IMG/VR virus record: IMGVR_UViG_3300027365_000010
Location: 28,454 to 92,453 of that record
Source: a virus
Direction: 5' to 3' (one strand)
Length of the DNA: 64,000 nucleotides
Part shown: positions 1-64,000 of the stretch, piece after piece
Layout of the letters: each line of letters begins with the position of its first letter
How positions within the stretch are numbered: position 1 is the stretch's first letter
Position numbers and translations under genes: made by a program
The notes under the pieces: generated by a model
Seen by the model: only the letters and a program-made list of their open reading frames with translations
Told to the model about the DNA's origin: nothing
Database searches by the model: none

Positions 1-285
1 GTTGATGCTGGTTGTGATCAATTTCCCTATTGTGTTTTTGGTAAGCTGATTTCGTGGAAGGACTCGGACACCGAGTGGATTATCTTTATAGGTAAGCTTG
101 AATGTATACTTATACAGCTTTCTCAAAATATCCAAGTATGATTTCTCAAAATAATCAAATTCATCTAGACCAAGTAATTCTATATGGCCTTTGAATTCAA
201 TCATAAAATTATCAAATGCTTCACGGGCATTTGATAATTTCTTTTGATCAGAGTCTATATCTTCAAAAAGTTGTTGTAATCTCAT
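1..285 (-). CDS. Hypothetical protein (runs off window start), N-terminus MRLQQLFE
   Basis: ATG at 285-283 on the minus strand, frame open to base 1; TAAATA late-type motif just upstream. Not in the ORF track. Confidence 0.7.
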   Translation of the reverse strand, partial: MRLQQLFEDIDSDQKKLSNAREAFDNFMIEFKGHIELLGLDEFDYFEKSYLDILRKLYKYTFKLTYKDNPLGVRVLPRNQLTKNTIGKLITTSIN

Positions 286-320
286 AAGTTTATAACCTGT
301 ATAAACTTATTTATCCATTT

Positions 321-794
321 CTAACATTTTGATTTACAGACTGCTTCCCAGATTTTACGACAATCGTCAAGTGCATCATGTGAACGCTTTTGATGCATCA
401 TGATTGTTATCATCGCTTCGAGTTGTGCATGTGTCTCACACAGAGTGTGTACACCATGAACATTCACATTGACATGAGGCTCAAGCTCAACGGTTTCGAA
501 TAAGCGAGATAACCAGAATCCATCAAATTCAGGCGCATCTGAATAGACAATTATATCATCACCAAGTTTATTCAAGATTCGTCTAACCGCTAAGTCAGCG
601 GGGATACCTTCTTGGTATAGGCGTTCTCGTGGGATTTTATGAATTTCTTCTGCATTTTCATCCCAATACGTCCATTCGTCTTCCGGCGTGATATAGAACG
701 AGTCTTCCTCACCTGTCTTAGGATTCAACCATGCAACCTGAATAGGATAAGAATCATCATGCAAACCACTTGCTTCGATATCTAGAATAACCAT
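321..794 (-). CDS. DEDDh 3'-5' exonuclease (DnaQ-like)
   Basis: ExoI motif LDIEASG, ExoII-like SDAPEFD, ExoIII HDALDD; likely start at MVILD behind a CAGGAG RBS. Confidence 0.85.
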   Translation of the reverse strand: MVILDIEASGLHDDSYPIQVAWLNPKTGEEDSFYITPEDEWTYWDENAEEIHKIPRERLYQEGIPADLAVRRILNKLGDDIIVYSDAPEFDGFWLSRLFETVELEPHVNVNVHGVHTLCETHAQLEAMITIMMHQKRSHDALDDCRKIWEAVCKSKC

Positions 795-835
795 GTATAT
801 CTCCTGTTGTAAGATGATGGTGTGTAAGCACACCA

Positions 836-2737
836 TCACTGCCCTGCCATAAAGTTATCAAATTGGACGGTTTGTTCAAGTACTGTGTAGACATCATCAT
901 ACATAACACTACCATCATCGCTCATGAAAGACGCGGTAGTGATGATATTTTTAATCTGTCTACCATTGATGTTATATTCAGATAGTGTCTCAATATCATC
1001 GTCAGTGATATTATGTGAAACATTATCCAATAGGTTCTTCCAAATTTTGAATTTCACTTTACTAACCGGCTTCGTATAATGAATGGCGAAAGTGATTCTA
1101 GATTTGAACGCTTCGTCAAACTCATTAGCACGATTGGAAGTCAAAAACATTGTGCCTGAATAGTACTCAATGAGACGTAGAAATACTGCCACAATAGCAT
1201 TACGCTCGATATTAGTGCTGTCTCGCTTTTCTAGTGCAACATCAGCTTCGTCTACTAATAGGGTCGCATTCCAACGCTCAGCGTATCTCAACGAAAGCTC
1301 CATTCCGTGTTCAAGTTCTTTCAAACTATCGAACTCACTTATATTGATTTTATATAGAGGGCGTTCAAGAAGTTCTGAAATAGCTTCTGCTGTCAATGTT
1401 TTACCAGTCCCCGGTTCACCATGGAGAAGGAACACATTACCACCACCCTTAGAATCAATGAAGTCTATACTATTTTGATTATGTGATACACTGGATGAAC
1501 AAATCTTACGAATAATATTCTTTTTAGTATTGTCCATCTGAAGCTTTTCAAAGGAGTCCTTTCGAAATTCAATTTTCTCGATATTATTTTTATCCCCAAC
1601 GAACCACTTTTTCCTATTCAGATCGTAACATAGGATAGTATTCACCAAGCACAGCAAGTCGTCGTCAGAATAGTCACCGTTGGCTTCTGTTACTGACCTG
1701 AAATTCTTTGATTGGTTATTGCTGTTGCATATAACGTCGATGCCGTGAATTGCGTATAGATTATTAAACAGCTCCACGTCATTATAATACAGAGCTTGTG
1801 AGTCAACGATGACTCGGCCATTGACGAAAATATCACGAGGGGCCATAAGTCCGGCTTCCTGCGCTTCACCAACGTATTTAACATATCGTTCAGACGAACT
1901 GATATAGCTACGATTAGTATTAATACGTTCTTGAATATCACTATCATTAACAGGCTTGAACGGTAGTGTAGAAACGTTATATCGCTCTTTTAGTGGAATA
2001 GCAGTATGGACCTTAGCCCTGTTCAATTTTCCATCCTTTTCTACGTTACATGGCACAGTCAGTAGCAGATATGGAGACTGCGCAAAGGGGAGTACAACAT
2101 CTACCTCAACAGTTGATGTCCCAAGCTTACCATTTGTGAAAATATCACAGTCAGTAAGATAGAGTACGTCATCATTTGTTCTCAAACTTTGAAAATACGT
2201 ATACAGATTTACTAAGGATACGGTATCCTTGTCAAAAATATCTTTCACAATATCTGTATTATTGTTCGTATAAGTTTTCACGAAATCCACAACGTCTTGA
2301 TCGTCACCATATTCAAATACGCTCATGGACATTACTTCGTCGAAATGCTCTTTAAGAAAGTCGCTATTTACCGCGACAATGGTATCATGTTCATCATGTC
2401 TATTAAAAATAAAATATGAGTCCTCGGACTGTTTCTTTTTAATAGTAGGAAGGCGCTTAGACATAGGTTTCGTAAATCCTTCATCAGTAAAACAATACCA
2501 TGTCGTACTAATGTCTCCATGAGTAAAGTTTACCTTATCTACGAAAGGTACATAACCTTCACATGAATATCTATCCATCATAGATTCATCAAATTCTTCA
2601 GGGAGATCGACATCCAAAATAAGATTATTGAATATGTTATTCATTACAGTTTTTTGTTCTGATGTACAAGTTTTTCTTTTTATTGATTTGGTCATAGATT
2701 TCGCTTCACATTTAACAGGTTCGATTTTGGGACTCAC
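836..2737 (-). CDS. AAA+ ATPase with long N-terminal domain
   Basis: Walker A GEPGTGKT, Walker B LLVDEAD, sensor I/SRH LTSNR...FDEAFKSRI, C-terminal NGRQIKN. Confidence 0.92.
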   Translation of the reverse strand: MSPKIEPVKCEAKSMTKSIKRKTCTSEQKTVMNNIFNNLILDVDLPEEFDESMMDRYSCEGYVPFVDKVNFTHGDISTTWYCFTDEGFTKPMSKRLPTIKKKQSEDSYFIFNRHDEHDTIVAVNSDFLKEHFDEVMSMSVFEYGDDQDVVDFVKTYTNNNTDIVKDIFDKDTVSLVNLYTYFQSLRTNDDVLYLTDCDIFTNGKLGTSTVEVDVVLPFAQSPYLLLTVPCNVEKDGKLNRAKVHTAIPLKERYNVSTLPFKPVNDSDIQERINTNRSYISSSERYVKYVGEAQEAGLMAPRDIFVNGRVIVDSQALYYNDVELFNNLYAIHGIDVICNSNNQSKNFRSVTEANGDYSDDDLLCLVNTILCYDLNRKKWFVGDKNNIEKIEFRKDSFEKLQMDNTKKNIIRKICSSSVSHNQNSIDFIDSKGGGNVFLLHGEPGTGKTLTAEAISELLERPLYKINISEFDSLKELEHGMELSLRYAERWNATLLVDEADVALEKRDSTNIERNAIVAVFLRLIEYYSGTMFLTSNRANEFDEAFKSRITFAIHYTKPVSKVKFKIWKNLLDNVSHNITDDDIETLSEYNINGRQIKNIITTASFMSDDGSVMYDDVYTVLEQTVQFDNFMAGQ

Positions 2738-2748
2738 AATTATACTCC

Positions 2749-2976
2749 TTAATTAGATAGTTCTAGTTCAACAACATGGTAATCGCCTGATACATCATCA
2801 ATTAGTACATATTTGCCTTGACTAACAACACTACTGACTAGCTTCTCAAGCGACGTGTTCGAATAGATAGGGAAGTTCATAGAGTAAACTTCATCTATCG
2901 TCCCATGATTCCTATACTTCCACTCAGTGGAAGCATTTGGATACCATGAGTATACAACTGGAAGATGCTTATTCAT
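2749..2976 (-). CDS. Hypothetical protein
   Basis: 75-aa ORF, translationally coupled within the minus-strand operon. Confidence 0.6.
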   Translation of the reverse strand: MNKHLPVVYSWYPNASTEWKYRNHGTIDEVYSMNFPIYSNTSLEKLVSSVVSQGKYVLIDDVSGDYHVVELELSN

Positions 2977-3860
2977 TTTATCACCCTATTGGTAATTTGT
3001 TTAATTTCTTGCAATGCCTGTTCGAACTTATCCACACTACGAACATCATCAGCGCTTACAGTACCATAAAATTCTTCTAGACAATCCAATAGTAGTTGCT
3101 TGATTTTAGCCTCATCCGCTGTATGTTGTAAAGTCGATTTGGCATAAAGTTCGTCAAGAGTTTTTTCTTTTCGCTTGAAGAAATCCTCAATTTCTTCAAT
3201 ACTCCAATCACCGCGTCGTACAGACTTCAGCATTTCACGATGTGCCATAGGATCGAAATCACCATGGACCAGAATATCTTCAACTTGGTTGATTAATCGA
3301 ATGATATGATATCCAAATTTAACATCGTAGCCATATTTTTCAACCAGTTCTTTGCGCATACCTTTACTTTCTTTATGTCTTAGTTTTTTCATTTGCGCAT
3401 ATGCATAACCGCGATATCGATGCCATGCGCCTTTATGAAGGAACATGTGGCGGCTATCTTTAACCATATCACCAATTTTTGTACTATGTGTTACAGATTG
3501 TTGGCGAGTGAACAAAGAGTCTAACATGTTCGGGTTATTGTCCATAAGCAATGTAAAGTACGTCACAATACTGAAAATATTCAAGTCTATTTCTTTATCA
3601 TATGCATTGATATGATGCTTTTGGTACTGCTTGAATGTTTCTGGACCTTTTTTACCAAAATTATAGATGTATCCTGCGGTATGTGGGAATACAATTCTCT
3701 TTGGTGGGATAGTAAACGCATAAATGTCTAGATCGGAATCGTCATTAGAAACACCATACGCTTGGCTTCCCATAATAGTTTCATATTGAACGTTTTCTAA
3801 AATATAAGGTTCAATATTCGTCACAATTTTGTCTCGATACAATCTCTGACTGTAATTCAT
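2973..3860 (-). CDS. Pol-beta superfamily nucleotidyltransferase (T4 NrdC.11/YcgL-like)
   Basis: GSQAYG...SDLD signature, NNPNMLDSLF, GYDVKFGYHIIRL helical region. Confidence 0.85.
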   Translation of the reverse strand: MNYSQRLYRDKIVTNIEPYILENVQYETIMGSQAYGVSNDDSDLDIYAFTIPPKRIVFPHTAGYIYNFGKKGPETFKQYQKHHINAYDKEIDLNIFSIVTYFTLLMDNNPNMLDSLFTRQQSVTHSTKIGDMVKDSRHMFLHKGAWHRYRGYAYAQMKKLRHKESKGMRKELVEKYGYDVKFGYHIIRLINQVEDILVHGDFDPMAHREMLKSVRRGDWSIEEIEDFFKRKEKTLDELYAKSTLQHTADEAKIKQLLLDCLEEFYGTVSADDVRSVDKFEQALQEIKQITNRVIK

Positions 3861-3862
3861 TA

Positions 3863-4762
3863 TTAAACTCCGTGCTTTAATTTCATTTTGTTTATGAAAT
3901 CTGAAAATCTTCTGTCATTAAAAATTTCACTAGGTATATCCCAAGGTGTATAATACGCGCTATTACACTTACAAAACTTAACGTAATTATCCCCGGTTTC
4001 TAGGGACGCTTTAAAAACCCTAATTTGGCCATAGAATGTTTTTCCTCTAAGGTCTAATGCAATAGAATATGGAGATATGCCATTTTTCTTTACGAAAGTA
4101 ACCATAACATCCACATCCTCATCTGTCCAACCTTTGGATTCAATTCTGTTTTTACCAAATAGAATATTGTACTTGGAATACAGTGACTGTATATTGCCAT
4201 ACCACACAGATTGCTCTGTGCGACTGGGGAAGTGATGAAAATATTCTCTCGGATTCCTTACATACGAGCTATTCCAAAAATGACGCTTCAGTTCTTGTCG
4301 GTCCTCTTTACTTACATTTTGAAAAAAATTAAACTTTTCAGCAAACGTCTCAAGCGCTATATCGGAGGTATTGTTAGTAACGATCCATGATATCAAACAT
4401 TTGGTTGTCTCAATATCGTATGTTTCTAACATGGCTATTCTTACAGGATATTCTATTCGACCAGTAGATAGAATGTAATTAAGTAGTGTCAAATCTTTGT
4501 TCTTAAAATAAAGATGAAAACACGGTTCATAATTAAATAGCTGAATTTTCATATGAAATGGCAGTGCATCAAGCTCTAATGAAAAATCATAAAATGCCTG
4601 TTGATACAATTCATTCATTATGTAAACAGTGGAATTTTCATTCACACTCATTGGTATACTATACCTAAGAACCGATTCTGGTATAGACTGTAAATATTCG
4701 ACTATGGCCTCATCACTAACAGGATACCCAAAGAGTGTTGCGTTGCTTCTATAATTTTCCAC
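3863..4762 (-). CDS. Hypothetical protein
   Basis: 299-aa ORF, GTG start with AGGAGG RBS and its own sigma70 promoter. Confidence 0.75.
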   Translation of the reverse strand: MENYRSNATLFGYPVSDEAIVEYLQSIPESVLRYSIPMSVNENSTVYIMNELYQQAFYDFSLELDALPFHMKIQLFNYEPCFHLYFKNKDLTLLNYILSTGRIEYPVRIAMLETYDIETTKCLISWIVTNNTSDIALETFAEKFNFFQNVSKEDRQELKRHFWNSSYVRNPREYFHHFPSRTEQSVWYGNIQSLYSKYNILFGKNRIESKGWTDEDVDVMVTFVKKNGISPYSIALDLRGKTFYGQIRVFKASLETGDNYVKFCKCNSAYYTPWDIPSEIFNDRRFSDFINKMKLKHGV

Positions 4763-4782
4763 TACTATACCTCCTGTGCTAT

Positions 4783-4811
4783 ATTCTAACGATGATGGAG
4801 GCTGTTGTCAA
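4783..4811 (-). promoter_or_regulatory. Sigma70-type early promoter
   Basis: TTGACA-17 bp-TAGAAT on the minus strand. Confidence 0.75.
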
Positions 4812-4821
4812 CTAAGATAAT

Positions 4822-4843
4822 TAACGGCGCATACGCGCCGTTA
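4822..4843 (-). terminator. Hairpin, probable terminator after the RNR gene
   Basis: TAACGGCGC-ATAC-GCGCCGTTA inverted repeat just past the RNR stop codon. Confidence 0.55.
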
Positions 4844-4858
4844 GTCTAAGGTTCATGA

Positions 4859-7069
4859 TTAAAGCTCGCACTGTCTTCCCGAACATGCTTGCGCAGCCAT
4901 TGTATCAACTTCGGTATATACCTGTGATTTTTTAGCGTTTATTAGATCTGGGATTTTATCATTTTGTATGATAGTCATCCATCTGGAATTATTATAGCTA
5001 TCTTTCAGATAATTACATATAGTTTTAAGACAACCATTGAAGTGACGGTCTGCTTGTTGTTTTATATTTTCAACACAGAGGTACTTTATGTATGAGATAT
5101 TTTCTATATCCTCACCCCATCCTAGTACAGTATCACACGCTTTCCATAAATCGTTGTCAAATACTCTAAGAGCAAAGTCAATCTGAGGCTTCATGAAATC
5201 AGGTTCATATCCGTAAAAGTCTAGAATATCCTGCGCTTCGAATACCTCAGTAAAAGGCGCTTGTGCGTATGCTTTGTCGCCCATCTCTGATAGTAATGAG
5301 ACGCCTGTAAACCATTGTCTATTTTGGAATATAAACTCTTCCACTTCATCCCAATCATCAACTGAGATAGTATTTGATACGTTATGACGTTGTGTGGGAT
5401 CTACACACAACTCAACATTAGTACCCTCTTCTACCCAATAGCGCTGTGCTTCTAATACGTATTCGAGCTGCTTAACACCCATGACATCTTTTTTATAGAT
5501 AGATCCTTCTGGGCTTATAATAGGGAAGCTTACAACCTTATCAGTCTTATTATTAGACCAAACGCTGTCTTGTACCATCTCTGGATTAGCATCAACAATT
5601 TCTTTCAAAATATCGCTTTGTTCATTCATTTGGACATTACGGAAATACATAGGTGCATGTTCAGCATGTATTCCTGACGCACTACCTAGTATGGTACTCG
5701 TATTACCAGAAGGTTTAGTGCATGTGGTTCTTGATGCGACATTTATACCAATAATTTCAGCAACAATTCTATTCCACTTTTTAACTTCATGCGCACCTTC
5801 AATCATATTGTCTTTATTGAAAAGTATATCAGGGTTATTCATCCACCCAGTTATTGAAACACCTAAAAGTGCTTCTCTTTCAACAATTCTCTTTGATTCT
5901 TCAGTCAAATATGTGAAGTCTGTATACCCAGCCTGTAGTGTTCCTAAAATACTTGCCGCTTTTGCCGCTTTCAATAAATCATCTTTTGAACGACATAACG
6001 CACCATTAATTTCAGTGAGATTACACATAGAAAAACCACTGTTCCCTGTAACTAAGTCATAAGAACGTAAGCCAATCTCACAACATGGGTTCATAAGCTG
6101 TTCATAGTCATCAACAAATACGAATCCGGGCTCACCAACCTGCTTCACATTTTGGATAATTTCTTTCCACTCATATCTGGTGATCTCATCTCGTTTAATA
6201 ACGACACTATTGTTTGATCGTCCACGTTGTGGGTTAGTCACAAACCAATCGCCAGTCTTAGCAGTTAACATTTCCTCATCGTCTTTTGAAAATAAACAAA
6301 TTGTAGCGCTTCTTCGTACACCACCTGAGAGTACTGCATCACTCATGTACATCACAAAATCATAAGCAACTATAGGTCTGATTTTAGTTATTAATTGCTT
6401 CGACAGTTCACCTTCCAAAAGGCTTTCACAATGCTCAATACTATTTTTAAGACCATCTGGTCCCGGTGCTTTAAATCCTCCTGATATAAATGCACCTTTA
6501 GGACGAATCTGACTATAATCAAATTCTACTTTATAACCAGAGTATTCAGGGAACGGTGCATCTTCCGTAACATATGACGATATCAGGACACCAAACGCAT
6601 CACTCCAACCTTCAATGGAATCTGGTATAGTAAACGTCTTTGTTTTGTTGTGACGCTTTTTAATAGCCGGTAATTTACCTACATGATGCTTCTGTACAGA
6701 AAATCCGACACCCGCTCCACATAAAAGCATAAACATTGTCTCTTGAAAAAAACGTGGTCTATCACAATATGAAGCCGAACAGTTATACAGTCGAGTTGGA
6801 TGTTTGATTAGTTGCTCCCCACCAAACTGCAACGCTCTCTGGGAACCAACTATCTTTTTATTTAAATAATAATCTTCAACAAAGTCTATCATTTTAGATA
6901 GCTTGTCTGTCATCTTATTTTTATAGTATTCACGATGCATGTCCATCACACGATATACCGCGTCTTCCCATGTTTCGCTTCGGTCTTTATCATTTTGCCA
7001 TCGTGAATAGTCCATATAGAATTTAGAGTCCGCCATTAATTTTTTGTAGTCTAAGTGCATGTTTTTCAT
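4859..7069 (-). CDS. nrdJ: Ribonucleotide reductase, monomeric class II (adenosylcobalamin-dependent, RTPR-type)
   Basis: LYNC, LLCGAGVGFSV, GGVRRSA, NPCCEI, CNLTEIN, KPSGN, C-terminal CSGRQCEL cysteine pair; no class I YY motif and no adjacent beta subunit. Confidence 0.85.
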   Translation of the reverse strand: MKNMHLDYKKLMADSKFYMDYSRWQNDKDRSETWEDAVYRVMDMHREYYKNKMTDKLSKMIDFVEDYYLNKKIVGSQRALQFGGEQLIKHPTRLYNCSASYCDRPRFFQETMFMLLCGAGVGFSVQKHHVGKLPAIKKRHNKTKTFTIPDSIEGWSDAFGVLISSYVTEDAPFPEYSGYKVEFDYSQIRPKGAFISGGFKAPGPDGLKNSIEHCESLLEGELSKQLITKIRPIVAYDFVMYMSDAVLSGGVRRSATICLFSKDDEEMLTAKTGDWFVTNPQRGRSNNSVVIKRDEITRYEWKEIIQNVKQVGEPGFVFVDDYEQLMNPCCEIGLRSYDLVTGNSGFSMCNLTEINGALCRSKDDLLKAAKAASILGTLQAGYTDFTYLTEESKRIVEREALLGVSITGWMNNPDILFNKDNMIEGAHEVKKWNRIVAEIIGINVASRTTCTKPSGNTSTILGSASGIHAEHAPMYFRNVQMNEQSDILKEIVDANPEMVQDSVWSNNKTDKVVSFPIISPEGSIYKKDVMGVKQLEYVLEAQRYWVEEGTNVELCVDPTQRHNVSNTISVDDWDEVEEFIFQNRQWFTGVSLLSEMGDKAYAQAPFTEVFEAQDILDFYGYEPDFMKPQIDFALRVFDNDLWKACDTVLGWGEDIENISYIKYLCVENIKQQADRHFNGCLKTICNYLKDSYNNSRWMTIIQNDKIPDLINAKKSQVYTEVDTMAAQACSGRQCEL

Positions 7070-7224
7070 AGATATAGCCCTGTATTATTCATATGTAAAT
7101 TGTGTATGTAGTTGTTTTTAAAAGAAAAATTATTCCCCATCTGTTTTGGTTATTCGAAAAAATACATTTATAAGGAATGTTCTGGATTAATATTTAGGAA
7201 GACTTGAGCTTGTTAATATGCACA

Positions 7225-7261
7225 TATAAATAACTAGTTGATTTATCTATAACTATAAATA
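7225..7261 (+). promoter_or_regulatory. Two T4-type late promoters
   Basis: TATAAATA at 7225-7232 and 7254-7261, upstream of the neck gene. Confidence 0.7.
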
Positions 7262-7278
7262 AATACAAGAAAAGAAGG

Positions 7279-8304
7279 ATGTTGGTAATGCCGAAGATGA
7301 AATTATGGCGTAATAATAGAACAAATGATTTTAAATTTCAGGACAACATAATACGTGAGTTTTTTGAAATATCAGGTACCCAAGTTTACGTACATCGATA
7401 CGTTGGCGTAATAGATGATGATGGGAATGTGAATGAGGATATAAAGATCCAAGATCTGCTATTTATGGAATCACGTGACCGTAAATATGACAAAGACGTG
7501 ATCGAAATGTGGGGCATATACCAAGTCTCTGATAATGACTTTGAACTTTCCCAGTTTGGCTTTTTTATGTCTGATACTCTATATCTAGACTTTCATCTCA
7601 ATAGCATGGCATCTAAATTAGGACGCAAGCTTTCTGCTGGCGATGTGATCGAACTCACACATCTACGTGACGATCTCGTAGAGGGCGAAGAGGGTGCAGT
7701 AAATGCGTTCTACGTCATTGAAGAAGGTCGTCGTTCGGCTGAAGGATATGGTCCCACATGGTTACCTCATGTATGGCGGGTAAGAATAAAGAAAATATTT
7801 GATAGCCGTGAATACAGTGATGTTCTAGAAAATATACAGGAAGAATCGGATAACGATGGTCTTTTAGATATTATTTCAAACCACAATCAAGCGACTAATG
7901 CAAACATATCTGCCGTTACAGAAGCCGAAGAAGAAGTTCCGTATAACGACTATGTAGATGACTATATCTATCGTCCAGAATTAGACGGTGCTGAAGAAAT
8001 GGATGATACCATTGATTTAGAAAGTGTTCCTAAACGAACATCATTTCCTGTAGATGCTGAAGAAGGCGACTATGTGATACGTATAGATTATAAACCGGCA
8101 CAGATATTTGTGTTTCGTGAGGACCGCTGGGAACTAGTAGATCAGAAATATTACCGCAATTGGTCTCCGGGTCATGAACATCATAAATCCTTTATTGAGA
8201 ATGATAAAACATTTAATGATGGTGATCGTGGCGAGCGCCAAGAAGAAACATACATTAGCAATCCAATTAATCCAATCGTAGACAATGATGATAACAATGA
8301 ATAA
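7279..8304 (+). CDS. Neck/head-closure protein (T4 gp14-like)
   Basis: DLLFMESRDRKYD, FELSQFGFF, GRKLSAGDVIEL pattern resembles gp14-like proteins; late promoter. Confidence 0.65.
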   Translation: MLVMPKMKLWRNNRTNDFKFQDNIIREFFEISGTQVYVHRYVGVIDDDGNVNEDIKIQDLLFMESRDRKYDKDVIEMWGIYQVSDNDFELSQFGFFMSDTLYLDFHLNSMASKLGRKLSAGDVIELTHLRDDLVEGEEGAVNAFYVIEEGRRSAEGYGPTWLPHVWRVRIKKIFDSREYSDVLENIQEESDNDGLLDIISNHNQATNANISAVTEAEEEVPYNDYVDDYIYRPELDGAEEMDDTIDLESVPKRTSFPVDAEEGDYVIRIDYKPAQIFVFREDRWELVDQKYYRNWSPGHEHHKSFIENDKTFNDGDRGERQEETYISNPINPIVDNDDNNE

Positions 8305-9112
8305 AACAATAAACGAGAAACTTATACAAACTCCACCAAAGACTCCTAATGAAGGTCAGGTAATTGTAATGGCTGGATCTGCGGGTTCTGGTAAAAACTT
8401 TTCAATTGATAATTTCACCGATATAGGTAATAAATTCAAAGTTTTGGATATTGACGATTTACAACATCTTGTGGTAAAGAGCAAGGTTATATTCAAACGC
8501 TTCAGAGAATTTTTAGAAAAGATAGACTCGCCTTTCGCTGACTACACTGACAGCGACTTACGTGATCCGAGTATTTTCCGCGATAGTGAATTTGTGGATA
8601 CTATCTATGATTTTCTCACGGTGAATAATATACCAAGAAGTCGTTTAGACGTTTTCTTACGTACAAATAAAAAAAGTGAGAGATTACCAAATGTCGTTAT
8701 CAATACAACTTTCGGTAACGTAGACAATGTAAAAAAGAAACTGCAAGTTTTGATGGATCATGGTTATAAGAAAGAAAATATAAACCTACTCTGGATATTA
8801 ACTACCAAAGAAGAATCTATGATGCGAAACCTATCTAGAGAAAGAACTGTTAAAGGGGATTATCTAGAAAAGAACTATGCCGAAACAGTACGTAATATGA
8901 AAGAGATTATTTCAAAACAGTCCGGTCTATTAAACACATATATCGATGGTAAGATATGGGCCGTCTTTAATACGTCATTGTTAACAAGGTTTCACGATAA
9001 TAGTAAGCTTGTTAAAGATTTCACTTATGTAACATTAAAAGACGAAAACGGATGGAACAAAAGTGAAATCGAAAAGCTTAATCGTTGGATTTCAGGAATC
9101 GGACGGAGCTGA
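8297..9112 (+). CDS. P-loop kinase-fold protein (zeta-toxin/AAA_33-like)
   Basis: Walker A GSAGSGKN, DID motif, lid-like RNLSRER; 3' end overlaps the convergent tdk gene by 35 bp. Confidence 0.65.
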   Translation: MNKTINEKLIQTPPKTPNEGQVIVMAGSAGSGKNFSIDNFTDIGNKFKVLDIDDLQHLVVKSKVIFKRFREFLEKIDSPFADYTDSDLRDPSIFRDSEFVDTIYDFLTVNNIPRSRLDVFLRTNKKSERLPNVVINTTFGNVDNVKKKLQVLMDHGYKKENINLLWILTTKEESMMRNLSRERTVKGDYLEKNYAETVRNMKEIISKQSGLLNTYIDGKIWAVFNTSLLTRFHDNSKLVKDFTYVTLKDENGWNKSEIEKLNRWISGIGRS

Positions 9113-9680
9113 GTGTCTTCCAATGTCTCCGGCATACGGAGACATACTTATCCTCAGATCCAATTTCAACCTGATTGCCATCCCTAACTACATTGTACTC
9201 AGAATCGTATCTTAAAATATGTGTCGCCTTAGACATACAGAAGCATAGTTGCTTAATTTCCTCTAATTTATCAGCATGTTGGAATAATTCACAACTACCT
9301 TCAAATAAGTTCCCAAAGCAATCAGTGCGTAACCCATAACATACTACTGGGATATCCATAAAATCTACAATATCCGTAAGCTGTCTAATATTGTATTTGC
9401 TCAGAAACTGGGCTTCATCTACCACAATACATGAGGGTTCATACTCAATGCTATTTAAAATATCCTGAATGGACTGGTCTTTAGCGTATGGTATCGCTTC
9501 TTGTTTAATACCCAATCGTGATTCTATGAAATACGAACCGTCCTCATATGAACGCATATCTAAACTCGATGTAAGCAAAAGCGTCTTATTATCGAATACA
9601 CTGTAGTTATGCGCAAGTTGTAGTAGATGCGTACTCTTTCCTGCGTTCATTACTGAGTATACAAACTTTAGCTTTGCCAT
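9078..9680 (-). CDS. tdk: Thymidine kinase (TK1 type)
   Basis: MNAGKST, VDEAQFL, YGLRTD, Zn lasso CFC...YVSVCRRHW. Confidence 0.95.
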   Translation of the reverse strand: MAKLKFVYSVMNAGKSTHLLQLAHNYSVFDNKTLLLTSSLDMRSYEDGSYFIESRLGIKQEAIPYAKDQSIQDILNSIEYEPSCIVVDEAQFLSKYNIRQLTDIVDFMDIPVVCYGLRTDCFGNLFEGSCELFQHADKLEEIKQLCFCMSKATHILRYDSEYNVVRDGNQVEIGSEDKYVSVCRRHWKTLSSVRFLKSND

Positions 9681-10153
9681 TGTTTTACTAAATCCATGAA
9701 AATTTCAATCTTATCATGATTGTTAAGAATATAGATTTCATAGTCCATATTCAAACGCTTGATCTCATCCATGCTATCATCTAAGTTCCAACGCTTTTGA
9801 AATTCTTCATCATCACCCACAATAAACCGTACTTCTTTGATACCGTTCTGGCTTAATCTGTTGATACATGGAACACAAGGTGGATGTGTAATATATGCTA
9901 CAGAACCTCGTACATTCTCAGTGCTGTTATAGATAGCATTTTCTTCAGCATGTATTGTCCTTGGATACTTTTTAGAACGGTCTTCTAGGAACTCTCTCGC
10001 ATCGTCAGACTCTCTTGAAAAACCATTATATCCAAGTCCAACTGGGACATTGAGATCATTAACCAGTACACAACCCACCTTTGTAGATGGGTCTTTTGAA
10101 AATGAGGAATAATATAATGCTAACCCTACAAACCTACGTTCCCATTGATTCAT
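9668..10153 (-). CDS. dCMP deaminase
   Basis: SKDPSTKVG, GYNG, HAEENAI, PCVPC zinc motifs. Confidence 0.93.
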   Translation of the reverse strand: MNQWERRFVGLALYYSSFSKDPSTKVGCVLVNDLNVPVGLGYNGFSRESDDAREFLEDRSKKYPRTIHAEENAIYNSTENVRGSVAYITHPPCVPCINRLSQNGIKEVRFIVGDDEEFQKRWNLDDSMDEIKRLNMDYEIYILNNHDKIEIFMDLVKQWQS

Positions 10154-11025
10154 GTTTTATCCTTTAATTTAACTCGTTTCAAAATAGTTTGTTTAACATT
10201 ATCATAGACCTGATGTTTGTCAATGGTTCCCGAAATAGTGACATCTTCGCCTTCGTCAAGGCTCCAAGTATTCCCTGAATAAAATGTCACAATGAGATTT
10301 CCGCCTTCATCAATAAACTTGTAGAGATATTTCAACCCAAACCGGCCATCGATTGGGGTTTTACCCATAACATGAACCTTCGTAACCAGTTTATCCCCTA
10401 CTATTCCTACATATTCAGAGTTATCATAAGGTGATTCTGGGTATCCATTTTCTTGAACATAGTAATACAACGAGTTAATGCACATTAGGGTGATGTTAGT
10501 TGGGTACTGATATGGGCAATCAGGGTTTTTACTCAAAATATATTTAATATACTGTGGATCAATTTCCATCACTTCTGAAAATTCTTTGGAATGATATTTT
10601 CCAAATGTGAATTTGTTACTTTGAAAATGATCTTCAAAAATAATTACATTTTCTTCGATGATCCGATTACGTTCTTCCTCTTGACGAATTTCAGCTTGTT
10701 TAGCTTCCTCTTCCCGCTTCGCTTTGTCTTGTGCAATTTCTTCAGCGTTACGACGCTCAATCTCATTAAGCAAAACATCTGCATTGGTAGTGGACACAAA
10801 CTCAATGCCATGTTTGGATGCATAATCAACAGCCTTTTCGATAGCAGCTTCCTTATTAGTTGAAAGGTTTTTTACATAAAATGTATCCATATTGGTTTTC
10901 TGCATTCCATTTTTTGCAGTAACAACTTCTTTATGGATAACCCACAGGGTGTACATGGATTTCTTCTCACCATAGGAGATAAAAGCAGAACGTTCATTCA
11001 TATCCATCAGCATAATATACCCCAC
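10150..11025 (-). CDS. Hypothetical nucleic-acid-binding protein (FGKY motif plus C-terminal OB-like domain)
   Basis: FTFGKYHSK...DPQYIKYI motif; C-terminal beta-rich region ending GTIDKHQVYDNVKQTILKRVK; upstream TTGTAT-17-TATAAT promoter. Confidence 0.6.
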   Translation of the reverse strand: MGYIMLMDMNERSAFISYGEKKSMYTLWVIHKEVVTAKNGMQKTNMDTFYVKNLSTNKEAAIEKAVDYASKHGIEFVSTTNADVLLNEIERRNAEEIAQDKAKREEEAKQAEIRQEEERNRIIEENVIIFEDHFQSNKFTFGKYHSKEFSEVMEIDPQYIKYILSKNPDCPYQYPTNITLMCINSLYYYVQENGYPESPYDNSEYVGIVGDKLVTKVHVMGKTPIDGRFGLKYLYKFIDEGGNLIVTFYSGNTWSLDEGEDVTISGTIDKHQVYDNVKQTILKRVKLKDKT

Positions 11026-11074
11026 CTTTCAATTTATGATGTTCACATTATAACAAATGATGGATTCAAATACA

Positions 11075-11104
11075 AAAAAATCTCACCATATGGTGAGATT
11101 TTTT
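11075..11104. terminator. Bidirectional intrinsic terminator
   Basis: Perfect 30-bp palindrome AAAAAATCTCACCATATGGTGAGATTTTTT. Confidence 0.75.
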
Positions 11105-11185
11105 CAAAGAGTAGTTTCAGTGTCGGTTTTGTTCAGCCAATTGAAGTATTAGAAGGATGACACTACATAGCTCTTTTAAACTTAT

Positions 11186-11566
11186 TTATACCCGTGAGAA
11201 TAGATACTTAAGCTTTAGACGTTTAATACGATGAAGGAACTCGTCAATATCGTTACTATCGTTATCTTTATAACCAATCAGGAATACTTGATCCTTCATT
11301 TCATCTTCACTTTCAGCATTATGTTTGATGATATCAGACACACGTCGATATCCACTAACATAGGTATCCCAGTCTTTTTCCATAGTCCCAAGTGTCTTTT
11401 TAGCGGCAATGGAAATTCTCTGTATGTGTTGTTTCGAATAGAACCGAACTTCAATTACACCATCCCATCTATCACGGAACATCTTCTCTCGACTAAGACG
11501 CATTTTTACAACGTTGCCATCTTCGTCATATTCGATTTCATGTTCTAGATTTTTATCATCAGCCAT
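11186..11566 (-). CDS. Hypothetical protein
   Basis: 126-aa ORF, GAGG RBS, overlaps the upstream gene. Confidence 0.7.
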   Translation of the reverse strand: MADDKNLEHEIEYDEDGNVVKMRLSREKMFRDRWDGVIEVRFYSKQHIQRISIAAKKTLGTMEKDWDTYVSGYRRVSDIIKHNAESEDEMKDQVFLIGYKDNDSNDIDEFLHRIKRLKLKYLFSRV

Positions 11567-11900
11567 TGTTCACCTCGTCATTAATCATAGTCATACATTC
11601 TTTAAAGAATATACCAGACTGTTTTTCAATACTCAAGTCTTTATTTGCGTATACACTACTTACCATTTTTTTATAAAAATCGTAAACTTCTTGAGTATTT
11701 GCATAGCTACCTACAAATGATAATACTTTACCTTTTGGATAGTAATGGCGCAATCTATGTATTTCTAGAAATATTTCATCTGAAATAAGAGTACAACTAA
11801 TAAACTTTTTGTTAAACTCTTCCTTCCCAGCTTCTGGTATTTGCGAGGGATATGCATTAAAACTAAAGAAGAATAGTGCAGCTATTAAGAAATATTTCAT
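11559..11900 (-). CDS. Hypothetical exported protein
   Basis: Signal-peptide-like N-terminus MKYFLIAALFFFSFNAYP. Confidence 0.65.
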   Translation of the reverse strand: MKYFLIAALFFFSFNAYPSQIPEAGKEEFNKKFISCTLISDEIFLEIHRLRHYYPKGKVLSFVGSYANTQEVYDFYKKMVSSVYANKDLSIEKQSGIFFKECMTMINDEVNNG

Positions 11901-11938
11901 AATATTGAAACGGGGCGTATCACCCCGTTCTCCCCTAT

Positions 11939-12247
11939 TTACTTACCTTGATTTTCAAGAGTTACGAGTTTGATTTGCATGAAATCTTCTGGGAAGAAAT
12001 TGGTTGTATAGAAGATAGCATGCTTCTTTGTAACACTGTTGTACACGCCAAACGTTTCCAGTGTTCCAGTTTTCTTGCTCTTATGGAAGCATTTATAGAC
12101 TCGACTGTTATCAGCATGGAGGTTGATAAAGTCCAGTGCTTCTAGGACCAGCGAATCCAGCGGCATACGATTTTCGTTTTGTTGACGAAAGCCGCGCTGA
12201 TTACGTGGGTTGCGTTGACGGTTACGATTTTGATTTTGTTGTGTCAT
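11939..12247 (-). CDS. Hypothetical protein with Q/N/R-rich N-terminus
   Basis: GAGG RBS, upstream TTGACA promoter at about 12312-12339, downstream hairpin at about 11909-11929. Confidence 0.75.
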   Translation of the reverse strand: MTQQNQNRNRQRNPRNQRGFRQQNENRMPLDSLVLEALDFINLHADNSRVYKCFHKSKKTGTLETFGVYNSVTKKHAIFYTTNFFPEDFMQIKLVTLENQGK

Positions 12248-12355
12248 AAAAAATCCTCAATAGGAGTTAGTTAGTTTTAGTTTACTTAGATCGCTCATCG
12301 ATCTGTTACCTAGAATACCATTTTCAGAATCTTTGTCAACACATCAAAATAAAAT

Positions 12356-13252
12356 TTATATTGGTTGAATATCAACAACTTTGAAGTACGTATTACCGAT
12401 CAAAATTTCGTCACCATGTGTGATGTTTTCAATGGTTGTCTTTATATCGTTCACTGTGAACATGTACGTCTCAGGAACATCAACATAATAATCGTCTTCA
12501 AAAATTACCCTAAGCATTGGCTGTTTTTTGAATTCTATAAACTCGTCGCCGTTAAGCTCGGTGTACAACGCTTCCAACGCAATGTCTTTTTCTTCTTTTG
12601 TTTCCTTGTCTCTAACACGGACCATAGTACCTGCATCTAAACAATACAGTAGTGATATTGAAAGTCCACGACCAGTATTTTCAGTTGTAGTCTGTGCAAC
12701 AATAGACGACTTATTGTCAAATACTATGCGTCCACTCGCATAGGTGGTAACACCACAACGAATGTGATCAGGGCATTCCTCATATGCATAGCGTATCCGA
12801 TCCATGATTTCGGCAGCACCAGTGCCTTTATGAGCCGCTACAAGGATGTTTGTATCTCTTACGAACATCGCATACCATAATAGATATAACGCTGCACAGG
12901 CGGTATTATGACTTACTATACCATTACTGTAGTACTGTTGTGAATGATCATTGACTTGAATATCATACATAGTTTCTGAGTACCCTAAACTTTCGACTCT
13001 TGTCACAGACTCTAATCCATTATCGGTAAGAATGTGATCACCTACACTTATGTTTTTCACGAACGTTTCAATGCAACCATCTTTGATCACTATGTGATCA
13101 TCTGCACATTTTAAACTAAAATTTTCAGTACAGATCTCCCATACCTCAAACTCAATGGTCGTATGTAAGCTCATTATATCTTTATATCCATTGGGAGTTA
13201 ACACTTCCCAATCATCAACGATGATTGAATCCGTTATTTTCTTCTCACTCAT
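12356..13252 (-). CDS. Terminase large subunit middle fragment flanked by split-intein halves (IntC-TerL segment-IntN)
   Basis: aa1-116 Hint C-part ending SHN followed by T; aa117-203 align with the T4 gp17 region between Walker A and Walker B (ILVAAHK...AAEIMDR...FDNKSSI...GRGLSISLLY); aa204 onward begins with intein block A CLDAGTMV. Confidence 0.9.
   Translation of the reverse strand: MSEKKITDSIIVDDWEVLTPNGYKDIMSLHTTIEFEVWEICTENFSLKCADDHIVIKDGCIETFVKNISVGDHILTDNGLESVTRVESLGYSETMYDIQVNDHSQQYYSNGIVSHNTACAALYLLWYAMFVRDTNILVAAHKGTGAAEIMDRIRYAYEECPDHIRCGVTTYASGRIVFDNKSSIVAQTTTENTGRGLSISLLYCLDAGTMVRVRDKETKEEKDIALEALYTELNGDEFIEFKKQPMLRVIFEDDYYVDVPETYMFTVNDIKTTIENITHGDEILIGNTYFKVVDIQPI
12359..12643 (-). 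mobile_element. Split intein N-fragment
   Basis: Starts Cys1 CLDAGTMVRV...IALEALY directly after the Walker B hydrophobic strand; lacks blocks F/G and the terminal HN. Confidence 0.8.
12905..13252 (-). mobile_element. Split intein C-fragment (long IntC, atypical split)
   Basis: No block A; contains VLTPNGY, block B-like KCADDH, block F MYDIQV, block G YYSNGIVSHN, +1 Thr. Confidence 0.88.
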
Positions 13253-13274
13253 AATTTTACCTTTACTGTGTGAA

Positions 13275-13282
13275 TATTTATA
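13275..13282 (-). promoter_or_regulatory. T4-type late promoter for the split terminase fragment
   Basis: TATAAATA on the minus strand, 22 bp upstream of the ATG. Confidence 0.7.
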
Positions 13283-13335
13283 TCACAATACCTTACTACG
13301 TCAATAAATACTATAAAACAACAAAGGATAATAAC

Positions 13336-14094
13336 ATGCCCGAATCAAAAACTATGAAACAAGCCGTACAAGAGGTTCGTTTAACACTTGGCGATGGATT
13401 GGTTGATCTAGAACTTAGTAAAGAGCATATCAATTATGCATTAGATTTTGCAATGAAGGTGTACCGCCAACGAGCTTCTAATGCTACTGCGGAAACAGGT
13501 ACGATCTTTAAATATAAAAAATTCACACAACAATATGACTTGAGTGATACTGATATCGTTGACATCAAAGAAATAAAAAGAAACACAATAGGGTCAAGTG
13601 CAGCAACTGATTACACTCAAGATCCATTCTTGATGATGTATATGAACCAGATGATGCATGCTTTAAATCAAAATATGACATATGGAAGTATTGCCACGGT
13701 ACATATACAACATAACTATATCAAAACACTGGAACAGATTGTGGCTGGTCGCATAGACTATGCTTGGAATCCAAGCACAAAAATATTACAGATATTCAAT
13801 AAAATAGGACGTGATGAGGTATTTTTACTTGTTACTGAATCATATCGTAGCAATGATGAACTACTTAATGATGTTTATATTCGTCCATGGATTATCTCGT
13901 ATGCCGCAGCAAAGTCGAAGATGATGTTAGGTGAAGGTCGTTCTAAATTTCAGAACTTGGCAGGTCCGCAAGGTGGTGTTACACTCAATGGAAGCGAATT
14001 GAAACAAGAAGCTCAGACTGAATTGGAAAAGCTGGAAGAGCAGTTGAAAAATTCAGATACTGACGATGAAGGCTATAACATTTATTTTGGCTAA
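13336..14094 (+). CDS. Neck protein / head-tail adaptor (T4 gp13-like)
   Basis: LGDGLVDLEL N-terminus, WIISYAAAKSK...GEGRSKF...GPQGGVTLNG C-terminus; ATG after AAGGA RBS. Confidence 0.85.
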   Translation: MPESKTMKQAVQEVRLTLGDGLVDLELSKEHINYALDFAMKVYRQRASNATAETGTIFKYKKFTQQYDLSDTDIVDIKEIKRNTIGSSAATDYTQDPFLMMYMNQMMHALNQNMTYGSIATVHIQHNYIKTLEQIVAGRIDYAWNPSTKILQIFNKIGRDEVFLLVTESYRSNDELLNDVYIRPWIISYAAAKSKMMLGEGRSKFQNLAGPQGGVTLNGSELKQEAQTELEKLEEQLKNSDTDDEGYNIYFG

Positions 14095-14103
14095 GAAGGT
14101 ACT

Positions 14104-14529
14104 ATGATCAAGTGTGTAGGTTGTCTTATATATGATAAAGATAAAGATATGTTTCTTTTACAACAACGTTCCAAGAATTCATCCCATCCTTTAAAATGGG
14201 GATTTTGGGGCGGGAAACTTGAGAAAGGTGAGAACTTTGCTCAAGGGCTGAAACGTGAAATTAAGGAAGAGTTAGGAACCTACCCGGAGTTCGACAAACT
14301 ATTCCCACTTGATGTTTTTCTTAGCGATGATACAAAATTCATATATTACTCATTCGTCATGGTTGTAGACAAATTTGATGATTTCTGTATATCAAGTAAA
14401 GAAACAAACGACTTCATATGGTTGCCGTTAAACTGTATTGGTCGTATAGATATACATGAAGGGTTACGAAAAACTCTTAAAAATAAATACCATATTCTAG
14501 AAGATATAATTGGGAGATATAAACAATAA
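14104..14529 (+). CDS. Nudix hydrolase
   Basis: Nudix box GGKLEKGENFAQGLKREIKEELG. Confidence 0.9.
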   Translation: MIKCVGCLIYDKDKDMFLLQQRSKNSSHPLKWGFWGGKLEKGENFAQGLKREIKEELGTYPEFDKLFPLDVFLSDDTKFIYYSFVMVVDKFDDFCISSKETNDFIWLPLNCIGRIDIHEGLRKTLKNKYHILEDIIGRYKQ

Positions 14530-15320
14530 TGAAAATAAAAGACGTTCTAAATGAAGCGGTGGAAGTACATGGTAATGAACTAGTAGCTTACTGTATTGTA
14601 GTTGCGGAAGAATTTAAGAAACTACCATACCTTGACGAAGATGCATTACCATTATGGCAAGCCGTGGCTGAACATAATAATAAAATGTTATCAAAAATTC
14701 TAAAAAAGGTTAGGATCGAATATACCAGTCGTGATCCATATAAAACACAGAAAGATATGATGTACGATATCATCGTGAATAATCGTATGAAGATCTTTAA
14801 AACACCGTCGGACGAATCACATCCCGGTCTATCTGCTGTTGAAAATGACATTCTCCGAACTGTGCATGATTTTATAGGTCATCATCTTCCTAACGAAAAA
14901 GAGTTTGCTAAATTCTTAGCAAAAAATAACTTTGAAAAGAATCCCAACTATAAAACTTATCGCTTTAGTAAAAATAGCTTTACAGTACGAGGCGAAATGA
15001 ATACCTATCTGACGCATACTAAATTACTTCCTAAAAAGCTAAAGCCCGTGTTATTCACTGAAATAGTAGGGCAAATATGTACATACTTCGTGACCAATGA
15101 TTTCACTGATAACAAAGTAGCTGTAATGAAAGGTATCGACTTTGATAAAGTAGGTATGTTTACTGACAAGAATCTTACCATAAGGAAAGAGCGTTATCGA
15201 ACTATGCTTGATGATGATTCTATAGAAAAGTTCAAGACTGAATTGGGCGATTATGATAAATCAACGATAAGATGGAATCTTTTAAGTCGTGGAGAAGGAC
15301 AGGTAAGGAAGAGAGATTGA
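14529..15320 (+). CDS. Hypothetical protein, possible virion internal protein
   Basis: 263-aa ORF; MKIKDVLNE leader; RTVHDFIGH motif. Confidence 0.7.
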   Translation: MKIKDVLNEAVEVHGNELVAYCIVVAEEFKKLPYLDEDALPLWQAVAEHNNKMLSKILKKVRIEYTSRDPYKTQKDMMYDIIVNNRMKIFKTPSDESHPGLSAVENDILRTVHDFIGHHLPNEKEFAKFLAKNNFEKNPNYKTYRFSKNSFTVRGEMNTYLTHTKLLPKKLKPVLFTEIVGQICTYFVTNDFTDNKVAVMKGIDFDKVGMFTDKNLTIRKERYRTMLDDDSIEKFKTELGDYDKSTIRWNLLSRGEGQVRKRD

Positions 15321-15329
15321 CCCTCTTCC

Positions 15330-15584
15330 TTATTTTTTATTAATATCCTTGTTGTAGATCTCTTCTGCAAGATCGTCTTTGATTTTGAATAGGCTAAGTA
15401 CCGCGCTGATACTTTCCACCAAAACAACAAAAAGAACAAAGAATATACAAAATGCAAAATATCCAAGACCCATATCTTTAGGCTCACCCAGTGCTGTGTT
15501 AAATCCTTGAGAATCAAGCTTACTTAACACCACAAACACTAGCAGACCAGAAAGCATTAAAAATGTGAGTATTGGATATTCCAT
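15330..15584 (-). CDS. Small membrane protein
   Basis: Two hydrophobic segments. Confidence 0.6.
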   Translation of the reverse strand: MEYPILTFLMLSGLLVFVVLSKLDSQGFNTALGEPKDMGLGYFAFCIFFVLFVVLVESISAVLSLFKIKDDLAEEIYNKDINKK

Positions 15585-15599
15585 GTTACACCTGTATCG

Positions 15600-15956
15600 T
15601 TATTGTACTTGTACAACCAGTGAATTAAAGATACTTTCGAGATAAGCACGATGTGCTTTCGGGGCATCTTCACGATTCTTAACCATGTCAGTGATAATAG
15701 CAAAGTTGATATCACTAAAGGTAGAGCCTTCTTTGATGTCAACTACGTAGCTAACTTCACTTTCTCGTGCCACACGAATGCCTTCTTTTTTAATAAAGGT
15801 ATCACGTGGTGAACAATACGATACTTTATATTCAACTTGTGTCTCATTAAGTTTCTGAGAAACAATTGTGAAATTAACGTTTTTCCAGTGTTCCAGTGAA
15901 TTTCCAACTACGACACCACGGACATGGCGAATTTTCTCTTGATACGGCTTACTCAT
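15600..15956 (-). CDS. Hypothetical phage protein
   Basis: CSPRDTFIKKEG motif; AGGAG RBS; own promoter. Confidence 0.75.
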   Translation of the reverse strand: MSKPYQEKIRHVRGVVVGNSLEHWKNVNFTIVSQKLNETQVEYKVSYCSPRDTFIKKEGIRVARESEVSYVVDIKEGSTFSDINFAIITDMVKNREDAPKAHRAYLESIFNSLVVQVQ

Positions 15957-15986
15957 AAAACAATCTCCTAAGTGAATTCACTACAA

Positions 15987-16015
15987 ATTCTAAGTGATTC
16001 ACGACCGTATGTCAA
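15987..16015 (-). promoter_or_regulatory. Sigma70-type early promoter
   Basis: TTGACA-17 bp-TAGAAT. Confidence 0.75.
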
Positions 16016-16018
16016 GAC

Positions 16019-17425
16019 TTATTTCATTTTGAATAGATGCCAGCCGTCGATATTGGGACGCCTTGCCTTGAGGTTCGCATAAATCATAGCGATATTTTTT
16101 AGAACATCGACAGTGATCTTTCGGGGCATTGGCACATAGAACAATTGATTAAAATCATAATCCTTTTCGATCAGCTCATCGATCAATTGTACTGCTGGTG
16201 TAGGATTCGAGGCTAAGAACTCAACGAATTGATGAATGTAGATTTTATCAAAGTTTCCAAAATAACTAAGCAATGGTATATTGAGATTATATTGTCTACC
16301 AAAGCGCTGAATGATTGGGTAGAACTCATCAACTACACTAACAACATCATCATAGTGTTGGTCGAACAGTTTATACTCTCTTCGTTCACTATCCAGAAAT
16401 ATATCCCTATTGGTTGGTTTCCAGTCGTCATTGGGTACAACATGTGCCTTATACACATCGGCAATTTCATCTGATATCACATCAATATCCTGATCAACGT
16501 GAATGCGGTGAACTACAACGCCATATGGTGTATCAGCCTCTACAATATAATAAACGTTATCGTGTGTTTCACTTTCTTCTTCTTTTCCGAACGCAACCGT
16601 TATTACTATTTCAATACCATCAACTGTCCAAAAATAATAATCAAGGAAAATACTATAACTTGGATCAGAATTCAAATGGGTACCCAGACCTTGAGCGATT
16701 TCGCTTGCAATTCCTCTCATATATTTCGCGTCTCTAAAATATAAATGAGAGTTATCACTAGGAGCATCTATTTTATCCTTTGGGGTTTGTTCCATTAGCT
16801 CATAACGATCATTGACTCTGAACGTGTCATTTATTATAGCAACGGTACTGAAGTGTTTTGATATAAGGTTATTACCAGAATTCTCATTCTGTACTATTAC
16901 CGATATACCCATTTTCTTCATTCTCTTCTGTATAGTAGATGTACTTACTCGCGACAATTTCATCTCATTGTCCTTAATCTCTACGTCATTAAATAGTAGC
17001 TTGGAAAACATGTAACTTTCTATACTTGGATTGGAAGTTTTATAATTGTCGCTAAACTTACCTATCATGAAATCAAAGTCTTCCTTACCCAATCCTATTA
17101 CTTTACTCAACTCTTTAACATGCGAAAGCTTTGTCTTCGAAAGATAAAATATAGACCCATTGATCTGAATAACATTAAGAAATTTATACTCAGCGTAGTC
17201 AGTATATGATGCTTGATCATTTAACACTGATTTAATTGGGAATGCTACTGGAAGGTTGTTATTGGGATCAGTCTCTAAGTCACCGACCGATGAAATCTCT
17301 TCATTGGAAAATACCACAAAAAGGTTTCTTGAATAAATAAGATTATAGTCAGAAATAAAAGATTCAAATGTATCTGGGAATATATCAGACACCTTTGTTT
17401 CCACTAATAATTTTGATAGACGCAT
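16019..17425 (-). CDS. Hypothetical late protein
   Basis: 468-aa ORF; AAGGAG RBS; TATAAATA at 17446-17453 (-); MRLSKLLVE leader. Confidence 0.8.
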   Translation of the reverse strand: MRLSKLLVETKVSDIFPDTFESFISDYNLIYSRNLFVVFSNEEISSVGDLETDPNNNLPVAFPIKSVLNDQASYTDYAEYKFLNVIQINGSIFYLSKTKLSHVKELSKVIGLGKEDFDFMIGKFSDNYKTSNPSIESYMFSKLLFNDVEIKDNEMKLSRVSTSTIQKRMKKMGISVIVQNENSGNNLISKHFSTVAIINDTFRVNDRYELMEQTPKDKIDAPSDNSHLYFRDAKYMRGIASEIAQGLGTHLNSDPSYSIFLDYYFWTVDGIEIVITVAFGKEEESETHDNVYYIVEADTPYGVVVHRIHVDQDIDVISDEIADVYKAHVVPNDDWKPTNRDIFLDSERREYKLFDQHYDDVVSVVDEFYPIIQRFGRQYNLNIPLLSYFGNFDKIYIHQFVEFLASNPTPAVQLIDELIEKDYDFNQLFYVPMPRKITVDVLKNIAMIYANLKARRPNIDGWHLFKMK

Positions 17426-17456
17426 AGATTAATCTCCTTAACAATTATTTATAGGT

Positions 17457-18143
17457 ATGTATATGTTTGAAGACGATGAACCATTGATGGAAGAAAAAAT
17501 ACTGACAAATTGCGGTCCATATTTGAACTTACTCAAAGAATTATCAAGAAATGGTATTAAGAAGCCGTTGTTACGTGGCTCGGCAACACCATATGACAGT
17601 CTTACTAAATTAGCAGTCAAAGAACGTCCCAGTCCAATAAATACAGAACTCATTGATCACGAGATTTCAAATCAATGGTTCAAAGACAATTTCGGTATAG
17701 AGGCACGTAGCAAAACTGTATTCGTAACTACTAATCGTGGTCTAGCCAGTAGATACGGAGAGATACACTACATATTCCCTATTGGAAAGTTCAGCATTAT
17801 CAATAGTGAAAAGTATGCTGATTTATTTTTAAAATTTGGCTGGATGTCTAAAGTGAAAATCTTCAGAAGTATTTACGGTACACCAGAAGAATATCCTAAC
17901 ATTGAGACCTATGAAGAAGCCAAAAAGTTTCTTGATTCTCTTAAAGAAAAAGACCCTGAGAAATACGAAAAAATTATACATACAATACTTTCTAATGGGG
18001 AGTATAAGAAAAACAATTTTAAAGAAGCGTTTCGTAACGGAAACGAAATCATGCTCAAATGTAAATCATTCTATATTATAAAAGAAGATGAGCGCATTAA
18101 AGACTTTATAAATGACTTTATTTGGGATGATATATTTATTTAA
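17457..18143 (+). CDS. Hypothetical protein, ADP-ribosyltransferase-like motif order (paralogue family member 1)
   Basis: LLRG ... RSKTVFVTT ... YGEIHYIFPIG ... NEIML; similar to 40701-41435 and 47199-47993. Confidence 0.55.
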   Translation: MYMFEDDEPLMEEKILTNCGPYLNLLKELSRNGIKKPLLRGSATPYDSLTKLAVKERPSPINTELIDHEISNQWFKDNFGIEARSKTVFVTTNRGLASRYGEIHYIFPIGKFSIINSEKYADLFLKFGWMSKVKIFRSIYGTPEEYPNIETYEEAKKFLDSLKEKDPEKYEKIIHTILSNGEYKKNNFKEAFRNGNEIMLKCKSFYIIKEDERIKDFINDFIWDDIFI

Positions 18144-18154
18144 GGCACTAAGAC

Positions 18155-18694
18155 ATGTCATACGACAAAGATAAAGATTTACTTGATGAAATAAAAGACG
18201 AGCGCAACACCGAAAGCACTAAAGCAAGTCTTATTAGTTTGTTTGAAGGTGATAAAAATGCTGTATTTACACCAAGTACGGCAACTAGTGCTATTGGTGC
18301 GATAATTACAATTATCGTAGTTGGTACATTATGGTGGTCTAGTGTGAATGGTCGTTTGGACAATCTGGAAAACACACAGCGGGAGCATACTGCCTTCTAT
18401 GAAAATATAAGAGAGGAAGTCGATCTGAATAATAAAGCGATATACAAACATATTCGTGAATTGGAAAAAGCTATACAGGATTTGGAAAATACATATGATA
18501 CTGACAAAAGAATTGGCGATGCAGAACTACAGCAAAAGTTGTTGAATATAAACGTCCAGTTGAACGAGTTATCAAAAGACCTAAGTGAAGTATATCAAAA
18601 TAGACAAGACTATGAACTATATAAGAAAGATATAAATTATAGTTTAAAGCGCATGGAAGATCGTCTCAAACGCTTAGAATCTGATATAAAATAA
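18155..18694 (+). CDS. Single-TM coiled-coil protein
   Basis: Hydrophobic segment AIGAIITIIVVGTLWW followed by a heptad-rich C-terminus. Confidence 0.65.
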   Translation: MSYDKDKDLLDEIKDERNTESTKASLISLFEGDKNAVFTPSTATSAIGAIITIIVVGTLWWSSVNGRLDNLENTQREHTAFYENIREEVDLNNKAIYKHIRELEKAIQDLENTYDTDKRIGDAELQQKLLNINVQLNELSKDLSEVYQNRQDYELYKKDINYSLKRMEDRLKRLESDIK

Positions 18695-18751
18695 AAATAA
18701 GCATTTGAAGCATAAATAAGAATATAGATTACAAAATGGAGAGATTAATAT

Positions 18752-19423
18752 ATGCCTAGTGTATTTGATAAATATGGCGTTCCTAATGATGACAGTCAGG
18801 TAGAAGCGCAAATTCAACCAAAACTACAATACCGTTTCAAAATCGAATTTGATGGTATGGGCGGTGTAACCGATACATTTGCTGCTACTAAAAACGTAGT
18901 AGATGTCACAATTCCAACATTCGAACAAGAACCAGTACAGATTGATAGTTATGTATCTCGTTACTATGTAGCAGGGAAGCATACCCTTGGTACATTTAAC
19001 GTAAACCTACGTAACGACGCAAATAACACTGTTGCTGGGTTGGTTCAAGCACAGCTTGATCGTCAACATAACCCATATCACCAAAGTCACGCACCCTCTG
19101 CTGGTGCTATAAAGTTCAACACAAAGATAATGATGTTGAACGGCTCTAATGGTGATGCAGAATGGCCGCAAGGCGGTGGTTCAGGTGCTGAAATAACCGA
19201 AGCTTGGTTCATCACCGGATGCTGGATAACCAACGTTGAATGGGGTTCGCTAAACTACAGTACTGGTGATCCTGTACAGATTTCACTAACTCTACGTCCT
19301 GATAACGTATTCCATATTACTAATGCAATGGGATCTAGTCAAGATGTGAACTTTAGTAACTCTACTGCATTAGAAAGCTTCGAATTCCAAGACACAGTTG
19401 ATGGTAACAACTCTGCTGTTTAA
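18752..19423 (+). CDS. Tail tube protein (T4 gp19-like) 1
   Basis: QPKLQYRFKIEF, YVAGKHT, W-x-x-x-GCW, LNYS...ISLTLRPD tube-fold pattern. Confidence 0.8.
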   Translation: MPSVFDKYGVPNDDSQVEAQIQPKLQYRFKIEFDGMGGVTDTFAATKNVVDVTIPTFEQEPVQIDSYVSRYYVAGKHTLGTFNVNLRNDANNTVAGLVQAQLDRQHNPYHQSHAPSAGAIKFNTKIMMLNGSNGDAEWPQGGGSGAEITEAWFITGCWITNVEWGSLNYSTGDPVQISLTLRPDNVFHITNAMGSSQDVNFSNSTALESFEFQDTVDGNNSAV

Positions 19424-19436
19424 CTAAGGGGTTAAT

Positions 19437-20198
19437 ATGGCTTTATATGCTAAATATGGCATCCCAATAGATGGTCTGAGCCCACGGGATGTCGCGATTC
19501 AGCCTAAGCTTAAATTTAAATTTAGAGTTAGATTTGTAAACTTTGGGGGGCTGGAATCAGCCTCCTATTCGTTTGACTCTACTCAACAAGCAATCAGTGT
19601 TGGTAGACCAAAGGTGACCTTTGAGGCTACTGAACTAGGAACGTATGCTGGTTCAATAAAAGTTTTCAATAAACCTAAGTTTGAAAATATCACCGTAACA
19701 TTTCGTGACGATATTGCCAACTCTTTAAGTGAGGCTGTTGCTTCTCAATTGCAAAAGCAATACGACTTTAACGAAGGTAGGTATGCCTTAAGCGGCGGTG
19801 CATGTAAGTTCACAATGATAATAGAAACACTGGATGGTATTAATGAAATGAGAGCAGTTGATGCTTTTAGACTGGAAGGTTGTTTTATCGAAAGTGTGGA
19901 CTTTGGATCATTGAGCTACATGGAGGGTGGACTTAATGAAATTCCATTGGTTATTTCATACGACTACTTAGGTGGTTATTATTCTGAAGTGAATGGTGTT
20001 GAATCTGCTAAACAATTATTCTGGTACGTAACTAGTAATGCGTCAGTAATGGCTACCCCTCCCGAGTCAAAGCTATCAAGCACTGGGGAAGGACAAGGAA
20101 TGTTGGGCGAAGTTACTGATACAGTGACTAATAGCATCTCGTCAGGTGTAAATAGTGTTACTGATAGCGTAAGCGGATTTTTCAATAACGAGGAATAA
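19437..20198 (+). CDS. Tail tube-like protein 2
   Basis: Paralogue: KYGIP...IQPKLKFKFRV, RPKV, FRDD, LEGCFI, YDY. Confidence 0.75.
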   Translation: MALYAKYGIPIDGLSPRDVAIQPKLKFKFRVRFVNFGGLESASYSFDSTQQAISVGRPKVTFEATELGTYAGSIKVFNKPKFENITVTFRDDIANSLSEAVASQLQKQYDFNEGRYALSGGACKFTMIIETLDGINEMRAVDAFRLEGCFIESVDFGSLSYMEGGLNEIPLVISYDYLGGYYSEVNGVESAKQLFWYVTSNASVMATPPESKLSSTGEGQGMLGEVTDTVTNSISSGVNSVTDSVSGFFNNEE

Positions 20199-20200
20199 TA

Positions 20201-21106
20201 ATGAGTTTTGGTAAAATGGACAAGTATGGTGTCCCTATAGACACTGTTGAAGATAAACGTGCTGGACTTATACAGCCCAAATTCAACAGTAGATTTCGTG
20301 TGTTTCTATTAGATTTTGGAACACTTTCTACTACTGCCGCCGTCAAAGACGATGCAAACGTAGGAAGTGAACGATACGCAATCCAACCTAACTCTATTAT
20401 AACTGCTATGGCCGAGTCATTCACGCGTCCTGCGCTAAATTTCAATACTCAAGAAACAAATAGCTTTATTGGTAGAGCAAAATACTCAGGACGATTGAAG
20501 CATGAAAATTTCACTATGATACTACGTGACGATATTACAAACGCGGTAATATCTCAGATATATGCTCAAGCAAAAAAACAAACATATAAGTTTCATCCTA
20601 TTACACAGGATAAGAAGAAATCACCGTACATGGGCATAGATACTAAATTCAAATGTGTGCTACAAGTAATGGATGGTAGAACTAACCATAAGTCTTTGGA
20701 AACATGGACATTTTATGGATGTACAATTGACAGTATCGAAAATACACCAAATTCATACGATGATGGGGTTGGTATATCAAAAATAACACTTAACTGTTCC
20801 TTTGACTATTTTGATATATCACAAGAACGTCGCATAATCCTTCACCCTAGTTTCGCATATGAAGATTCATCGAGAGGACAAGGCGCTCCGAATGGCGGGG
20901 ACCGGGCTCAAGCTGAAGAAGAAGGAGGGTTTTTTGATAATATTTCCGATACTGCGAGTGGCGTATTGGACTCAGGACAGAACCTATTATCTAACGTCAA
21001 AGACCGTGTTTCGGGAGTCTTTACCACAGAAGATGACGTTCGATACATAGACCCTAATGATCCAAGTGTAGGTAATTACGACGGTGATTTGTGGCCACCG
21101 GCCTAA
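20201..21106 (+). CDS. Tail tube-like protein 3
   Basis: Paralogue: KYGVP...IQPKFNSRFRV, RPAL, LRDD, WTFYGCTI, FDY. Confidence 0.75.
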   Translation: MSFGKMDKYGVPIDTVEDKRAGLIQPKFNSRFRVFLLDFGTLSTTAAVKDDANVGSERYAIQPNSIITAMAESFTRPALNFNTQETNSFIGRAKYSGRLKHENFTMILRDDITNAVISQIYAQAKKQTYKFHPITQDKKKSPYMGIDTKFKCVLQVMDGRTNHKSLETWTFYGCTIDSIENTPNSYDDGVGISKITLNCSFDYFDISQERRIILHPSFAYEDSSRGQGAPNGGDRAQAEEEGGFFDNISDTASGVLDSGQNLLSNVKDRVSGVFTTEDDVRYIDPNDPSVGNYDGDLWPPA

Positions 21107-21120
21107 TTAAGGAGTAGAAG

Positions 21121-22332
21121 ATGTCATTTTTACAAGATGATGGCAATCGTGATTTTTTATCACGTGTGAGTGAACGCAGTGGAAATATTTTCGGCGATAT
21201 CCAAAAAGGAGCAACCGAAACTGCGACTCGTCGTGCAGAAGGTGCGCGTGAAGAAGCACTAGCTGCGGTAGGTATGGCTGGTGTAGGTGGCATTGTCGAT
21301 TCTTTCCTTGGTACCGGCGAGCAAATAATTCCACCACAATACAATAGTGCTGCAAGTGAAGTGCGTGAAGAGAAGCTATTTCTTGATTCTTACGCATATG
21401 GTAACAATGAATTCTTCAATTCAGTAGTACAAGATGCTGAATTCAAGTACAACACTAGTCATCCTATGATGAAGAGTCTTTTCTTGGTTGACTTTGAATT
21501 CAACACCGCTATTGTTCCTAACAGCAAGCGTTTAAAATCAAAATACCCAAGAAGTACTTCGTTCTTACTTAAGAACATGACATTTCCAAGTGCCGAAATC
21601 GAGATGGAGGCTGTAAATCAGTACAACCATCATCGTAATGTACCTAAGAGACTTGTGTACACTCCAATAACTTGTCGTTTTGGTGATATTTACCAAACCT
21701 ACAAAGACGACGACAGTAAAATAAGTATTTTAGATCTATATAAAGAATATATGTCATATTACTTTAACGATTTTGAAGTAGATCAAACAGGTTATCACTT
21801 TGGTCATAACAGTGATCGTGACGATAAACAATTTATCAATGCAATTTCTATTTACTTTTTCTGGGCTGATGGTGCAAAAAAGATACGCGTAGTCAACCCC
21901 ATGATCAAGTCATTCGTTTATGATGAACTTAGTTACGAGAGTGAAGAACAGCTTGCCGCTACATGTAACATAGAATATGAATACATTGATATGTCAAATA
22001 TCAATATGACCTATGATCAATTCCTGACTGAAGCAGACAATGTATTGACGCATTTAACCAACGGTCTGCAAGATACTGAAGTATCTGATGTATATGCCAA
22101 TTCCAATGAATTGCGTCCAAGTGTAGAGGTTGTTGATAACCAAAGAGACCTCGCATTAGACAATCCAGTCGCACAAAGCATGATACGTTTGGCTGAAATT
22201 GAGGCTGTAGACGCCGCAGATGGTTTTCTGAATTCAGATAACCCACTTGAACGTGCTATAGGACAGCAAGGTGTGAATATCGCCACAGGAGCTACAGGCG
22301 GTGTTGGCGGATTCTTAGGAGGACTATTCTAA
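21121..22332 (+). CDS. Baseplate-tube junction/tube initiator-like protein (gp48/gp54-like)
   Basis: Central tube-fold-like region (NQYNH...YTPITCRFGD...NPMIKSFVYDELSY...IEYE) directly after the tube cluster. Confidence 0.5.
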   Translation: MSFLQDDGNRDFLSRVSERSGNIFGDIQKGATETATRRAEGAREEALAAVGMAGVGGIVDSFLGTGEQIIPPQYNSAASEVREEKLFLDSYAYGNNEFFNSVVQDAEFKYNTSHPMMKSLFLVDFEFNTAIVPNSKRLKSKYPRSTSFLLKNMTFPSAEIEMEAVNQYNHHRNVPKRLVYTPITCRFGDIYQTYKDDDSKISILDLYKEYMSYYFNDFEVDQTGYHFGHNSDRDDKQFINAISIYFFWADGAKKIRVVNPMIKSFVYDELSYESEEQLAATCNIEYEYIDMSNINMTYDQFLTEADNVLTHLTNGLQDTEVSDVYANSNELRPSVEVVDNQRDLALDNPVAQSMIRLAEIEAVDAADGFLNSDNPLERAIGQQGVNIATGATGGVGGFLGGLF

Positions 22333-22610
22333 TGGAAAACAAACAATATTTTGATCAAATAAAAGGTATCCTTTTGAAAGAGGGATACAACTCTTATGAT
22401 ATTGATAGCCGTGTTTCTGCTGTAATAAATTACTGTAATCGTAATAACATAAATGCGATAGCATTTTTAGAAAATGGTATTGATGGTAAAGAAATAACTA
22501 AAGAGATGGTTGATATACTAAATACATATCGCCCAAACACTTCTTTTGTTACTAAACGTAGACACCAAGTTATACCAAATAAGTTTATTAGGAGATCGAT
22601 AATTGGATAA
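22332..22610 (+). CDS. Hypothetical protein
   Basis: Coupled ORF in the structural operon. Confidence 0.65.
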   Translation: MENKQYFDQIKGILLKEGYNSYDIDSRVSAVINYCNRNNINAIAFLENGIDGKEITKEMVDILNTYRPNTSFVTKRRHQVIPNKFIRRSIIG

Positions 22611-23085
22611 GCGCTGGCATCAGGGTCGATTTTACCCAAAAAACCGCGAAAAATACATTGGTGATAATATTAACAAAATCACATATCGTTCAAGTTGGGA
22701 GCTGAAGATGTGTGAAATGTGCGATGAGCATCCCAATATTGTTTTCTGGGCATCTGAGTCATTATCTATTAAATATAGACATCCTTTTACCAAAAAAATC
22801 TCAAACTATGTTCCCGATTTCTTTGTAATATATACTGATGTACGTGGACGAAAGTACTCAGAACTAGTTGAAATTAAACCTATGGAGCAAGCAAATCCTA
22901 AGTACGCCAAAAGTAAAAAAGACAAGGAAGCGTTTGTTATAAATCAAGCCAAATGGGAAGCTGCTAAAATATTTTGTAAAAAAAGAGGAATACGGTTCAG
23001 AATTGTAACTGAAGCTGAGATATATCGTAATACTAAATATAGTAAAGGTATTAAGAAGAATCGACCTAAAACAAGACGAAGATAG
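22603..23085 (+). CDS. Head completion nuclease (T4 gp4-like, TnsA-type PD-(D/E)xK)
   Basis: YRSSWE, WASE, YVPDF, EIKP, NQAKWEAA motifs. Confidence 0.9.
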   Translation: MDKRWHQGRFYPKNREKYIGDNINKITYRSSWELKMCEMCDEHPNIVFWASESLSIKYRHPFTKKISNYVPDFFVIYTDVRGRKYSELVEIKPMEQANPKYAKSKKDKEAFVINQAKWEAAKIFCKKRGIRFRIVTEAEIYRNTKYSKGIKKNRPKTRRR

Positions 23086-23092
23086 GTGTACA

Positions 23093-23716
23093 ATGTCAAA
23101 TAAAACTCCGTTGGAAGAAACCTTTAATCTTCCTTCTATCGAAGATATTAATAAAGAATTCAGTAATGAAAATATTGAAAACTCAAAAGACGATGATACT
23201 GATGAATTAGACGATATGAAGGATTATCTGGCTGAGCTTGAAGATTCTGATTGGGATGAAAATGAAATGGAAAATCCCGAAGATCTAAAAAAGCAAATAG
23301 CTGAAACACAAAAAAAGTTAAACGAACTTGAAGAACAGAAGCGTCAGCTAAAAAGTTTGAGAAAATACCATAGTGACGTTGATAATATTCACACCACTGC
23401 TATGAATAAGTTTGATGAAATTATGACAGTGGCGATGACTATGGAAGCCAATGCTGGTTCAAAATATTTAGCAAGTGCTACTAAGCTACTAGACATTGCC
23501 CTCAATGCTAAGAACTCTGCAATGGATCGTGAAATTGAAATGGCCAAGTTGCAGCTTAGAAAAGAAAAGCAAGACCATGATATGAATAAACCTAAAACAA
23601 AGGATGTTTATTATGAAGACGGCGATACGCCACCACAGGAAGGTTCCGAGGGGGCAGGTGAAGAATTTGATCGGAATCAACTATTAGGGGATTTCGAAAA
23701 GCCTACGAAAAAATAG
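23093..23716 (+). CDS. Helical/coiled-coil protein, possible terminase small subunit
   Basis: Acidic N-terminus, long helices, C-terminal DRNQLL; located in a head-assembly context. Function is inference only. Confidence 0.35.
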   Translation: MSNKTPLEETFNLPSIEDINKEFSNENIENSKDDDTDELDDMKDYLAELEDSDWDENEMENPEDLKKQIAETQKKLNELEEQKRQLKSLRKYHSDVDNIHTTAMNKFDEIMTVAMTMEANAGSKYLASATKLLDIALNAKNSAMDREIEMAKLQLRKEKQDHDMNKPKTKDVYYEDGDTPPQEGSEGAGEEFDRNQLLGDFEKPTKK

Positions 23717-23737
23717 GACTCAGTGAGTCCTATTTTT
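23709..23737. terminator. Bidirectional terminator between convergent operons
   Basis: AAAAATAGGACTCA-G-TGAGTCCTATTTTT. Confidence 0.8.
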
Positions 23738-23739
23738 GT

Positions 23740-24282
23740 TTAAATAACAATAGTAGTACATGCACTTCCGACAGTAGGACAGAATGTTGAAACGGTTTCC
23801 ATCGCTTTATGAATCAATGGTATTACCTCGTCGGTTGTCATATTTCGTATATCTCGATCTTTTAAGTAAGTGTGCATGGCACCTAGTGCATACTCATAAC
23901 CACTACCAACCGCGTTAATCCCATTAACAGAACGAAGAATGGAAAAGTCTGATTGCAACTCCCATAGCTGACCTTGTACGCCAATCAGGCAATTACCGCC
24001 ACCATTCAACTTACCTTTTTCCAGCTCATTTTGGCAGTGTGGTACAAACTCTTTGACCAACCATGGATAAATTTGAGATTGTGTTGTTGGGACAAAATCT
24101 TTGGTCATAGAATGCTCAATAATTTGCCCAAAGCGATAACTTGAGGTATATCCAAATCCCATGTCTCCATTTTTAAATACTTTTGGTTGTGTATGAACAA
24201 TCTTATTATTTCGTCCAGAACCTTGGATGTCACCACCAATAACAACTTTATCTCCCACTTCAACACCAATAATACACGTCAT
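23740..24282 (-). CDS. HslV/proteasome-beta-like Ntn peptidase
   Basis: N-terminal (M)TCIIG nucleophile Thr, GD, PKVF, AVGSG motifs. Confidence 0.8.
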   Translation of the reverse strand: MTCIIGVEVGDKVVIGGDIQGSGRNNKIVHTQPKVFKNGDMGFGYTSSYRFGQIIEHSMTKDFVPTTQSQIYPWLVKEFVPHCQNELEKGKLNGGGNCLIGVQGQLWELQSDFSILRSVNGINAVGSGYEYALGAMHTYLKDRDIRNMTTDEVIPLIHKAMETVSTFCPTVGSACTTIVI

Positions 24283-24287
24283 ATTTT

Positions 24288-24611
24288 TTACTCCTGTTTA
24301 AAATTTTCTATATTTGTTTTACCCCGTATCAATCTATCTTCTGTTACAAAGTCAACGATGGTGTTTTTCACCTCATAAACAATAACAGTTTGACCAACTG
24401 GGATAGTATAGAGCTTGTCGTTGTCTTCATTTAATACGACAAACTCTTTTGTTACAATTAATTCTTCACGCAACTTCAAACTATCTTCGACCATACCTAA
24501 GCGGGTATCTATAGCTGACATGAAACGTCGAATTCGTCTCACTACCAATATCACTGTGGATGTTATGGTTATCAAAGCTGCAATTATTCCCACAATAGCT
24601 ATCAAATCCAT
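24288..24611 (-). CDS. N-terminally anchored hypothetical protein
   Basis: Hydrophobic N-terminal helix followed by RRIRR. Confidence 0.65.
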   Translation of the reverse strand: MDLIAIVGIIAALITITSTVILVVRRIRRFMSAIDTRLGMVEDSLKLREELIVTKEFVVLNEDNDKLYTIPVGQTVIVYEVKNTIVDFVTEDRLIRGKTNIENFKQE

Positions 24612-24620
24612 GATGGTTCC

Positions 24621-25979
24621 TTATAGAATGATTTCCAAGCTTCGAACAGAAGCTTCTTTTTGCTCTTTAACCCTTTCAAAACTATCAGCTTCATTCTTGT
24701 CTTTACGAATTTCTATAAAACGTGGGTTACTTAATGTGAAATATTCGTTCTCATCACTCTTGGATATATCACATGCCTTCACAGTTACAATTTTACCAAC
24801 TATCTTAGATGGGTCTTTGTAAAATGCTTCGCGTTCAGAATCCTTAAAGCCGCCGCCAACATCTGTAACTAATAGTCCATCAGATGTTTTTGCAGTTATA
24901 CGTCCTAGCATGTTTTCATATTTCTTACCTTTATCGCCTTCTAGAACATCGGTGACTACTAGATCTACTTCAAAGACAAGCTTTATTTTCACTTGATCAG
25001 TGCTAGTACCATCCTTCCAAACGCTGTCCTTGTTTTTAACCACACTTCCTTCGAGACCTTTACTAACATTCGATTTGAAATGCTCAACGATCTCGTCCAC
25101 GGTTTCTACTTCGCGGGTATCAACGATACGGAACGAATAATTAAGGTTCGGAACTACTTTACACAACTTCTTATAGGTCTCAGAGTACGGCTGTGATGAC
25201 TTACCTGCGGTCCATTCATCGATGGGTATCATATCCCATAAACTAAATACGATGCGCGTAGGATCGACCTCATCACCGTTGAGATACCCGTTACCAGATT
25301 GCCTATCCATGATTTCACCATTTTCATCCTTAACTAGGGCTTCACCCATAAGAACATGGCCATCGGCATTATGTTTTAATAAATTCTCATTTTCGTGATT
25401 ATGCCAAGCAAAATATCCACCACTACGAGATCTGTATTCTACGACACCATCATTCACAACAATATCAACATACATTCCATCTTCTTTAAGTTGAGAAATA
25501 GCAGGTAACTTAATCTTCTTCAGGTTTTTCTCAGTAAATGATGAACAACGCCTATATGGATGTACGTATATAAGATCGTCCCAGATTTTATTAATAGTTT
25601 TATCGCTTACTCCACAACGCAGTGTACGATCAATCACACACTGCAACACATTTTGGTCTTCAGGGAGAAGTTTTCCAGAAATATCAAATAAAAGGTCTTT
25701 TGCTGCATTACCACGAATACCTTCATTCAAAAGCTTTTCTTCTAAAATATCCAGAGCTTCGTTTAAACCAATGATCGTTCTATCATCTTCCTGTTCCATA
25801 AGCTCTTTCTTGTCATATTCAACAATATTAAAAACATGTCTTGGATCTAATGCTAAAAACGCAACCCGTTTGAAAATATCATTTAGATCTGACGCTTTTA
25901 TTTCTTCCAATATTGCTTCTTTTTCTTTACGTTTTGTCGTTGAGCCTAGAGCCTGTAATGCTTCATTTACATTTTTCAT
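24621..25979 (-). CDS. ATP-dependent DNA ligase (T4 gp30-like)
   Basis: Motif I QLKEDG, MGEAL, EGSVVKN, KIK, GGGF, PRFIEIRKDK. Confidence 0.95.
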   Translation of the reverse strand: MKNVNEALQALGSTTKRKEKEAILEEIKASDLNDIFKRVAFLALDPRHVFNIVEYDKKELMEQEDDRTIIGLNEALDILEEKLLNEGIRGNAAKDLLFDISGKLLPEDQNVLQCVIDRTLRCGVSDKTINKIWDDLIYVHPYRRCSSFTEKNLKKIKLPAISQLKEDGMYVDIVVNDGVVEYRSRSGGYFAWHNHENENLLKHNADGHVLMGEALVKDENGEIMDRQSGNGYLNGDEVDPTRIVFSLWDMIPIDEWTAGKSSQPYSETYKKLCKVVPNLNYSFRIVDTREVETVDEIVEHFKSNVSKGLEGSVVKNKDSVWKDGTSTDQVKIKLVFEVDLVVTDVLEGDKGKKYENMLGRITAKTSDGLLVTDVGGGFKDSEREAFYKDPSKIVGKIVTVKACDISKSDENEYFTLSNPRFIEIRKDKNEADSFERVKEQKEASVRSLEIIL

Positions 25980-25983
25980 TTAT

Positions 25984-26304
25984 TCACCAATTCATTTTAT
26001 CTTCAGTAATATTAAATATTTCCACAATTCCAGCATTAGTCACATAGCTGACAATGAATCTTTTCATCTCCACTGTCCCATCTGGTTTTTTATCGCTTAT
26101 GATATGAGCCTTTTTAAGCGCTCTTGTAGGGGAATAATGTTTTTCGAAATCATATACAATGTTCTCACCTTTGAATATTAACTCGGATATAGCATCCTTA
26201 AGAAAGTCAGGTACATTCTCTTCACATTCGGGTTTAATCATGATCATTCCTTTTGTCATCCTGTTCATTAAATATATCAAGGGGTGGAATTGAGCCAATT
26301 TCAT
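25984..26304 (-). CDS. Hypothetical protein
   Basis: ORF in the minus-strand operon; true start probably the internal MIMIKPEC. Confidence 0.55.
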   Translation of the reverse strand: MKLAQFHPLIYLMNRMTKGMIMIKPECEENVPDFLKDAISELIFKGENIVYDFEKHYSPTRALKKAHIISDKKPDGTVEMKRFIVSYVTNAGIVEIFNITEDKMNW

Positions 26305-26737
26305 TATTCGCGCTATCAGATAGTGATTCTTTCAAAGCATTAAAAACCACACCGTCACCACGTTGTAACAACTCTTTATGTTCCTTGCGTATTTCAGCGA
26401 ATGAAATATTTCCATCTTGATTCTTTGTGATTGGATAATCTTGGAGCAACTGCTTCTGTATATCAGTAACTTCAGTCAATGATTCATCAGGGTTTTCACT
26501 TTCAATAAGCGTTTTATGCATATCACTGTTAAGTCCGGTATCATACCAAGCCTCACAATACTCACCACGTTTACACGTGCCATTTTTACCCACACCATAT
26601 ATTGGTGTGTCCTTACATGGCGATACTACTACATCAGAATCGGTCTCGTATTCTGATTCATCGATAGGTCGGATAACCTTACCTTCAGAAATGATATACT
26701 TACCATCACTGTCTTCTCGTACTTTAGCCATAACCAT
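26234..26737 (-). CDS. Hypothetical protein
   Basis: 167-aa ORF with GAGG RBS and upstream TTGACA. Confidence 0.7.
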   Translation of the reverse strand: MVMAKVREDSDGKYIISEGKVIRPIDESEYETDSDVVVSPCKDTPIYGVGKNGTCKRGEYCEAWYDTGLNSDMHKTLIESENPDESLTEVTDIQKQLLQDYPITKNQDGNISFAEIRKEHKELLQRGDGVVFNALKESLSDSANNEIGSIPPLDIFNEQDDKRNDHD

Positions 26738-26976
26738 AACCTCATTTCTTAAGTCGATATTACAACCAAACAGTTATCTGTCAAGTATCTATTCACTATT
26801 TCTTAGAAAGGGTTTTTCTATACTTCCCAGTAACAACACTATGGTGGAACTTGCCCTTACGATTATCTCTATTCAACGACTTAATATTGTTTGTGTGATA
26901 GATAAACTTGACAATCATCATTAAAATAATTATCATAAAAATAAATACCATATTAAACTCCATAAAGGTAATTAGC

Positions 26977-27132
26977 ATGATTGTATGCATTTGTCAAAAT
27001 GTAAATGATAAGACAGTAGAACAATACAAACAGGAAGGAAAAACATTAAAAGATTTAGCGTCTGACTACAACATCTGTAGCGGTTGTAGAAAGTGTCTTA
27101 GTCATTTTAAAGAAACTTTTTCCAAAGACTGA
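26977..27132 (+). CDS. Bacterioferritin-associated ferredoxin-like [2Fe-2S] protein
   Basis: MIVCIC...CSGCRKC (CxC ... CxxC BFD pattern), 51 aa. Confidence 0.75.
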   Translation: MIVCICQNVNDKTVEQYKQEGKTLKDLASDYNICSGCRKCLSHFKETFSKD

Positions 27133-27135
27133 CCA

Positions 27136-27351
27136 TCACGTTCTTTTCAAGAACATATACGTTTCCATATTTTTTTCATGGAAATAAAACACCACTGTAT
27201 TAGCCATAGGCTCTACTAATGCAATACCACCTGCCAATGCTAATGATCCCGTAAATAAGTACGCGATACTAAAACCAACCATAAAATGTATTACACAAAA
27301 TGTTAACGTTTTTAACACACTTTCATACTTAATAACCATAACCATAATCAT
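27136..27351 (-). CDS. DUF2061-like small membrane protein
   Basis: KTLTF..IHF.V.F..AYL.TGS....G.IAL.EP..NTV..YFHEK pattern. Confidence 0.75.
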   Translation of the reverse strand: MIMVMVIKYESVLKTLTFCVIHFMVGFSIAYLFTGSLALAGGIALVEPMANTVVFYFHEKNMETYMFLKRT

Positions 27352-27412
27352 CTCCCACTTTAGTATTTATTATAGTGAAACATAATTATAAGCAATAATC
27401 TAATAGTTATTA

Positions 27413-27658
27413 TCAATCAGCTTTATGTGTTTTGTTAACTAAGTGATAACCGTTGATCCCAAAAAGAATGATATTAACTACTAGAATAGAAATAAATCCC
27501 ATGACACTACCGGCATTCAACGTAAGCAATATACCGTATAAAACGAATACAAAAGAGCCTATCATGTTTATCATTCGCACAGTCCGTATATTCCTAAAAC
27601 AAAAACTAAGAACCACAAAAAAGGTAGCGATTATTCCAACTAATTCAATAAAAAGCAT
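27413..27658 (-). CDS. YgjV-like three-helix membrane protein
   Basis: ELVGIIAT...LSF....RTVRMINMIGSFVFVLYGIL pattern. Confidence 0.6.
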   Translation of the reverse strand: MLFIELVGIIATFFVVLSFCFRNIRTVRMINMIGSFVFVLYGILLTLNAGSVMGFISILVVNIILFGINGYHLVNKTHKAD

Positions 27659-27701
27659 ACTATACCTCCTGTGTATAGTATGCCATATTTTCTAACCATG
27701 T

Positions 27702-29459
27702 CTACCAGCTTTTTAATACTCTATGAAGGCTTTGGATAACATCTATGTATTTTTTCTTGAAATACCGCTCAAACAACTCCATAGAATCTTGATTAGGATT
27801 GCCTTCATCAAACTCTTCAAAGAATTCGCTCAAATCAATTCTTTTAGAAATTGCCTTAAGTGAACTATATAGATATGACATAGTAAAACCATACTTTTCT
27901 TTCACTACGCTATTGGCCATCTTGGACAACTTCTTGTAGTACTCTTTGTTGTACTCATCAGTATATGCAAAGTTTAGTAAATATAATGCCCTGAATAGAT
28001 GCGTACCTATTTCACCATATCGCTCATGGTAATTCTCACCACCAAAGAATCGCAGTTCAATACGCCCACCAAGTATATCATAATCTTTGAAGTTAATAGT
28101 TTGAAATTTTTCTTTATTATTCGTATTCGAGATATACTGTTCTAAGTTCTTAACGACATCCACTAAGCTATCATTTTCTAAAACACTAGTTAGAATGTAC
28201 TTATCGATTACCTTTTCTATTTCATATATTACAATTTCTTGCAAATCCAGTACATGACTTCTCTCAGGAAAAAATTCACTTATATAATCTATGTCCATAA
28301 TAGTAATAAACTTCGCTATGTTAAAGTCATCATGATCATGAATACGTGACGATATAGATATATGCATACCAGCATAGCTTTCAACTCGGTGATTCTGCAA
28401 ATACTTAAACATGGTCTCGATATTAAGCAATGCCTCATCAACATCCATTTTCTCTGTAATCACTTCTATCATTTCGTCGTGTTCATCAACAATCTTATCG
28501 ATATGAGGAATCTGATCTCTAATTTCATCTTCGTTCACTTCATAGTTCTGTATAATATCTTCTAAATTTTCTCTCGCAGTGTCCACGAGATGCCTAGTTA
28601 TACCCAAAACATCATGATAATTCTCCACATACGATATATAATCAGGAAGCGTAAAATCACCATAACTGAAACCATCTGGCTCTACGGTATAAGAAAGATG
28701 TTCTATATCAAGTTCAGTTGTGATCAATGAAGAATTAGACAACATCTCAATTGCATCTGATACATCCACAATTTCATCTTTATCAATGGAATCTAAATAT
28801 TCATCATTAGTTATTTCCGTAATGTTGAAAAATCGTTCATCAAATAAGGTATTGGACTGATAAAAGTTATAGAAATCTTTCATCATCTCACTATTGGCTC
28901 CGAAAAGATCACCATCAAAATATACATCTAATACAGTACATATATCATACATCTCTCTAAGATTAATTTCATGGTTGTATACAATATCTTTTATGCTGTA
29001 AAGCTCTACTTCCCCTTCATCATTTACTGAGTCTTTCAAAACATCCCTATAAAGAATAACATAAGATGCTTTCTTATCATCGGGGAATAAATCTTGCGTC
29101 TCAGTATCAGAAGATTGAAACTCTCTTATTTTTTTAACTAATCGTGTTGTTAATGTAAGAAAGTCCATTACCTTTGACGGTACTGAACTATCCATGTCAT
29201 GGACACTTTCAACATAATCAGCAATATATTCGGAATATTCAGGTTCTAGAAACATATCGTGGTTATCATAGAGTTTGTCTAAATCATGAAGTATTTCATC
29301 ATCAGCCTGTGATATATCAATGACATCATCGAAGTTAACCTCTTCGCCTTCATAATTAAACTCATATTCGATACCAACAAAATATTCATCAGCATGATCT
29401 AAAATAAACTGTTTTTCTTTATTACCAAACTTAATCCCCTCAAATAACTCTTTACTCAT
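27702..29459 (-). CDS. Putative amidoligase (COOH-NH2 ligase fold), paralogue 2
   Basis: GIEYE, EVIT, GMHISIS, KFQTINF, RIELRFFGG. Confidence 0.75.
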   Translation of the reverse strand: MSKELFEGIKFGNKEKQFILDHADEYFVGIEYEFNYEGEEVNFDDVIDISQADDEILHDLDKLYDNHDMFLEPEYSEYIADYVESVHDMDSSVPSKVMDFLTLTTRLVKKIREFQSSDTETQDLFPDDKKASYVILYRDVLKDSVNDEGEVELYSIKDIVYNHEINLREMYDICTVLDVYFDGDLFGANSEMMKDFYNFYQSNTLFDERFFNITEITNDEYLDSIDKDEIVDVSDAIEMLSNSSLITTELDIEHLSYTVEPDGFSYGDFTLPDYISYVENYHDVLGITRHLVDTARENLEDIIQNYEVNEDEIRDQIPHIDKIVDEHDEMIEVITEKMDVDEALLNIETMFKYLQNHRVESYAGMHISISSRIHDHDDFNIAKFITIMDIDYISEFFPERSHVLDLQEIVIYEIEKVIDKYILTSVLENDSLVDVVKNLEQYISNTNNKEKFQTINFKDYDILGGRIELRFFGGENYHERYGEIGTHLFRALYLLNFAYTDEYNKEYYKKLSKMANSVVKEKYGFTMSYLYSSLKAISKRIDLSEFFEEFDEGNPNQDSMELFERYFKKKYIDVIQSLHRVLKSW

Positions 29460-31180
29460 TCCAAACCCCTTAAAAAATCCAAATCTAGCATCCAGTCTTC
29501 ACCAAACGCTTTTGACATATATCTATCGAACTGTTTAATGTCATCTATCTGTTCTTGACCTATGGTCTTTTTAAACCAGTCATACATTTTTGCTATATCT
29601 TTAGGAAATATCTTGTTGGCTCGATTTATTACCGATACAATGTTACTTAATGAAGTATTATATTTTTCCTTAGCATTTTTATTAATTATCTTAACCATCT
29701 TCTTATAAAAAACATTATTATATGTGTCTGTATAAGCGAAGTTCAAAAGATATAGCGCCCTTAATAAGTGATGTTTGATCTCATCCTCGTATAAATGGTA
29801 ATCTTCCCCACCAAAGAACCGTAGTTCTATACGCCCATCTAATACTTTATAATCACCAAATTTTATAGATTGTTCCTTGTGGTAAGAAATCATCACTTCA
29901 ATTCTGTGTGTAAGTGTTTTAACAATTTCTGATGCTGACAATACTTTATTATTACTATTGTATATATCCTCGATAACATCAGGCAACATATCCTTTGCTT
30001 CATAATCAATTATTTGTTCTAGATTTTCAACATATTGTCTCTCAGGGAACATATCTAATACATGATCTAGATCTAAAAGAGCCACGAATTTCATCAGGTT
30101 GAAGTCGTCAAGATTGTATTTATTAGTTGATATTGATATATGCATTCCTGAATAATTACTTGTTTCCGAATTACTGATCATAAAATTGAACATCTGGTCT
30201 ATGTTCTTAAATGCCTCAATTACGTTCATCTTGGTGGTTATAACTTCAGCCTGTTCAGCATTGTCCCTTTTAATACCCGTGATTTTAGATATATCAACAC
30301 CGTGTTCTTTTAAATCATCTTCATCAGGTAAGGAACCTTCTGAATGCATCGGGATTTCAGACGAAATAGATTCAAATTGCTCTGAAAATTCTCTGAAAAT
30401 TTCATTATCAATAGTAGGTATAGTAGCATGATCCTCACGATAAGTTGTATACTGATCAAAACTTATGCTTTGTTCATCAAACTCTGCAAACTCATAAGGT
30501 ATATCTTCTTTACTCGGTATATCTAGTAATTCCGTATTAGCCATCGAATCTATCAATCCATTTAAGTGCTTCTCATCACCATCGATTATCTTACTAATAA
30601 TTACTAAATAATCACTGTATTGTGCGAAATTCTCGTCATTAAACATTTCACCCTCATAATACAGGTCGATAAAACGCATTATATCTTCTATATAACTTCG
30701 ATTCCAAGAAGAGATACGCTTAACATTTGTCTTATCAATGTCACCGTTGTTTAAGATCTTCATGAAGGCATCATAAAACTGTCGTATGGTTTTCTCATCA
30801 TCAACCATATTCATTTGAGTACCAAACTCGTGTTCATCATCTTCCTGTTCGTCAGACTTTACATTTTTCTTCACAAGTCGGTCAAAGTCATTAATATGAT
30901 CAAACAGCTTGATTAGGATCATTCCATCTTTAACCATCTGTTGTATTTTACTACCTACTAGAACATCTTCAAATATTCGTTCAACCTCTACCGTCAGGTC
31001 ATATGCATTTATCATGGATAAAAAATCATCCATGTCATTATCTAAGAAATCTCCGATCTTAAGATTTTCTTTATAATGCATTTCATATTCTATACCAACA
31101 TTAAAATCTTTGGCATTCTTAAGTATTAGAGCTTTTTCTTTCTCTCCAAATTTAACGCCTTCAAAAATCTTTTTAGTCAT
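29456..31180 (-). CDS. Putative amidoligase (COOH-NH2 ligase fold), paralogue 1
   Basis: GIEYE, EVIT, GMHISIS, RIELRFFGG; start moved to MTKKIFE behind the AAGGA RBS and TATAAATA at 31207-31214 (-). Confidence 0.75.
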   Translation of the reverse strand: MTKKIFEGVKFGEKEKALILKNAKDFNVGIEYEMHYKENLKIGDFLDNDMDDFLSMINAYDLTVEVERIFEDVLVGSKIQQMVKDGMILIKLFDHINDFDRLVKKNVKSDEQEDDEHEFGTQMNMVDDEKTIRQFYDAFMKILNNGDIDKTNVKRISSWNRSYIEDIMRFIDLYYEGEMFNDENFAQYSDYLVIISKIIDGDEKHLNGLIDSMANTELLDIPSKEDIPYEFAEFDEQSISFDQYTTYREDHATIPTIDNEIFREFSEQFESISSEIPMHSEGSLPDEDDLKEHGVDISKITGIKRDNAEQAEVITTKMNVIEAFKNIDQMFNFMISNSETSNYSGMHISISTNKYNLDDFNLMKFVALLDLDHVLDMFPERQYVENLEQIIDYEAKDMLPDVIEDIYNSNNKVLSASEIVKTLTHRIEVMISYHKEQSIKFGDYKVLDGRIELRFFGGEDYHLYEDEIKHHLLRALYLLNFAYTDTYNNVFYKKMVKIINKNAKEKYNTSLSNIVSVINRANKIFPKDIAKMYDWFKKTIGQEQIDDIKQFDRYMSKAFGEDWMLDLDFLRGLE

Positions 31181-31222
31181 TATAATATCCTTTTTATCTT
31201 TAATAATATTTATAGATAAGAA

Positions 31223-31250
31223 AAAAGGGGGATACACTCATCCCCCTTTT
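31223..31250. terminator. Intrinsic terminator hairpin
   Basis: AAAAGGGGGAT-ACACTC-ATCCCCCTTTT. Confidence 0.7.
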
Positions 31251-31328
31251 ATATACTAAGTCCACTATATTATTTAAATTTTACATTACTACCTTTTAGA
31301 TTTTTAACAATCATAGTTCATACCCCCT

Positions 31329-31718
31329 CTATTTCTTTCTTTTCTTCTTCCATCGGACTATCTTACCAGTATTAGGATCAGTTTTAACTCTAGGCTTAAT
31401 TAATGGATAACCTTTTACATCAACTCTGCGATAACTATAGTATCCACGGATATTTTTCCACACGAACCGCCCAAATGATGGTGCTACCGTGAAGTATTTT
31501 ACTACAGTATAAGGTACTTGATAATATTCATATTCAGCACCATTGTTAAATTCTATAGTTAATGTACCAATACCGTTCCCACTATCCTTAAACCAGAAGC
31601 TATGAACATTAGAACTACTCACGAATAAGCGCTCCAAATCTTCTTCGTTTAACTGTTGGATACTCTCATTAAGAGGAATATCACACATATCATAATCGTA
31701 TTCAAATAAAATCATCAA
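31329..31718 (-). CDS. KTSC-domain protein
   Basis: VSSSNV...LTIEFNNGAEYEYYQVP......APSFGRFVWKNIRG. Confidence 0.85.
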   Translation of the reverse strand: MMILFEYDYDMCDIPLNESIQQLNEEDLERLFVSSSNVHSFWFKDSGNGIGTLTIEFNNGAEYEYYQVPYTVVKYFTVAPSFGRFVWKNIRGYYSYRRVDVKGYPLIKPRVKTDPNTGKIVRWKKKRKK

Positions 31719-31741
31719 TAGCCACCTTCGTTTACGTATAT

Positions 31742-32482
31742 TTATACAAGGTCATCAAGCACTGGCTCTTCAAAATATATACATTTCAGAAACTTATGAG
31801 CGCGATACATTTTACCGTTCACTACCTGTTCTTTTGAGGAATATACAACATGAATCCAGTTACCTTGCACTTTAAAGTATTTAGAATAAACTTCTACACC
31901 ATTATCGGTATATTTATCTATGGTTGCCTGACATTCTTCGAACGTAGAGCAGATTTTAGTCAAATTGCTTACAGTAATACGTGTCATCAAACGATCTTCA
32001 TCAACACCATTTAATGAACACAATGTCTTTACAAGGCCCATAAGCTTCTCATATTCTTTCAGATAATCTTTACTATCTTTTAGATTCAAGGCATCGATAA
32101 GCTCATCAGTTTGATATTCAACAAGTTTGATCATTCGTTCATTAGTAATGTCTGGACGATTCTCATAATAGTCATAGTTATAAACTACCTTACTATCTAA
32201 TCCAAGTAGGTAGCCAATACCATATCCAAACGTCAGAAGATCACCAATCGCGTCAATTATTTCTTTTCGATCATTCTTTTCTAAACCATCTTTTACGAAC
32301 TCTTCTGCCTCATCGTACATATTTTCAGTTTGGGTAATCACCTTATTAGTTCTGTTATCCCCAAATGTATTACCAAAAATCTCATTAATGAAATAAACCT
32401 GTGATGCAGCATTCATATCATATACGCGTTCGATAAGTGGTTGTAAATCTTTACGTTCTACTGTCATATTCTTTTTCTCCAT
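31742..32482 (-). CDS. MazG-like/all-alpha NTP pyrophosphohydrolase
   Basis: DEAEEF...IIDAIGDLL, SNLTK motifs. Confidence 0.75.
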   Translation of the reverse strand: MEKKNMTVERKDLQPLIERVYDMNAASQVYFINEIFGNTFGDNRTNKVITQTENMYDEAEEFVKDGLEKNDRKEIIDAIGDLLTFGYGIGYLLGLDSKVVYNYDYYENRPDITNERMIKLVEYQTDELIDALNLKDSKDYLKEYEKLMGLVKTLCSLNGVDEDRLMTRITVSNLTKICSTFEECQATIDKYTDNGVEVYSKYFKVQGNWIHVVYSSKEQVVNGKMYRAHKFLKCIYFEEPVLDDLV

Positions 32483-32797
32483 TTTGTTATATCAATAACA
32501 TAACACGAATAACAGATTTGTCTATATGTCCAGATATGAGAATTATTATCAATAAAACTCTGACCTAAAAAGTCTAACCTATTTCTTATTATTTCTATAT
32601 AAAGAAAAAGTAAGAGTTTTAGTTATAGATAGAGATATATTTAAGTAATAGAAATATCATGATAATGATATTTCATATCTGTATGGAATGGAATGACATA
32701 CAGATAATAACTATATAGTTAACTACTATAAATATAATTTCTCTATGGGTATTTGTGAGGCGTCAAGCACCTCACAATGAATTCTTACGAATTCGAT

Positions 32798-32827
32798 TTG
32801 ACATGGAGATGTACTACTTGCTATAAT
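32798..32827 (+). promoter_or_regulatory. Sigma70-type promoter
   Basis: TTGACA-18 bp-TATAAT with extended -10 TG. Confidence 0.75.
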
Positions 32828-32859
32828 TTATTTTTAAATCAATTACGGAGGGAATTATT

Positions 32860-33183
32860 ATGCAACACGTACAATCATTTGCAGGTACTGTACTGAGCAA
32901 GAAAAATTTCAAAGAACTACGCGATCAAGTAACCGAACAAGTTCTGGTCGAAATTCTCTCCCCATCAAAAGGGAAATATTTCGTTACACCAGAACAATAT
33001 GTGAAGCGCTTCAATGCACCTCATAAACAAGTGACACGTGTCCTTCAATATTTGGTAAGAGATGGTATTCTCATGCCTGAATATCGAACACAACTGGAAT
33101 CTGGTCGTGAACAGAGCTATTTCTATTTCAAAGCTTCTAAAATTGAGGCTGAGAGCTACGCACGAAAGTTTTTCAACATTTAA
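32860..33183 (+). CDS. Putative winged-helix DNA-binding protein
   Basis: HKQVTRVLQYLVRDGIL helix followed by a beta hairpin. Confidence 0.5.
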   Translation: MQHVQSFAGTVLSKKNFKELRDQVTEQVLVEILSPSKGKYFVTPEQYVKRFNAPHKQVTRVLQYLVRDGILMPEYRTQLESGREQSYFYFKASKIEAESYARKFFNI

Positions 33184-33184
33184 A

Positions 33185-33204
33185 AAGAGGGCTTAAGCCC
33201 TCTT
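33185..33204. terminator. Terminator hairpin between convergent genes
   Basis: AAGAGGGC-TTAA-GCCCTCTT. Confidence 0.7.
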
Positions 33205-34396
33205 AAATAGATTTTGTTAATTTCAGATAGTTACGGTAGTTACCTAAAGACCTCATCACATCTTTGTCATAACCAAATTTTTTATCTAAATAAGCAATAC
33301 AGTTATGAACTATGATAAAATTGTGACTAGATTCTTTATTGCTATTCCCATTCGTTTTAAATATGAATTTAATATAATCTTCAGTAAGCATTTCGGAGAC
33401 ATCTATTCCCATAACTTCATAATAATACACGATGGAAAGTCCAACATGATATTGGCATGAAAATGTTTGGGCTTCCGTTGGTTTAGTAGTGGAACTTGAA
33501 TCCATATGTTTTTGAATCATGAACATTGAATGGATATCAATAGCCGCGTACTCTTTTGTAATGAATTCATTGATTTCTTCAATCATATCGTTATATGATG
33601 TGGTTTTATGCGTCATTGCCTCGACGCAGTTTGGATTTACTATTGAATAGTTGTCACATACATTCCTGTAATTGAATTTTTTCTGATACTTGCTTACATC
33701 TTCACCATTATCTTTTTGCTCGAACATGGAATGATGCACAGGTGCGTCCCCCCATGCTATAGGAATATTATCTAAAATATTCAAGAGATATGGAACGTTG
33801 TTATCAACCATATATTTCAAAGCATTATTCGTAAACACTTTAGCTTTGTTGATCAGTGTAAATCTTTCGGTTCTATCGATAGTTGTTATCGAAAATGCAT
33901 TTTTTATATCAATAGTAAATCCTAGAATGGCATATGTCAGGTAGTTAATGTTAACATGGTATTTTTGTAAGAAAATATATTGAACTTTAGAGGATATAAT
34001 CTGACTATACCGCTTCGATATAGATATAAAAGCTTCAGTAGCTGCGTCTTGAATGTGCTGTTCAGTTATGTTTTTGGAAATGTCATCATCGCGAAGAGAA
34101 AGAACCAGAAGCAGAACGTAATACATTTCTGGTATACGATTACGAAAATATGTCATATGATCTTGGATAAAATTTCTAACACTTGGATCTGCATCGGTAC
34201 CAGATAACATTGCATCACTAATAGACGATAAGATTGCACGGTATTCACGCGCAATAACCGAATGTCGGTTCATAGGATCGAGACATTGCACTAAGTTATC
34301 AATTCTCTGCGACAGTTTTGAATTAAATGTAGGTGTGATCTTACTCATCGTCGTCCTCAACAACTTTAATTTCGGATACGAACCCTGCAAATTCAA
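33203..34396 (-). CDS. Hypothetical protein
   Basis: Long ORF; true start probably MSKIT near 34348. Confidence 0.7.
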   Translation of the reverse strand: MNLQGSYPKLKLLRTTMSKITPTFNSKLSQRIDNLVQCLDPMNRHSVIAREYRAILSSISDAMLSGTDADPSVRNFIQDHMTYFRNRIPEMYYVLLLVLSLRDDDISKNITEQHIQDAATEAFISISKRYSQIISSKVQYIFLQKYHVNINYLTYAILGFTIDIKNAFSITTIDRTERFTLINKAKVFTNNALKYMVDNNVPYLLNILDNIPIAWGDAPVHHSMFEQKDNGEDVSKYQKKFNYRNVCDNYSIVNPNCVEAMTHKTTSYNDMIEEINEFITKEYAAIDIHSMFMIQKHMDSSSTTKPTEAQTFSCQYHVGLSIVYYYEVMGIDVSEMLTEDYIKFIFKTNGNSNKESSHNFIIVHNCIAYLDKKFGYDKDVMRSLGNYRNYLKLTKSI

Positions 34397-34901
34397 TACC
34401 GTCAGAAGACTTTGCTATAATGTATGGGCGCTCAAGACCTTGGAAATCTCTACACACTTCGACTGTATAAACATACGGAACACGTTTAACATCAACTTCT
34501 GATACAATCCTCACAGCATCACCATTAAGTACATTATCGTATTCACTAAACAATTTATGGACAATGTTAGACGCAAGTGAGTTAACGTTGTCGAAGGAAT
34601 TGCGCACGGTGATGAAGTCTTCATCGTTTTCGTTACGATAATATTCAATATAACGTTCTGACTCTGGAATAGTGAAATTCATATAATCTTCCATTGTTCT
34701 CGGTCGTTCTTCTGGGATGAGAGTTTCTTTATACCGATCACTGCAAAGATTATAAAAGAGGTTTCGTGGCATTTTTACGGACTGCCCAAAATGTTCACAG
34801 AAGAATTCACAAATGTTGCTTACTATTGCACTGTCTTTCAGGTAGATATTAACTACTGAATTACCCGATTGGTTCTTTACAATAATATATCCCGGTGTCA
34901 T
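34341..34901 (-). CDS. Hypothetical protein
   Basis: 186-aa ORF with GGGAG RBS. Confidence 0.7.
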   Translation of the reverse strand: MTPGYIIVKNQSGNSVVNIYLKDSAIVSNICEFFCEHFGQSVKMPRNLFYNLCSDRYKETLIPEERPRTMEDYMNFTIPESERYIEYYRNENDEDFITVRNSFDNVNSLASNIVHKLFSEYDNVLNGDAVRIVSEVDVKRVPYVYTVEVCRDFQGLERPYIIAKSSDGIEFAGFVSEIKVVEDDDE

Positions 34902-34964
34902 GTGTTGTCTCCCTTGACGGATAATAGTTTTATGATAAAGTTTTAATTTTGGAGAATAACAACA

Positions 34965-35594
34965 ATGAATAACAAAAAAATTGTCGGCCTTATGGGCTTT
35001 AAAGGCAGCGGTAAAGACACTGTTGCTAATATCCTATCTGAATACGATTACTCAATTCTATCATACGCTGAAACACTAAAGCAATGCCTATGTGTAATTT
35101 TTGGATGGGAAATGGAAATGATCAATGGTCATACGCCCGAGTCACGTAAATGGCGTGATGATGTAGATCACTGGTGGGCAGAGAAGTTAGGCATTCCTAA
35201 TTTTACTCCCAGAATGGCTATGACTATGATTGGTACTGATTTATTCAGAAAACATTTTGATGAAAATATCTGGGTTTATTCCCTTGTAAACAAAATTAAT
35301 AGTATCAAGGGTAATGTGGTCGTTACTGATATTCGATTCCCTAATGAATATCACTACATAAATTCTATGCCCAACTCATCCATATTTCGCGTAAGACGAT
35401 TCAGACCAGAATGGGAAAATACTGGTATTAAAGCGGCATACGGTGACCAAGATGCAATTCAAACCCTGAACGCAATGAACATCCACGAATCCGAATGGGC
35501 ATGGCTCTCGTGCGATTATAAATGTGAGATTAAGAATGTAGGTAGCTTTTCTGATTTAGCGGTAAATGTTGAACAAACGATTATTAAATGCTGA
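34965..35594 (+). CDS. Deoxynucleoside monophosphate kinase (T4 gp1-like)
   Basis: GFKGSGKDT, TPRMAMTMIGTD, VVTDIRFPNE, HESE. Confidence 0.92.
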   Translation: MNNKKIVGLMGFKGSGKDTVANILSEYDYSILSYAETLKQCLCVIFGWEMEMINGHTPESRKWRDDVDHWWAEKLGIPNFTPRMAMTMIGTDLFRKHFDENIWVYSLVNKINSIKGNVVVTDIRFPNEYHYINSMPNSSIFRVRRFRPEWENTGIKAAYGDQDAIQTLNAMNIHESEWAWLSCDYKCEIKNVGSFSDLAVNVEQTIIKC

Positions 35595-35619
35595 AGAATA
35601 TATTCATAATTTCATTACC

Positions 35620-35627
35620 TATAAATA
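35620..35627 (+). promoter_or_regulatory. T4-type late promoter of the tail sheath gene
   Basis: TATAAATA 53 bp upstream of the ATG. Confidence 0.75.
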
Positions 35628-35680
35628 ACTATATAAAGATTTTTAACTGAATATATTCAAAAACAAGGAGAATTATTTCA

Positions 35681-38548
35681 ATGGCTACTTTACAATCTCC
35701 GGGTGTTAGCGTAACCGTAGTAGATGACTCTATTTACGCTCCTTCTGGAAGCGGTACGGTTCCTCTTATCGTAACAGCAACCCGACAAAATAAACTTAAT
35801 GAACAAGGTGAGATTGCTTCTGGTACTCTTCCTGAAATGGGTGATACCCTAACACTAGTTACTAGCCGTAATGACTTAGTAACACGTTTCGGTAAGCCAC
35901 AGTTCAAGGTTAATAACGGCACTGTAATTCATGGTGATGAAACTAATGAATATGGTCTACATGCCGCATGGCGTGTTCTAAACCAGACCAATCAAGCGTA
36001 CATTCTTAATGCTAATATCGATTTGGAACAACTAGAACCTAGTATCACTGAGCCAACAAAACCAGTCGCTGGTGGTACTCATTGGTTTGATATTTCCCGT
36101 TCCAACTTCGGTCTGTTTATGTGGAATACCACAACTACTGCATGGGAAGAAGTGAACGTTGACATTATCAACTCTATGGAAAGTGTACAACAAGTTAACG
36201 GTGTAGCACAACCTAAAGATACCATCGGTGTTAATGGTGATTTTGCTGCCGTAACTGTACAAACACCAATTGTTGTATATGAAAAGGTTGGTGGTACTTG
36301 GATTATGCTAGGTGCTGAGTCTGGTACCACTCGCGACTTCCAATTTGCGCCACATACACGTGTTCCTGCTCGTCGAGCTGATGGTACTAGTTCACTTGAA
36401 GAAGGCGACCTGTTCATTAAAACTACTGTACCACGTAACGGTGCGTATTTCGACGTTAGTTCTTATAATGCTGATTCTGGTCAGTTCGTGACTAAAGAAG
36501 TTCCGTTCTACATGACTAACGATGATGCAACTCGTTATTATGATGGTATCGGTGAATTGAACGAAGGTCAGGTTTATGCACAGATTGATAATGACAGTAC
36601 TCTAAACCCGGATTATAACTATAATCCTGCAACTCCTAAAGCGTCTGACGGCGTAGGTGTGTTCACCTTGAAACGCTTCAACGGTCAAGGTAATACAGTA
36701 GCATTAAGCAATAAAGACGTTGCTGATTTCGATATATCTACACAGTCTTATAATTTCATTATTAATGATGTTACTATTACAATTGACGCATCTATGCAAA
36801 ATGCAGCTTCTACTGATCCAGATAAGGTAACTGTTGAAGAAATTGTAATTGCACTACAATCCGATCCTGATCTACAAGCGGCAAACATCCGCACTGAACT
36901 GGCTGGTAAGAAAATTCGCCTTATCAACACAAAAGGCTATGATATTGTAGTCAAAAACGGTGGCGATTATGCAGCAACCGACCCTAATAACATCTTACCT
37001 CAACTAGGTTTTGCTAAAAACGCTGGTGCTGGTCAGTCTGCTTATCACCGCACTTCTAACTGGGAAGTTCTAGAGTATGTTGCTTCTGGTACCGAACCGA
37101 CTGCTGAACCAGATGTTAATACCCTTTGGTATAACACTGACCTTCGTGCAGAACTTCTAGAAGCTTACTTCGATGAAGCTAACGGTGAAATGGTATGGCG
37201 TCCATATGCGTGGTCTGAAGATGTTAATGAAATGCTAAACCATAAGCTTTCTATACGCTCTTCTATGCCGGAATCACCAAGCGAAGGCGATGTATGGCTA
37301 GATAGCAACGATCAAGACAACTATCCAGCACTGTATAAGCGCATCAATAACCAATGGATGCTTCTTGATAATACCGATCAGGTGACCAACATGGGTGTTG
37401 TATTTGGTAATTATCATTATGATGCACCTTACGATGACGAAGGTAATGCACGTCCTGAAGGACCAAGTGATACTGTAAGTAACATCGTTCCAAATCCACA
37501 AGAGTATCCTGAAGGTATTCTGTTCTTTAACATGGACTACTCTACAAATAATGTTAAAGAATATCAAGGAAATGGTGAATGGGTATCCGTATCTGGTAAT
37601 CGCCCAGACGGCTCTCCATACATGGGACGTAAAGCACAGCGTCAGATGGTTGTTAAAGCATTGAAGCGTGCTGTGATAAATTCTAACGAAGCTCGTGCCC
37701 GTGATAAGTACTTCAACCTTATCTCTGCACCGGGTTATGTGGAACTGCTACCAGAACTAAACAGCCTAAATGTTGCTAAGAAACAGACTGCCTTTGTTGT
37801 AGGTTCTTCCCCAATGCGCCTGAAAGCGTTTGCTAATGATGTCGAAACTTGGGCAAGTAATCAAAATGGTGCATTCCAAGACGGTGAAGAAGGTCTGGTA
37901 ACATATAACAATATGTCTGCATGTTGGGCATTTGCTGGTCTACAGTCAGATGCTGATGGTAACCTAGTATCTGTTCCGTCTGATGTCATGGCACTTGATG
38001 TACTGATTCAAAATGACCGTATAGCATATCCTTGGTATGCACCTGCTGGTGATACCCGTGGCTTAGTTCCGGCAACCTCAGCAATCGGTTATGTTGAAAA
38101 CTCCGAGTTCAAAGTGGCTCAAATCGAAGACGGTGTACTTGATGTTCTTTACAACAATAACATCAACCCAATCGTTAACATGGATGGTGGAATTAAAACG
38201 TGGGGTCAAAAAACCCTTACTAATGTAAGCTCTGCAATGGATCGTATCAACGTATCTCGTCTGACTGCATACTTACGTTATATGCTTGACCGTATCACTC
38301 GTCCGTTCATATTTGAACAGAACGATTCTCAAACACGTCAAGCAGTTGTCAATGTGGTTGAAAAGTTCCTAGCCGATATTGTACAGAAGCGTGGTATATC
38401 CGACTTTTTGGTAAGATGTGATGAGAGTAATAACACGCCTGCACGTATAGACCGCAACGAGCTATGGGTTGATATCGCTATTGTGCCGACTCGCAGCGTG
38501 GAATTTTTGTACATCCCTGTACGTCTATTGAACACTGGTGAACTATAA
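35681..38548 (+). CDS. Contractile tail sheath protein (T4 gp18-like)
   Basis: LQSPGVSVTVVD N-terminus, PWYAPAG..RG, INPI, WGQKT, DRINVSRL, FEQND, CDESNNTP..IDRNEL..DIAIVP..SVEF. Confidence 0.95.
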   Translation: MATLQSPGVSVTVVDDSIYAPSGSGTVPLIVTATRQNKLNEQGEIASGTLPEMGDTLTLVTSRNDLVTRFGKPQFKVNNGTVIHGDETNEYGLHAAWRVLNQTNQAYILNANIDLEQLEPSITEPTKPVAGGTHWFDISRSNFGLFMWNTTTTAWEEVNVDIINSMESVQQVNGVAQPKDTIGVNGDFAAVTVQTPIVVYEKVGGTWIMLGAESGTTRDFQFAPHTRVPARRADGTSSLEEGDLFIKTTVPRNGAYFDVSSYNADSGQFVTKEVPFYMTNDDATRYYDGIGELNEGQVYAQIDNDSTLNPDYNYNPATPKASDGVGVFTLKRFNGQGNTVALSNKDVADFDISTQSYNFIINDVTITIDASMQNAASTDPDKVTVEEIVIALQSDPDLQAANIRTELAGKKIRLINTKGYDIVVKNGGDYAATDPNNILPQLGFAKNAGAGQSAYHRTSNWEVLEYVASGTEPTAEPDVNTLWYNTDLRAELLEAYFDEANGEMVWRPYAWSEDVNEMLNHKLSIRSSMPESPSEGDVWLDSNDQDNYPALYKRINNQWMLLDNTDQVTNMGVVFGNYHYDAPYDDEGNARPEGPSDTVSNIVPNPQEYPEGILFFNMDYSTNNVKEYQGNGEWVSVSGNRPDGSPYMGRKAQRQMVVKALKRAVINSNEARARDKYFNLISAPGYVELLPELNSLNVAKKQTAFVVGSSPMRLKAFANDVETWASNQNGAFQDGEEGLVTYNNMSACWAFAGLQSDADGNLVSVPSDVMALDVLIQNDRIAYPWYAPAGDTRGLVPATSAIGYVENSEFKVAQIEDGVLDVLYNNNINPIVNMDGGIKTWGQKTLTNVSSAMDRINVSRLTAYLRYMLDRITRPFIFEQNDSQTRQAVVNVVEKFLADIVQKRGISDFLVRCDESNNTPARIDRNELWVDIAIVPTRSVEFLYIPVRLLNTGEL

Positions 38549-38571
38549 CACTTAGTTAAAAGTAGAAAAAC

Positions 38572-38597
38572 AAAAGAAGCCTTCGGGCTTCTTTTTT
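38572..38597. terminator. Terminator with UUCG tetraloop
   Basis: AAAAGAAGCC-TTCG-GGCTTCTTTTTT. Confidence 0.85.
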
Positions 38598-39198
38598 ATT
38601 TTTTAAGACGATTAAACTCAAATTCAGATATGTTCTTAAGCATACCATTACAGTCATATCCAGATTCTACATAACCACTTATATGCGTAACCAAATTCTT
38701 CATAGGCTTCATCGCATGAAGATATTCAAAATCCTCTACTAGTGAATCAAACACTTCGTATTGTTGTGGCCTGAATTCTCTAGCCATCTGTTTCATAAAC
38801 AAATCCAATCCTACTATATTGAAATCACTAGGCATTAACGCTTTAGGATCGTGAAACCCATGAGGATATGTAACTAGTGTAGAACGGTCAATACCAAGAT
38901 CATATCCCTCATTTATAAACAATTGCTCATAAACCTTTTCTGTAAGCTGTATAAAGTATGGAATTCTAATCAACGTGTATCCCATATCTTTATAAAGAGA
39001 ATGTTTTTCTTTATCCCTTATCTGTGTTTTAGTGTTATCGTAATGATGATATCCGTCAAACTCTATGATGAGCATCAGATCATCGCATTTAAAATCAGGT
39101 CTGTATTGAATTCCTTTACAAAGCTGTTTATTATGAATAAAAGTGTATTCAGAGGTATCAAGAATTTCGTTAAGCTTTGATTCTGTTAAGTAAGACAT
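38596..39198 (-). CDS. DUF559/Vsr-like endonuclease
   Basis: YRPDF....LIIEFDGYHHY...RDKEK...GYTLIRIPY. Confidence 0.8.
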   Translation of the reverse strand: MSYLTESKLNEILDTSEYTFIHNKQLCKGIQYRPDFKCDDLMLIIEFDGYHHYDNTKTQIRDKEKHSLYKDMGYTLIRIPYFIQLTEKVYEQLFINEGYDLGIDRSTLVTYPHGFHDPKALMPSDFNIVGLDLFMKQMAREFRPQQYEVFDSLVEDFEYLHAMKPMKNLVTHISGYVESGYDCNGMLKNISEFEFNRLKK

Positions 39199-39338
39199 TT
39201 TTATCTCCTATATTTTATGCAAACATAAACTATTGAAGAGTGTATGTCAACAATTATTTGGTTAATTATTGACAAGATGATAATGTATGATATATGTATT
39301 TTCTGGATATTAAATAGAGCAAAAATAAGGAAATTAAA

Positions 39339-39695
39339 ATGTTTGAATATGATAAGTTAATTAAAGAAGAAATAGAAGTTCCTAGAAGTGATGATATACC
39401 TAATATTTGCTTAGAGAAAATAAACAACCTTTACCCAAAAAAATCTAGAGAATGGTATTTGGATGATGATGGTAATAACGTTTATAGAGTTAATGGTGTA
39501 TTTATATACTCGTCGGCAACTGGTAGGTCAGAATCTATTGATAAAAAATGCTATGAACATAATAAAAGTATTTCAGATGAGTTAGGAAAGGTTTACGTAA
39601 CTCTTGCTGGTGAAATGATGGAAGCAAACTGTGGGAATGACAATCCTAGTGATATTACAAGGATAAATCCTTTCTATGGCTATTCGTGGTATTAA
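39339..39695 (+). CDS. Hypothetical protein
   Basis: 118-aa ORF with AAGGA RBS. Confidence 0.7.
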   Translation: MFEYDKLIKEEIEVPRSDDIPNICLEKINNLYPKKSREWYLDDDGNNVYRVNGVFIYSSATGRSESIDKKCYEHNKSISDELGKVYVTLAGEMMEANCGNDNPSDITRINPFYGYSWY

Positions 39696-39784
39696 TGATA
39701 CCTATGTTTTGTCACATTTTTCATCAACGTATTCCACTAAGCCAGATAAGATAACATATGAAACACAGGACTCAAATATCCTGA
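39695..39784 (+). pseudogene. Disrupted copy of the 40419-40673 gene start
   Basis: Translates MIPMFCHIFHQRIPLSQIR*HM versus VVFCHICFTQIPLSKTREHV; TAA sits at the Glu position. Confidence 0.55.
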
Positions 39785-39842
39785 GCAAGGTATATTGTAT
39801 AAATATACGTAGTATGATATAGTTGTATTATAGGAGAATATT

Positions 39843-40055
39843 ATGGCAATGTTAGAGTATTACACAAAAGAAGAATATAAGTTTGAAGATGGTCTTCGAT
39901 ATGTGAAAAATCCGAAAGATGGCATTTGGTACTTAGACCTCATGCATGAACCCACCCTAAAGGAATATGAAAAATCAAATAATACTTCTGGTAGTGATGA
40001 AGTTGTAGCTAGTGGTATTGACGAGGTTTTAAAGGTTTTTGATGAAAATAGATGA
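39843..40055 (+). CDS. Small acidic hypothetical protein
   Basis: AGGAG RBS, TATAAATA at 39798-39805, overlaps the next gene. Confidence 0.7.
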   Translation: MAMLEYYTKEEYKFEDGLRYVKNPKDGIWYLDLMHEPTLKEYEKSNNTSGSDEVVASGIDEVLKVFDENR

Positions 40056-40425
40056 TATCCTTGGAGAAGAACGAAAGGTAACCAAAGGAAAGTTAGTTGA
40101 AATTAAAATGCTTAAAAGTTTTGAAGATAAGCTGAAAAATGACAAAAGGACTTCATTAAAAGACAAACTTCGAAATTCTGTTCTGAGTCTTCATAATTAC
40201 TACAACAAAAATAAACCATTAGAAGGCAAATTGAAATTAAATGATGGTAGTTCAGATAGGTATCATTATCACATTGGACATCCATTTTATGTGCGCTCTC
40301 CCAATGGATTATACAGTACTAGTAGTTGGTTTATTTTATATAAACTGGTTTACGACGAATCTAAAGACATTTTCATTGCGTTTCTTTATGATTATGATAG
40401 TCATCTTAGAGAAGGGACTTGGTAG
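40042..40425 (+). CDS. Putative RelE/YafQ-fold ribonuclease
   Basis: Basic about 127 aa; IKMLKSFEDKLK strand-helix start, PLEGKLK, YHYHIG, ILYK, C-terminal YDSH. Confidence 0.45.
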   Translation: MKIDDILGEERKVTKGKLVEIKMLKSFEDKLKNDKRTSLKDKLRNSVLSLHNYYNKNKPLEGKLKLNDGSSDRYHYHIGHPFYVRSPNGLYSTSSWFILYKLVYDESKDIFIAFLYDYDSHLREGTW

Positions 40426-40673
40426 TGTTTTGCCATATTTGTTTTACACAAATTCCACTAAGTAAGACAAGGGAACATGTAAGTTCTCATTGTCTAGACT
40501 CTTCCAATAAAGAAGACTTTCTAAGAGTCTATCGAAAAGTTACGGGCGTTGTTACGTTTGAGGCTAGTTTTAGACCGTCTAAAGAAAGGTTAAAAGAGAT
40601 AGCAGAAAAGGGTAGCGACCTTTTAGCCAATGCTACCCCTGAAGATTTAGATGAATGGTCTAGTTGGACTTAA
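40419..40673 (+). CDS. Hypothetical protein
   Basis: 84-aa ORF overlapping the upstream stop. Confidence 0.5.
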   Translation: MVVFCHICFTQIPLSKTREHVSSHCLDSSNKEDFLRVYRKVTGVVTFEASFRPSKERLKEIAEKGSDLLANATPEDLDEWSSWT

Positions 40674-40700
40674 TAGTCTTCGTTTAGAATTAGTTTTTGT

Positions 40701-41435
40701 CTATAATGTATTTAAAAATTTAATATTCTCACTATTGAATGGTATAGCAATAAAAGGAGAATCAAACCATACTTCATAGTTTCCTTTGATTGAGAATTGT
40801 GATGTTGAAGTTAAGGTAAAGTTTTCAGGGGTGAAGTAACGCTCGAATAGCCCTGCCATACCATGTTTAAATATAATAGTCTTATACTTTTTAGGAATAT
40901 AGATATCTTCTAAATAATCTTCTTTATTTTCGAGGCTGTCAAACTTTTTAAACAGTGAAAGCATATGTTTGTAAGATTTTGGGTTTTCGGTGTACATTAG
41001 TGAATCTTTAAACAAGTTGGATAGTTCATTGATTAGGATTTCGGGAGAGGTTTTTTTATTAAATGACTGCCAAAAGTCAAAATCTGGGCATACTGCTATA
41101 TCAATACCATTTTTAGGAAACACCAGATAAGTATGTCCAAAAACACTAGCATAATTTTTATTAGTAGTTGCTATTACACTTCGGTTAGGGAACTCTGACC
41201 ATGATGGGTGGTTATTAAGCCATAAAGTATAGTAATTCGCTGTATTTTTTGACCTGCGGTTTTTTATTGGATTAAGATAAAGAAATTGCCCCTTTGGAGT
41301 TGATATAGACATACCTTTATAGATGGTATAACCTTTTTTATAGTTTTTAAAAGCTTCAGAATGCGTCGTTTTTAATAATAATTCTACTTCTTTAGCTGAT
41401 ATCCCAGTAGTATTTTTTAAATCTTCGATAAGCAT
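40701..41435 (-). CDS. Hypothetical protein, ADP-ribosyltransferase-like motif order (paralogue family member 2)
   Basis: IYKG ... RRSKNT ... RSVIATT ... FGHTYLVFP ... YEVWF. Confidence 0.55.
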   Translation of the reverse strand: MLIEDLKNTTGISAKEVELLLKTTHSEAFKNYKKGYTIYKGMSISTPKGQFLYLNPIKNRRSKNTANYYTLWLNNHPSWSEFPNRSVIATTNKNYASVFGHTYLVFPKNGIDIAVCPDFDFWQSFNKKTSPEILINELSNLFKDSLMYTENPKSYKHMLSLFKKFDSLENKEDYLEDIYIPKKYKTIIFKHGMAGLFERYFTPENFTLTSTSQFSIKGNYEVWFDSPFIAIPFNSENIKFLNTL

Positions 41436-41450
41436 TTAGTCACCTTAATA

Positions 41451-41882
41451 TTAAAACTTTTTACGATGATAGTTATCACTACCGTCAGTATCAATAAGAA
41501 TTTTCACAAGGTAGGACTTTGTTGACACATCGTCTGATCCTTCAAAGTCCAGATATTTAGGCTGGTACTTGACTGATACCACATCATTATCAGAAACAAT
41601 AACATAAACAGTGCCTATGGTTTCTTCAACGTCATCAATTACAGGTTGAAATCCATATGCATTGTCTTTGAAATTTTTGAAGCCCATTTCAATAAGTTGG
41701 TCTTTGATACTATCAATATAGAGAAGCCCATCTTTTGATGTTTGTTCCTTGACCATGCTATAAAGGTTTGAAAGTAAAAGAAAAGAACTTTTATTAAAAA
41801 GCTTTTTTGCGGCACTTCGATATTTTATTGAAGATAGAATGCCTTCAATTAGCTCTTGATCTTTTTTAATATAACGATTCAT
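41451..41882 (-). CDS. Hypothetical late protein
   Basis: AAGGA RBS; TATAAATA at 41902-41909 (-). Confidence 0.7.
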   Translation of the reverse strand: MNRYIKKDQELIEGILSSIKYRSAAKKLFNKSSFLLLSNLYSMVKEQTSKDGLLYIDSIKDQLIEMGFKNFKDNAYGFQPVIDDVEETIGTVYVIVSDNDVVSVKYQPKYLDFEGSDDVSTKSYLVKILIDTDGSDNYHRKKF

Positions 41883-41927
41883 ATAACATATCCTTTTGTT
41901 ATATTTATAGTTATGATAGTTTATTTC

Positions 41928-42182
41928 CTATTCGTCTAGAATCAGTTTGAGAAGATTCTTATCATGAAACTTCCAGTACAAAGCCGTTGAGTAAGCATAG
42001 TAAAATACGTCTCCTGTAAGGATCAACGCGTATACAATAGAATATGTCTTGAGAGCTACCAGAAGACTAAGTGTTGGATCAATCATCGAACAAAACAATA
42101 GTAGTCCAAGGAAAGGACTTGATATCTTAAAGCACTTCCCCAACGAATATCCCAACATGATCAAAACATTTTCAATGCTCAT
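41928..42182 (-). CDS. Small membrane protein
   Basis: Two hydrophobic segments. Confidence 0.6.
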   Translation of the reverse strand: MSIENVLIMLGYSLGKCFKISSPFLGLLLFCSMIDPTLSLLVALKTYSIVYALILTGDVFYYAYSTALYWKFHDKNLLKLILDE

Positions 42183-42250
42183 TTTTAACCCTTGTGTAAT
42201 TTATGATCTATGGTACACTAGTTTACAGTTAAGCTCAATGCGAGGATAAT

Positions 42251-42586
42251 ATGAACTTTTATACAAAGGTAATAGATAAATTGATTAAAACAGTTGGTGA
42301 ACACAACTTACCGTATGTGTATATGGTTATTTTCTTGTTGTTTCTAGCAGCGGTGGCATTAACGGTTAATCATGGTATTGAAAAGATGGATGATCGTTAC
42401 GAGAAACAGTTTCAAGTGTTTGAAGATAATTTAAAATCTTTGGAAGACATCAATAAAGAGCTTGATTCTATTGGTAAAGATATGGATAAGGCTCTTGGTA
42501 ACACTAAGGAAATTCATCGCAATATGGATGAATTAGAAAGGCAGATTAAAGAATTAAGCGAGGATTTAAAAAATGATAAGTCTTGA
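42251..42586 (+). CDS. Single-TM coiled-coil protein
   Basis: YVYMVIFLLFLAAVAL helix followed by heptads; GAGGA RBS. Confidence 0.7.
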   Translation: MNFYTKVIDKLIKTVGEHNLPYVYMVIFLLFLAAVALTVNHGIEKMDDRYEKQFQVFEDNLKSLEDINKELDSIGKDMDKALGNTKEIHRNMDELERQIKELSEDLKNDKS

Positions 42587-42730
42587 TAAGCTTGATTGAG
42601 TAATCGGTGAGCGTGATAAAATATGAGTTGTGACTACTGAACTCAAGAATAAATATTATGACAGAAAAGGATAGAAGTATGAAAATTAAACATCTATCCA
42701 ATGAGTCGTCAGTAGTTGACTCTCACGCTA

Positions 42731-43339
42731 TCATAAATTTTTCGTAAAACGAATCCCATCACCAGTCTGGGATAAATCATTAACAAGTTCCCACTTCAAA
42801 CTTAGGTTACTATTATCTCTGGAATCTAACATTTCTGTTTTATTATATTGTATCCCATTTTTTGGTGTAAATAGGCGCATGATATGGATATCTCGGTTAT
42901 TATTCGATGAGGTCCAGATATACACTTTTGACAACTCCACCGGTTGCTCGAATACTACAAGAAATCTAGCCCAGCCTGTACCATTGGAATTGCTTTCGAC
43001 ATTGTTATACAAAAATGCGGTACAGTTCTGATCAGAATAATAAATATTGCCATCGTTTAAGTTGTTTCTACCCCAATAACTATAGCCCCAATAGTAAGGT
43101 ATGTTGTTTATGGTATCAGTGGACACTACATCATATGCGTCTACCTCCGTTGTGGAGTAATTAATTTTATTAGATAACACGTCGTAGAATGCGAGTTCAT
43201 TAATGACCACCACGTTCGATGGATACGAGGCACTTCTTGATGATGTTTTTTCTACTTCGATAATTGCGTATTCAATTTGGTTTACGTGTGGTCTCGATTC
43301 CATTCTAATAGACTTGAATGTGGTGTTATATGATTTCAT
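42731..43339 (-). CDS. Beta-rich hypothetical protein (possible virion carbohydrate-binding domain)
   Basis: Aromatic/Asn-rich, NLNDGN...FLVVFEQPVELSKV pattern; TAAATA upstream. Confidence 0.6.
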   Translation of the reverse strand: MKSYNTTFKSIRMESRPHVNQIEYAIIEVEKTSSRSASYPSNVVVINELAFYDVLSNKINYSTTEVDAYDVVSTDTINNIPYYWGYSYWGRNNLNDGNIYYSDQNCTAFLYNNVESNSNGTGWARFLVVFEQPVELSKVYIWTSSNNNRDIHIMRLFTPKNGIQYNKTEMLDSRDNSNLSLKWELVNDLSQTGDGIRFTKNL

Positions 43340-43593
43340 GTTTATGTTCCTCTGTTTTAAGTATTTATTAACTACAAGCAGTTTTGATATTAAAAGAATC
43401 CACGGGTTGTTTAATCCTTTCTAAAGTCTGGATTGTGAAGAGACGGCGTACTGACGAAACAGCATTAATGAATAAAAGTTCATAGAGCCCTATATGGAAT
43501 TTACATGTATGTAATGAATCTAGTTAATAACAATATACCCGACCTTTTGTAGTTATTTAGTGATTAGTAATTTGTTTTGTTTTAAAACAAGCG

Positions 43594-43622
43594 TTGACAT
43601 GTATAACCCATAGTGGTATAGT
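43594..43622 (+). promoter_or_regulatory. Sigma70-type promoter
   Basis: TTGACA-17 bp-TATAGT with extended -10 TG. Confidence 0.75.
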
Positions 43623-43623
43623 C

Positions 43624-43914
43624 ATCAAAAATGTTCGTATCTCTGATATTAAGCGAGGTTGGGGTAAGTACTACAACAAGTCATGCAAAGCGAAGGCACA
43701 AGCTAAGAAATATGGTGGGAAACCGAAGATTTCCAAGGAACGTCGTTTTCAATACTTGTGTAATGCATTCGACGATGGTAGTATTTCTGAAGAGTACTTC
43801 TACGATACTATGCGCAATGAGTACCCAGAATTCATGACTATTGATGATGAACTCGCAGCGTATAACGCTCTAGACGTTCATCCATTTTCGAGCGAAGCCT
43901 TGGGGCAAGACTGA
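43624..43914 (+). CDS. Hypothetical phage protein, 5' end uncertain or truncated
   Basis: Frame encodes DIKRGWGKYYNKSCKA and HPFSSEALG, but has no in-frame ATG between the promoter and that motif. Confidence 0.45.
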   Translation: MKNVRISDIKRGWGKYYNKSCKAKAQAKKYGGKPKISKERRFQYLCNAFDDGSISEEYFYDTMRNEYPEFMTIDDELAAYNALDVHPFSSEALGQD

Positions 43915-43921
43915 GGAAGAT

Positions 43922-44161
43922 ATGCGAGTTGATTGGACTAAAGACATTGAGATGATTGGTATTTCAGGCGATGATGTTTTGTTTGAGATAGACGAGGTAT
44001 CAGAAGAAGACGGTTTTGTGTCTGTAAATTTATCCTATGCTGGTAATACGAAGCATACTGTCCATGCAGATTTTTATGACACAATTTGCGTTGATTATCA
44101 TACAGGAAAACCACTCAATTATTTCTTAAACCCAGATGTATTCACTGTGGTAAATGTTTGA
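43922..44161 (+). CDS. Hypothetical protein
   Basis: GAGG RBS, 79 aa. Confidence 0.65.
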   Translation: MRVDWTKDIEMIGISGDDVLFEIDEVSEEDGFVSVNLSYAGNTKHTVHADFYDTICVDYHTGKPLNYFLNPDVFTVVNV

Positions 44162-44233
44162 AACAGTTCTTCTTAACCCATTATAACCCATTAAGATTAT
44201 GAAAGAACATCATAAACGATTCGGAGATAGTAA

Positions 44234-45301
44234 ATGAAAAAAATAGTTGTAATTGGAGGAACCTTTGATCATGAAGGTGGACGTAAATCTAGTATTGTAG
44301 AGAAAGTATCCACCTATATTGGGAAAATGTGGGCAAAGTCTTATCATACCTCGTATATTAATGGTGGATATTATTCGGAATTGTCTAAAAACGTAGATTT
44401 TTCTGATACGGATGTGCTTATTTGGATGCCTAATATCTCAAATGACGAAGACAAGATTCTTCCAGATATAAAGAAAAAGAATCCTAAACTATTTTTGATT
44501 AGCTCAAAGCGTGTTGTTGAAAAAGAATATAAAGAATCTGATATTATTGGGAGACTTCTGGCTGCGAAGAGTAATCTTGGTATCATGATCACAAAGCCAT
44601 CTGATATTTATAATTTCAAAGTACTCGACCCTCTAGGCAATTGTTATGTCGATTCTTCCTCTATCGAAAAATTGTGTGATTCTATTATGTATCGTGTAGA
44701 AGAAGTGACAGCAATGACACGTGTCCGTAGTGTGAGTATTGGCGAAGAAAGAGATTTTACAATTGATCCTGCTTTTATTGAATTTGTAAAACATTCCGCC
44801 AATGAGTTCACAAAGCATGTTAATGCTGTAAATCCCAATAGACTTCTCGGAAATGCTAGTACACGTTGTATGTATGGGTTCCCGGCTGAACGTCAATCTA
44901 ACCGTATCTTTGTGTCTCAGAGAAATATTGATAAAAAGCTTATTGAAACCAAAGGCTTTGTTGAGATTAACCCAGATGTTGAAGATCGCGTAGAGTATTA
45001 TGGGGATCGTAAACCGTCCGTCGATACACCAATACAGTTACGGCTTTTTAACTTCTATCCAAACATTAATTACATGGTACATGGTCACGTTTACATCAAC
45101 GGTGCGCCCATGACTGATCTAAAGGTTCCCTGTGGCTTTCTGGAAGAGTTTGAAGAGGTTGTAGCACTTTACCCTTCGCCAGACGAAGAAGTTGTTGTAG
45201 TTAATCTAAGAGGCCATGGATGCTTGATTATGACCAACACTGTTGAACAATTATGGAATTATAGTGAAAAGTATGTATCACGTGATTTTCCAGAATACTA
45301 A
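44234..45301 (+). CDS. Protein with C-terminal class II aldolase/adducin-like domain
   Basis: GNASTR, KPSVDT, HGH, LRGHGCLI metal-binding pattern. Confidence 0.65.
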   Translation: MKKIVVIGGTFDHEGGRKSSIVEKVSTYIGKMWAKSYHTSYINGGYYSELSKNVDFSDTDVLIWMPNISNDEDKILPDIKKKNPKLFLISSKRVVEKEYKESDIIGRLLAAKSNLGIMITKPSDIYNFKVLDPLGNCYVDSSSIEKLCDSIMYRVEEVTAMTRVRSVSIGEERDFTIDPAFIEFVKHSANEFTKHVNAVNPNRLLGNASTRCMYGFPAERQSNRIFVSQRNIDKKLIETKGFVEINPDVEDRVEYYGDRKPSVDTPIQLRLFNFYPNINYMVHGHVYINGAPMTDLKVPCGFLEEFEEVVALYPSPDEEVVVVNLRGHGCLIMTNTVEQLWNYSEKYVSRDFPEY

Positions 45302-45315
45302 AAGAGGATTAAAAC

Positions 45316-45771
45316 ATGACATTTAGACCAGTAAATCCTAAAGCAGAAGTTGATCGTATTCTTCAAGAAATTCGATATAATGACCCAGACCTCGTTCGAC
45401 AAAGATCATTGTTTAAAAAAATTGAAAAAATACTACACAAGCGGCAATGTAACCAACTTTGTGACGTATTCAATTACAACTTTATATATAACAAAAGTGG
45501 TAAAAGAGTCGTTGCAGATAATGCAACATCATATAAATTTAATTGCAGACATTTTGAATTATTATTCTATGTAGTCGAAGAGTATGATTTGATTATATTT
45601 AATATTTCGAATTGTTCTCATGGGACATCACTATTTAAGACAATGATATTTGATGATAACGAGGTTTATAATTCTATGAAACGTCTACTTGAAGAGTCTC
45701 TATCATATGCTGATCATAATGTACTTGATGATGTACTTGATGAATTATTGAACGAGGCTACTGATGTCTGA
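45316..45771 (+). CDS. Hypothetical protein
   Basis: ORF with GAGG RBS in a plus-strand operon. Confidence 0.65.
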   Translation: MTFRPVNPKAEVDRILQEIRYNDPDLVRQRSLFKKIEKILHKRQCNQLCDVFNYNFIYNKSGKRVVADNATSYKFNCRHFELLFYVVEEYDLIIFNISNCSHGTSLFKTMIFDDNEVYNSMKRLLEESLSYADHNVLDDVLDELLNEATDV

Positions 45772-46198
45772 AATTGTTAAAGTTCCAGAAAGGAAAGGAT
45801 ATAGCCGATTCCAGATATGTTTTTTATCAATTAATATAAATGAAATTGAAGAACGCGGTACTGAAATGATGAAAGCGTTATATCTAGAACGCAGGGCTTT
45901 GTTGAAAATACAGAGTTTCTTCAATGGCATATTGGAAAGAAATGCGTTTAAGGTACAATGTGGGAGTAATGAGTTGAGGCAGAATGTACACTGTCCTGTT
46001 ACTCAACGTACTTATTCCGGTGATTATCTTGTACACAGGATGGTATTGACAATAAATCAAGATTCAGTCAATTTTATTAAAATATCAAATCGTGAATTAT
46101 ACAATCTTTTATGTGATTGCAATAAAGGTATGTTGGTATGTGGATACGATTTTGATTGTAATAGCCTAAATACCTCTAAAGAGGAAACTAAACTATGA
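45764..46198 (+). CDS. Hypothetical protein
   Basis: Coupled ORF. Confidence 0.65.
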   Translation: MSEIVKVPERKGYSRFQICFLSININEIEERGTEMMKALYLERRALLKIQSFFNGILERNAFKVQCGSNELRQNVHCPVTQRTYSGDYLVHRMVLTINQDSVNFIKISNRELYNLLCDCNKGMLVCGYDFDCNSLNTSKEETKL

Positions 46199-46695
46199 AG
46201 AATATGAAAGAAATGATCCAGCTTGTTGAAGGCGCTACACGTGAGAATCCTATGGATGTTACTGCGGTAATAGATGATGAAAACGATTATACAGTGACGA
46301 TTCACGGTGGTACTCGTATTGGTAAACTCGAAAAGAAAGACGATGATCAATATGAGTTCTGTGATGCTGAGCCTAGCTTTGAAGAATATGAAGGTATGGA
46401 CTTCGATACTGTTGAGGATGCTGAAGAATTCTTCAAGGAAATGACCAAGAACGACGATCCTGTTTACGAAAACCATATTTACGTTGTGAATGAAAATAAT
46501 GTGGATGAAGGTTGTGTTGTTTATAATTTGCCAGAAGTAGATAACATGGTGAATTATCTCAACGAAACTGTATTTGGTAACAAACATAATACTTTGAAAG
46601 TATATAAAGAAATTCCGAGTGATTTGGATCTTAACGAGGCAACATACCCCCATGCATCGTGGAATGAGTTTAAGAGAAATTTTGGCATTGATTGA
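46195..46695 (+). CDS. Acidic hypothetical protein
   Basis: GAGGA RBS; MKNMKEMIQLVE leader. Confidence 0.75.
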   Translation: MKNMKEMIQLVEGATRENPMDVTAVIDDENDYTVTIHGGTRIGKLEKKDDDQYEFCDAEPSFEEYEGMDFDTVEDAEEFFKEMTKNDDPVYENHIYVVNENNVDEGCVVYNLPEVDNMVNYLNETVFGNKHNTLKVYKEIPSDLDLNEATYPHASWNEFKRNFGID

Positions 46696-46707
46696 ACAGG
46701 ATAGTAT

Positions 46708-46920
46708 ATGAGTAATAGTAAAACTAAAAAAATTATGATAACTGAAGAGGCTCTGGTTGATATAGAGCGTATTATCAATAATTCAAAAAACGATGGACTC
46801 GTGGGTGTCACAGCCTTCAACAATGAAAATGAATCTAGGTTCGAACTTAGTCTGAAATATAAAGATAAAGAAGGTGAAGAATTTACACGATACATATCAA
46901 TCAATCTACAAAATCCTTGA
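46708..46920 (+). CDS. Hypothetical protein
   Basis: 70-aa ORF with AGGA RBS. Confidence 0.6.
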   Translation: MSNSKTKKIMITEEALVDIERIINNSKNDGLVGVTAFNNENESRFELSLKYKDKEGEEFTRYISINLQNP

Positions 46921-46975
46921 CCCTCTCGATATTTTAGTGTTATACTGTCTATAACAAATCAGAGAGGTAATTGAG

Positions 46976-47119
46976 ATGAACATTGCTACTACTCAACATC
47001 GTGACGAAAATAAGCTTGTTCGTATGTGTGAGCGCATTGGAAAGAATACAACCCCAATCGCTATGACACGTAAGCAATGGATCAAGGTCAATGTCATGTA
47101 TGCAAACATGATTAAATAA
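46976..47119 (+). CDS. Small basic protein (47 aa, below the ORF-track cutoff)
   Basis: MNIATTQHRD...YANMIK; GAGG RBS; TTGACC-18-TATACT promoter at 46917-46946; downstream UUCG hairpin. Confidence 0.7.
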   Translation: MNIATTQHRDENKLVRMCERIGKNTTPIAMTRKQWIKVNVMYANMIK

Positions 47120-47136
47120 TTCAACACTGCCAGTGA

Positions 47137-47156
47137 GAGGTTACTTCGGTAACCTC
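47137..47156 (+). terminator. UUCG hairpin (terminator or transcript-stabilising)
   Basis: GAGGTTAC-TTCG-GTAACCTC. Confidence 0.6.
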
Positions 47157-47198
47157 GCCCCTCTTTTCAAAACCACTATAGACTAACGGTGATTCTTA

Positions 47199-47993
47199 AT
47201 GAAAGTGAATGATGTCGTAAGATCATTTGATGAGCTAAAGAATATTGTACAAAACTCGTCCGTTGCACAGGAATACCTACGCAACGTCATTCGTTCTGAA
47301 AAAATCGCAGTTCACCTGAGTAAATCTATGTCAGTGGAAAATTTTACTGTCCTTAGTAATAAACGAAACCGCAAGCCGACAAACACCCCTGAGTATATTC
47401 ATGAATACATTGATACAATGTATGAATATCAGTATGGTGTCGCATATCGATCTGAGTCTTTATTTACTTTTGTAAGAGATATTGAAGACGTTGCTAAAGG
47501 CACACTCTTTGTTATTCCAGTTGGCAATGAGCTGAACATGATGTATGTTGAAGGTGTTATTGACTTCTATCTTCAACTTCTCGAAGGATTGGATACTGTC
47601 GCTGAGAGAGTAGTAGATAAGATCTATACTGAAGACGATGATGTTATTCGTAATCGTCTTATTGATAGCATTTCAGCAAATATCGAGTTTATTGATGATG
47701 AAGCATCACGCAGGAGAATCATTATTGATAACCGAAATGCACTCCCAAGCGAGGTACAAGAGAAAATTCTTAGTGAAAAGTTTGTGGGCATGGTTAAAAA
47801 TGAAATCTTGAACTACTGTGATTATATGATCAAAGGAAATGTAATCACAGATGTGGAACTATCTGATGTTGGCAGAGCAGAACTGCATATCAATTCCGAA
47901 AAGTTTATTCTTGTCGATCCAAAATGGATTTCTAGCTACGCACAAACAGCGGGCAAATCCCTGACTGAAGTTTTTAAGGAATTTGTTGTATGA
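47199..47993 (+). CDS. Hypothetical protein (divergent paralogue family member 3)
   Basis: RKPTNTP...YGVAYRSESLF...VIPVG...DFY...AELHI matches the 17457 and 40701 ORFs. Confidence 0.55.
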   Translation: MKVNDVVRSFDELKNIVQNSSVAQEYLRNVIRSEKIAVHLSKSMSVENFTVLSNKRNRKPTNTPEYIHEYIDTMYEYQYGVAYRSESLFTFVRDIEDVAKGTLFVIPVGNELNMMYVEGVIDFYLQLLEGLDTVAERVVDKIYTEDDDVIRNRLIDSISANIEFIDDEASRRRIIIDNRNALPSEVQEKILSEKFVGMVKNEILNYCDYMIKGNVITDVELSDVGRAELHINSEKFILVDPKWISSYAQTAGKSLTEVFKEFVV

Positions 47994-49102
47994 AGCCTAA
48001 GTTTTACGCGACTGATTTTATTAAGCTTATTGAAAATAATAATGCCCAAGTAGAAACTCGGATGTTTCTAGAAGATAATCGCTGTGTGGAATATCACTTG
48101 AATGGAAAAAGGCATCGTGTTGTACATTCAAAGAATATGAATTCCTTGAAAGATCTGTATAAAGGTAAATTTGTAACAATCTTACACTATGACTTGTTTC
48201 AGAGGCTTTATCGCCTTGGTGTTCATATTAACTATGGAAAGAATGAATTCAGAAAAGCTACTCTAACTAAAAGAAATCTTCTAAGTTTCGATGACAAAGA
48301 CGGAGCCTATACATGCACATATGAAAACTTTTTGTTCATATGTGCATGTATTGCTAAAGAATACAGTGAACTACCAGAAAGAATGCAAAAGAAGTTGCAA
48401 TCATATTATGATGGGGTACTACACACGGACATTTCCCAAGACGACTATTCCGATAATTATGCATATTATACAAGCATTATGGATAATCCAATCACAAGCT
48501 CTATTATTGAACAATATCCATTTATTGATGTATATGAAAAGAAAAATGGAACTACTGTACCGTCTAACATGAATAATAGTGATATAGATCATGTATCTGG
48601 TGTGGTTTCTACAATTCACTACAATCGTTTTAATACGCGCATTCCAAATTCTTCACGTACTTTCAATAATACTGCCACAGATACTAACAGGTGTTTTATA
48701 CTAGCCAAAAAAACACCTGTTATTCATGATCATAGAATTCATAATCACTTAAAGCTGTATTCATTAGACCTTAAGTATGAGAATTGTCTATTGTGCCCGA
48801 CATACTATTCAAGGGCTTATAAGCTCGATGGTATTGGATGGGAAATTAACAATTACATTAAAGGTAAGAGTGTTTGTACAAGGCTAAAAACACTTGTTGA
48901 CTTATTTGGTAATGATTTAAGCATGGACGACATACATCTTATGTCGGGCGTATTTAGAGGTGAATACAAAGGGTATAAAAAAATTAAAAGACTCATTAAT
49001 AACCGAACTATTTGTGATCATATCGATTCGGTATACTCTCAATTGGAGTATTCTATTTCTAAAAATAAAGAGTCTGAAGATAATATTAATAGGTATTTGT
49101 AG
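47990..49102 (+). CDS. Hypothetical protein
   Basis: 370-aa coupled ORF. Confidence 0.7.
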   Translation: MKPKFYATDFIKLIENNNAQVETRMFLEDNRCVEYHLNGKRHRVVHSKNMNSLKDLYKGKFVTILHYDLFQRLYRLGVHINYGKNEFRKATLTKRNLLSFDDKDGAYTCTYENFLFICACIAKEYSELPERMQKKLQSYYDGVLHTDISQDDYSDNYAYYTSIMDNPITSSIIEQYPFIDVYEKKNGTTVPSNMNNSDIDHVSGVVSTIHYNRFNTRIPNSSRTFNNTATDTNRCFILAKKTPVIHDHRIHNHLKLYSLDLKYENCLLCPTYYSRAYKLDGIGWEINNYIKGKSVCTRLKTLVDLFGNDLSMDDIHLMSGVFRGEYKGYKKIKRLINNRTICDHIDSVYSQLEYSISKNKESEDNINRYL

Positions 49103-49110
49103 GCATTTGT

Positions 49111-49668
49111 ATGAGTAGATTATTCAAAGAACCATTGTTGTCAAATCTCAACCGAGATGAATTATTTGATGAACTGTCTCGGCGGGATGATCCTCTTTAT
49201 AATGGGATTGGTACGGAACTTAAAGAAATGTCTGAAGTCTTGAGTGATAGCCAAGAAGAGAATAAACACCTTCATCTAAAATTTGAATCATTGGAAAATA
49301 CAATTGCATATTATGAAAGTGCTATAGGTGAGATCACCACTATGACACCTGCAATTATGTCCCAATCTTATTGGGACGTTGAAGATCTTGGATTGCCCAC
49401 AGATGATACACATTATTTGTTTGTGGATAGTTATAAACTTGTCATACCCGAAAATATAATTGATAAAGTGTTTAGCATCAATTTAGGCACTTTAGGTGCT
49501 AAGGCTTATGTAAAAAACAGTGGTGAAGACACTAGTATACATGTTTCATGTTCTCTTTTAATCATTCCAACCATTGTGCGATATGATAGACAAGTTACTA
49601 CTGAAAAAGCGTTGGCCGATGCCACTGGTATTGTTATTAATAGGTTGTTTGAATACATTAATAGGTAA
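49111..49668 (+). CDS. Hypothetical protein
   Basis: 185-aa ORF. Confidence 0.7.
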   Translation: MSRLFKEPLLSNLNRDELFDELSRRDDPLYNGIGTELKEMSEVLSDSQEENKHLHLKFESLENTIAYYESAIGEITTMTPAIMSQSYWDVEDLGLPTDDTHYLFVDSYKLVIPENIIDKVFSINLGTLGAKAYVKNSGEDTSIHVSCSLLIIPTIVRYDRQVTTEKALADATGIVINRLFEYINR

Positions 49669-50090
49669 TGTCTATAATGGAGATTTATTCGAAGGACTTT
49701 GATAGGATATTTAAAAATCTATATCTTTATTATAAGTCTAAGTTTAGTTCAGGCGTAGAATATACCTCTTTAATTTCATTTTTTAAACATGTCATTGATC
49801 AAGATACAAATACAGTAGAGCGTTATTTAAGACCTCCCTTTAGAACAGATGATTGCATTATTGTACATTTTATTAACAGATATAGTCAATTATATCATTA
49901 TATTATAGATAATGAGTTTTGTTTGATTAAACGATTCCTACTTTTTTATGAAAACGCTAGAAAATCAAACAAGTTATACGTTGACTTGTCTGAACTTCAG
50001 TCTATAATAGAATGTATAGATATTGATGTATTTAACTTAAAAAAGAACATTGAATATAGAATAAAAAATATGAGATTCAACTATGAGTGA
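49668..50090 (+). CDS. Hypothetical protein
   Basis: TAATG-coupled ORF. Confidence 0.65.
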   Translation: MSIMEIYSKDFDRIFKNLYLYYKSKFSSGVEYTSLISFFKHVIDQDTNTVERYLRPPFRTDDCIIVHFINRYSQLYHYIIDNEFCLIKRFLLFYENARKSNKLYVDLSELQSIIECIDIDVFNLKKNIEYRIKNMRFNYE

Positions 50091-50574
50091 TGATTTACAT
50101 AGACAGGCATTAGAAGACACTGGTTTTTGGGGTAGAAAAGGAGCAGGTTGTCTTATCATGTGTGAAACAACGGGAAGGTTTCTAATTCCTAAAAGATCAC
50201 CCCTTGTCCTTGACCCTGAAACTTGGGGCGTTTTTGGTGGTGCAGTAGATCCCGATGAAAATGAGAGGCAAGCGGTAGTGCGCGAAGTTCAAGAAGAAGC
50301 GGGAGTACAGTTAAAACCTTCTACCTTGGAAGTACTATATACTTATACTGATAAACCTAGTGGTTTCAAGTACACCACTTATTTTGCGTTAGTTAAAGAA
50401 GAATTCACCCCACTTTTGAATTGGGAATCTATGGACGCAAAATGGTTTCCATTTGGTGAATGGCCACAGCCCTTGCACTTTGGATTAAGTAAAATTTTGA
50501 ATAATGCCGATATCAACTCTATACTCAAAAAAGTATCAGGCATTGCCACGGAGGATAAAAATGAGCTGGATTGA
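50083..50574 (+). CDS. Nudix hydrolase
   Basis: GGAVDPDENERQAVVREVQEEAG Nudix box; LNWES. Confidence 0.9.
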   Translation: MSDDLHRQALEDTGFWGRKGAGCLIMCETTGRFLIPKRSPLVLDPETWGVFGGAVDPDENERQAVVREVQEEAGVQLKPSTLEVLYTYTDKPSGFKYTTYFALVKEEFTPLLNWESMDAKWFPFGEWPQPLHFGLSKILNNADINSILKKVSGIATEDKNELD

Positions 50575-51253
50575 TGACGTTAAAGATGTTAGTGAAGAGG
50601 CGAATTCCGGGCAACTGGATACTAAGATTCTTACTTCAATCCCTAGTGAGCGTCTTGAAAAGAGTAGTTACAAGTTTCAGATGAGTTTGAAAATCACTGA
50701 TATGCCGCTAGTTGATGCCATTATGACTGCGTTATACATATTTTTTCTATATCTCTCATGGTTAAGTACTGGAATCACAGGGGCATCCGTTTTCCTACTC
50801 TCAACGACCGCTGTTAGTTTGTATGCATGTTATCTATGTAAAAAGAAAATTGATATGTATAAAAGAGAGGACGCGCCTTTTAGTAATGCAATTAATAATG
50901 GTGAGTATGAAATTTCTAGCCCGTATATCAAAGCCACAACTGAACGTGCACATAAGTTGTTAAAGCCTGTCATACTTTATACGCATATGATTTATAAGGA
51001 TTCGTTATATAAGTCATTGAGTAAATCATCACGTTCATTCTGTATTACGTCAATTTTGATTGTACTATTTGGAATGGTGATCGTTATAGACTCAGGAAGC
51101 TTAGTACTCTTTACGTGTTTGTGTACATATATATTGTCTAGAATTATCTATGAGTATCTTCGTTTAAGATTCCTTAATATGATGTTGTACACTCTGTCCT
51201 TTATTCGCGACTTTGAGAATGACGATGATGAAGGTGTTGAAATCGATACATAA
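50561..51253 (+). CDS. Multi-pass membrane protein
   Basis: Four hydrophobic segments; start at MSWIDD after GGAGG. Confidence 0.7.
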   Translation: MSWIDDVKDVSEEANSGQLDTKILTSIPSERLEKSSYKFQMSLKITDMPLVDAIMTALYIFFLYLSWLSTGITGASVFLLSTTAVSLYACYLCKKKIDMYKREDAPFSNAINNGEYEISSPYIKATTERAHKLLKPVILYTHMIYKDSLYKSLSKSSRSFCITSILIVLFGMVIVIDSGSLVLFTCLCTYILSRIIYEYLRLRFLNMMLYTLSFIRDFENDDDEGVEIDT

Positions 51254-51296
51254 CTTCTATATAATGTAATGTAAAACCTATTGTAAAGGATATTGT

Positions 51297-52109
51297 ATGA
51301 AATTTACGAAAAGCTTTATCAAGAAAACACTGAAAGAAACATTGTCAGAAAACACTGATAACACTTCTGTCTATCGAAGCATGTATGGTGTAGTGCCTGA
51401 CTTCGATGGTTTTGGTGACACGAAAGTGAAATCAACACTAAGCTTTAGTAACGAGGGGGCAATTCGTAAGTTTTGTTTCAAAAATGCTCAACGTGATAAC
51501 GCATTGCCATATTTTCTGAAACTCTCAAAGTCTCTTGAAACTCATTTTAAAACGTTTGATGATAATCCTATTGGTGAGCATTGTCTTGTTCTCAGTCTCG
51601 GTCTGAACGAGGAAGATGAGGTTGAAGAACGTGTATTCCTCAACCAAAATGACGTTAGTGAGTATTTCGAGGCTTTGGAGAATCGTATTGTTCTGGTTGT
51701 ACATTTTCTTCCATTCGAGGCACGTGAAATCTATCACCAAGTTCATACTGATGGTCATGATATTGCATACAGCAATACCTTTAGTTTCAAAAACTATAAT
51801 TTCGTCGCAAGGCTTCACCTGAATACTGGGAGATTATTCAACGGTGTTGTGACCAAGACAAAAGATGAATATCTGATCACTATTAGAGATCAGCTTCGTC
51901 GCAAATATGGGACTGACGGCGTTGAAGCAGTAGTGAAAGACCATCCGTTGTCTGGTGGCACTATGATTGAAGGATTTAATATCTACTTCAATAAAATCAG
52001 TGAGGTGAATTATCTCAAACTTATTAAGTTGGATATGGATAAACCCGTTCAGATCAAAGCATCCCTTAAGAGCATTGGGATGACTAAGGATGATAGTTGT
52101 GAAAAATAA
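51297..52109 (+). CDS. Hypothetical protein
   Basis: 270-aa ORF, AAGGA RBS, upstream promoter-like TTGAAA...TATAAT. Confidence 0.75.
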   Translation: MKFTKSFIKKTLKETLSENTDNTSVYRSMYGVVPDFDGFGDTKVKSTLSFSNEGAIRKFCFKNAQRDNALPYFLKLSKSLETHFKTFDDNPIGEHCLVLSLGLNEEDEVEERVFLNQNDVSEYFEALENRIVLVVHFLPFEAREIYHQVHTDGHDIAYSNTFSFKNYNFVARLHLNTGRLFNGVVTKTKDEYLITIRDQLRRKYGTDGVEAVVKDHPLSGGTMIEGFNIYFNKISEVNYLKLIKLDMDKPVQIKASLKSIGMTKDDSCEK

Positions 52110-52743
52110 TTCATCAATGACAAAGCAGTTGGAAAGATTGCGTGTAGTCGAAAAAGAAAGAAAACTACATATAGTTGATACACTTCGTCTGAATAACGGT
52201 TTACTTAGAACCGAGTTGTACGGTTTTATTAAAAACTTTGATCTGACGAAAGGCACCATGTTATCATGGGTGCTATCAATGGTTTTTTTGGCAATCGGTA
52301 TTCCAAATCTACTTTTCTTTGGGACGAATGCTCTGTTGGTATGGTTTCTACTGGTACAAGCATTGGTTATATGGATTACATTCAAATCTCTTAATGAGTA
52401 TAAAAAGTGGAAGCATTCAATACGGAATGTCAATAGAGCAATTGATGACGGCTTGATTGATTTCAGTACCGAAGCTACATATATCAACGACGTTGCTGTG
52501 CAAACATCTACAATGTCTTCTAAGGATGAAACGGTGGCCGATTCATTGGGGACTATAGCAAAATACATCACGCTGTTTAACTCCAATTATCTACTTGGTG
52601 CAGTTTTACTGAAGCATAAAAACCATACGCCATTTATAATGATTTTTTCTGTGGCATGTCTCTTATTATTCTTGGCGGCGAAAAATGTATTTGTTCTATG
52701 TGCGAGTATTACATTGTTGATTTCGCTTGTATCGTGCTTTTAA
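52090..52743 (+). CDS. Multi-pass membrane protein
   Basis: Two pairs of hydrophobic helices. Confidence 0.7.
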   Translation: MIVVKNNSSMTKQLERLRVVEKERKLHIVDTLRLNNGLLRTELYGFIKNFDLTKGTMLSWVLSMVFLAIGIPNLLFFGTNALLVWFLLVQALVIWITFKSLNEYKKWKHSIRNVNRAIDDGLIDFSTEATYINDVAVQTSTMSSKDETVADSLGTIAKYITLFNSNYLLGAVLLKHKNHTPFIMIFSVACLLLFLAAKNVFVLCASITLLISLVSCF

Positions 52744-52846
52744 ATACAAGGAATGCTATTTAAAAGTGTTGCTGTATACTTGAGAAGCTTAAAAGAGAGT
52801 TTGCTATCTTCACTATCCGATAATGATGAACATACTGAAACAATGA

Positions 52847-53353
52847 GTGTATATGATGAATCTGATTGAGCGGTTGTTATCTAAGCGTGTTTCTAAGTTT
52901 ATGCCATGGTATCTTTTCGGAATTGTTATAGGTACGTCCACATATATGGGCGTATCAGGTATAAGTGCTGTATTTTCCATATTTTTAATTTCCACGCTGT
53001 TATCATGCGTTTTGAAGTCGTACTTTGATTACGTGGTCGATCCATCATGCAACTTCGTCATTGATAATGTTCATGACTATATGGATTCTCAATATGGTAG
53101 TAATGCGAGCAATGATGAGTTCAGTCATACTCGGCGGACACGTATTATATACACTATATCCGCCATTTTTAATATAGTGGCGCTTTGTGCGCTGATATTA
53201 ATAATATCTTTTGCGGTAAATAGCATTATTTTTTTGAATATTGACTCGATGGCAGTATCAATGGCTTATGTTGTGATTGCAGTCTTTACATATTATATAA
53301 TCACATTTTTACAGAACGTTAATACTTTAGTAAGTTATAGGAAATTTAGATGA
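52847..53353 (+). CDS. Multi-pass membrane protein
   Basis: Two pairs of hydrophobic helices. Confidence 0.65.
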   Translation: MYMMNLIERLLSKRVSKFMPWYLFGIVIGTSTYMGVSGISAVFSIFLISTLLSCVLKSYFDYVVDPSCNFVIDNVHDYMDSQYGSNASNDEFSHTRRTRIIYTISAIFNIVALCALILIISFAVNSIIFLNIDSMAVSMAYVVIAVFTYYIITFLQNVNTLVSYRKFR

Positions 53354-54300
53354 ATCCATTCGTGTGTTATAGATTTCTACGTTCCACAAAACGGTTTAAA
53401 AAAACATCTCTTAAAACGTTTAAGTCCTTAAGTTATGAACACATGGTTCCTAGCTCAACCATCTATAGACTGAGTTACGCCCTTAAATCCAATTCTGAAT
53501 CTATCGAAGGACTACTGTTTGAACGCGAAAAAGTTGATAATATGACTTATGATGTATTGTATGAATGGGTTCCAGAAGGTTGTGGATCTATGTATTATAA
53601 TAATTATAAGTTAGATTTCGATATGATTCAAATAGCTACAGTAGATGAACTGAATTATTTACTAAAGGCTTATAGGAAGGTGTTTGAATCCTTATATAGT
53701 AAATATGGTATGAATTTACTTAGACAACATTTAGAGATTGATGAGTATAATCGTAAAATGATTGATCCACTGGATAAAGATTGGAATCTCGCAAAAGACG
53801 CATTAAATGTATATGGTTTTGAATCTGATACCTATTTGGACATTGTGCACTCTATTATTGAGACAAAAATTAAGGAAACTGTTAATCATTTTAATAATAA
53901 CTACATATCACATACACAGTTTATAGATCGTATCCTAACTACATATAAGATGTCGTCGTACTTACATGGCTATTCACACCGCATTATTGAACATTTGAAG
54001 AATACAATGTATAGAGATGTTATTGATCGTCACATTGACGATATCGCCTCAGAAATCCGTGACTATGCAATGGTTACTAACAGATACCTGTGTTATGATA
54101 ACGGCAAATTTGTGTCTGTGAAATATATTAGTAATGAAGAGAAAACCAAGATTATCAGGAAAATGGCCATTGAAAAGAACGCTTCTAATAATTTCATCGA
54201 AACACTTAACGTTGTAAAAATGTATAAAGATGCAAATGTGCGCTATAATCCGTCAAACGTTTTGAATTATCTGAAGATTAAGAAAGTTATTGAGAAATAG
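53350..54300 (+). CDS. Hypothetical protein
   Basis: 316-aa ATGA-coupled ORF. Confidence 0.7.
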   Translation: MNPFVCYRFLRSTKRFKKTSLKTFKSLSYEHMVPSSTIYRLSYALKSNSESIEGLLFEREKVDNMTYDVLYEWVPEGCGSMYYNNYKLDFDMIQIATVDELNYLLKAYRKVFESLYSKYGMNLLRQHLEIDEYNRKMIDPLDKDWNLAKDALNVYGFESDTYLDIVHSIIETKIKETVNHFNNNYISHTQFIDRILTTYKMSSYLHGYSHRIIEHLKNTMYRDVIDRHIDDIASEIRDYAMVTNRYLCYDNGKFVSVKYISNEEKTKIIRKMAIEKNASNNFIETLNVVKMYKDANVRYNPSNVLNYLKIKKVIEK

Positions 54301-54369
54301 AGTGTTTACAAAGCTCTACGAATGCGTTATCATACTCACACAATAAAACACTAATTAGGAGAATATAAT

Positions 54370-54963
54370 ATGCTAGTACCTATGGTTATTCAACGCACCT
54401 CTGATGGTGAGCGTTCAATGGACATCTTTTCCCGCCTGCTTGAAGAACGTGTTATCATGTTGACAGGACAGGTAAGTGATGAAATGTCGTCACTGATTTG
54501 TGCACAACTTCTGTATCTGGAAAACCAAGACGCAAATAAAGACATCCATGTTTATATCAACAGTCCGGGTGGTTCGGTCACCGCAGGACTAGCCATGTAC
54601 GATACTATGAAGCATGTGAAGCCTGATATTACCACTGTTGTTACCGGCATGGCAGCATCGATGGGAAGCTTCCTTGCTGCGTGTGGTGGTACTAAAGGCA
54701 AACGTTTCATGCTACCAATGGCAGAGAATATGATTCACCAGCCCTTGGGCGGTTTCCAAGGCCAGTCAAGTGATATCGACATTCATGCGAAACATATTCT
54801 TCGTACACGTGAACGTCTTGAGCGTATTTACGCCGAGTGTACAGGTCGTACTTATGAAGAAGTGAATAAAGCTTGTGAGCGTGACAACTACATGACAGCA
54901 GAAGAAGCAGTAGAATTCGGCCTTGCTGATCAGATTATGTATCCAAGTGATATGAAATCATAA
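54370..54963 (+). CDS. clpP: ATP-dependent Clp protease proteolytic subunit
   Basis: [30 protein letters not shown] (Ser), MIHQPLGG (His), ERDNYM (Asp); TTTACA-17-TATCAT promoter at 54305-54333. Confidence 0.97.
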
Positions 54964-55036
54964 GCTTACGGGATATTAATGTATAAGGTAGGTAGGCTTG
55001 ATGCCTACCTTCTATCTATAATGAAAGGAAATAGGT

Positions 55037-55462
55037 ATGTCAGAATTACTTAATACAATCAAAAAAGAACAACTTTTGGCACGTAAAAACGGTGATCAAG
55101 TACGGGCTAAACTTCTTACTACGGTTATTGGAGAAGCGTCACCTGCCGGTAATGGTACTGTGAGTGACAAAGATGTTGAGAAAACTATTGCGGATTTTTA
55201 CAAAAACCTGCGTAAAAATCGTAAGATTTATATTGAACGAAACCAAAGTGTCGATGAAGTTGATGCTGAAATCGCTGTTCTACTAGATTTTATGCCCCCA
55301 CAGCTCACTGTTGACGAAATCAAAGATATTGCCACCGAGTTCATTAGTAAAAATGACATCAAAGCAGTGGGGCCTGTAATGGGCTATTTTTCCAAAGAAT
55401 ATAAAGGAAAGTACTTTGGTGAAGAAGTCTTGGAAGTGGTTGAAGATATTCTTTCACAATAG
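55037..55462 (+). CDS. GatB/YqeY-domain protein
   Basis: ARKNGD, EIAVLLDFMPPQL, GPVMG pattern. Confidence 0.8.
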   Translation: MSELLNTIKKEQLLARKNGDQVRAKLLTTVIGEASPAGNGTVSDKDVEKTIADFYKNLRKNRKIYIERNQSVDEVDAEIAVLLDFMPPQLTVDEIKDIATEFISKNDIKAVGPVMGYFSKEYKGKYFGEEVLEVVEDILSQ

Positions 55463-55526
55463 TATAATTGATAAAAGAGAAGGTCAAAAGCCTTCTCTTT
55501 AAATGTTTTAAATAAAAGGAATACTT

Positions 55527-56588
55527 ATGATTGGATTTATCTGGTTTATTGTAGCAGTTACTATCTTTGCTATTTTTGCACCTTTTGTCATGAGATTCTT
55601 GTTCCCACACCGTGTATTGTGGCGAGAAGTGGCAGCAAGTATCGCATTGTCGATTGTATTCAGTGTTGTATGTTCGTTGGTTGTGATCTATGGCGGTAGT
55701 CTCAACACTGAAATTCTTAACGGAAAGGTTACTAATAAGGCCCAAGAACAGGTTAGCTGTGAACATAGTTACCAAGTATGTTCGGGTAGTGGTGAAAATC
55801 GTGTCTGTACGACGTACTATGAACACTCATACGATTATGATTGGGTAGTACATACAACAGTGGGTGAAATTGTCATTGACCGCGTTGACCGTCAGGGTAC
55901 TAAAGAGCCACCCAGATTCAGTAAAGTTAAAATCGGTGAACACGCCGCAGTGAGTAATACATACGTAGACTATCTCAAAGGCATTGAGAGTTCACTACTT
56001 TATCGAAAGAATCACAAGATTGTGAAAGAATACGAACGACTCATTCCTAGTTATCCAAGGGTATTTGACTATTATCGTACACGTCCTGTTATTTTTTCAG
56101 GCATTTCAGTAGATAATGCAGAACGTAAAATGTACAATGACGCAATGCATGACGTTTTGAAAGAGATTGGTAACAGTAAACAAGTAAATATCATTGTGGT
56201 TATTGTAGATAGTGAAAATCCTGAATTTGCAGAATATCTGCGTAACGACTGGCATAATGGTCGTAAAAATGATCAAATTGTCGTAATCGGTGCGCCGGAA
56301 TATCCTAAAGTAGAATGGTCTTATTCATTTGGTTGGTCTAAAAAACAGGATGTTAACCCATCGATTGACTACGACGTTACGCGTTTGGAACATCTTTCGC
56401 CTGAAGCTCTTGCTGAAACTGTGAAAACAAACGTCGTTAAGCATTTTAAACGCCGCCCTATGGAAGAGTTTAAAAGCTATCTTTGGGAAACCGAGATCGA
56501 GCTTTGGAAATTTGTTTTAGTCTTTTTCCTACAGATTGCGTTTAATGCGGGACTGTCATATTGGTGGTATCGGAATGACATCTATTAA
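55527..56588 (+). CDS. Membrane protein (phage family usually paired with a LemA-like gene)
   Basis: N-terminal TMs, EILNGKVT...SCEHSY, WHNGRKND, C-terminal TM. Confidence 0.75.
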   Translation: MIGFIWFIVAVTIFAIFAPFVMRFLFPHRVLWREVAASIALSIVFSVVCSLVVIYGGSLNTEILNGKVTNKAQEQVSCEHSYQVCSGSGENRVCTTYYEHSYDYDWVVHTTVGEIVIDRVDRQGTKEPPRFSKVKIGEHAAVSNTYVDYLKGIESSLLYRKNHKIVKEYERLIPSYPRVFDYYRTRPVIFSGISVDNAERKMYNDAMHDVLKEIGNSKQVNIIVVIVDSENPEFAEYLRNDWHNGRKNDQIVVIGAPEYPKVEWSYSFGWSKKQDVNPSIDYDVTRLEHLSPEALAETVKTNVVKHFKRRPMEEFKSYLWETEIELWKFVLVFFLQIAFNAGLSYWWYRNDIY

Positions 56589-56949
56589 GCACATAGATAA
56601 TGCTCTCAATACATGGGAGTATTATCGAGATTTCGATATAGAGCTGTGTGGCGAATGTACCCGATTGTCACAAACTATTCTCAATCGAATTTCCCCAGAG
56701 TTAGTTCGTGAGCGCTTAAATTTATGTGGTTGTAAAGATAAACATGCGGAGAAACATATAAAAGAAATAAAAAAAGAGATAGGTAGGTGTGGTGTAATTG
56801 ATGATGTATCGATTGAAGTTTCATCATTTGCCTTGCCATTTGTACGAGTATATGTTTTAATATTCAAAGATAACCCTGAATCGCTGGGATTATTTAAACT
56901 TAAAAACTTAGATAAAAAATATAGGAAGGTTTATAATGAGTGCACTTAA
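56536..56949 (+). CDS. Hypothetical protein
   Basis: ORF between the two membrane genes; true start probably MTSIK. Confidence 0.55.
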   Translation: MRLMRDCHIGGIGMTSIKHIDNALNTWEYYRDFDIELCGECTRLSQTILNRISPELVRERLNLCGCKDKHAEKHIKEIKKEIGRCGVIDDVSIEVSSFALPFVRVYVLIFKDNPESLGLFKLKNLDKKYRKVYNECT

Positions 56950-57505
56950 AATAACAGGTATTGTATTTGCTTCAGTCTTTGCCCTACTACTGGTAATTGG
57001 TGTTTCATTTGGAGGCATGTATGTCTCATACAATGATCGAGCGGTCGATCTAGAATCACAGATTGTTGCACAGCATAAGGATTTGCAGAACATCAAATCC
57101 AACTACACATTGAAGATTCAAGAGATCGTGCAAGTTACCGACAAGTATAAGGACGATCTACGAGAGATTGTAGATGCAACGTTTGAAGGCCGTTACGGAA
57201 GCAATGGTTCCCAAGCCATGTTCCAATGGATTCAAGAACAAAATATTAATCTTGACCCGAGTGTGTACAAAGAAATTCAAGTCGCCATTAAAGCGGGTCG
57301 TGCAGAGTTTCAAAACGCGCAAACTCGATTTATCGATACAAAACGTATTTACAATCGAGAACTTAATAGTTTTGTGAGCGGCTTTTTCATGTCGAGTGTC
57401 AATGACTTTCCAAGTATTAACCTTGATGAATACAACACTATTGTTGCCGAATCAACACGCCGAGAATTTGAATCTGGCACAGATAGTGCGATCAAAATCA
57501 ACTAA
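56936..57505 (+). CDS. LemA-like membrane-anchored protein
   Basis: N-terminal TM, SYND, GRYG...AMFQWIQEQN, AGRAEF. Confidence 0.7.
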   Translation: MSALKITGIVFASVFALLLVIGVSFGGMYVSYNDRAVDLESQIVAQHKDLQNIKSNYTLKIQEIVQVTDKYKDDLREIVDATFEGRYGSNGSQAMFQWIQEQNINLDPSVYKEIQVAIKAGRAEFQNAQTRFIDTKRIYNRELNSFVSGFFMSSVNDFPSINLDEYNTIVAESTRREFESGTDSAIKIN

Positions 57506-57571
57506 TTGCTACTGAGTATACAAGGGGCTTTTGAGCCCCTTTGTCTTATGTGAAAACAAAGGAAGATTACG

Positions 57572-57913
57572 TTGCCAGATTATTCACTCTTGATCGATGA
57601 ATTAGAAAGCTCTTGTAAATATCAATTATACGATTATGGTCTTTGCACTAATAAGGAAATGTGCAATTCAGGGGTGTTCCTACAATTTCAAATAGATGTG
57701 GTATCAATCAATACTCATAATGCAAAAAAGATAGTTAAATTTTATAACGCAGTTAAACATCTTTCAAATGATGGTATTGCTTTGAAACACTCATATGAAG
57801 AACATGGATTGGTTACTGGAAAACAATATAGGATCAGTAAGTTAGAGATTTTCATCTATCATTTGGATGTTTGTAAAGAAAATTTATCAAAAATGATGAA
57901 CTATTATGCTTAG
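57572..57913 (+). CDS. Hypothetical protein
   Basis: TTG start after AAGGA. Confidence 0.55.
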   Translation: MPDYSLLIDELESSCKYQLYDYGLCTNKEMCNSGVFLQFQIDVVSINTHNAKKIVKFYNAVKHLSNDGIALKHSYEEHGLVTGKQYRISKLEIFIYHLDVCKENLSKMMNYYA

Positions 57914-58093
57914 GGCTGAAAGCAACGATTGACGTAGATATAAACATAAGCCTGATCAATGAGACAAACTTCGCATCAGCATTAGATGTTGTCAGAATTA
58001 TGAAATGAGTCGCATAGTAGTGATAATGTATTTTATAAACAAAACAACATTTTTTATATAGGGCGTAAGGTAAAAGCCTGCGTATATGTTTTT

Positions 58094-58537
58094 ATGGACA
58101 AGCTAGATGTGCTAAGCAAAATATTTTCGTGTAAAACAATACTATTCACCAATTATCATGTTAGTGAATATTCAGATGATACATTCATGATTATTTCCAT
58201 ATCATCAAAAGCAAGCTCGCTTAATATAAAGAAAAAAATCTCGGACTTTATCATGTATGTGCATAATAATATGAATAATTTCCTTGGCGCTCTTCAAATG
58301 GATTGTTATAAAGAAGGCGGTAACGGTTTCGAGCCAGAAATGACAGTATATAAAATGCATATAATTCTAAGAAAGGATATTTCTCATTATATCAATGAGT
58401 ATAAAAATATGTTTAATTACCTTAAACTGATAAATGGTAAAAATTTATTTATCGGCGATATTAGTATCAACAGTAGATTTTTAAATAACCCTGATAATAT
58501 TCAGGTCATTGATCGTATTATAAAAATAATGGAATGA
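58094..58537 (+). CDS. Hypothetical protein
   Basis: 147-aa ORF. Confidence 0.6.
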   Translation: MDKLDVLSKIFSCKTILFTNYHVSEYSDDTFMIISISSKASSLNIKKKISDFIMYVHNNMNNFLGALQMDCYKEGGNGFEPEMTVYKMHIILRKDISHYINEYKNMFNYLKLINGKNLFIGDISINSRFLNNPDNIQVIDRIIKIME

Positions 58538-58543
58538 AATATT

Positions 58544-58966
58544 ATGGGCGCAACCGTTATATCGATAACAGATTATAAGGAAAAAGGTAGCAGTGGACTA
58601 TTGCATTCGTTAGAAATGGTTATAATCTTGGAACCGGATACGTATTATTTACGATATCACGGATTTATTGAAGGAAATATTAAGCAAGTTTTTGATAAGT
58701 TACAAAAGTGTTATCCATCGGGTATTACTGTAAAACATTCATGTAGTGAGTTTGTAAAAGAATCCAGTAATACGAATATAATACTTAATAATTGTATCAG
58801 GGTACATGTTTATTTTTTATATAAAGATGCTCCAACACTTTATAAGCTAAGAAGTCACGATTTTCTTCCCAAAGTCCCTGCATGTGATTACAGGGAATTT
58901 GAATATATACTTAAACATTCTATGGAGCCTACCTTTTTACATACGGCTATAAAATACAAAATATGA
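58544..58966 (+). CDS. Hypothetical protein
   Basis: 140-aa ORF. Confidence 0.6.
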   Translation: MGATVISITDYKEKGSSGLLHSLEMVIILEPDTYYLRYHGFIEGNIKQVFDKLQKCYPSGITVKHSCSEFVKESSNTNIILNNCIRVHVYFLYKDAPTLYKLRSHDFLPKVPACDYREFEYILKHSMEPTFLHTAIKYKI

Positions 58967-59098
58967 AAATCATGTATTGACATATTAGAAAACCGTAGTA
59001 TAAATAGTATTAGAGGTCAAAGAGACCCAACTATAGAAAAAGACCATAAGGTCTATTTAAATGGCGAAAGAGCCAAACTACAATTAGGAGATAATATC

Positions 59099-60466
59099 AT
59101 GAACTATAATAACTTTTTTCTACTGAGTGATTCTTATAAGCTTTCCCACTTTGAACAATATCCTGAAGGTACCACTAAAGTCTATTCATATATAGAAAGT
59201 CGTGGTGGTAAATTTGACGAGCTACTATTTTTCGGTCTTCAGAAGTTTCTTGAAGATATCAATAATAATTTCCCAACAATGCAAGACGTTGAAGAAGCGC
59301 GTATCTTCTCAGAGGCACATGGTGTGAAATTCAACTACGAAGGTGCAAAAGCCTTGGTCGAACTGGGGTACTTCCCTATCAAAATACGCGCTGTCAAGGA
59401 AGGCATGATGGTACCTGTTAAAAATGTTCTAGCGGTTATTGAAAACACCTTACCTGAATTTTATTGGCTTCCTTCCTTCTTAGAGCCTAGAATTCTTAAG
59501 TCAGTATGGTATCCAACTACGGTAGCTACGTATAGTCGTGAATGTAAGTCTATAATTAAAAAATATATGGAACTTACTTCTGATACTACGGATGGTCTCG
59601 AATTCAAACTTCACGATTTCGGCTTCCGTAGCGCGTCTAGTGATGAAAGTGCTGGTATTGCTGGTGCAGCACATCTAGTTAACTTTTGGGGCACTGACAC
59701 TATGTTAGGCATTCTAACAGCCATGCGTTACTATGACAGTGGTGTATGTGGATATAGTGTTGTTGCGGCAGAACACAGTACTATCACTTCACACGGTAAA
59801 GAAAACGAAGCGGCTGTATACGAACAGCTTATTGACGATAACCCAACTGGTATACTATCCGTCGTTTCAGACAGCTATGATATCTACAATGCGGTGTCTA
59901 ACATTTTTGGTAAGCAGCTCAAGCAAAAGATTCTTGACCGTGATGGCGTATTCGTTGTTCGACCAGATAGTGGGAACCCTATTGAAATGGTATATGATGT
60001 TATCTCTTTATTGGCAGAGAACTTCGGATCATACAGAAATTCAAAAGGATATATGGTCCTGAATGACAAAGTTCGAGTCCTTCAAGGTGATGGAATTGAT
60101 ATAGAAATGGTACGCCGAATCTGTGAAAATCTGAAAATAAACGGATGGTCCACCGACAATGTAGTCTTTGGTATGGGTGGTAAGCTACTACAAGATCATA
60201 ACCGTGATACACAGAAATTCGCGTTCAAGTGTTCATACATCGAGGTTAATGGTAAAGGACGCGATGTATTCAAAGATCCTGTGACTGATCGTGTCAAGGT
60301 TTCTAAGAAAGGAAGGCTATCACTTGTTAGAACTGAGGATGGGTTTAGAACGATTCCAGAATCTGAAGCCGGTGAGTATGATTTGCTCGAAACCGTATAT
60401 CAAGATGGTATTATTAAGCGCAAGCAAATCTTTGATGAAATACGACAACTAGCTGCAATTAAGTAA
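59099..60466 (+). CDS. nadV: Nicotinamide phosphoribosyltransferase family (NAMPT/NadV)
   Basis: DSYKLSH, YSYIESRG, KLHDFGFR, GTD, AAEHS, SVVSDSYD, RPDSG, QGDGI, FGMGG, RDT..FAFK, KVSKKG. Confidence 0.93.
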   Translation: MNYNNFFLLSDSYKLSHFEQYPEGTTKVYSYIESRGGKFDELLFFGLQKFLEDINNNFPTMQDVEEARIFSEAHGVKFNYEGAKALVELGYFPIKIRAVKEGMMVPVKNVLAVIENTLPEFYWLPSFLEPRILKSVWYPTTVATYSRECKSIIKKYMELTSDTTDGLEFKLHDFGFRSASSDESAGIAGAAHLVNFWGTDTMLGILTAMRYYDSGVCGYSVVAAEHSTITSHGKENEAAVYEQLIDDNPTGILSVVSDSYDIYNAVSNIFGKQLKQKILDRDGVFVVRPDSGNPIEMVYDVISLLAENFGSYRNSKGYMVLNDKVRVLQGDGIDIEMVRRICENLKINGWSTDNVVFGMGGKLLQDHNRDTQKFAFKCSYIEVNGKGRDVFKDPVTDRVKVSKKGRLSLVRTEDGFRTIPESEAGEYDLLETVYQDGIIKRKQIFDEIRQLAAIK

Positions 60467-60476
60467 AGATGGGATA

Positions 60477-60498
60477 AAAGGAGGCTTAAGCCTCCTTT
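60477..60498 (+). terminator. Terminator after the NAMPT gene
   Basis: AAAGGAGGC-TTAA-GCCTCCTTT. Confidence 0.75.
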
Positions 60499-60558
60499 AT
60501 CATTATCTCCAAGGAATAAATATAATAAACGTTTAAGCTTAATCCTTTGGAGCTATTA

Positions 60559-61719
60559 ATGACATACATTCCTGAGAAAGTAGACATCTCTAAGTTCGAT
60601 GCATTTGGAAGAATGCGTGTTTCTGACCCCCATACGTTGTTTGAATCACAAATGCAGTTTGATGAACAACCTCTTTTATGGGAAACAATTACTACTGGTG
60701 CCCCTACGTCTATCCATATTCCATATCAATCGTCTCTTTCATTAGATGTCACAACAACAGGTGACAAAATTTTCAGGGAAACGTATGAAAAGTTCCGATA
60801 TCAACCGGGCAAATCACAGCTTATATTCATGACAGGTGTACTAGGTACCAATTCGGGTGGTATTAAGCGTGTTGGATATTTCAATGATGACAATGGGATA
60901 TTTTACGAACAACATCCAACCGAAGGTCTTCGCTTTGGTATCCGAAGCAATGTCTCAGATGGTTCAACCGTCACGCATGACTATGTGAACCAATCCTCTT
61001 GGAATATAGATACTTTTAATGATATTGATCCTTCTAAATCGTTCATTATCGTCATCGATATGGAATGGTTGGGCATGGGTACTGTGCGCGTTGGTTTTGT
61101 ACATAATGGAGCAATACGTTATGTGCATTCATTTCATCATGCAAACCTCATAGATACTGTATATATGGCAACTGCCAACCTTCCCTGTCGCTACGAAATT
61201 GAATATAGTACCGGAGCTGATTCACTATTACAGACATGTACGACAGTTATTTCCGAAGGTGGCTTTGTCAATAAAGGTATCGTTCGGTATGTGGACACAG
61301 GAACAACATCAAGGGATGTTTCAACCGAAACACCTGTTGTAAGTATAAAGCTTAAAGATGCCTATGCCGGTGCACAAATAATACCAGAAACTTGTGACGT
61401 ACTCCAAACATCGAACAGTACTACCGTGCGATATAGGATTGTGGTTAGAAACACGCTAACGGGTGCCTCATGGACATCTGTAGATTCAGAATCAAGTGTT
61501 GAGTATGATATATCAGCAACCTCATCTTCGGGTGGTATTGTAATCGCTGGTGGGTTTTTACCACCTAAATCGCCCATTCCGATAGACTTAGATTTCAGTA
61601 ACATGCCACCACTATGCACTGACTATAACAATAATAATATGATTTTAAGTGTACTTGTAGAAGGCATTGGTGGTAGTGCACCTATTTATTCGGGTATACG
61701 TTTTAGGGAGTTGAAGTAA
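60559..61719 (+). CDS. Probable virion structural protein (beta-rich)
   Basis: DAFGRMRVSDP.TLF, YQPGKS, EWLGMGTVRVG; TAAATA upstream; Ser/Thr-rich. Confidence 0.6.
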   Translation: MTYIPEKVDISKFDAFGRMRVSDPHTLFESQMQFDEQPLLWETITTGAPTSIHIPYQSSLSLDVTTTGDKIFRETYEKFRYQPGKSQLIFMTGVLGTNSGGIKRVGYFNDDNGIFYEQHPTEGLRFGIRSNVSDGSTVTHDYVNQSSWNIDTFNDIDPSKSFIIVIDMEWLGMGTVRVGFVHNGAIRYVHSFHHANLIDTVYMATANLPCRYEIEYSTGADSLLQTCTTVISEGGFVNKGIVRYVDTGTTSRDVSTETPVVSIKLKDAYAGAQIIPETCDVLQTSNSTTVRYRIVVRNTLTGASWTSVDSESSVEYDISATSSSGGIVIAGGFLPPKSPIPIDLDFSNMPPLCTDYNNNNMILSVLVEGIGGSAPIYSGIRFRELK

Positions 61720-62534
61720 TGCCAGTAACAACAAAATTAACATTCAGTGAAGTACCAAAAGTTGACACTTCGGTAGACTATTTTGATAGTTCTGATAAAG
61801 AGATTATTGTAGATAAGCCAAATGGTGTTGGTTGGAAACATGAAAATAGCTTTCTTGGTAACAACTCAGTCATCCATGTTTGGAAAAAAGGTGTGCCAGA
61901 TTTTGACGAAGGATATGAATTATATTGGACAGGATACGGTGATGATGTAACCAATGGTATTATTGGTGAAGGTCAAGAAATTTTCATTAACATCTCAGAT
62001 ACCGATACAACAGACCAATCAGTAGAGTTTGAGTTCATAGCACAGGATACATTTTTATATGGAGGTCATGCAGTATGGTCTGGTACTCAGATTAAAGATT
62101 CTTTTTCTCTCCTTGTGATTGCCAAAGAAAATGTTTTTGTGACTACAGGCGACCAAGATTTGACCATCGGCAACGATGGTCGTGCAATATATGTAGGTAC
62201 TGGAAATGGTACACATTCATTCTCTGATACACCTGTGATAACTGAAAATAAAACTGGAACAGGTTATTGGAATTGTGATTTTGAGACAGGATTGCAACCG
62301 GCGACTAATGGTGATGGTTTTTATGATATATTAAATTATGAAAAAACGGTTGCAAGAATAATCAACAAGGTACATACTATCGGTGCTGACGGAACATTTG
62401 ATATAACCGCTGAGAATTCTTGGAACATCCTACATGGTTATAAATTTCGATTGGTGGCACACGTAGACTCAAATAACCCTCACGCATGGCAATGTGGTTT
62501 ATCACTGAGTATGTTCAGACGTAGCACTATATAG
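61719..62534 (+). CDS. Probable virion structural protein
   Basis: TAATG-coupled, Gly/Thr/Asp-rich beta-type composition. Confidence 0.55.
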   Translation: MPVTTKLTFSEVPKVDTSVDYFDSSDKEIIVDKPNGVGWKHENSFLGNNSVIHVWKKGVPDFDEGYELYWTGYGDDVTNGIIGEGQEIFINISDTDTTDQSVEFEFIAQDTFLYGGHAVWSGTQIKDSFSLLVIAKENVFVTTGDQDLTIGNDGRAIYVGTGNGTHSFSDTPVITENKTGTGYWNCDFETGLQPATNGDGFYDILNYEKTVARIINKVHTIGADGTFDITAENSWNILHGYKFRLVAHVDSNNPHAWQCGLSLSMFRRSTI

Positions 62535-62746
62535 CACATGTCATGTGCTATATAGTAAATAGATAAAACGTTGGAGGTTTCTATGGAAATTCTAATTATT
62601 ACGTTACTTTGTATAGTGTCTCTTTTGTCTATCGTAAAACTTCTATTTTCATATCGCTTTATTGTTATTGACCCTTCGACATATAGGAAATACTCACAAC
62701 GTTGGTGGTTTTGGTTTATTAAATAATTATACAAAGGAATCTTCTA

Positions 62747-63310
62747 ATGGAACATTTATCATTATATAAAAAGGGTGTTATATCATTTACATATGATGAG
62801 CCACATATAATTGACACACCAATATTTAATGACTCTAATATAATGCAGTACCTTCAAGAGAATATTAAGCTTGAACGTTCATATTCAATCAGAGATGTCA
62901 TCGAGACACTTAGTGCTTTTCCAGAGTTACAATGTATACATTCTTTTGCAAGTGATCTAGCTAATTTACCGATTAGTTCCAACCTTCTGTTGAGAAATCA
63001 TGACCTGAACTATATCTCATTCGAATATATACATGAGATGTACTATGTTAATGCAAATGTTAACCGTACTGAAACTTACACGTATATTGGTGTGTATTCT
63101 GGTCATAATAATGAGGTTGATAATGATATTCTGGATTATTGTCTTGAGGATATCATAGATTTGCCTATCGTTTTAAGGACTGGTATAGAGCGGAAAGATA
63201 ATATAGAAAGGATTTATATTGGTAATGTAACTTTTTTGACCTTTTTATATGAGATCATTGATTATATTTCTCTCCTTATAGATACAACTACTAATACCAA
63301 ATCGGCTTGA
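62747..63310 (+). CDS. Hypothetical protein
   Basis: AAGGA RBS, 187 aa. Confidence 0.7.
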   Translation: MEHLSLYKKGVISFTYDEPHIIDTPIFNDSNIMQYLQENIKLERSYSIRDVIETLSAFPELQCIHSFASDLANLPISSNLLLRNHDLNYISFEYIHEMYYVNANVNRTETYTYIGVYSGHNNEVDNDILDYCLEDIIDLPIVLRTGIERKDNIERIYIGNVTFLTFLYEIIDYISLLIDTTTNTKSA

Positions 63311-63359
63311 TTTCCTGTACTTTTATACTAAATAAAGGTGTAAACTAAGGAGGTCATTC

Positions 63360-63512
63360 ATGGTAGTTGCAGCACTGATATACTTAGGTATTGTGGGAGG
63401 TATTGTCGCACTAATGTACGCATGCATGGGTGTGACATTTTTCATGGTTCAGGATGATGTTCATGATCGACAACAACCCCACTACCTATATCATCCATCC
63501 AGAAGAGGGTAA
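63360..63512 (+). CDS. Small single-TM protein (50 aa)
   Basis: AAGGAGG RBS, TAAATA upstream, MVVAALIYLGIVGGIVALMYA. Confidence 0.6.
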   Translation: MVVAALIYLGIVGGIVALMYACMGVTFFMVQDDVHDRQQPHYLYHPSRRG

Positions 63513-63559
63513 TAACATACCCTCTTGATCCTACCCTCAATAAATGCTATCATTGCATC

Positions 63560-64000
63560 ATGTCCCAAAAATTAGAGAACATTGATTATTATTTGATAGT
63601 CTACAACTTACTAAATCGACTGTCATACTATCTTTCCCAAGATGATTGCGACTCAGCCTTGATTGAATTCAATAATTTTATTGCTTCAAAAGAGAATGTT
63701 GGTGCTTTATTTATCTATTTTATCACGGATAAACGGTTTGTTCCTAGTAATGTACTAGAGTGTATGAACATTTTCATTAATGATAGTGTATTATCAAAAT
63801 TTATAAAACTTGTTCCAACGACTATTATAATGTATACTAGTAGTATATATCTCGATGGTCCTTGTAATCTGAGATTCATATATAATAATATGATGAAAGC
63901 AACGAACCATAACTGGGATACAATCGATTGGAATTCAGAAGAACTAAAGAAAGTAATACGATATGTGAAGCTAAAACTACCTAGAGAAGTCTTAGATATA
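63560..64000 (+). CDS. Hypothetical protein (runs off window end)
   Basis: ATG at 63560, frame appears open to the window end (MSQKLENIDYY...YVKLKLPREVLDI). Confidence 0.55.
   Translation, partial: MSQKLENIDYYLIVYNLLNRLSYYLSQDDCDSALIEFNNFIASKENVGALFIYFITDKRFVPSNVLECMNIFINDSVLSKFIKLVPTTIIMYTSSIYLDGPCNLRFIYNNMMKATNHNWDTIDWNSEELKKVIRYVKLKLPREVLDI

Follow-up and report, generated by a model that had tools for sequence, protein, structure and literature searches.

The 298-residue product of one open reading frame in the stretch of viral DNA analysed here (64,000 nucleotides, positions 28,454 to 92,453 of IMG/VR virus record IMGVR_UViG_3300027365_000010, hereafter the window) is confirmed, at the level of sequence and modelled structure, as a real middle piece of a T4-type terminase large subunit (TerL) made in at least three pieces. 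Very probably, the complete TerL of this phage would be produced from such separate pieces, with two protein trans-splicing reactions as the most likely means of joining them. The order of parts within the product is predicted to be the C-terminal half of one split intein (IntC1), a TerL extein of 87 residues and the N-terminal half of a second split intein (IntN2), the last consisting of a head and a tail. The initial annotation had already proposed a terminase middle gene of this length, and its layout and boundaries stand, to which must be added that the gene lies on the minus strand (Table 1), a point missing from that annotation. A database cluster (P0005) is 100% identical to the product. 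An AlphaFold model of the product, made with a 37-homolog alignment (mean pLDDT 74), was compared with all PDB cluster representatives. Among 37 full-length homologs, residues A50, D51, H53, M95, D97, S114, H115, N116, T117, C204, L205 and D206 are invariant.

Table 1. Positions of the terminase middle gene, its predicted parts and its upstream motifs in the window
Feature	Position	Strand	Extent or basis
Whole ORF, IntC1 - TerL middle extein - IntN2 (head and tail)	12356..13252	-	298 aa plus stop; ATG 13250-13252, TAA 12356-12358
IntC1, aa 1-116	12905..13252	-	Pfam PF14890, VidaL/CatC matches, HINT fold, invariant catalytic columns
Middle extein, aa 117-203 (T117...Y203), 87 aa	12644..12904	-	T4 gp17 match, fold comparison with 3cpe
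IntN2 head, aa 204 to about 242	12527..12643	-	Invariant residues; collinear with short-form IntN2
IntN2 tail, aa 243-298	12359..12526	-	AlphaFold, fold search, HHalign against IntC2, dN/dS
TATAAATA, T4-late-promoter-like octamer	13275..13282	-	Motif match, 22 nt upstream of ATG
AAAGG, ribosome-binding-site-like	13260-13264	-	7 nt upstream of ATG

The assignment to TerL comes from the middle of the product. Residues 116-210 align with residues 191-285 of T4 gp17 (construct numbering; 95 residues, E 8e-12), residues 97-228 of the model match the gp17 ATPase domain (PDB 3cpe; Z 8.6 over 120 residues), and the product matches the terminase family PHROG 5989 (E 3e-35). The counterpart of the extein in gp17 starts at the Thr of the Walker A GKT and extends as far as the Tyr immediately before the Walker B Asp and the catalytic Glu. 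The earlier placement of the extein, past Walker A and up to the acidic residues of Walker B, is upheld by both the alignment and the fold match. The frame begins past the GK, stops short of the DE and contains no nuclease domain; in other words, the product appears to be a fragment of TerL and not a whole TerL, the features that it lacks being carried on the N and C pieces of relatives. The length of the extein is 87 residues in all stand-alone middle pieces among the best 120 clusters, with the exception of one at 89 residues.

The part that precedes the extein has the features of the C-half of an atypically split intein, namely block B as C-A-D-D-H (residues 49-53, with ADDH at 50-53), block F as MYD (95-97) and block G as IVSHN (112-116, with SHN at 114-116), followed by T117; ADDH, MYD, SHN and T117 are invariant in the 37 homologs. 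Pfam Intein_splicing (PF14890) covers blocks F and G (E 7e-7), and phmmer matches residues 15-116 to VidaL (E 4e-6) and CatC (E 1e-5), both of them solved atypically split TerL inteins. Indeed, modelled residues 3-105 adopt the HINT fold when compared with the PDB (VidaL, Z 10.0; Cat, Z 9.7), and IntC1 would constitute a HINT domain of 116 residues without only its first strand pair.

After the extein come Cys 204 and LDAGTMV, with the stop codon 95 residues further on, the features of an N-terminal intein half. The initial annotation took residues 204-298 as a single such half; the Cys-initiated N-half is sound, but the region resolves into two parts, an N-half of about 40 residues and a degenerate copy of the HINT core of 56 residues. 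The head (C204-L-D, a block A hairpin and a short helix) is collinear both with the short-form IntN2 of 49 clusters and with contiguous inteins at the same site (clusters P0123 and P0142, site 2), and C204, L205, D206, D215 and Y230 are invariant in the homolog alignment. It is the predicted functional N-half of a second atypically split intein. Among homologs IntN2 occurs in two forms, one of 30-61 residues (30-45 in nearly all; 49 clusters) and one of 95-106 residues (38 clusters), with the window gene and that of the cultured Salicola phage SCTP-2 both belonging to the latter.

The tail, when modelled alone with the family alignment, gives a confident structure (AlphaFold, pLDDT 91-94) that superposes on the central HINT strands (blocks N2/B/N4), with VIA-align scores of Z 8.8 against PhoPolII and Z 8.7 against residues 43-100 of gp41-1 (rmsd 1.6 A over 56 residues). 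All of the top 28 matches in its fold search are inteins or HINT domains. By HHalign, the tail matches residues 23-81 of IntC2, the C-half of the second intein carried by the C pieces of relatives, at a probability of 94.5% (E 8e-8), and its match to IntC1 of the same protein is weak (probability 10-21%). It is on account of this fold search and of the HHalign comparison with IntC2 that the tail is taken as a HINT-core copy; a Pfam scan of IntN2 by itself gave a chance-level match only. In the tail, P260 and Y263 stand in for the Thr and His of block B, both at positions that vary among homologs, and IntC2 keeps the corresponding TPEH, such that the catalytic copy of the core is presumably that of IntC2. 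The second split would therefore be of an overlapping kind, in which the HINT core is present in both halves. The tail is nevertheless under strong purifying selection and not in decay: measured against a relative that is 87% identical, it shows a dN of 0.047 with dS saturated at about 1.7, alongside dN values of 0.031 for the extein and 0.151 for IntC1. Purifying selection is seen in the extein, head and tail alike, with dN of 0.03-0.05 against saturated dS. As the tail is closer to IntC2 than to IntC1, a duplication of the site-2 intein which left overlapping fragments fits as its possible origin.

The proposal that other genes supply the remainder of TerL was examined in the source genome and in relatives. 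The source viral contig is 92,453 bp long and, by CheckV, 21% complete, corresponding to a whole genome of near 440 kb. No N or C pieces of TerL, nor other intein pieces, were found on it with Pfam Terminase_6N, Terminase_6C and Intein_splicing, with the pieces of relatives as queries (the N pieces of Agrobacterium phage Atu_ph07 and SCTP-2 and the C piece of SCTP-2) or with six-frame motifs; given that the contig is only 21% complete, their absence there says nothing about their absence from the phage. The predicted N and C pieces are both present in SCTP-2 (MF360958.1), the relative with the best annotation and a cultured phage with a complete genome of 440,001 bp. Its gp267 (ASV44282.1, 256428-257321) is an ortholog of the middle piece, 55% identical and made up of the same four parts, the long IntN2 tail among them. 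Its gp534 (ASV44549.1, 429356-429748) holds the TerL N-terminus to ARQLGK, followed by an IntN of 43 residues that begins CVDYET. Its gp224 (ASV44239.1, 215993-218077) is the C piece, starting with an IntC2 of 112 residues (block B TTDH, ending in VSQ) and continuing with CDEFAF, a complete cis intein, what remains of the ATPase and the Terminase_6C nuclease. The three genes occupy both strands, with as much as 213 kb between them, and each is annotated 'terminase large subunit'. A search of the T4-type families in this genome revealed no intact T4-type terL (there is one Terminase_6C match, and one Terminase_6N match at fragment level only, in gp267), while the complementary pieces are present.

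A closer relative of the window gene, 87% identical in the middle piece, lies on a 218-kb IMG/VR contig (G001), where the C piece has an IntC2 of 110 residues with CTPEH and an SSN end that is followed by CDELAF. TPEH and SN/CDE are kept in nine C-piece clusters of the close clade and RQxGK/C in five N pieces of the SCTP-2 clade, and close C-piece relatives (P0133, P0134) are found on contigs of 458-462 kb. In P0142 and P0123 the IntN2 head and IntC2 are fused at the same site as a mini-intein of about 153 residues, which is the reason for regarding the two as halves of one intein. In short, both complementary intein halves are found in SCTP-2, the C partner in the 218-kb contig, and neither on the 92-kb source contig. 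The earlier notion of three separately encoded polypeptides and two trans-splicing reactions is in this way sustained by the relatives (N, middle and C pieces in SCTP-2, the C piece on the 218-kb contig), but not from the source genome alone.

Several further observations were made on these relatives. Some IntC2 sequences end in Gln (VSQ/CDE or SHQ/CDE), as in SCTP-2 gp224 (positions 3994-6078 of locus L018), P0145, P0146, P0101 and P0052; in the clade closest to the window, IntC2 ends SSN/CDE, not in Gln. SCTP-2 is heavily colonised by inteins, with twelve Intein_splicing matches in about eight open frames. Its thymidine kinase gene stands tail-to-tail with the terminase N piece; the thymidine kinase of the window (9078-9680, minus strand) has no terminase N piece alongside. 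Another IMG/VR contig (G007, 249,994 bp; locus L123, 1091-3131) carries a 128-residue N piece (PRQMGK/CVRGNT) and, directly after it, a pair of paralogs with IntC1 that barely differ over their first ~170 residues. Of these, one is a normal middle piece of 249 residues; the other, of 300 residues, has a diverged extein, a contiguous Walker B (LVYFDELALV) and an early stop. The two would presumably compete for the single N piece, and the C piece is about 17 kb away. A third TerL split site, downstream of the ATPase core (..RFRRE(Y/H)x / C(I/V)..SVVTVKW..), is seen in P0052, P0074, P0082 and P0123, and is combined variously with sites 1 and 2, such that some phages should need four pieces. The metagenomic P0101 (508 residues) has a permuted order, IntC2/CDELAF..extein..REHN/C-IntN of site 3 and then IntC1, an 87-residue extein and IntN2, apparently without a stop; two terminase pieces are apparently fused through IntN-IntC, and this may be read-through in gene calling. 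Five complete IMG/VR genomes of 328-462 kb, selected by N-terminal TerL similarity, gave extein-only matches to single ORFs of 524-874 residues and are not of the three-piece type.

With the partners of relatives in place, the assembly can be set out in molecular terms. IntC1 would bind an IntN1 of about 40 residues that forms the C-terminal end of an N piece with a gene of its own, in which the TerL N-terminus runs as far as RQxGK, and the first splice would join the ...GK to T117, thereby restoring the Walker A GKT. The IntN2 head, of about 40 residues from C204 on, would bind an IntC2 of about 110 residues at the N-terminus of a separate C piece. The second splice would then join ...LLY203 to Cys-Asp-Glu, restoring Walker B and the catalytic Glu and attaching the remaining ATPase together with the nuclease domain. 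The C pieces of relatives also contain one ordinary cis-splicing intein. We infer that the partner genes lie in the unsequenced part of the source genome and that covalent splicing takes place.

Other explanations of the gene can be put forward. The one most easily dismissed is that a contiguous terL has been broken artificially, by an assembly or frameshift error, which might be feared of a window taken from a metagenomic contig. A Logan contig from an independent assembly (7.5 kb; run X1, which may itself be the source sample) is identical over 12068-13700 and spans both ends of the gene, 100% identical pieces of the gene (12364-13212) occur in runs of three other studies of freshwater and aquatic metagenomes, and the same boundaries recur in 87 clusters and in the genome of a cultured phage; misassembly, raised at the outset as a possible undoing of the proposal, is on this evidence scarcely credible. 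Stand-alone pieces with the order IntC1, 87 residues, IntN2 account for 87 of the best 120 clusters (clustered at 90% identity), and 82 of those 87 have the SHN/T junction; the layout is common in uncultured phages. It may be added that the phage, or a strain very near to it, occurs beyond the subsurface sample, as shown by the identical pieces in the three other studies. That the gene could instead be the decaying remnant of a terL copy that was fractured, with an intact terL in the other 79% of the genome, draws on the fact that the partners and the remaining genome are unseen, and on the divergent second IntC1-bearing paralog beside the normal middle piece in the 249,994-bp contig, by which duplicates of terL pieces do occur. 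Against this stand a dN/dS of about 0.02-0.03, the intact frame in the 87 clusters with invariant catalytic residues, and the complete SCTP-2 genome with its three pieces and no intact T4-type terL, and a relic is accordingly held to be very unlikely.

The remaining two alternatives accept the gene as functional and differ as to what the intein halves do. Split-intein halves bind tightly, and they might serve here as dimerisation modules only, the terminase working unspliced by non-covalent assembly; no splicing product has been observed for the terminase middle-piece family, which leaves room for this idea. It is nonetheless quite unlikely, since the residues of the splicing chemistry (C204, H53, H115-N116 and T117) are invariant or nearly so, the partners keep the IntN1 Cys1, the IntC2 TPEH, the terminal Asn or Gln and the Cys+1, and the ATPase site would otherwise have its Walker A and Walker B motifs interrupted by two bulky HINT domains. 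Alternatively, IntN2 might react with IntC1 of the same chain to release a cyclic 87-residue peptide with a function of its own, in the manner of a SICLOPPS cassette, whose IntC-extein-IntN topology the product shares; the IntN2 head, moreover, shares about 50% identity with IntN1, which is the cognate partner of IntC1. The extein is, however, an ordinary and strongly conserved core of the TerL ATPase fold, the relatives have no other copy of the segment and so need it, and there are dedicated partners for both intein halves. Cyclisation would then be a side reaction at most, and as the purpose of the gene it is highly improbable. Joining of separate pieces by two trans-splicing reactions is, in consequence, the preferred reading.

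Trans-splicing of this kind places a demand on the two inteins, which are, as far as their sequences tell, paralogs. In SCTP-2, 12 of 23 aligned residues agree between the heads of IntN1 and IntN2, with the common pattern C-[VL]-D-x-x-T-x-[IV]-x-V-[RK]-x-K-x-T-G-E, and IntC1 and IntC2 are 27-28% identical (HHalign probability 98%). Given this paralogy and the similar IntN heads, mis-pairing is conceivable, whether as cyclisation of the extein or as a joining of the N piece straight to the C piece. In this regard, the IntN of GOS-TerL is exchangeable for that of AceL-TerL (review PMC11766414), such that cross-reaction among TerL inteins is not far-fetched. The mutual orthogonality of the two inteins would, in other words, be a requirement of the arrangement and not a finding. 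At a guess, the IntN2 tail could hold the short head, which would otherwise be disordered, in a folded state, mask it from IntC1 of the same chain or add affinity for IntC2. The more specific suggestion that this pseudo-core is an intramolecular mask and specificity module, blocking cyclisation with IntC1 of the same chain and directing IntN2 to IntC2, is a tentative one, and on balance doubtful.

As to the expression of the gene, both of the motifs that the initial annotation described as a late promoter and a ribosome-binding site are present (Table 1), but the former is a motif match only, the octamer being unenriched in the AT-rich window (14 copies of TATAAATA against 11.5 expected). Six of the 14 copies stand 17-26 nt ahead of an ATG ORF start, and the placement of the copy before the terminase piece is no more than consistent with a late promoter of the T4 type. 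Scans for sigma-70 promoters and terminators returned nothing exceeding shuffles, and no RNA runs containing the stretch were listed. The divergent neighbour (13270-14094, plus strand) is a homolog of head-tail adaptors (PHROG 211, E 3e-35). The listed start of this neighbour, GTG 13270, overlaps the promoter-like sequence before the terminase piece, and ATG 13337, which has a GGA-rich site ahead of it, is a likelier start. A NUDIX hydrolase, a dCMP deaminase and a thymidine kinase are also encoded nearby, and there is no endonuclease gene adjacent to the terminase piece.

The individual parts of the system have known counterparts. GOS-TerL and AceL-TerL are naturally, and atypically, split inteins of phage TerL (Dassa et al. 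2009, PMC2677866; review PMC11766414), and together with Cat, the consensus of the two (PDB 6DSL), and VidaL (PDB 6VGV/6VGW) they share with the window gene the T4-type TerL host protein, the unusual split point and the combination of a short IntN (block A only) with a long IntC of 104-122 residues in which all the other blocks lie. Indeed, an IntC2 of the partner type matches CatC (E 1e-7). These four are described as one split into two pieces, whereas the window gene bears halves of two split inteins, and its type of terminase is in at least three, genome-dispersed pieces. There are also differences of detail: IntC1 is followed by Thr+1 where Cat has Cys+1, IntC2 is followed by Cys+1 as in Cat, and IntN2 of the window gene has 95 residues, with its redundant pseudo-core tail, against 25-37 in known atypically split inteins. 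Atu_ph07 terL (MF403008.1) has the same first split site (RQLGK/IntN; IntC..SHN/TTVAAA) with a short IntN and a long IntC, but consists of only two pieces in adjacent ORFs, with a contiguous Walker B (VLYVDEFAF) and an IntN that starts with Ser. SCTP-2 itself differs from the window phage in being another species, with a hypersaline host; its IntC2 ends in Gln, not Asn. Among man-made systems, engineered tandem trans-splicing (PMC7210297, PMC7090010) uses the same IntC-X-IntN design of middle fragment; its intein pairs are unrelated and chosen for orthogonality, while those of the window gene are natural and paralogous.

How such an arrangement came about is suggested by the wider set of TerL inteins. 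In the fractured genes described by Dassa et al. (2009, PMC2677866), a split intein interrupts a phage gene that is essential, and the terminase locus shows the same atypical break as the window gene; both halves lie on the same strand and flank a homing endonuclease gene, as in the GOS terminase, where the endonuclease gene lies between the intein halves. The window gene differs in having no adjacent endonuclease, and the relatives of the window phage in having their pieces far apart (up to 213 kb in SCTP-2). Contiguous inteins occur at the same TerL sites in Vibrio phage vB_VmeM-32, P0142 and P0123. Related phages thus show contiguous forms, two-piece forms, forms with an endonuclease between the halves and forms with a third site, which fits repeated selfish invasion, fracture and, in these very large genomes, dispersal through rearrangement. 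Most likely, therefore, the arrangement arose by invasions of terL by selfish inteins and homing endonucleases followed by genome rearrangement, and is not a regulatory device. The suggestion that it acts as an AND gate on packaging finds no support, the intermediates among relatives fitting the history of a selfish element.

Full-text searches, mostly outside subscription journals, returned no description of a natural protein joined via two split inteins, nor of the arrangement in SCTP-2; the earlier statement that no natural example was known agrees with this literature, which yielded two-piece TerL inteins and engineered three-fragment ligations only. The parts, in other words, are of a known kind, and what appears to be undescribed is the dispersed, multi-piece arrangement, along with an overlapping split that has a selected pseudo-core tail. 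The practical interest lies in the fact that atypically split TerL inteins are already prized as tools, their short N-half being accessible to synthesis. A natural protein needing two of them would supply pre-evolved pairs that work together in one cell, which is the need of engineered three-part ligations, and would show how related split inteins avoid mis-pairing. If the tail is indeed a mask, it would be a natural answer to the orthogonality problem in tandem trans-splicing; the redundant, selected pseudo-core of IntN2 may also bear on the origin of split inteins, through overlapping fragments after duplication, or on partner choice. For genome annotation, the consequence is that automated procedures will under-call or triple-call terL in such genomes. 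For the biology of these phages, it would mean that a whole clade of giant phages relies on post-translational assembly from dispersed genes for an essential late enzyme.
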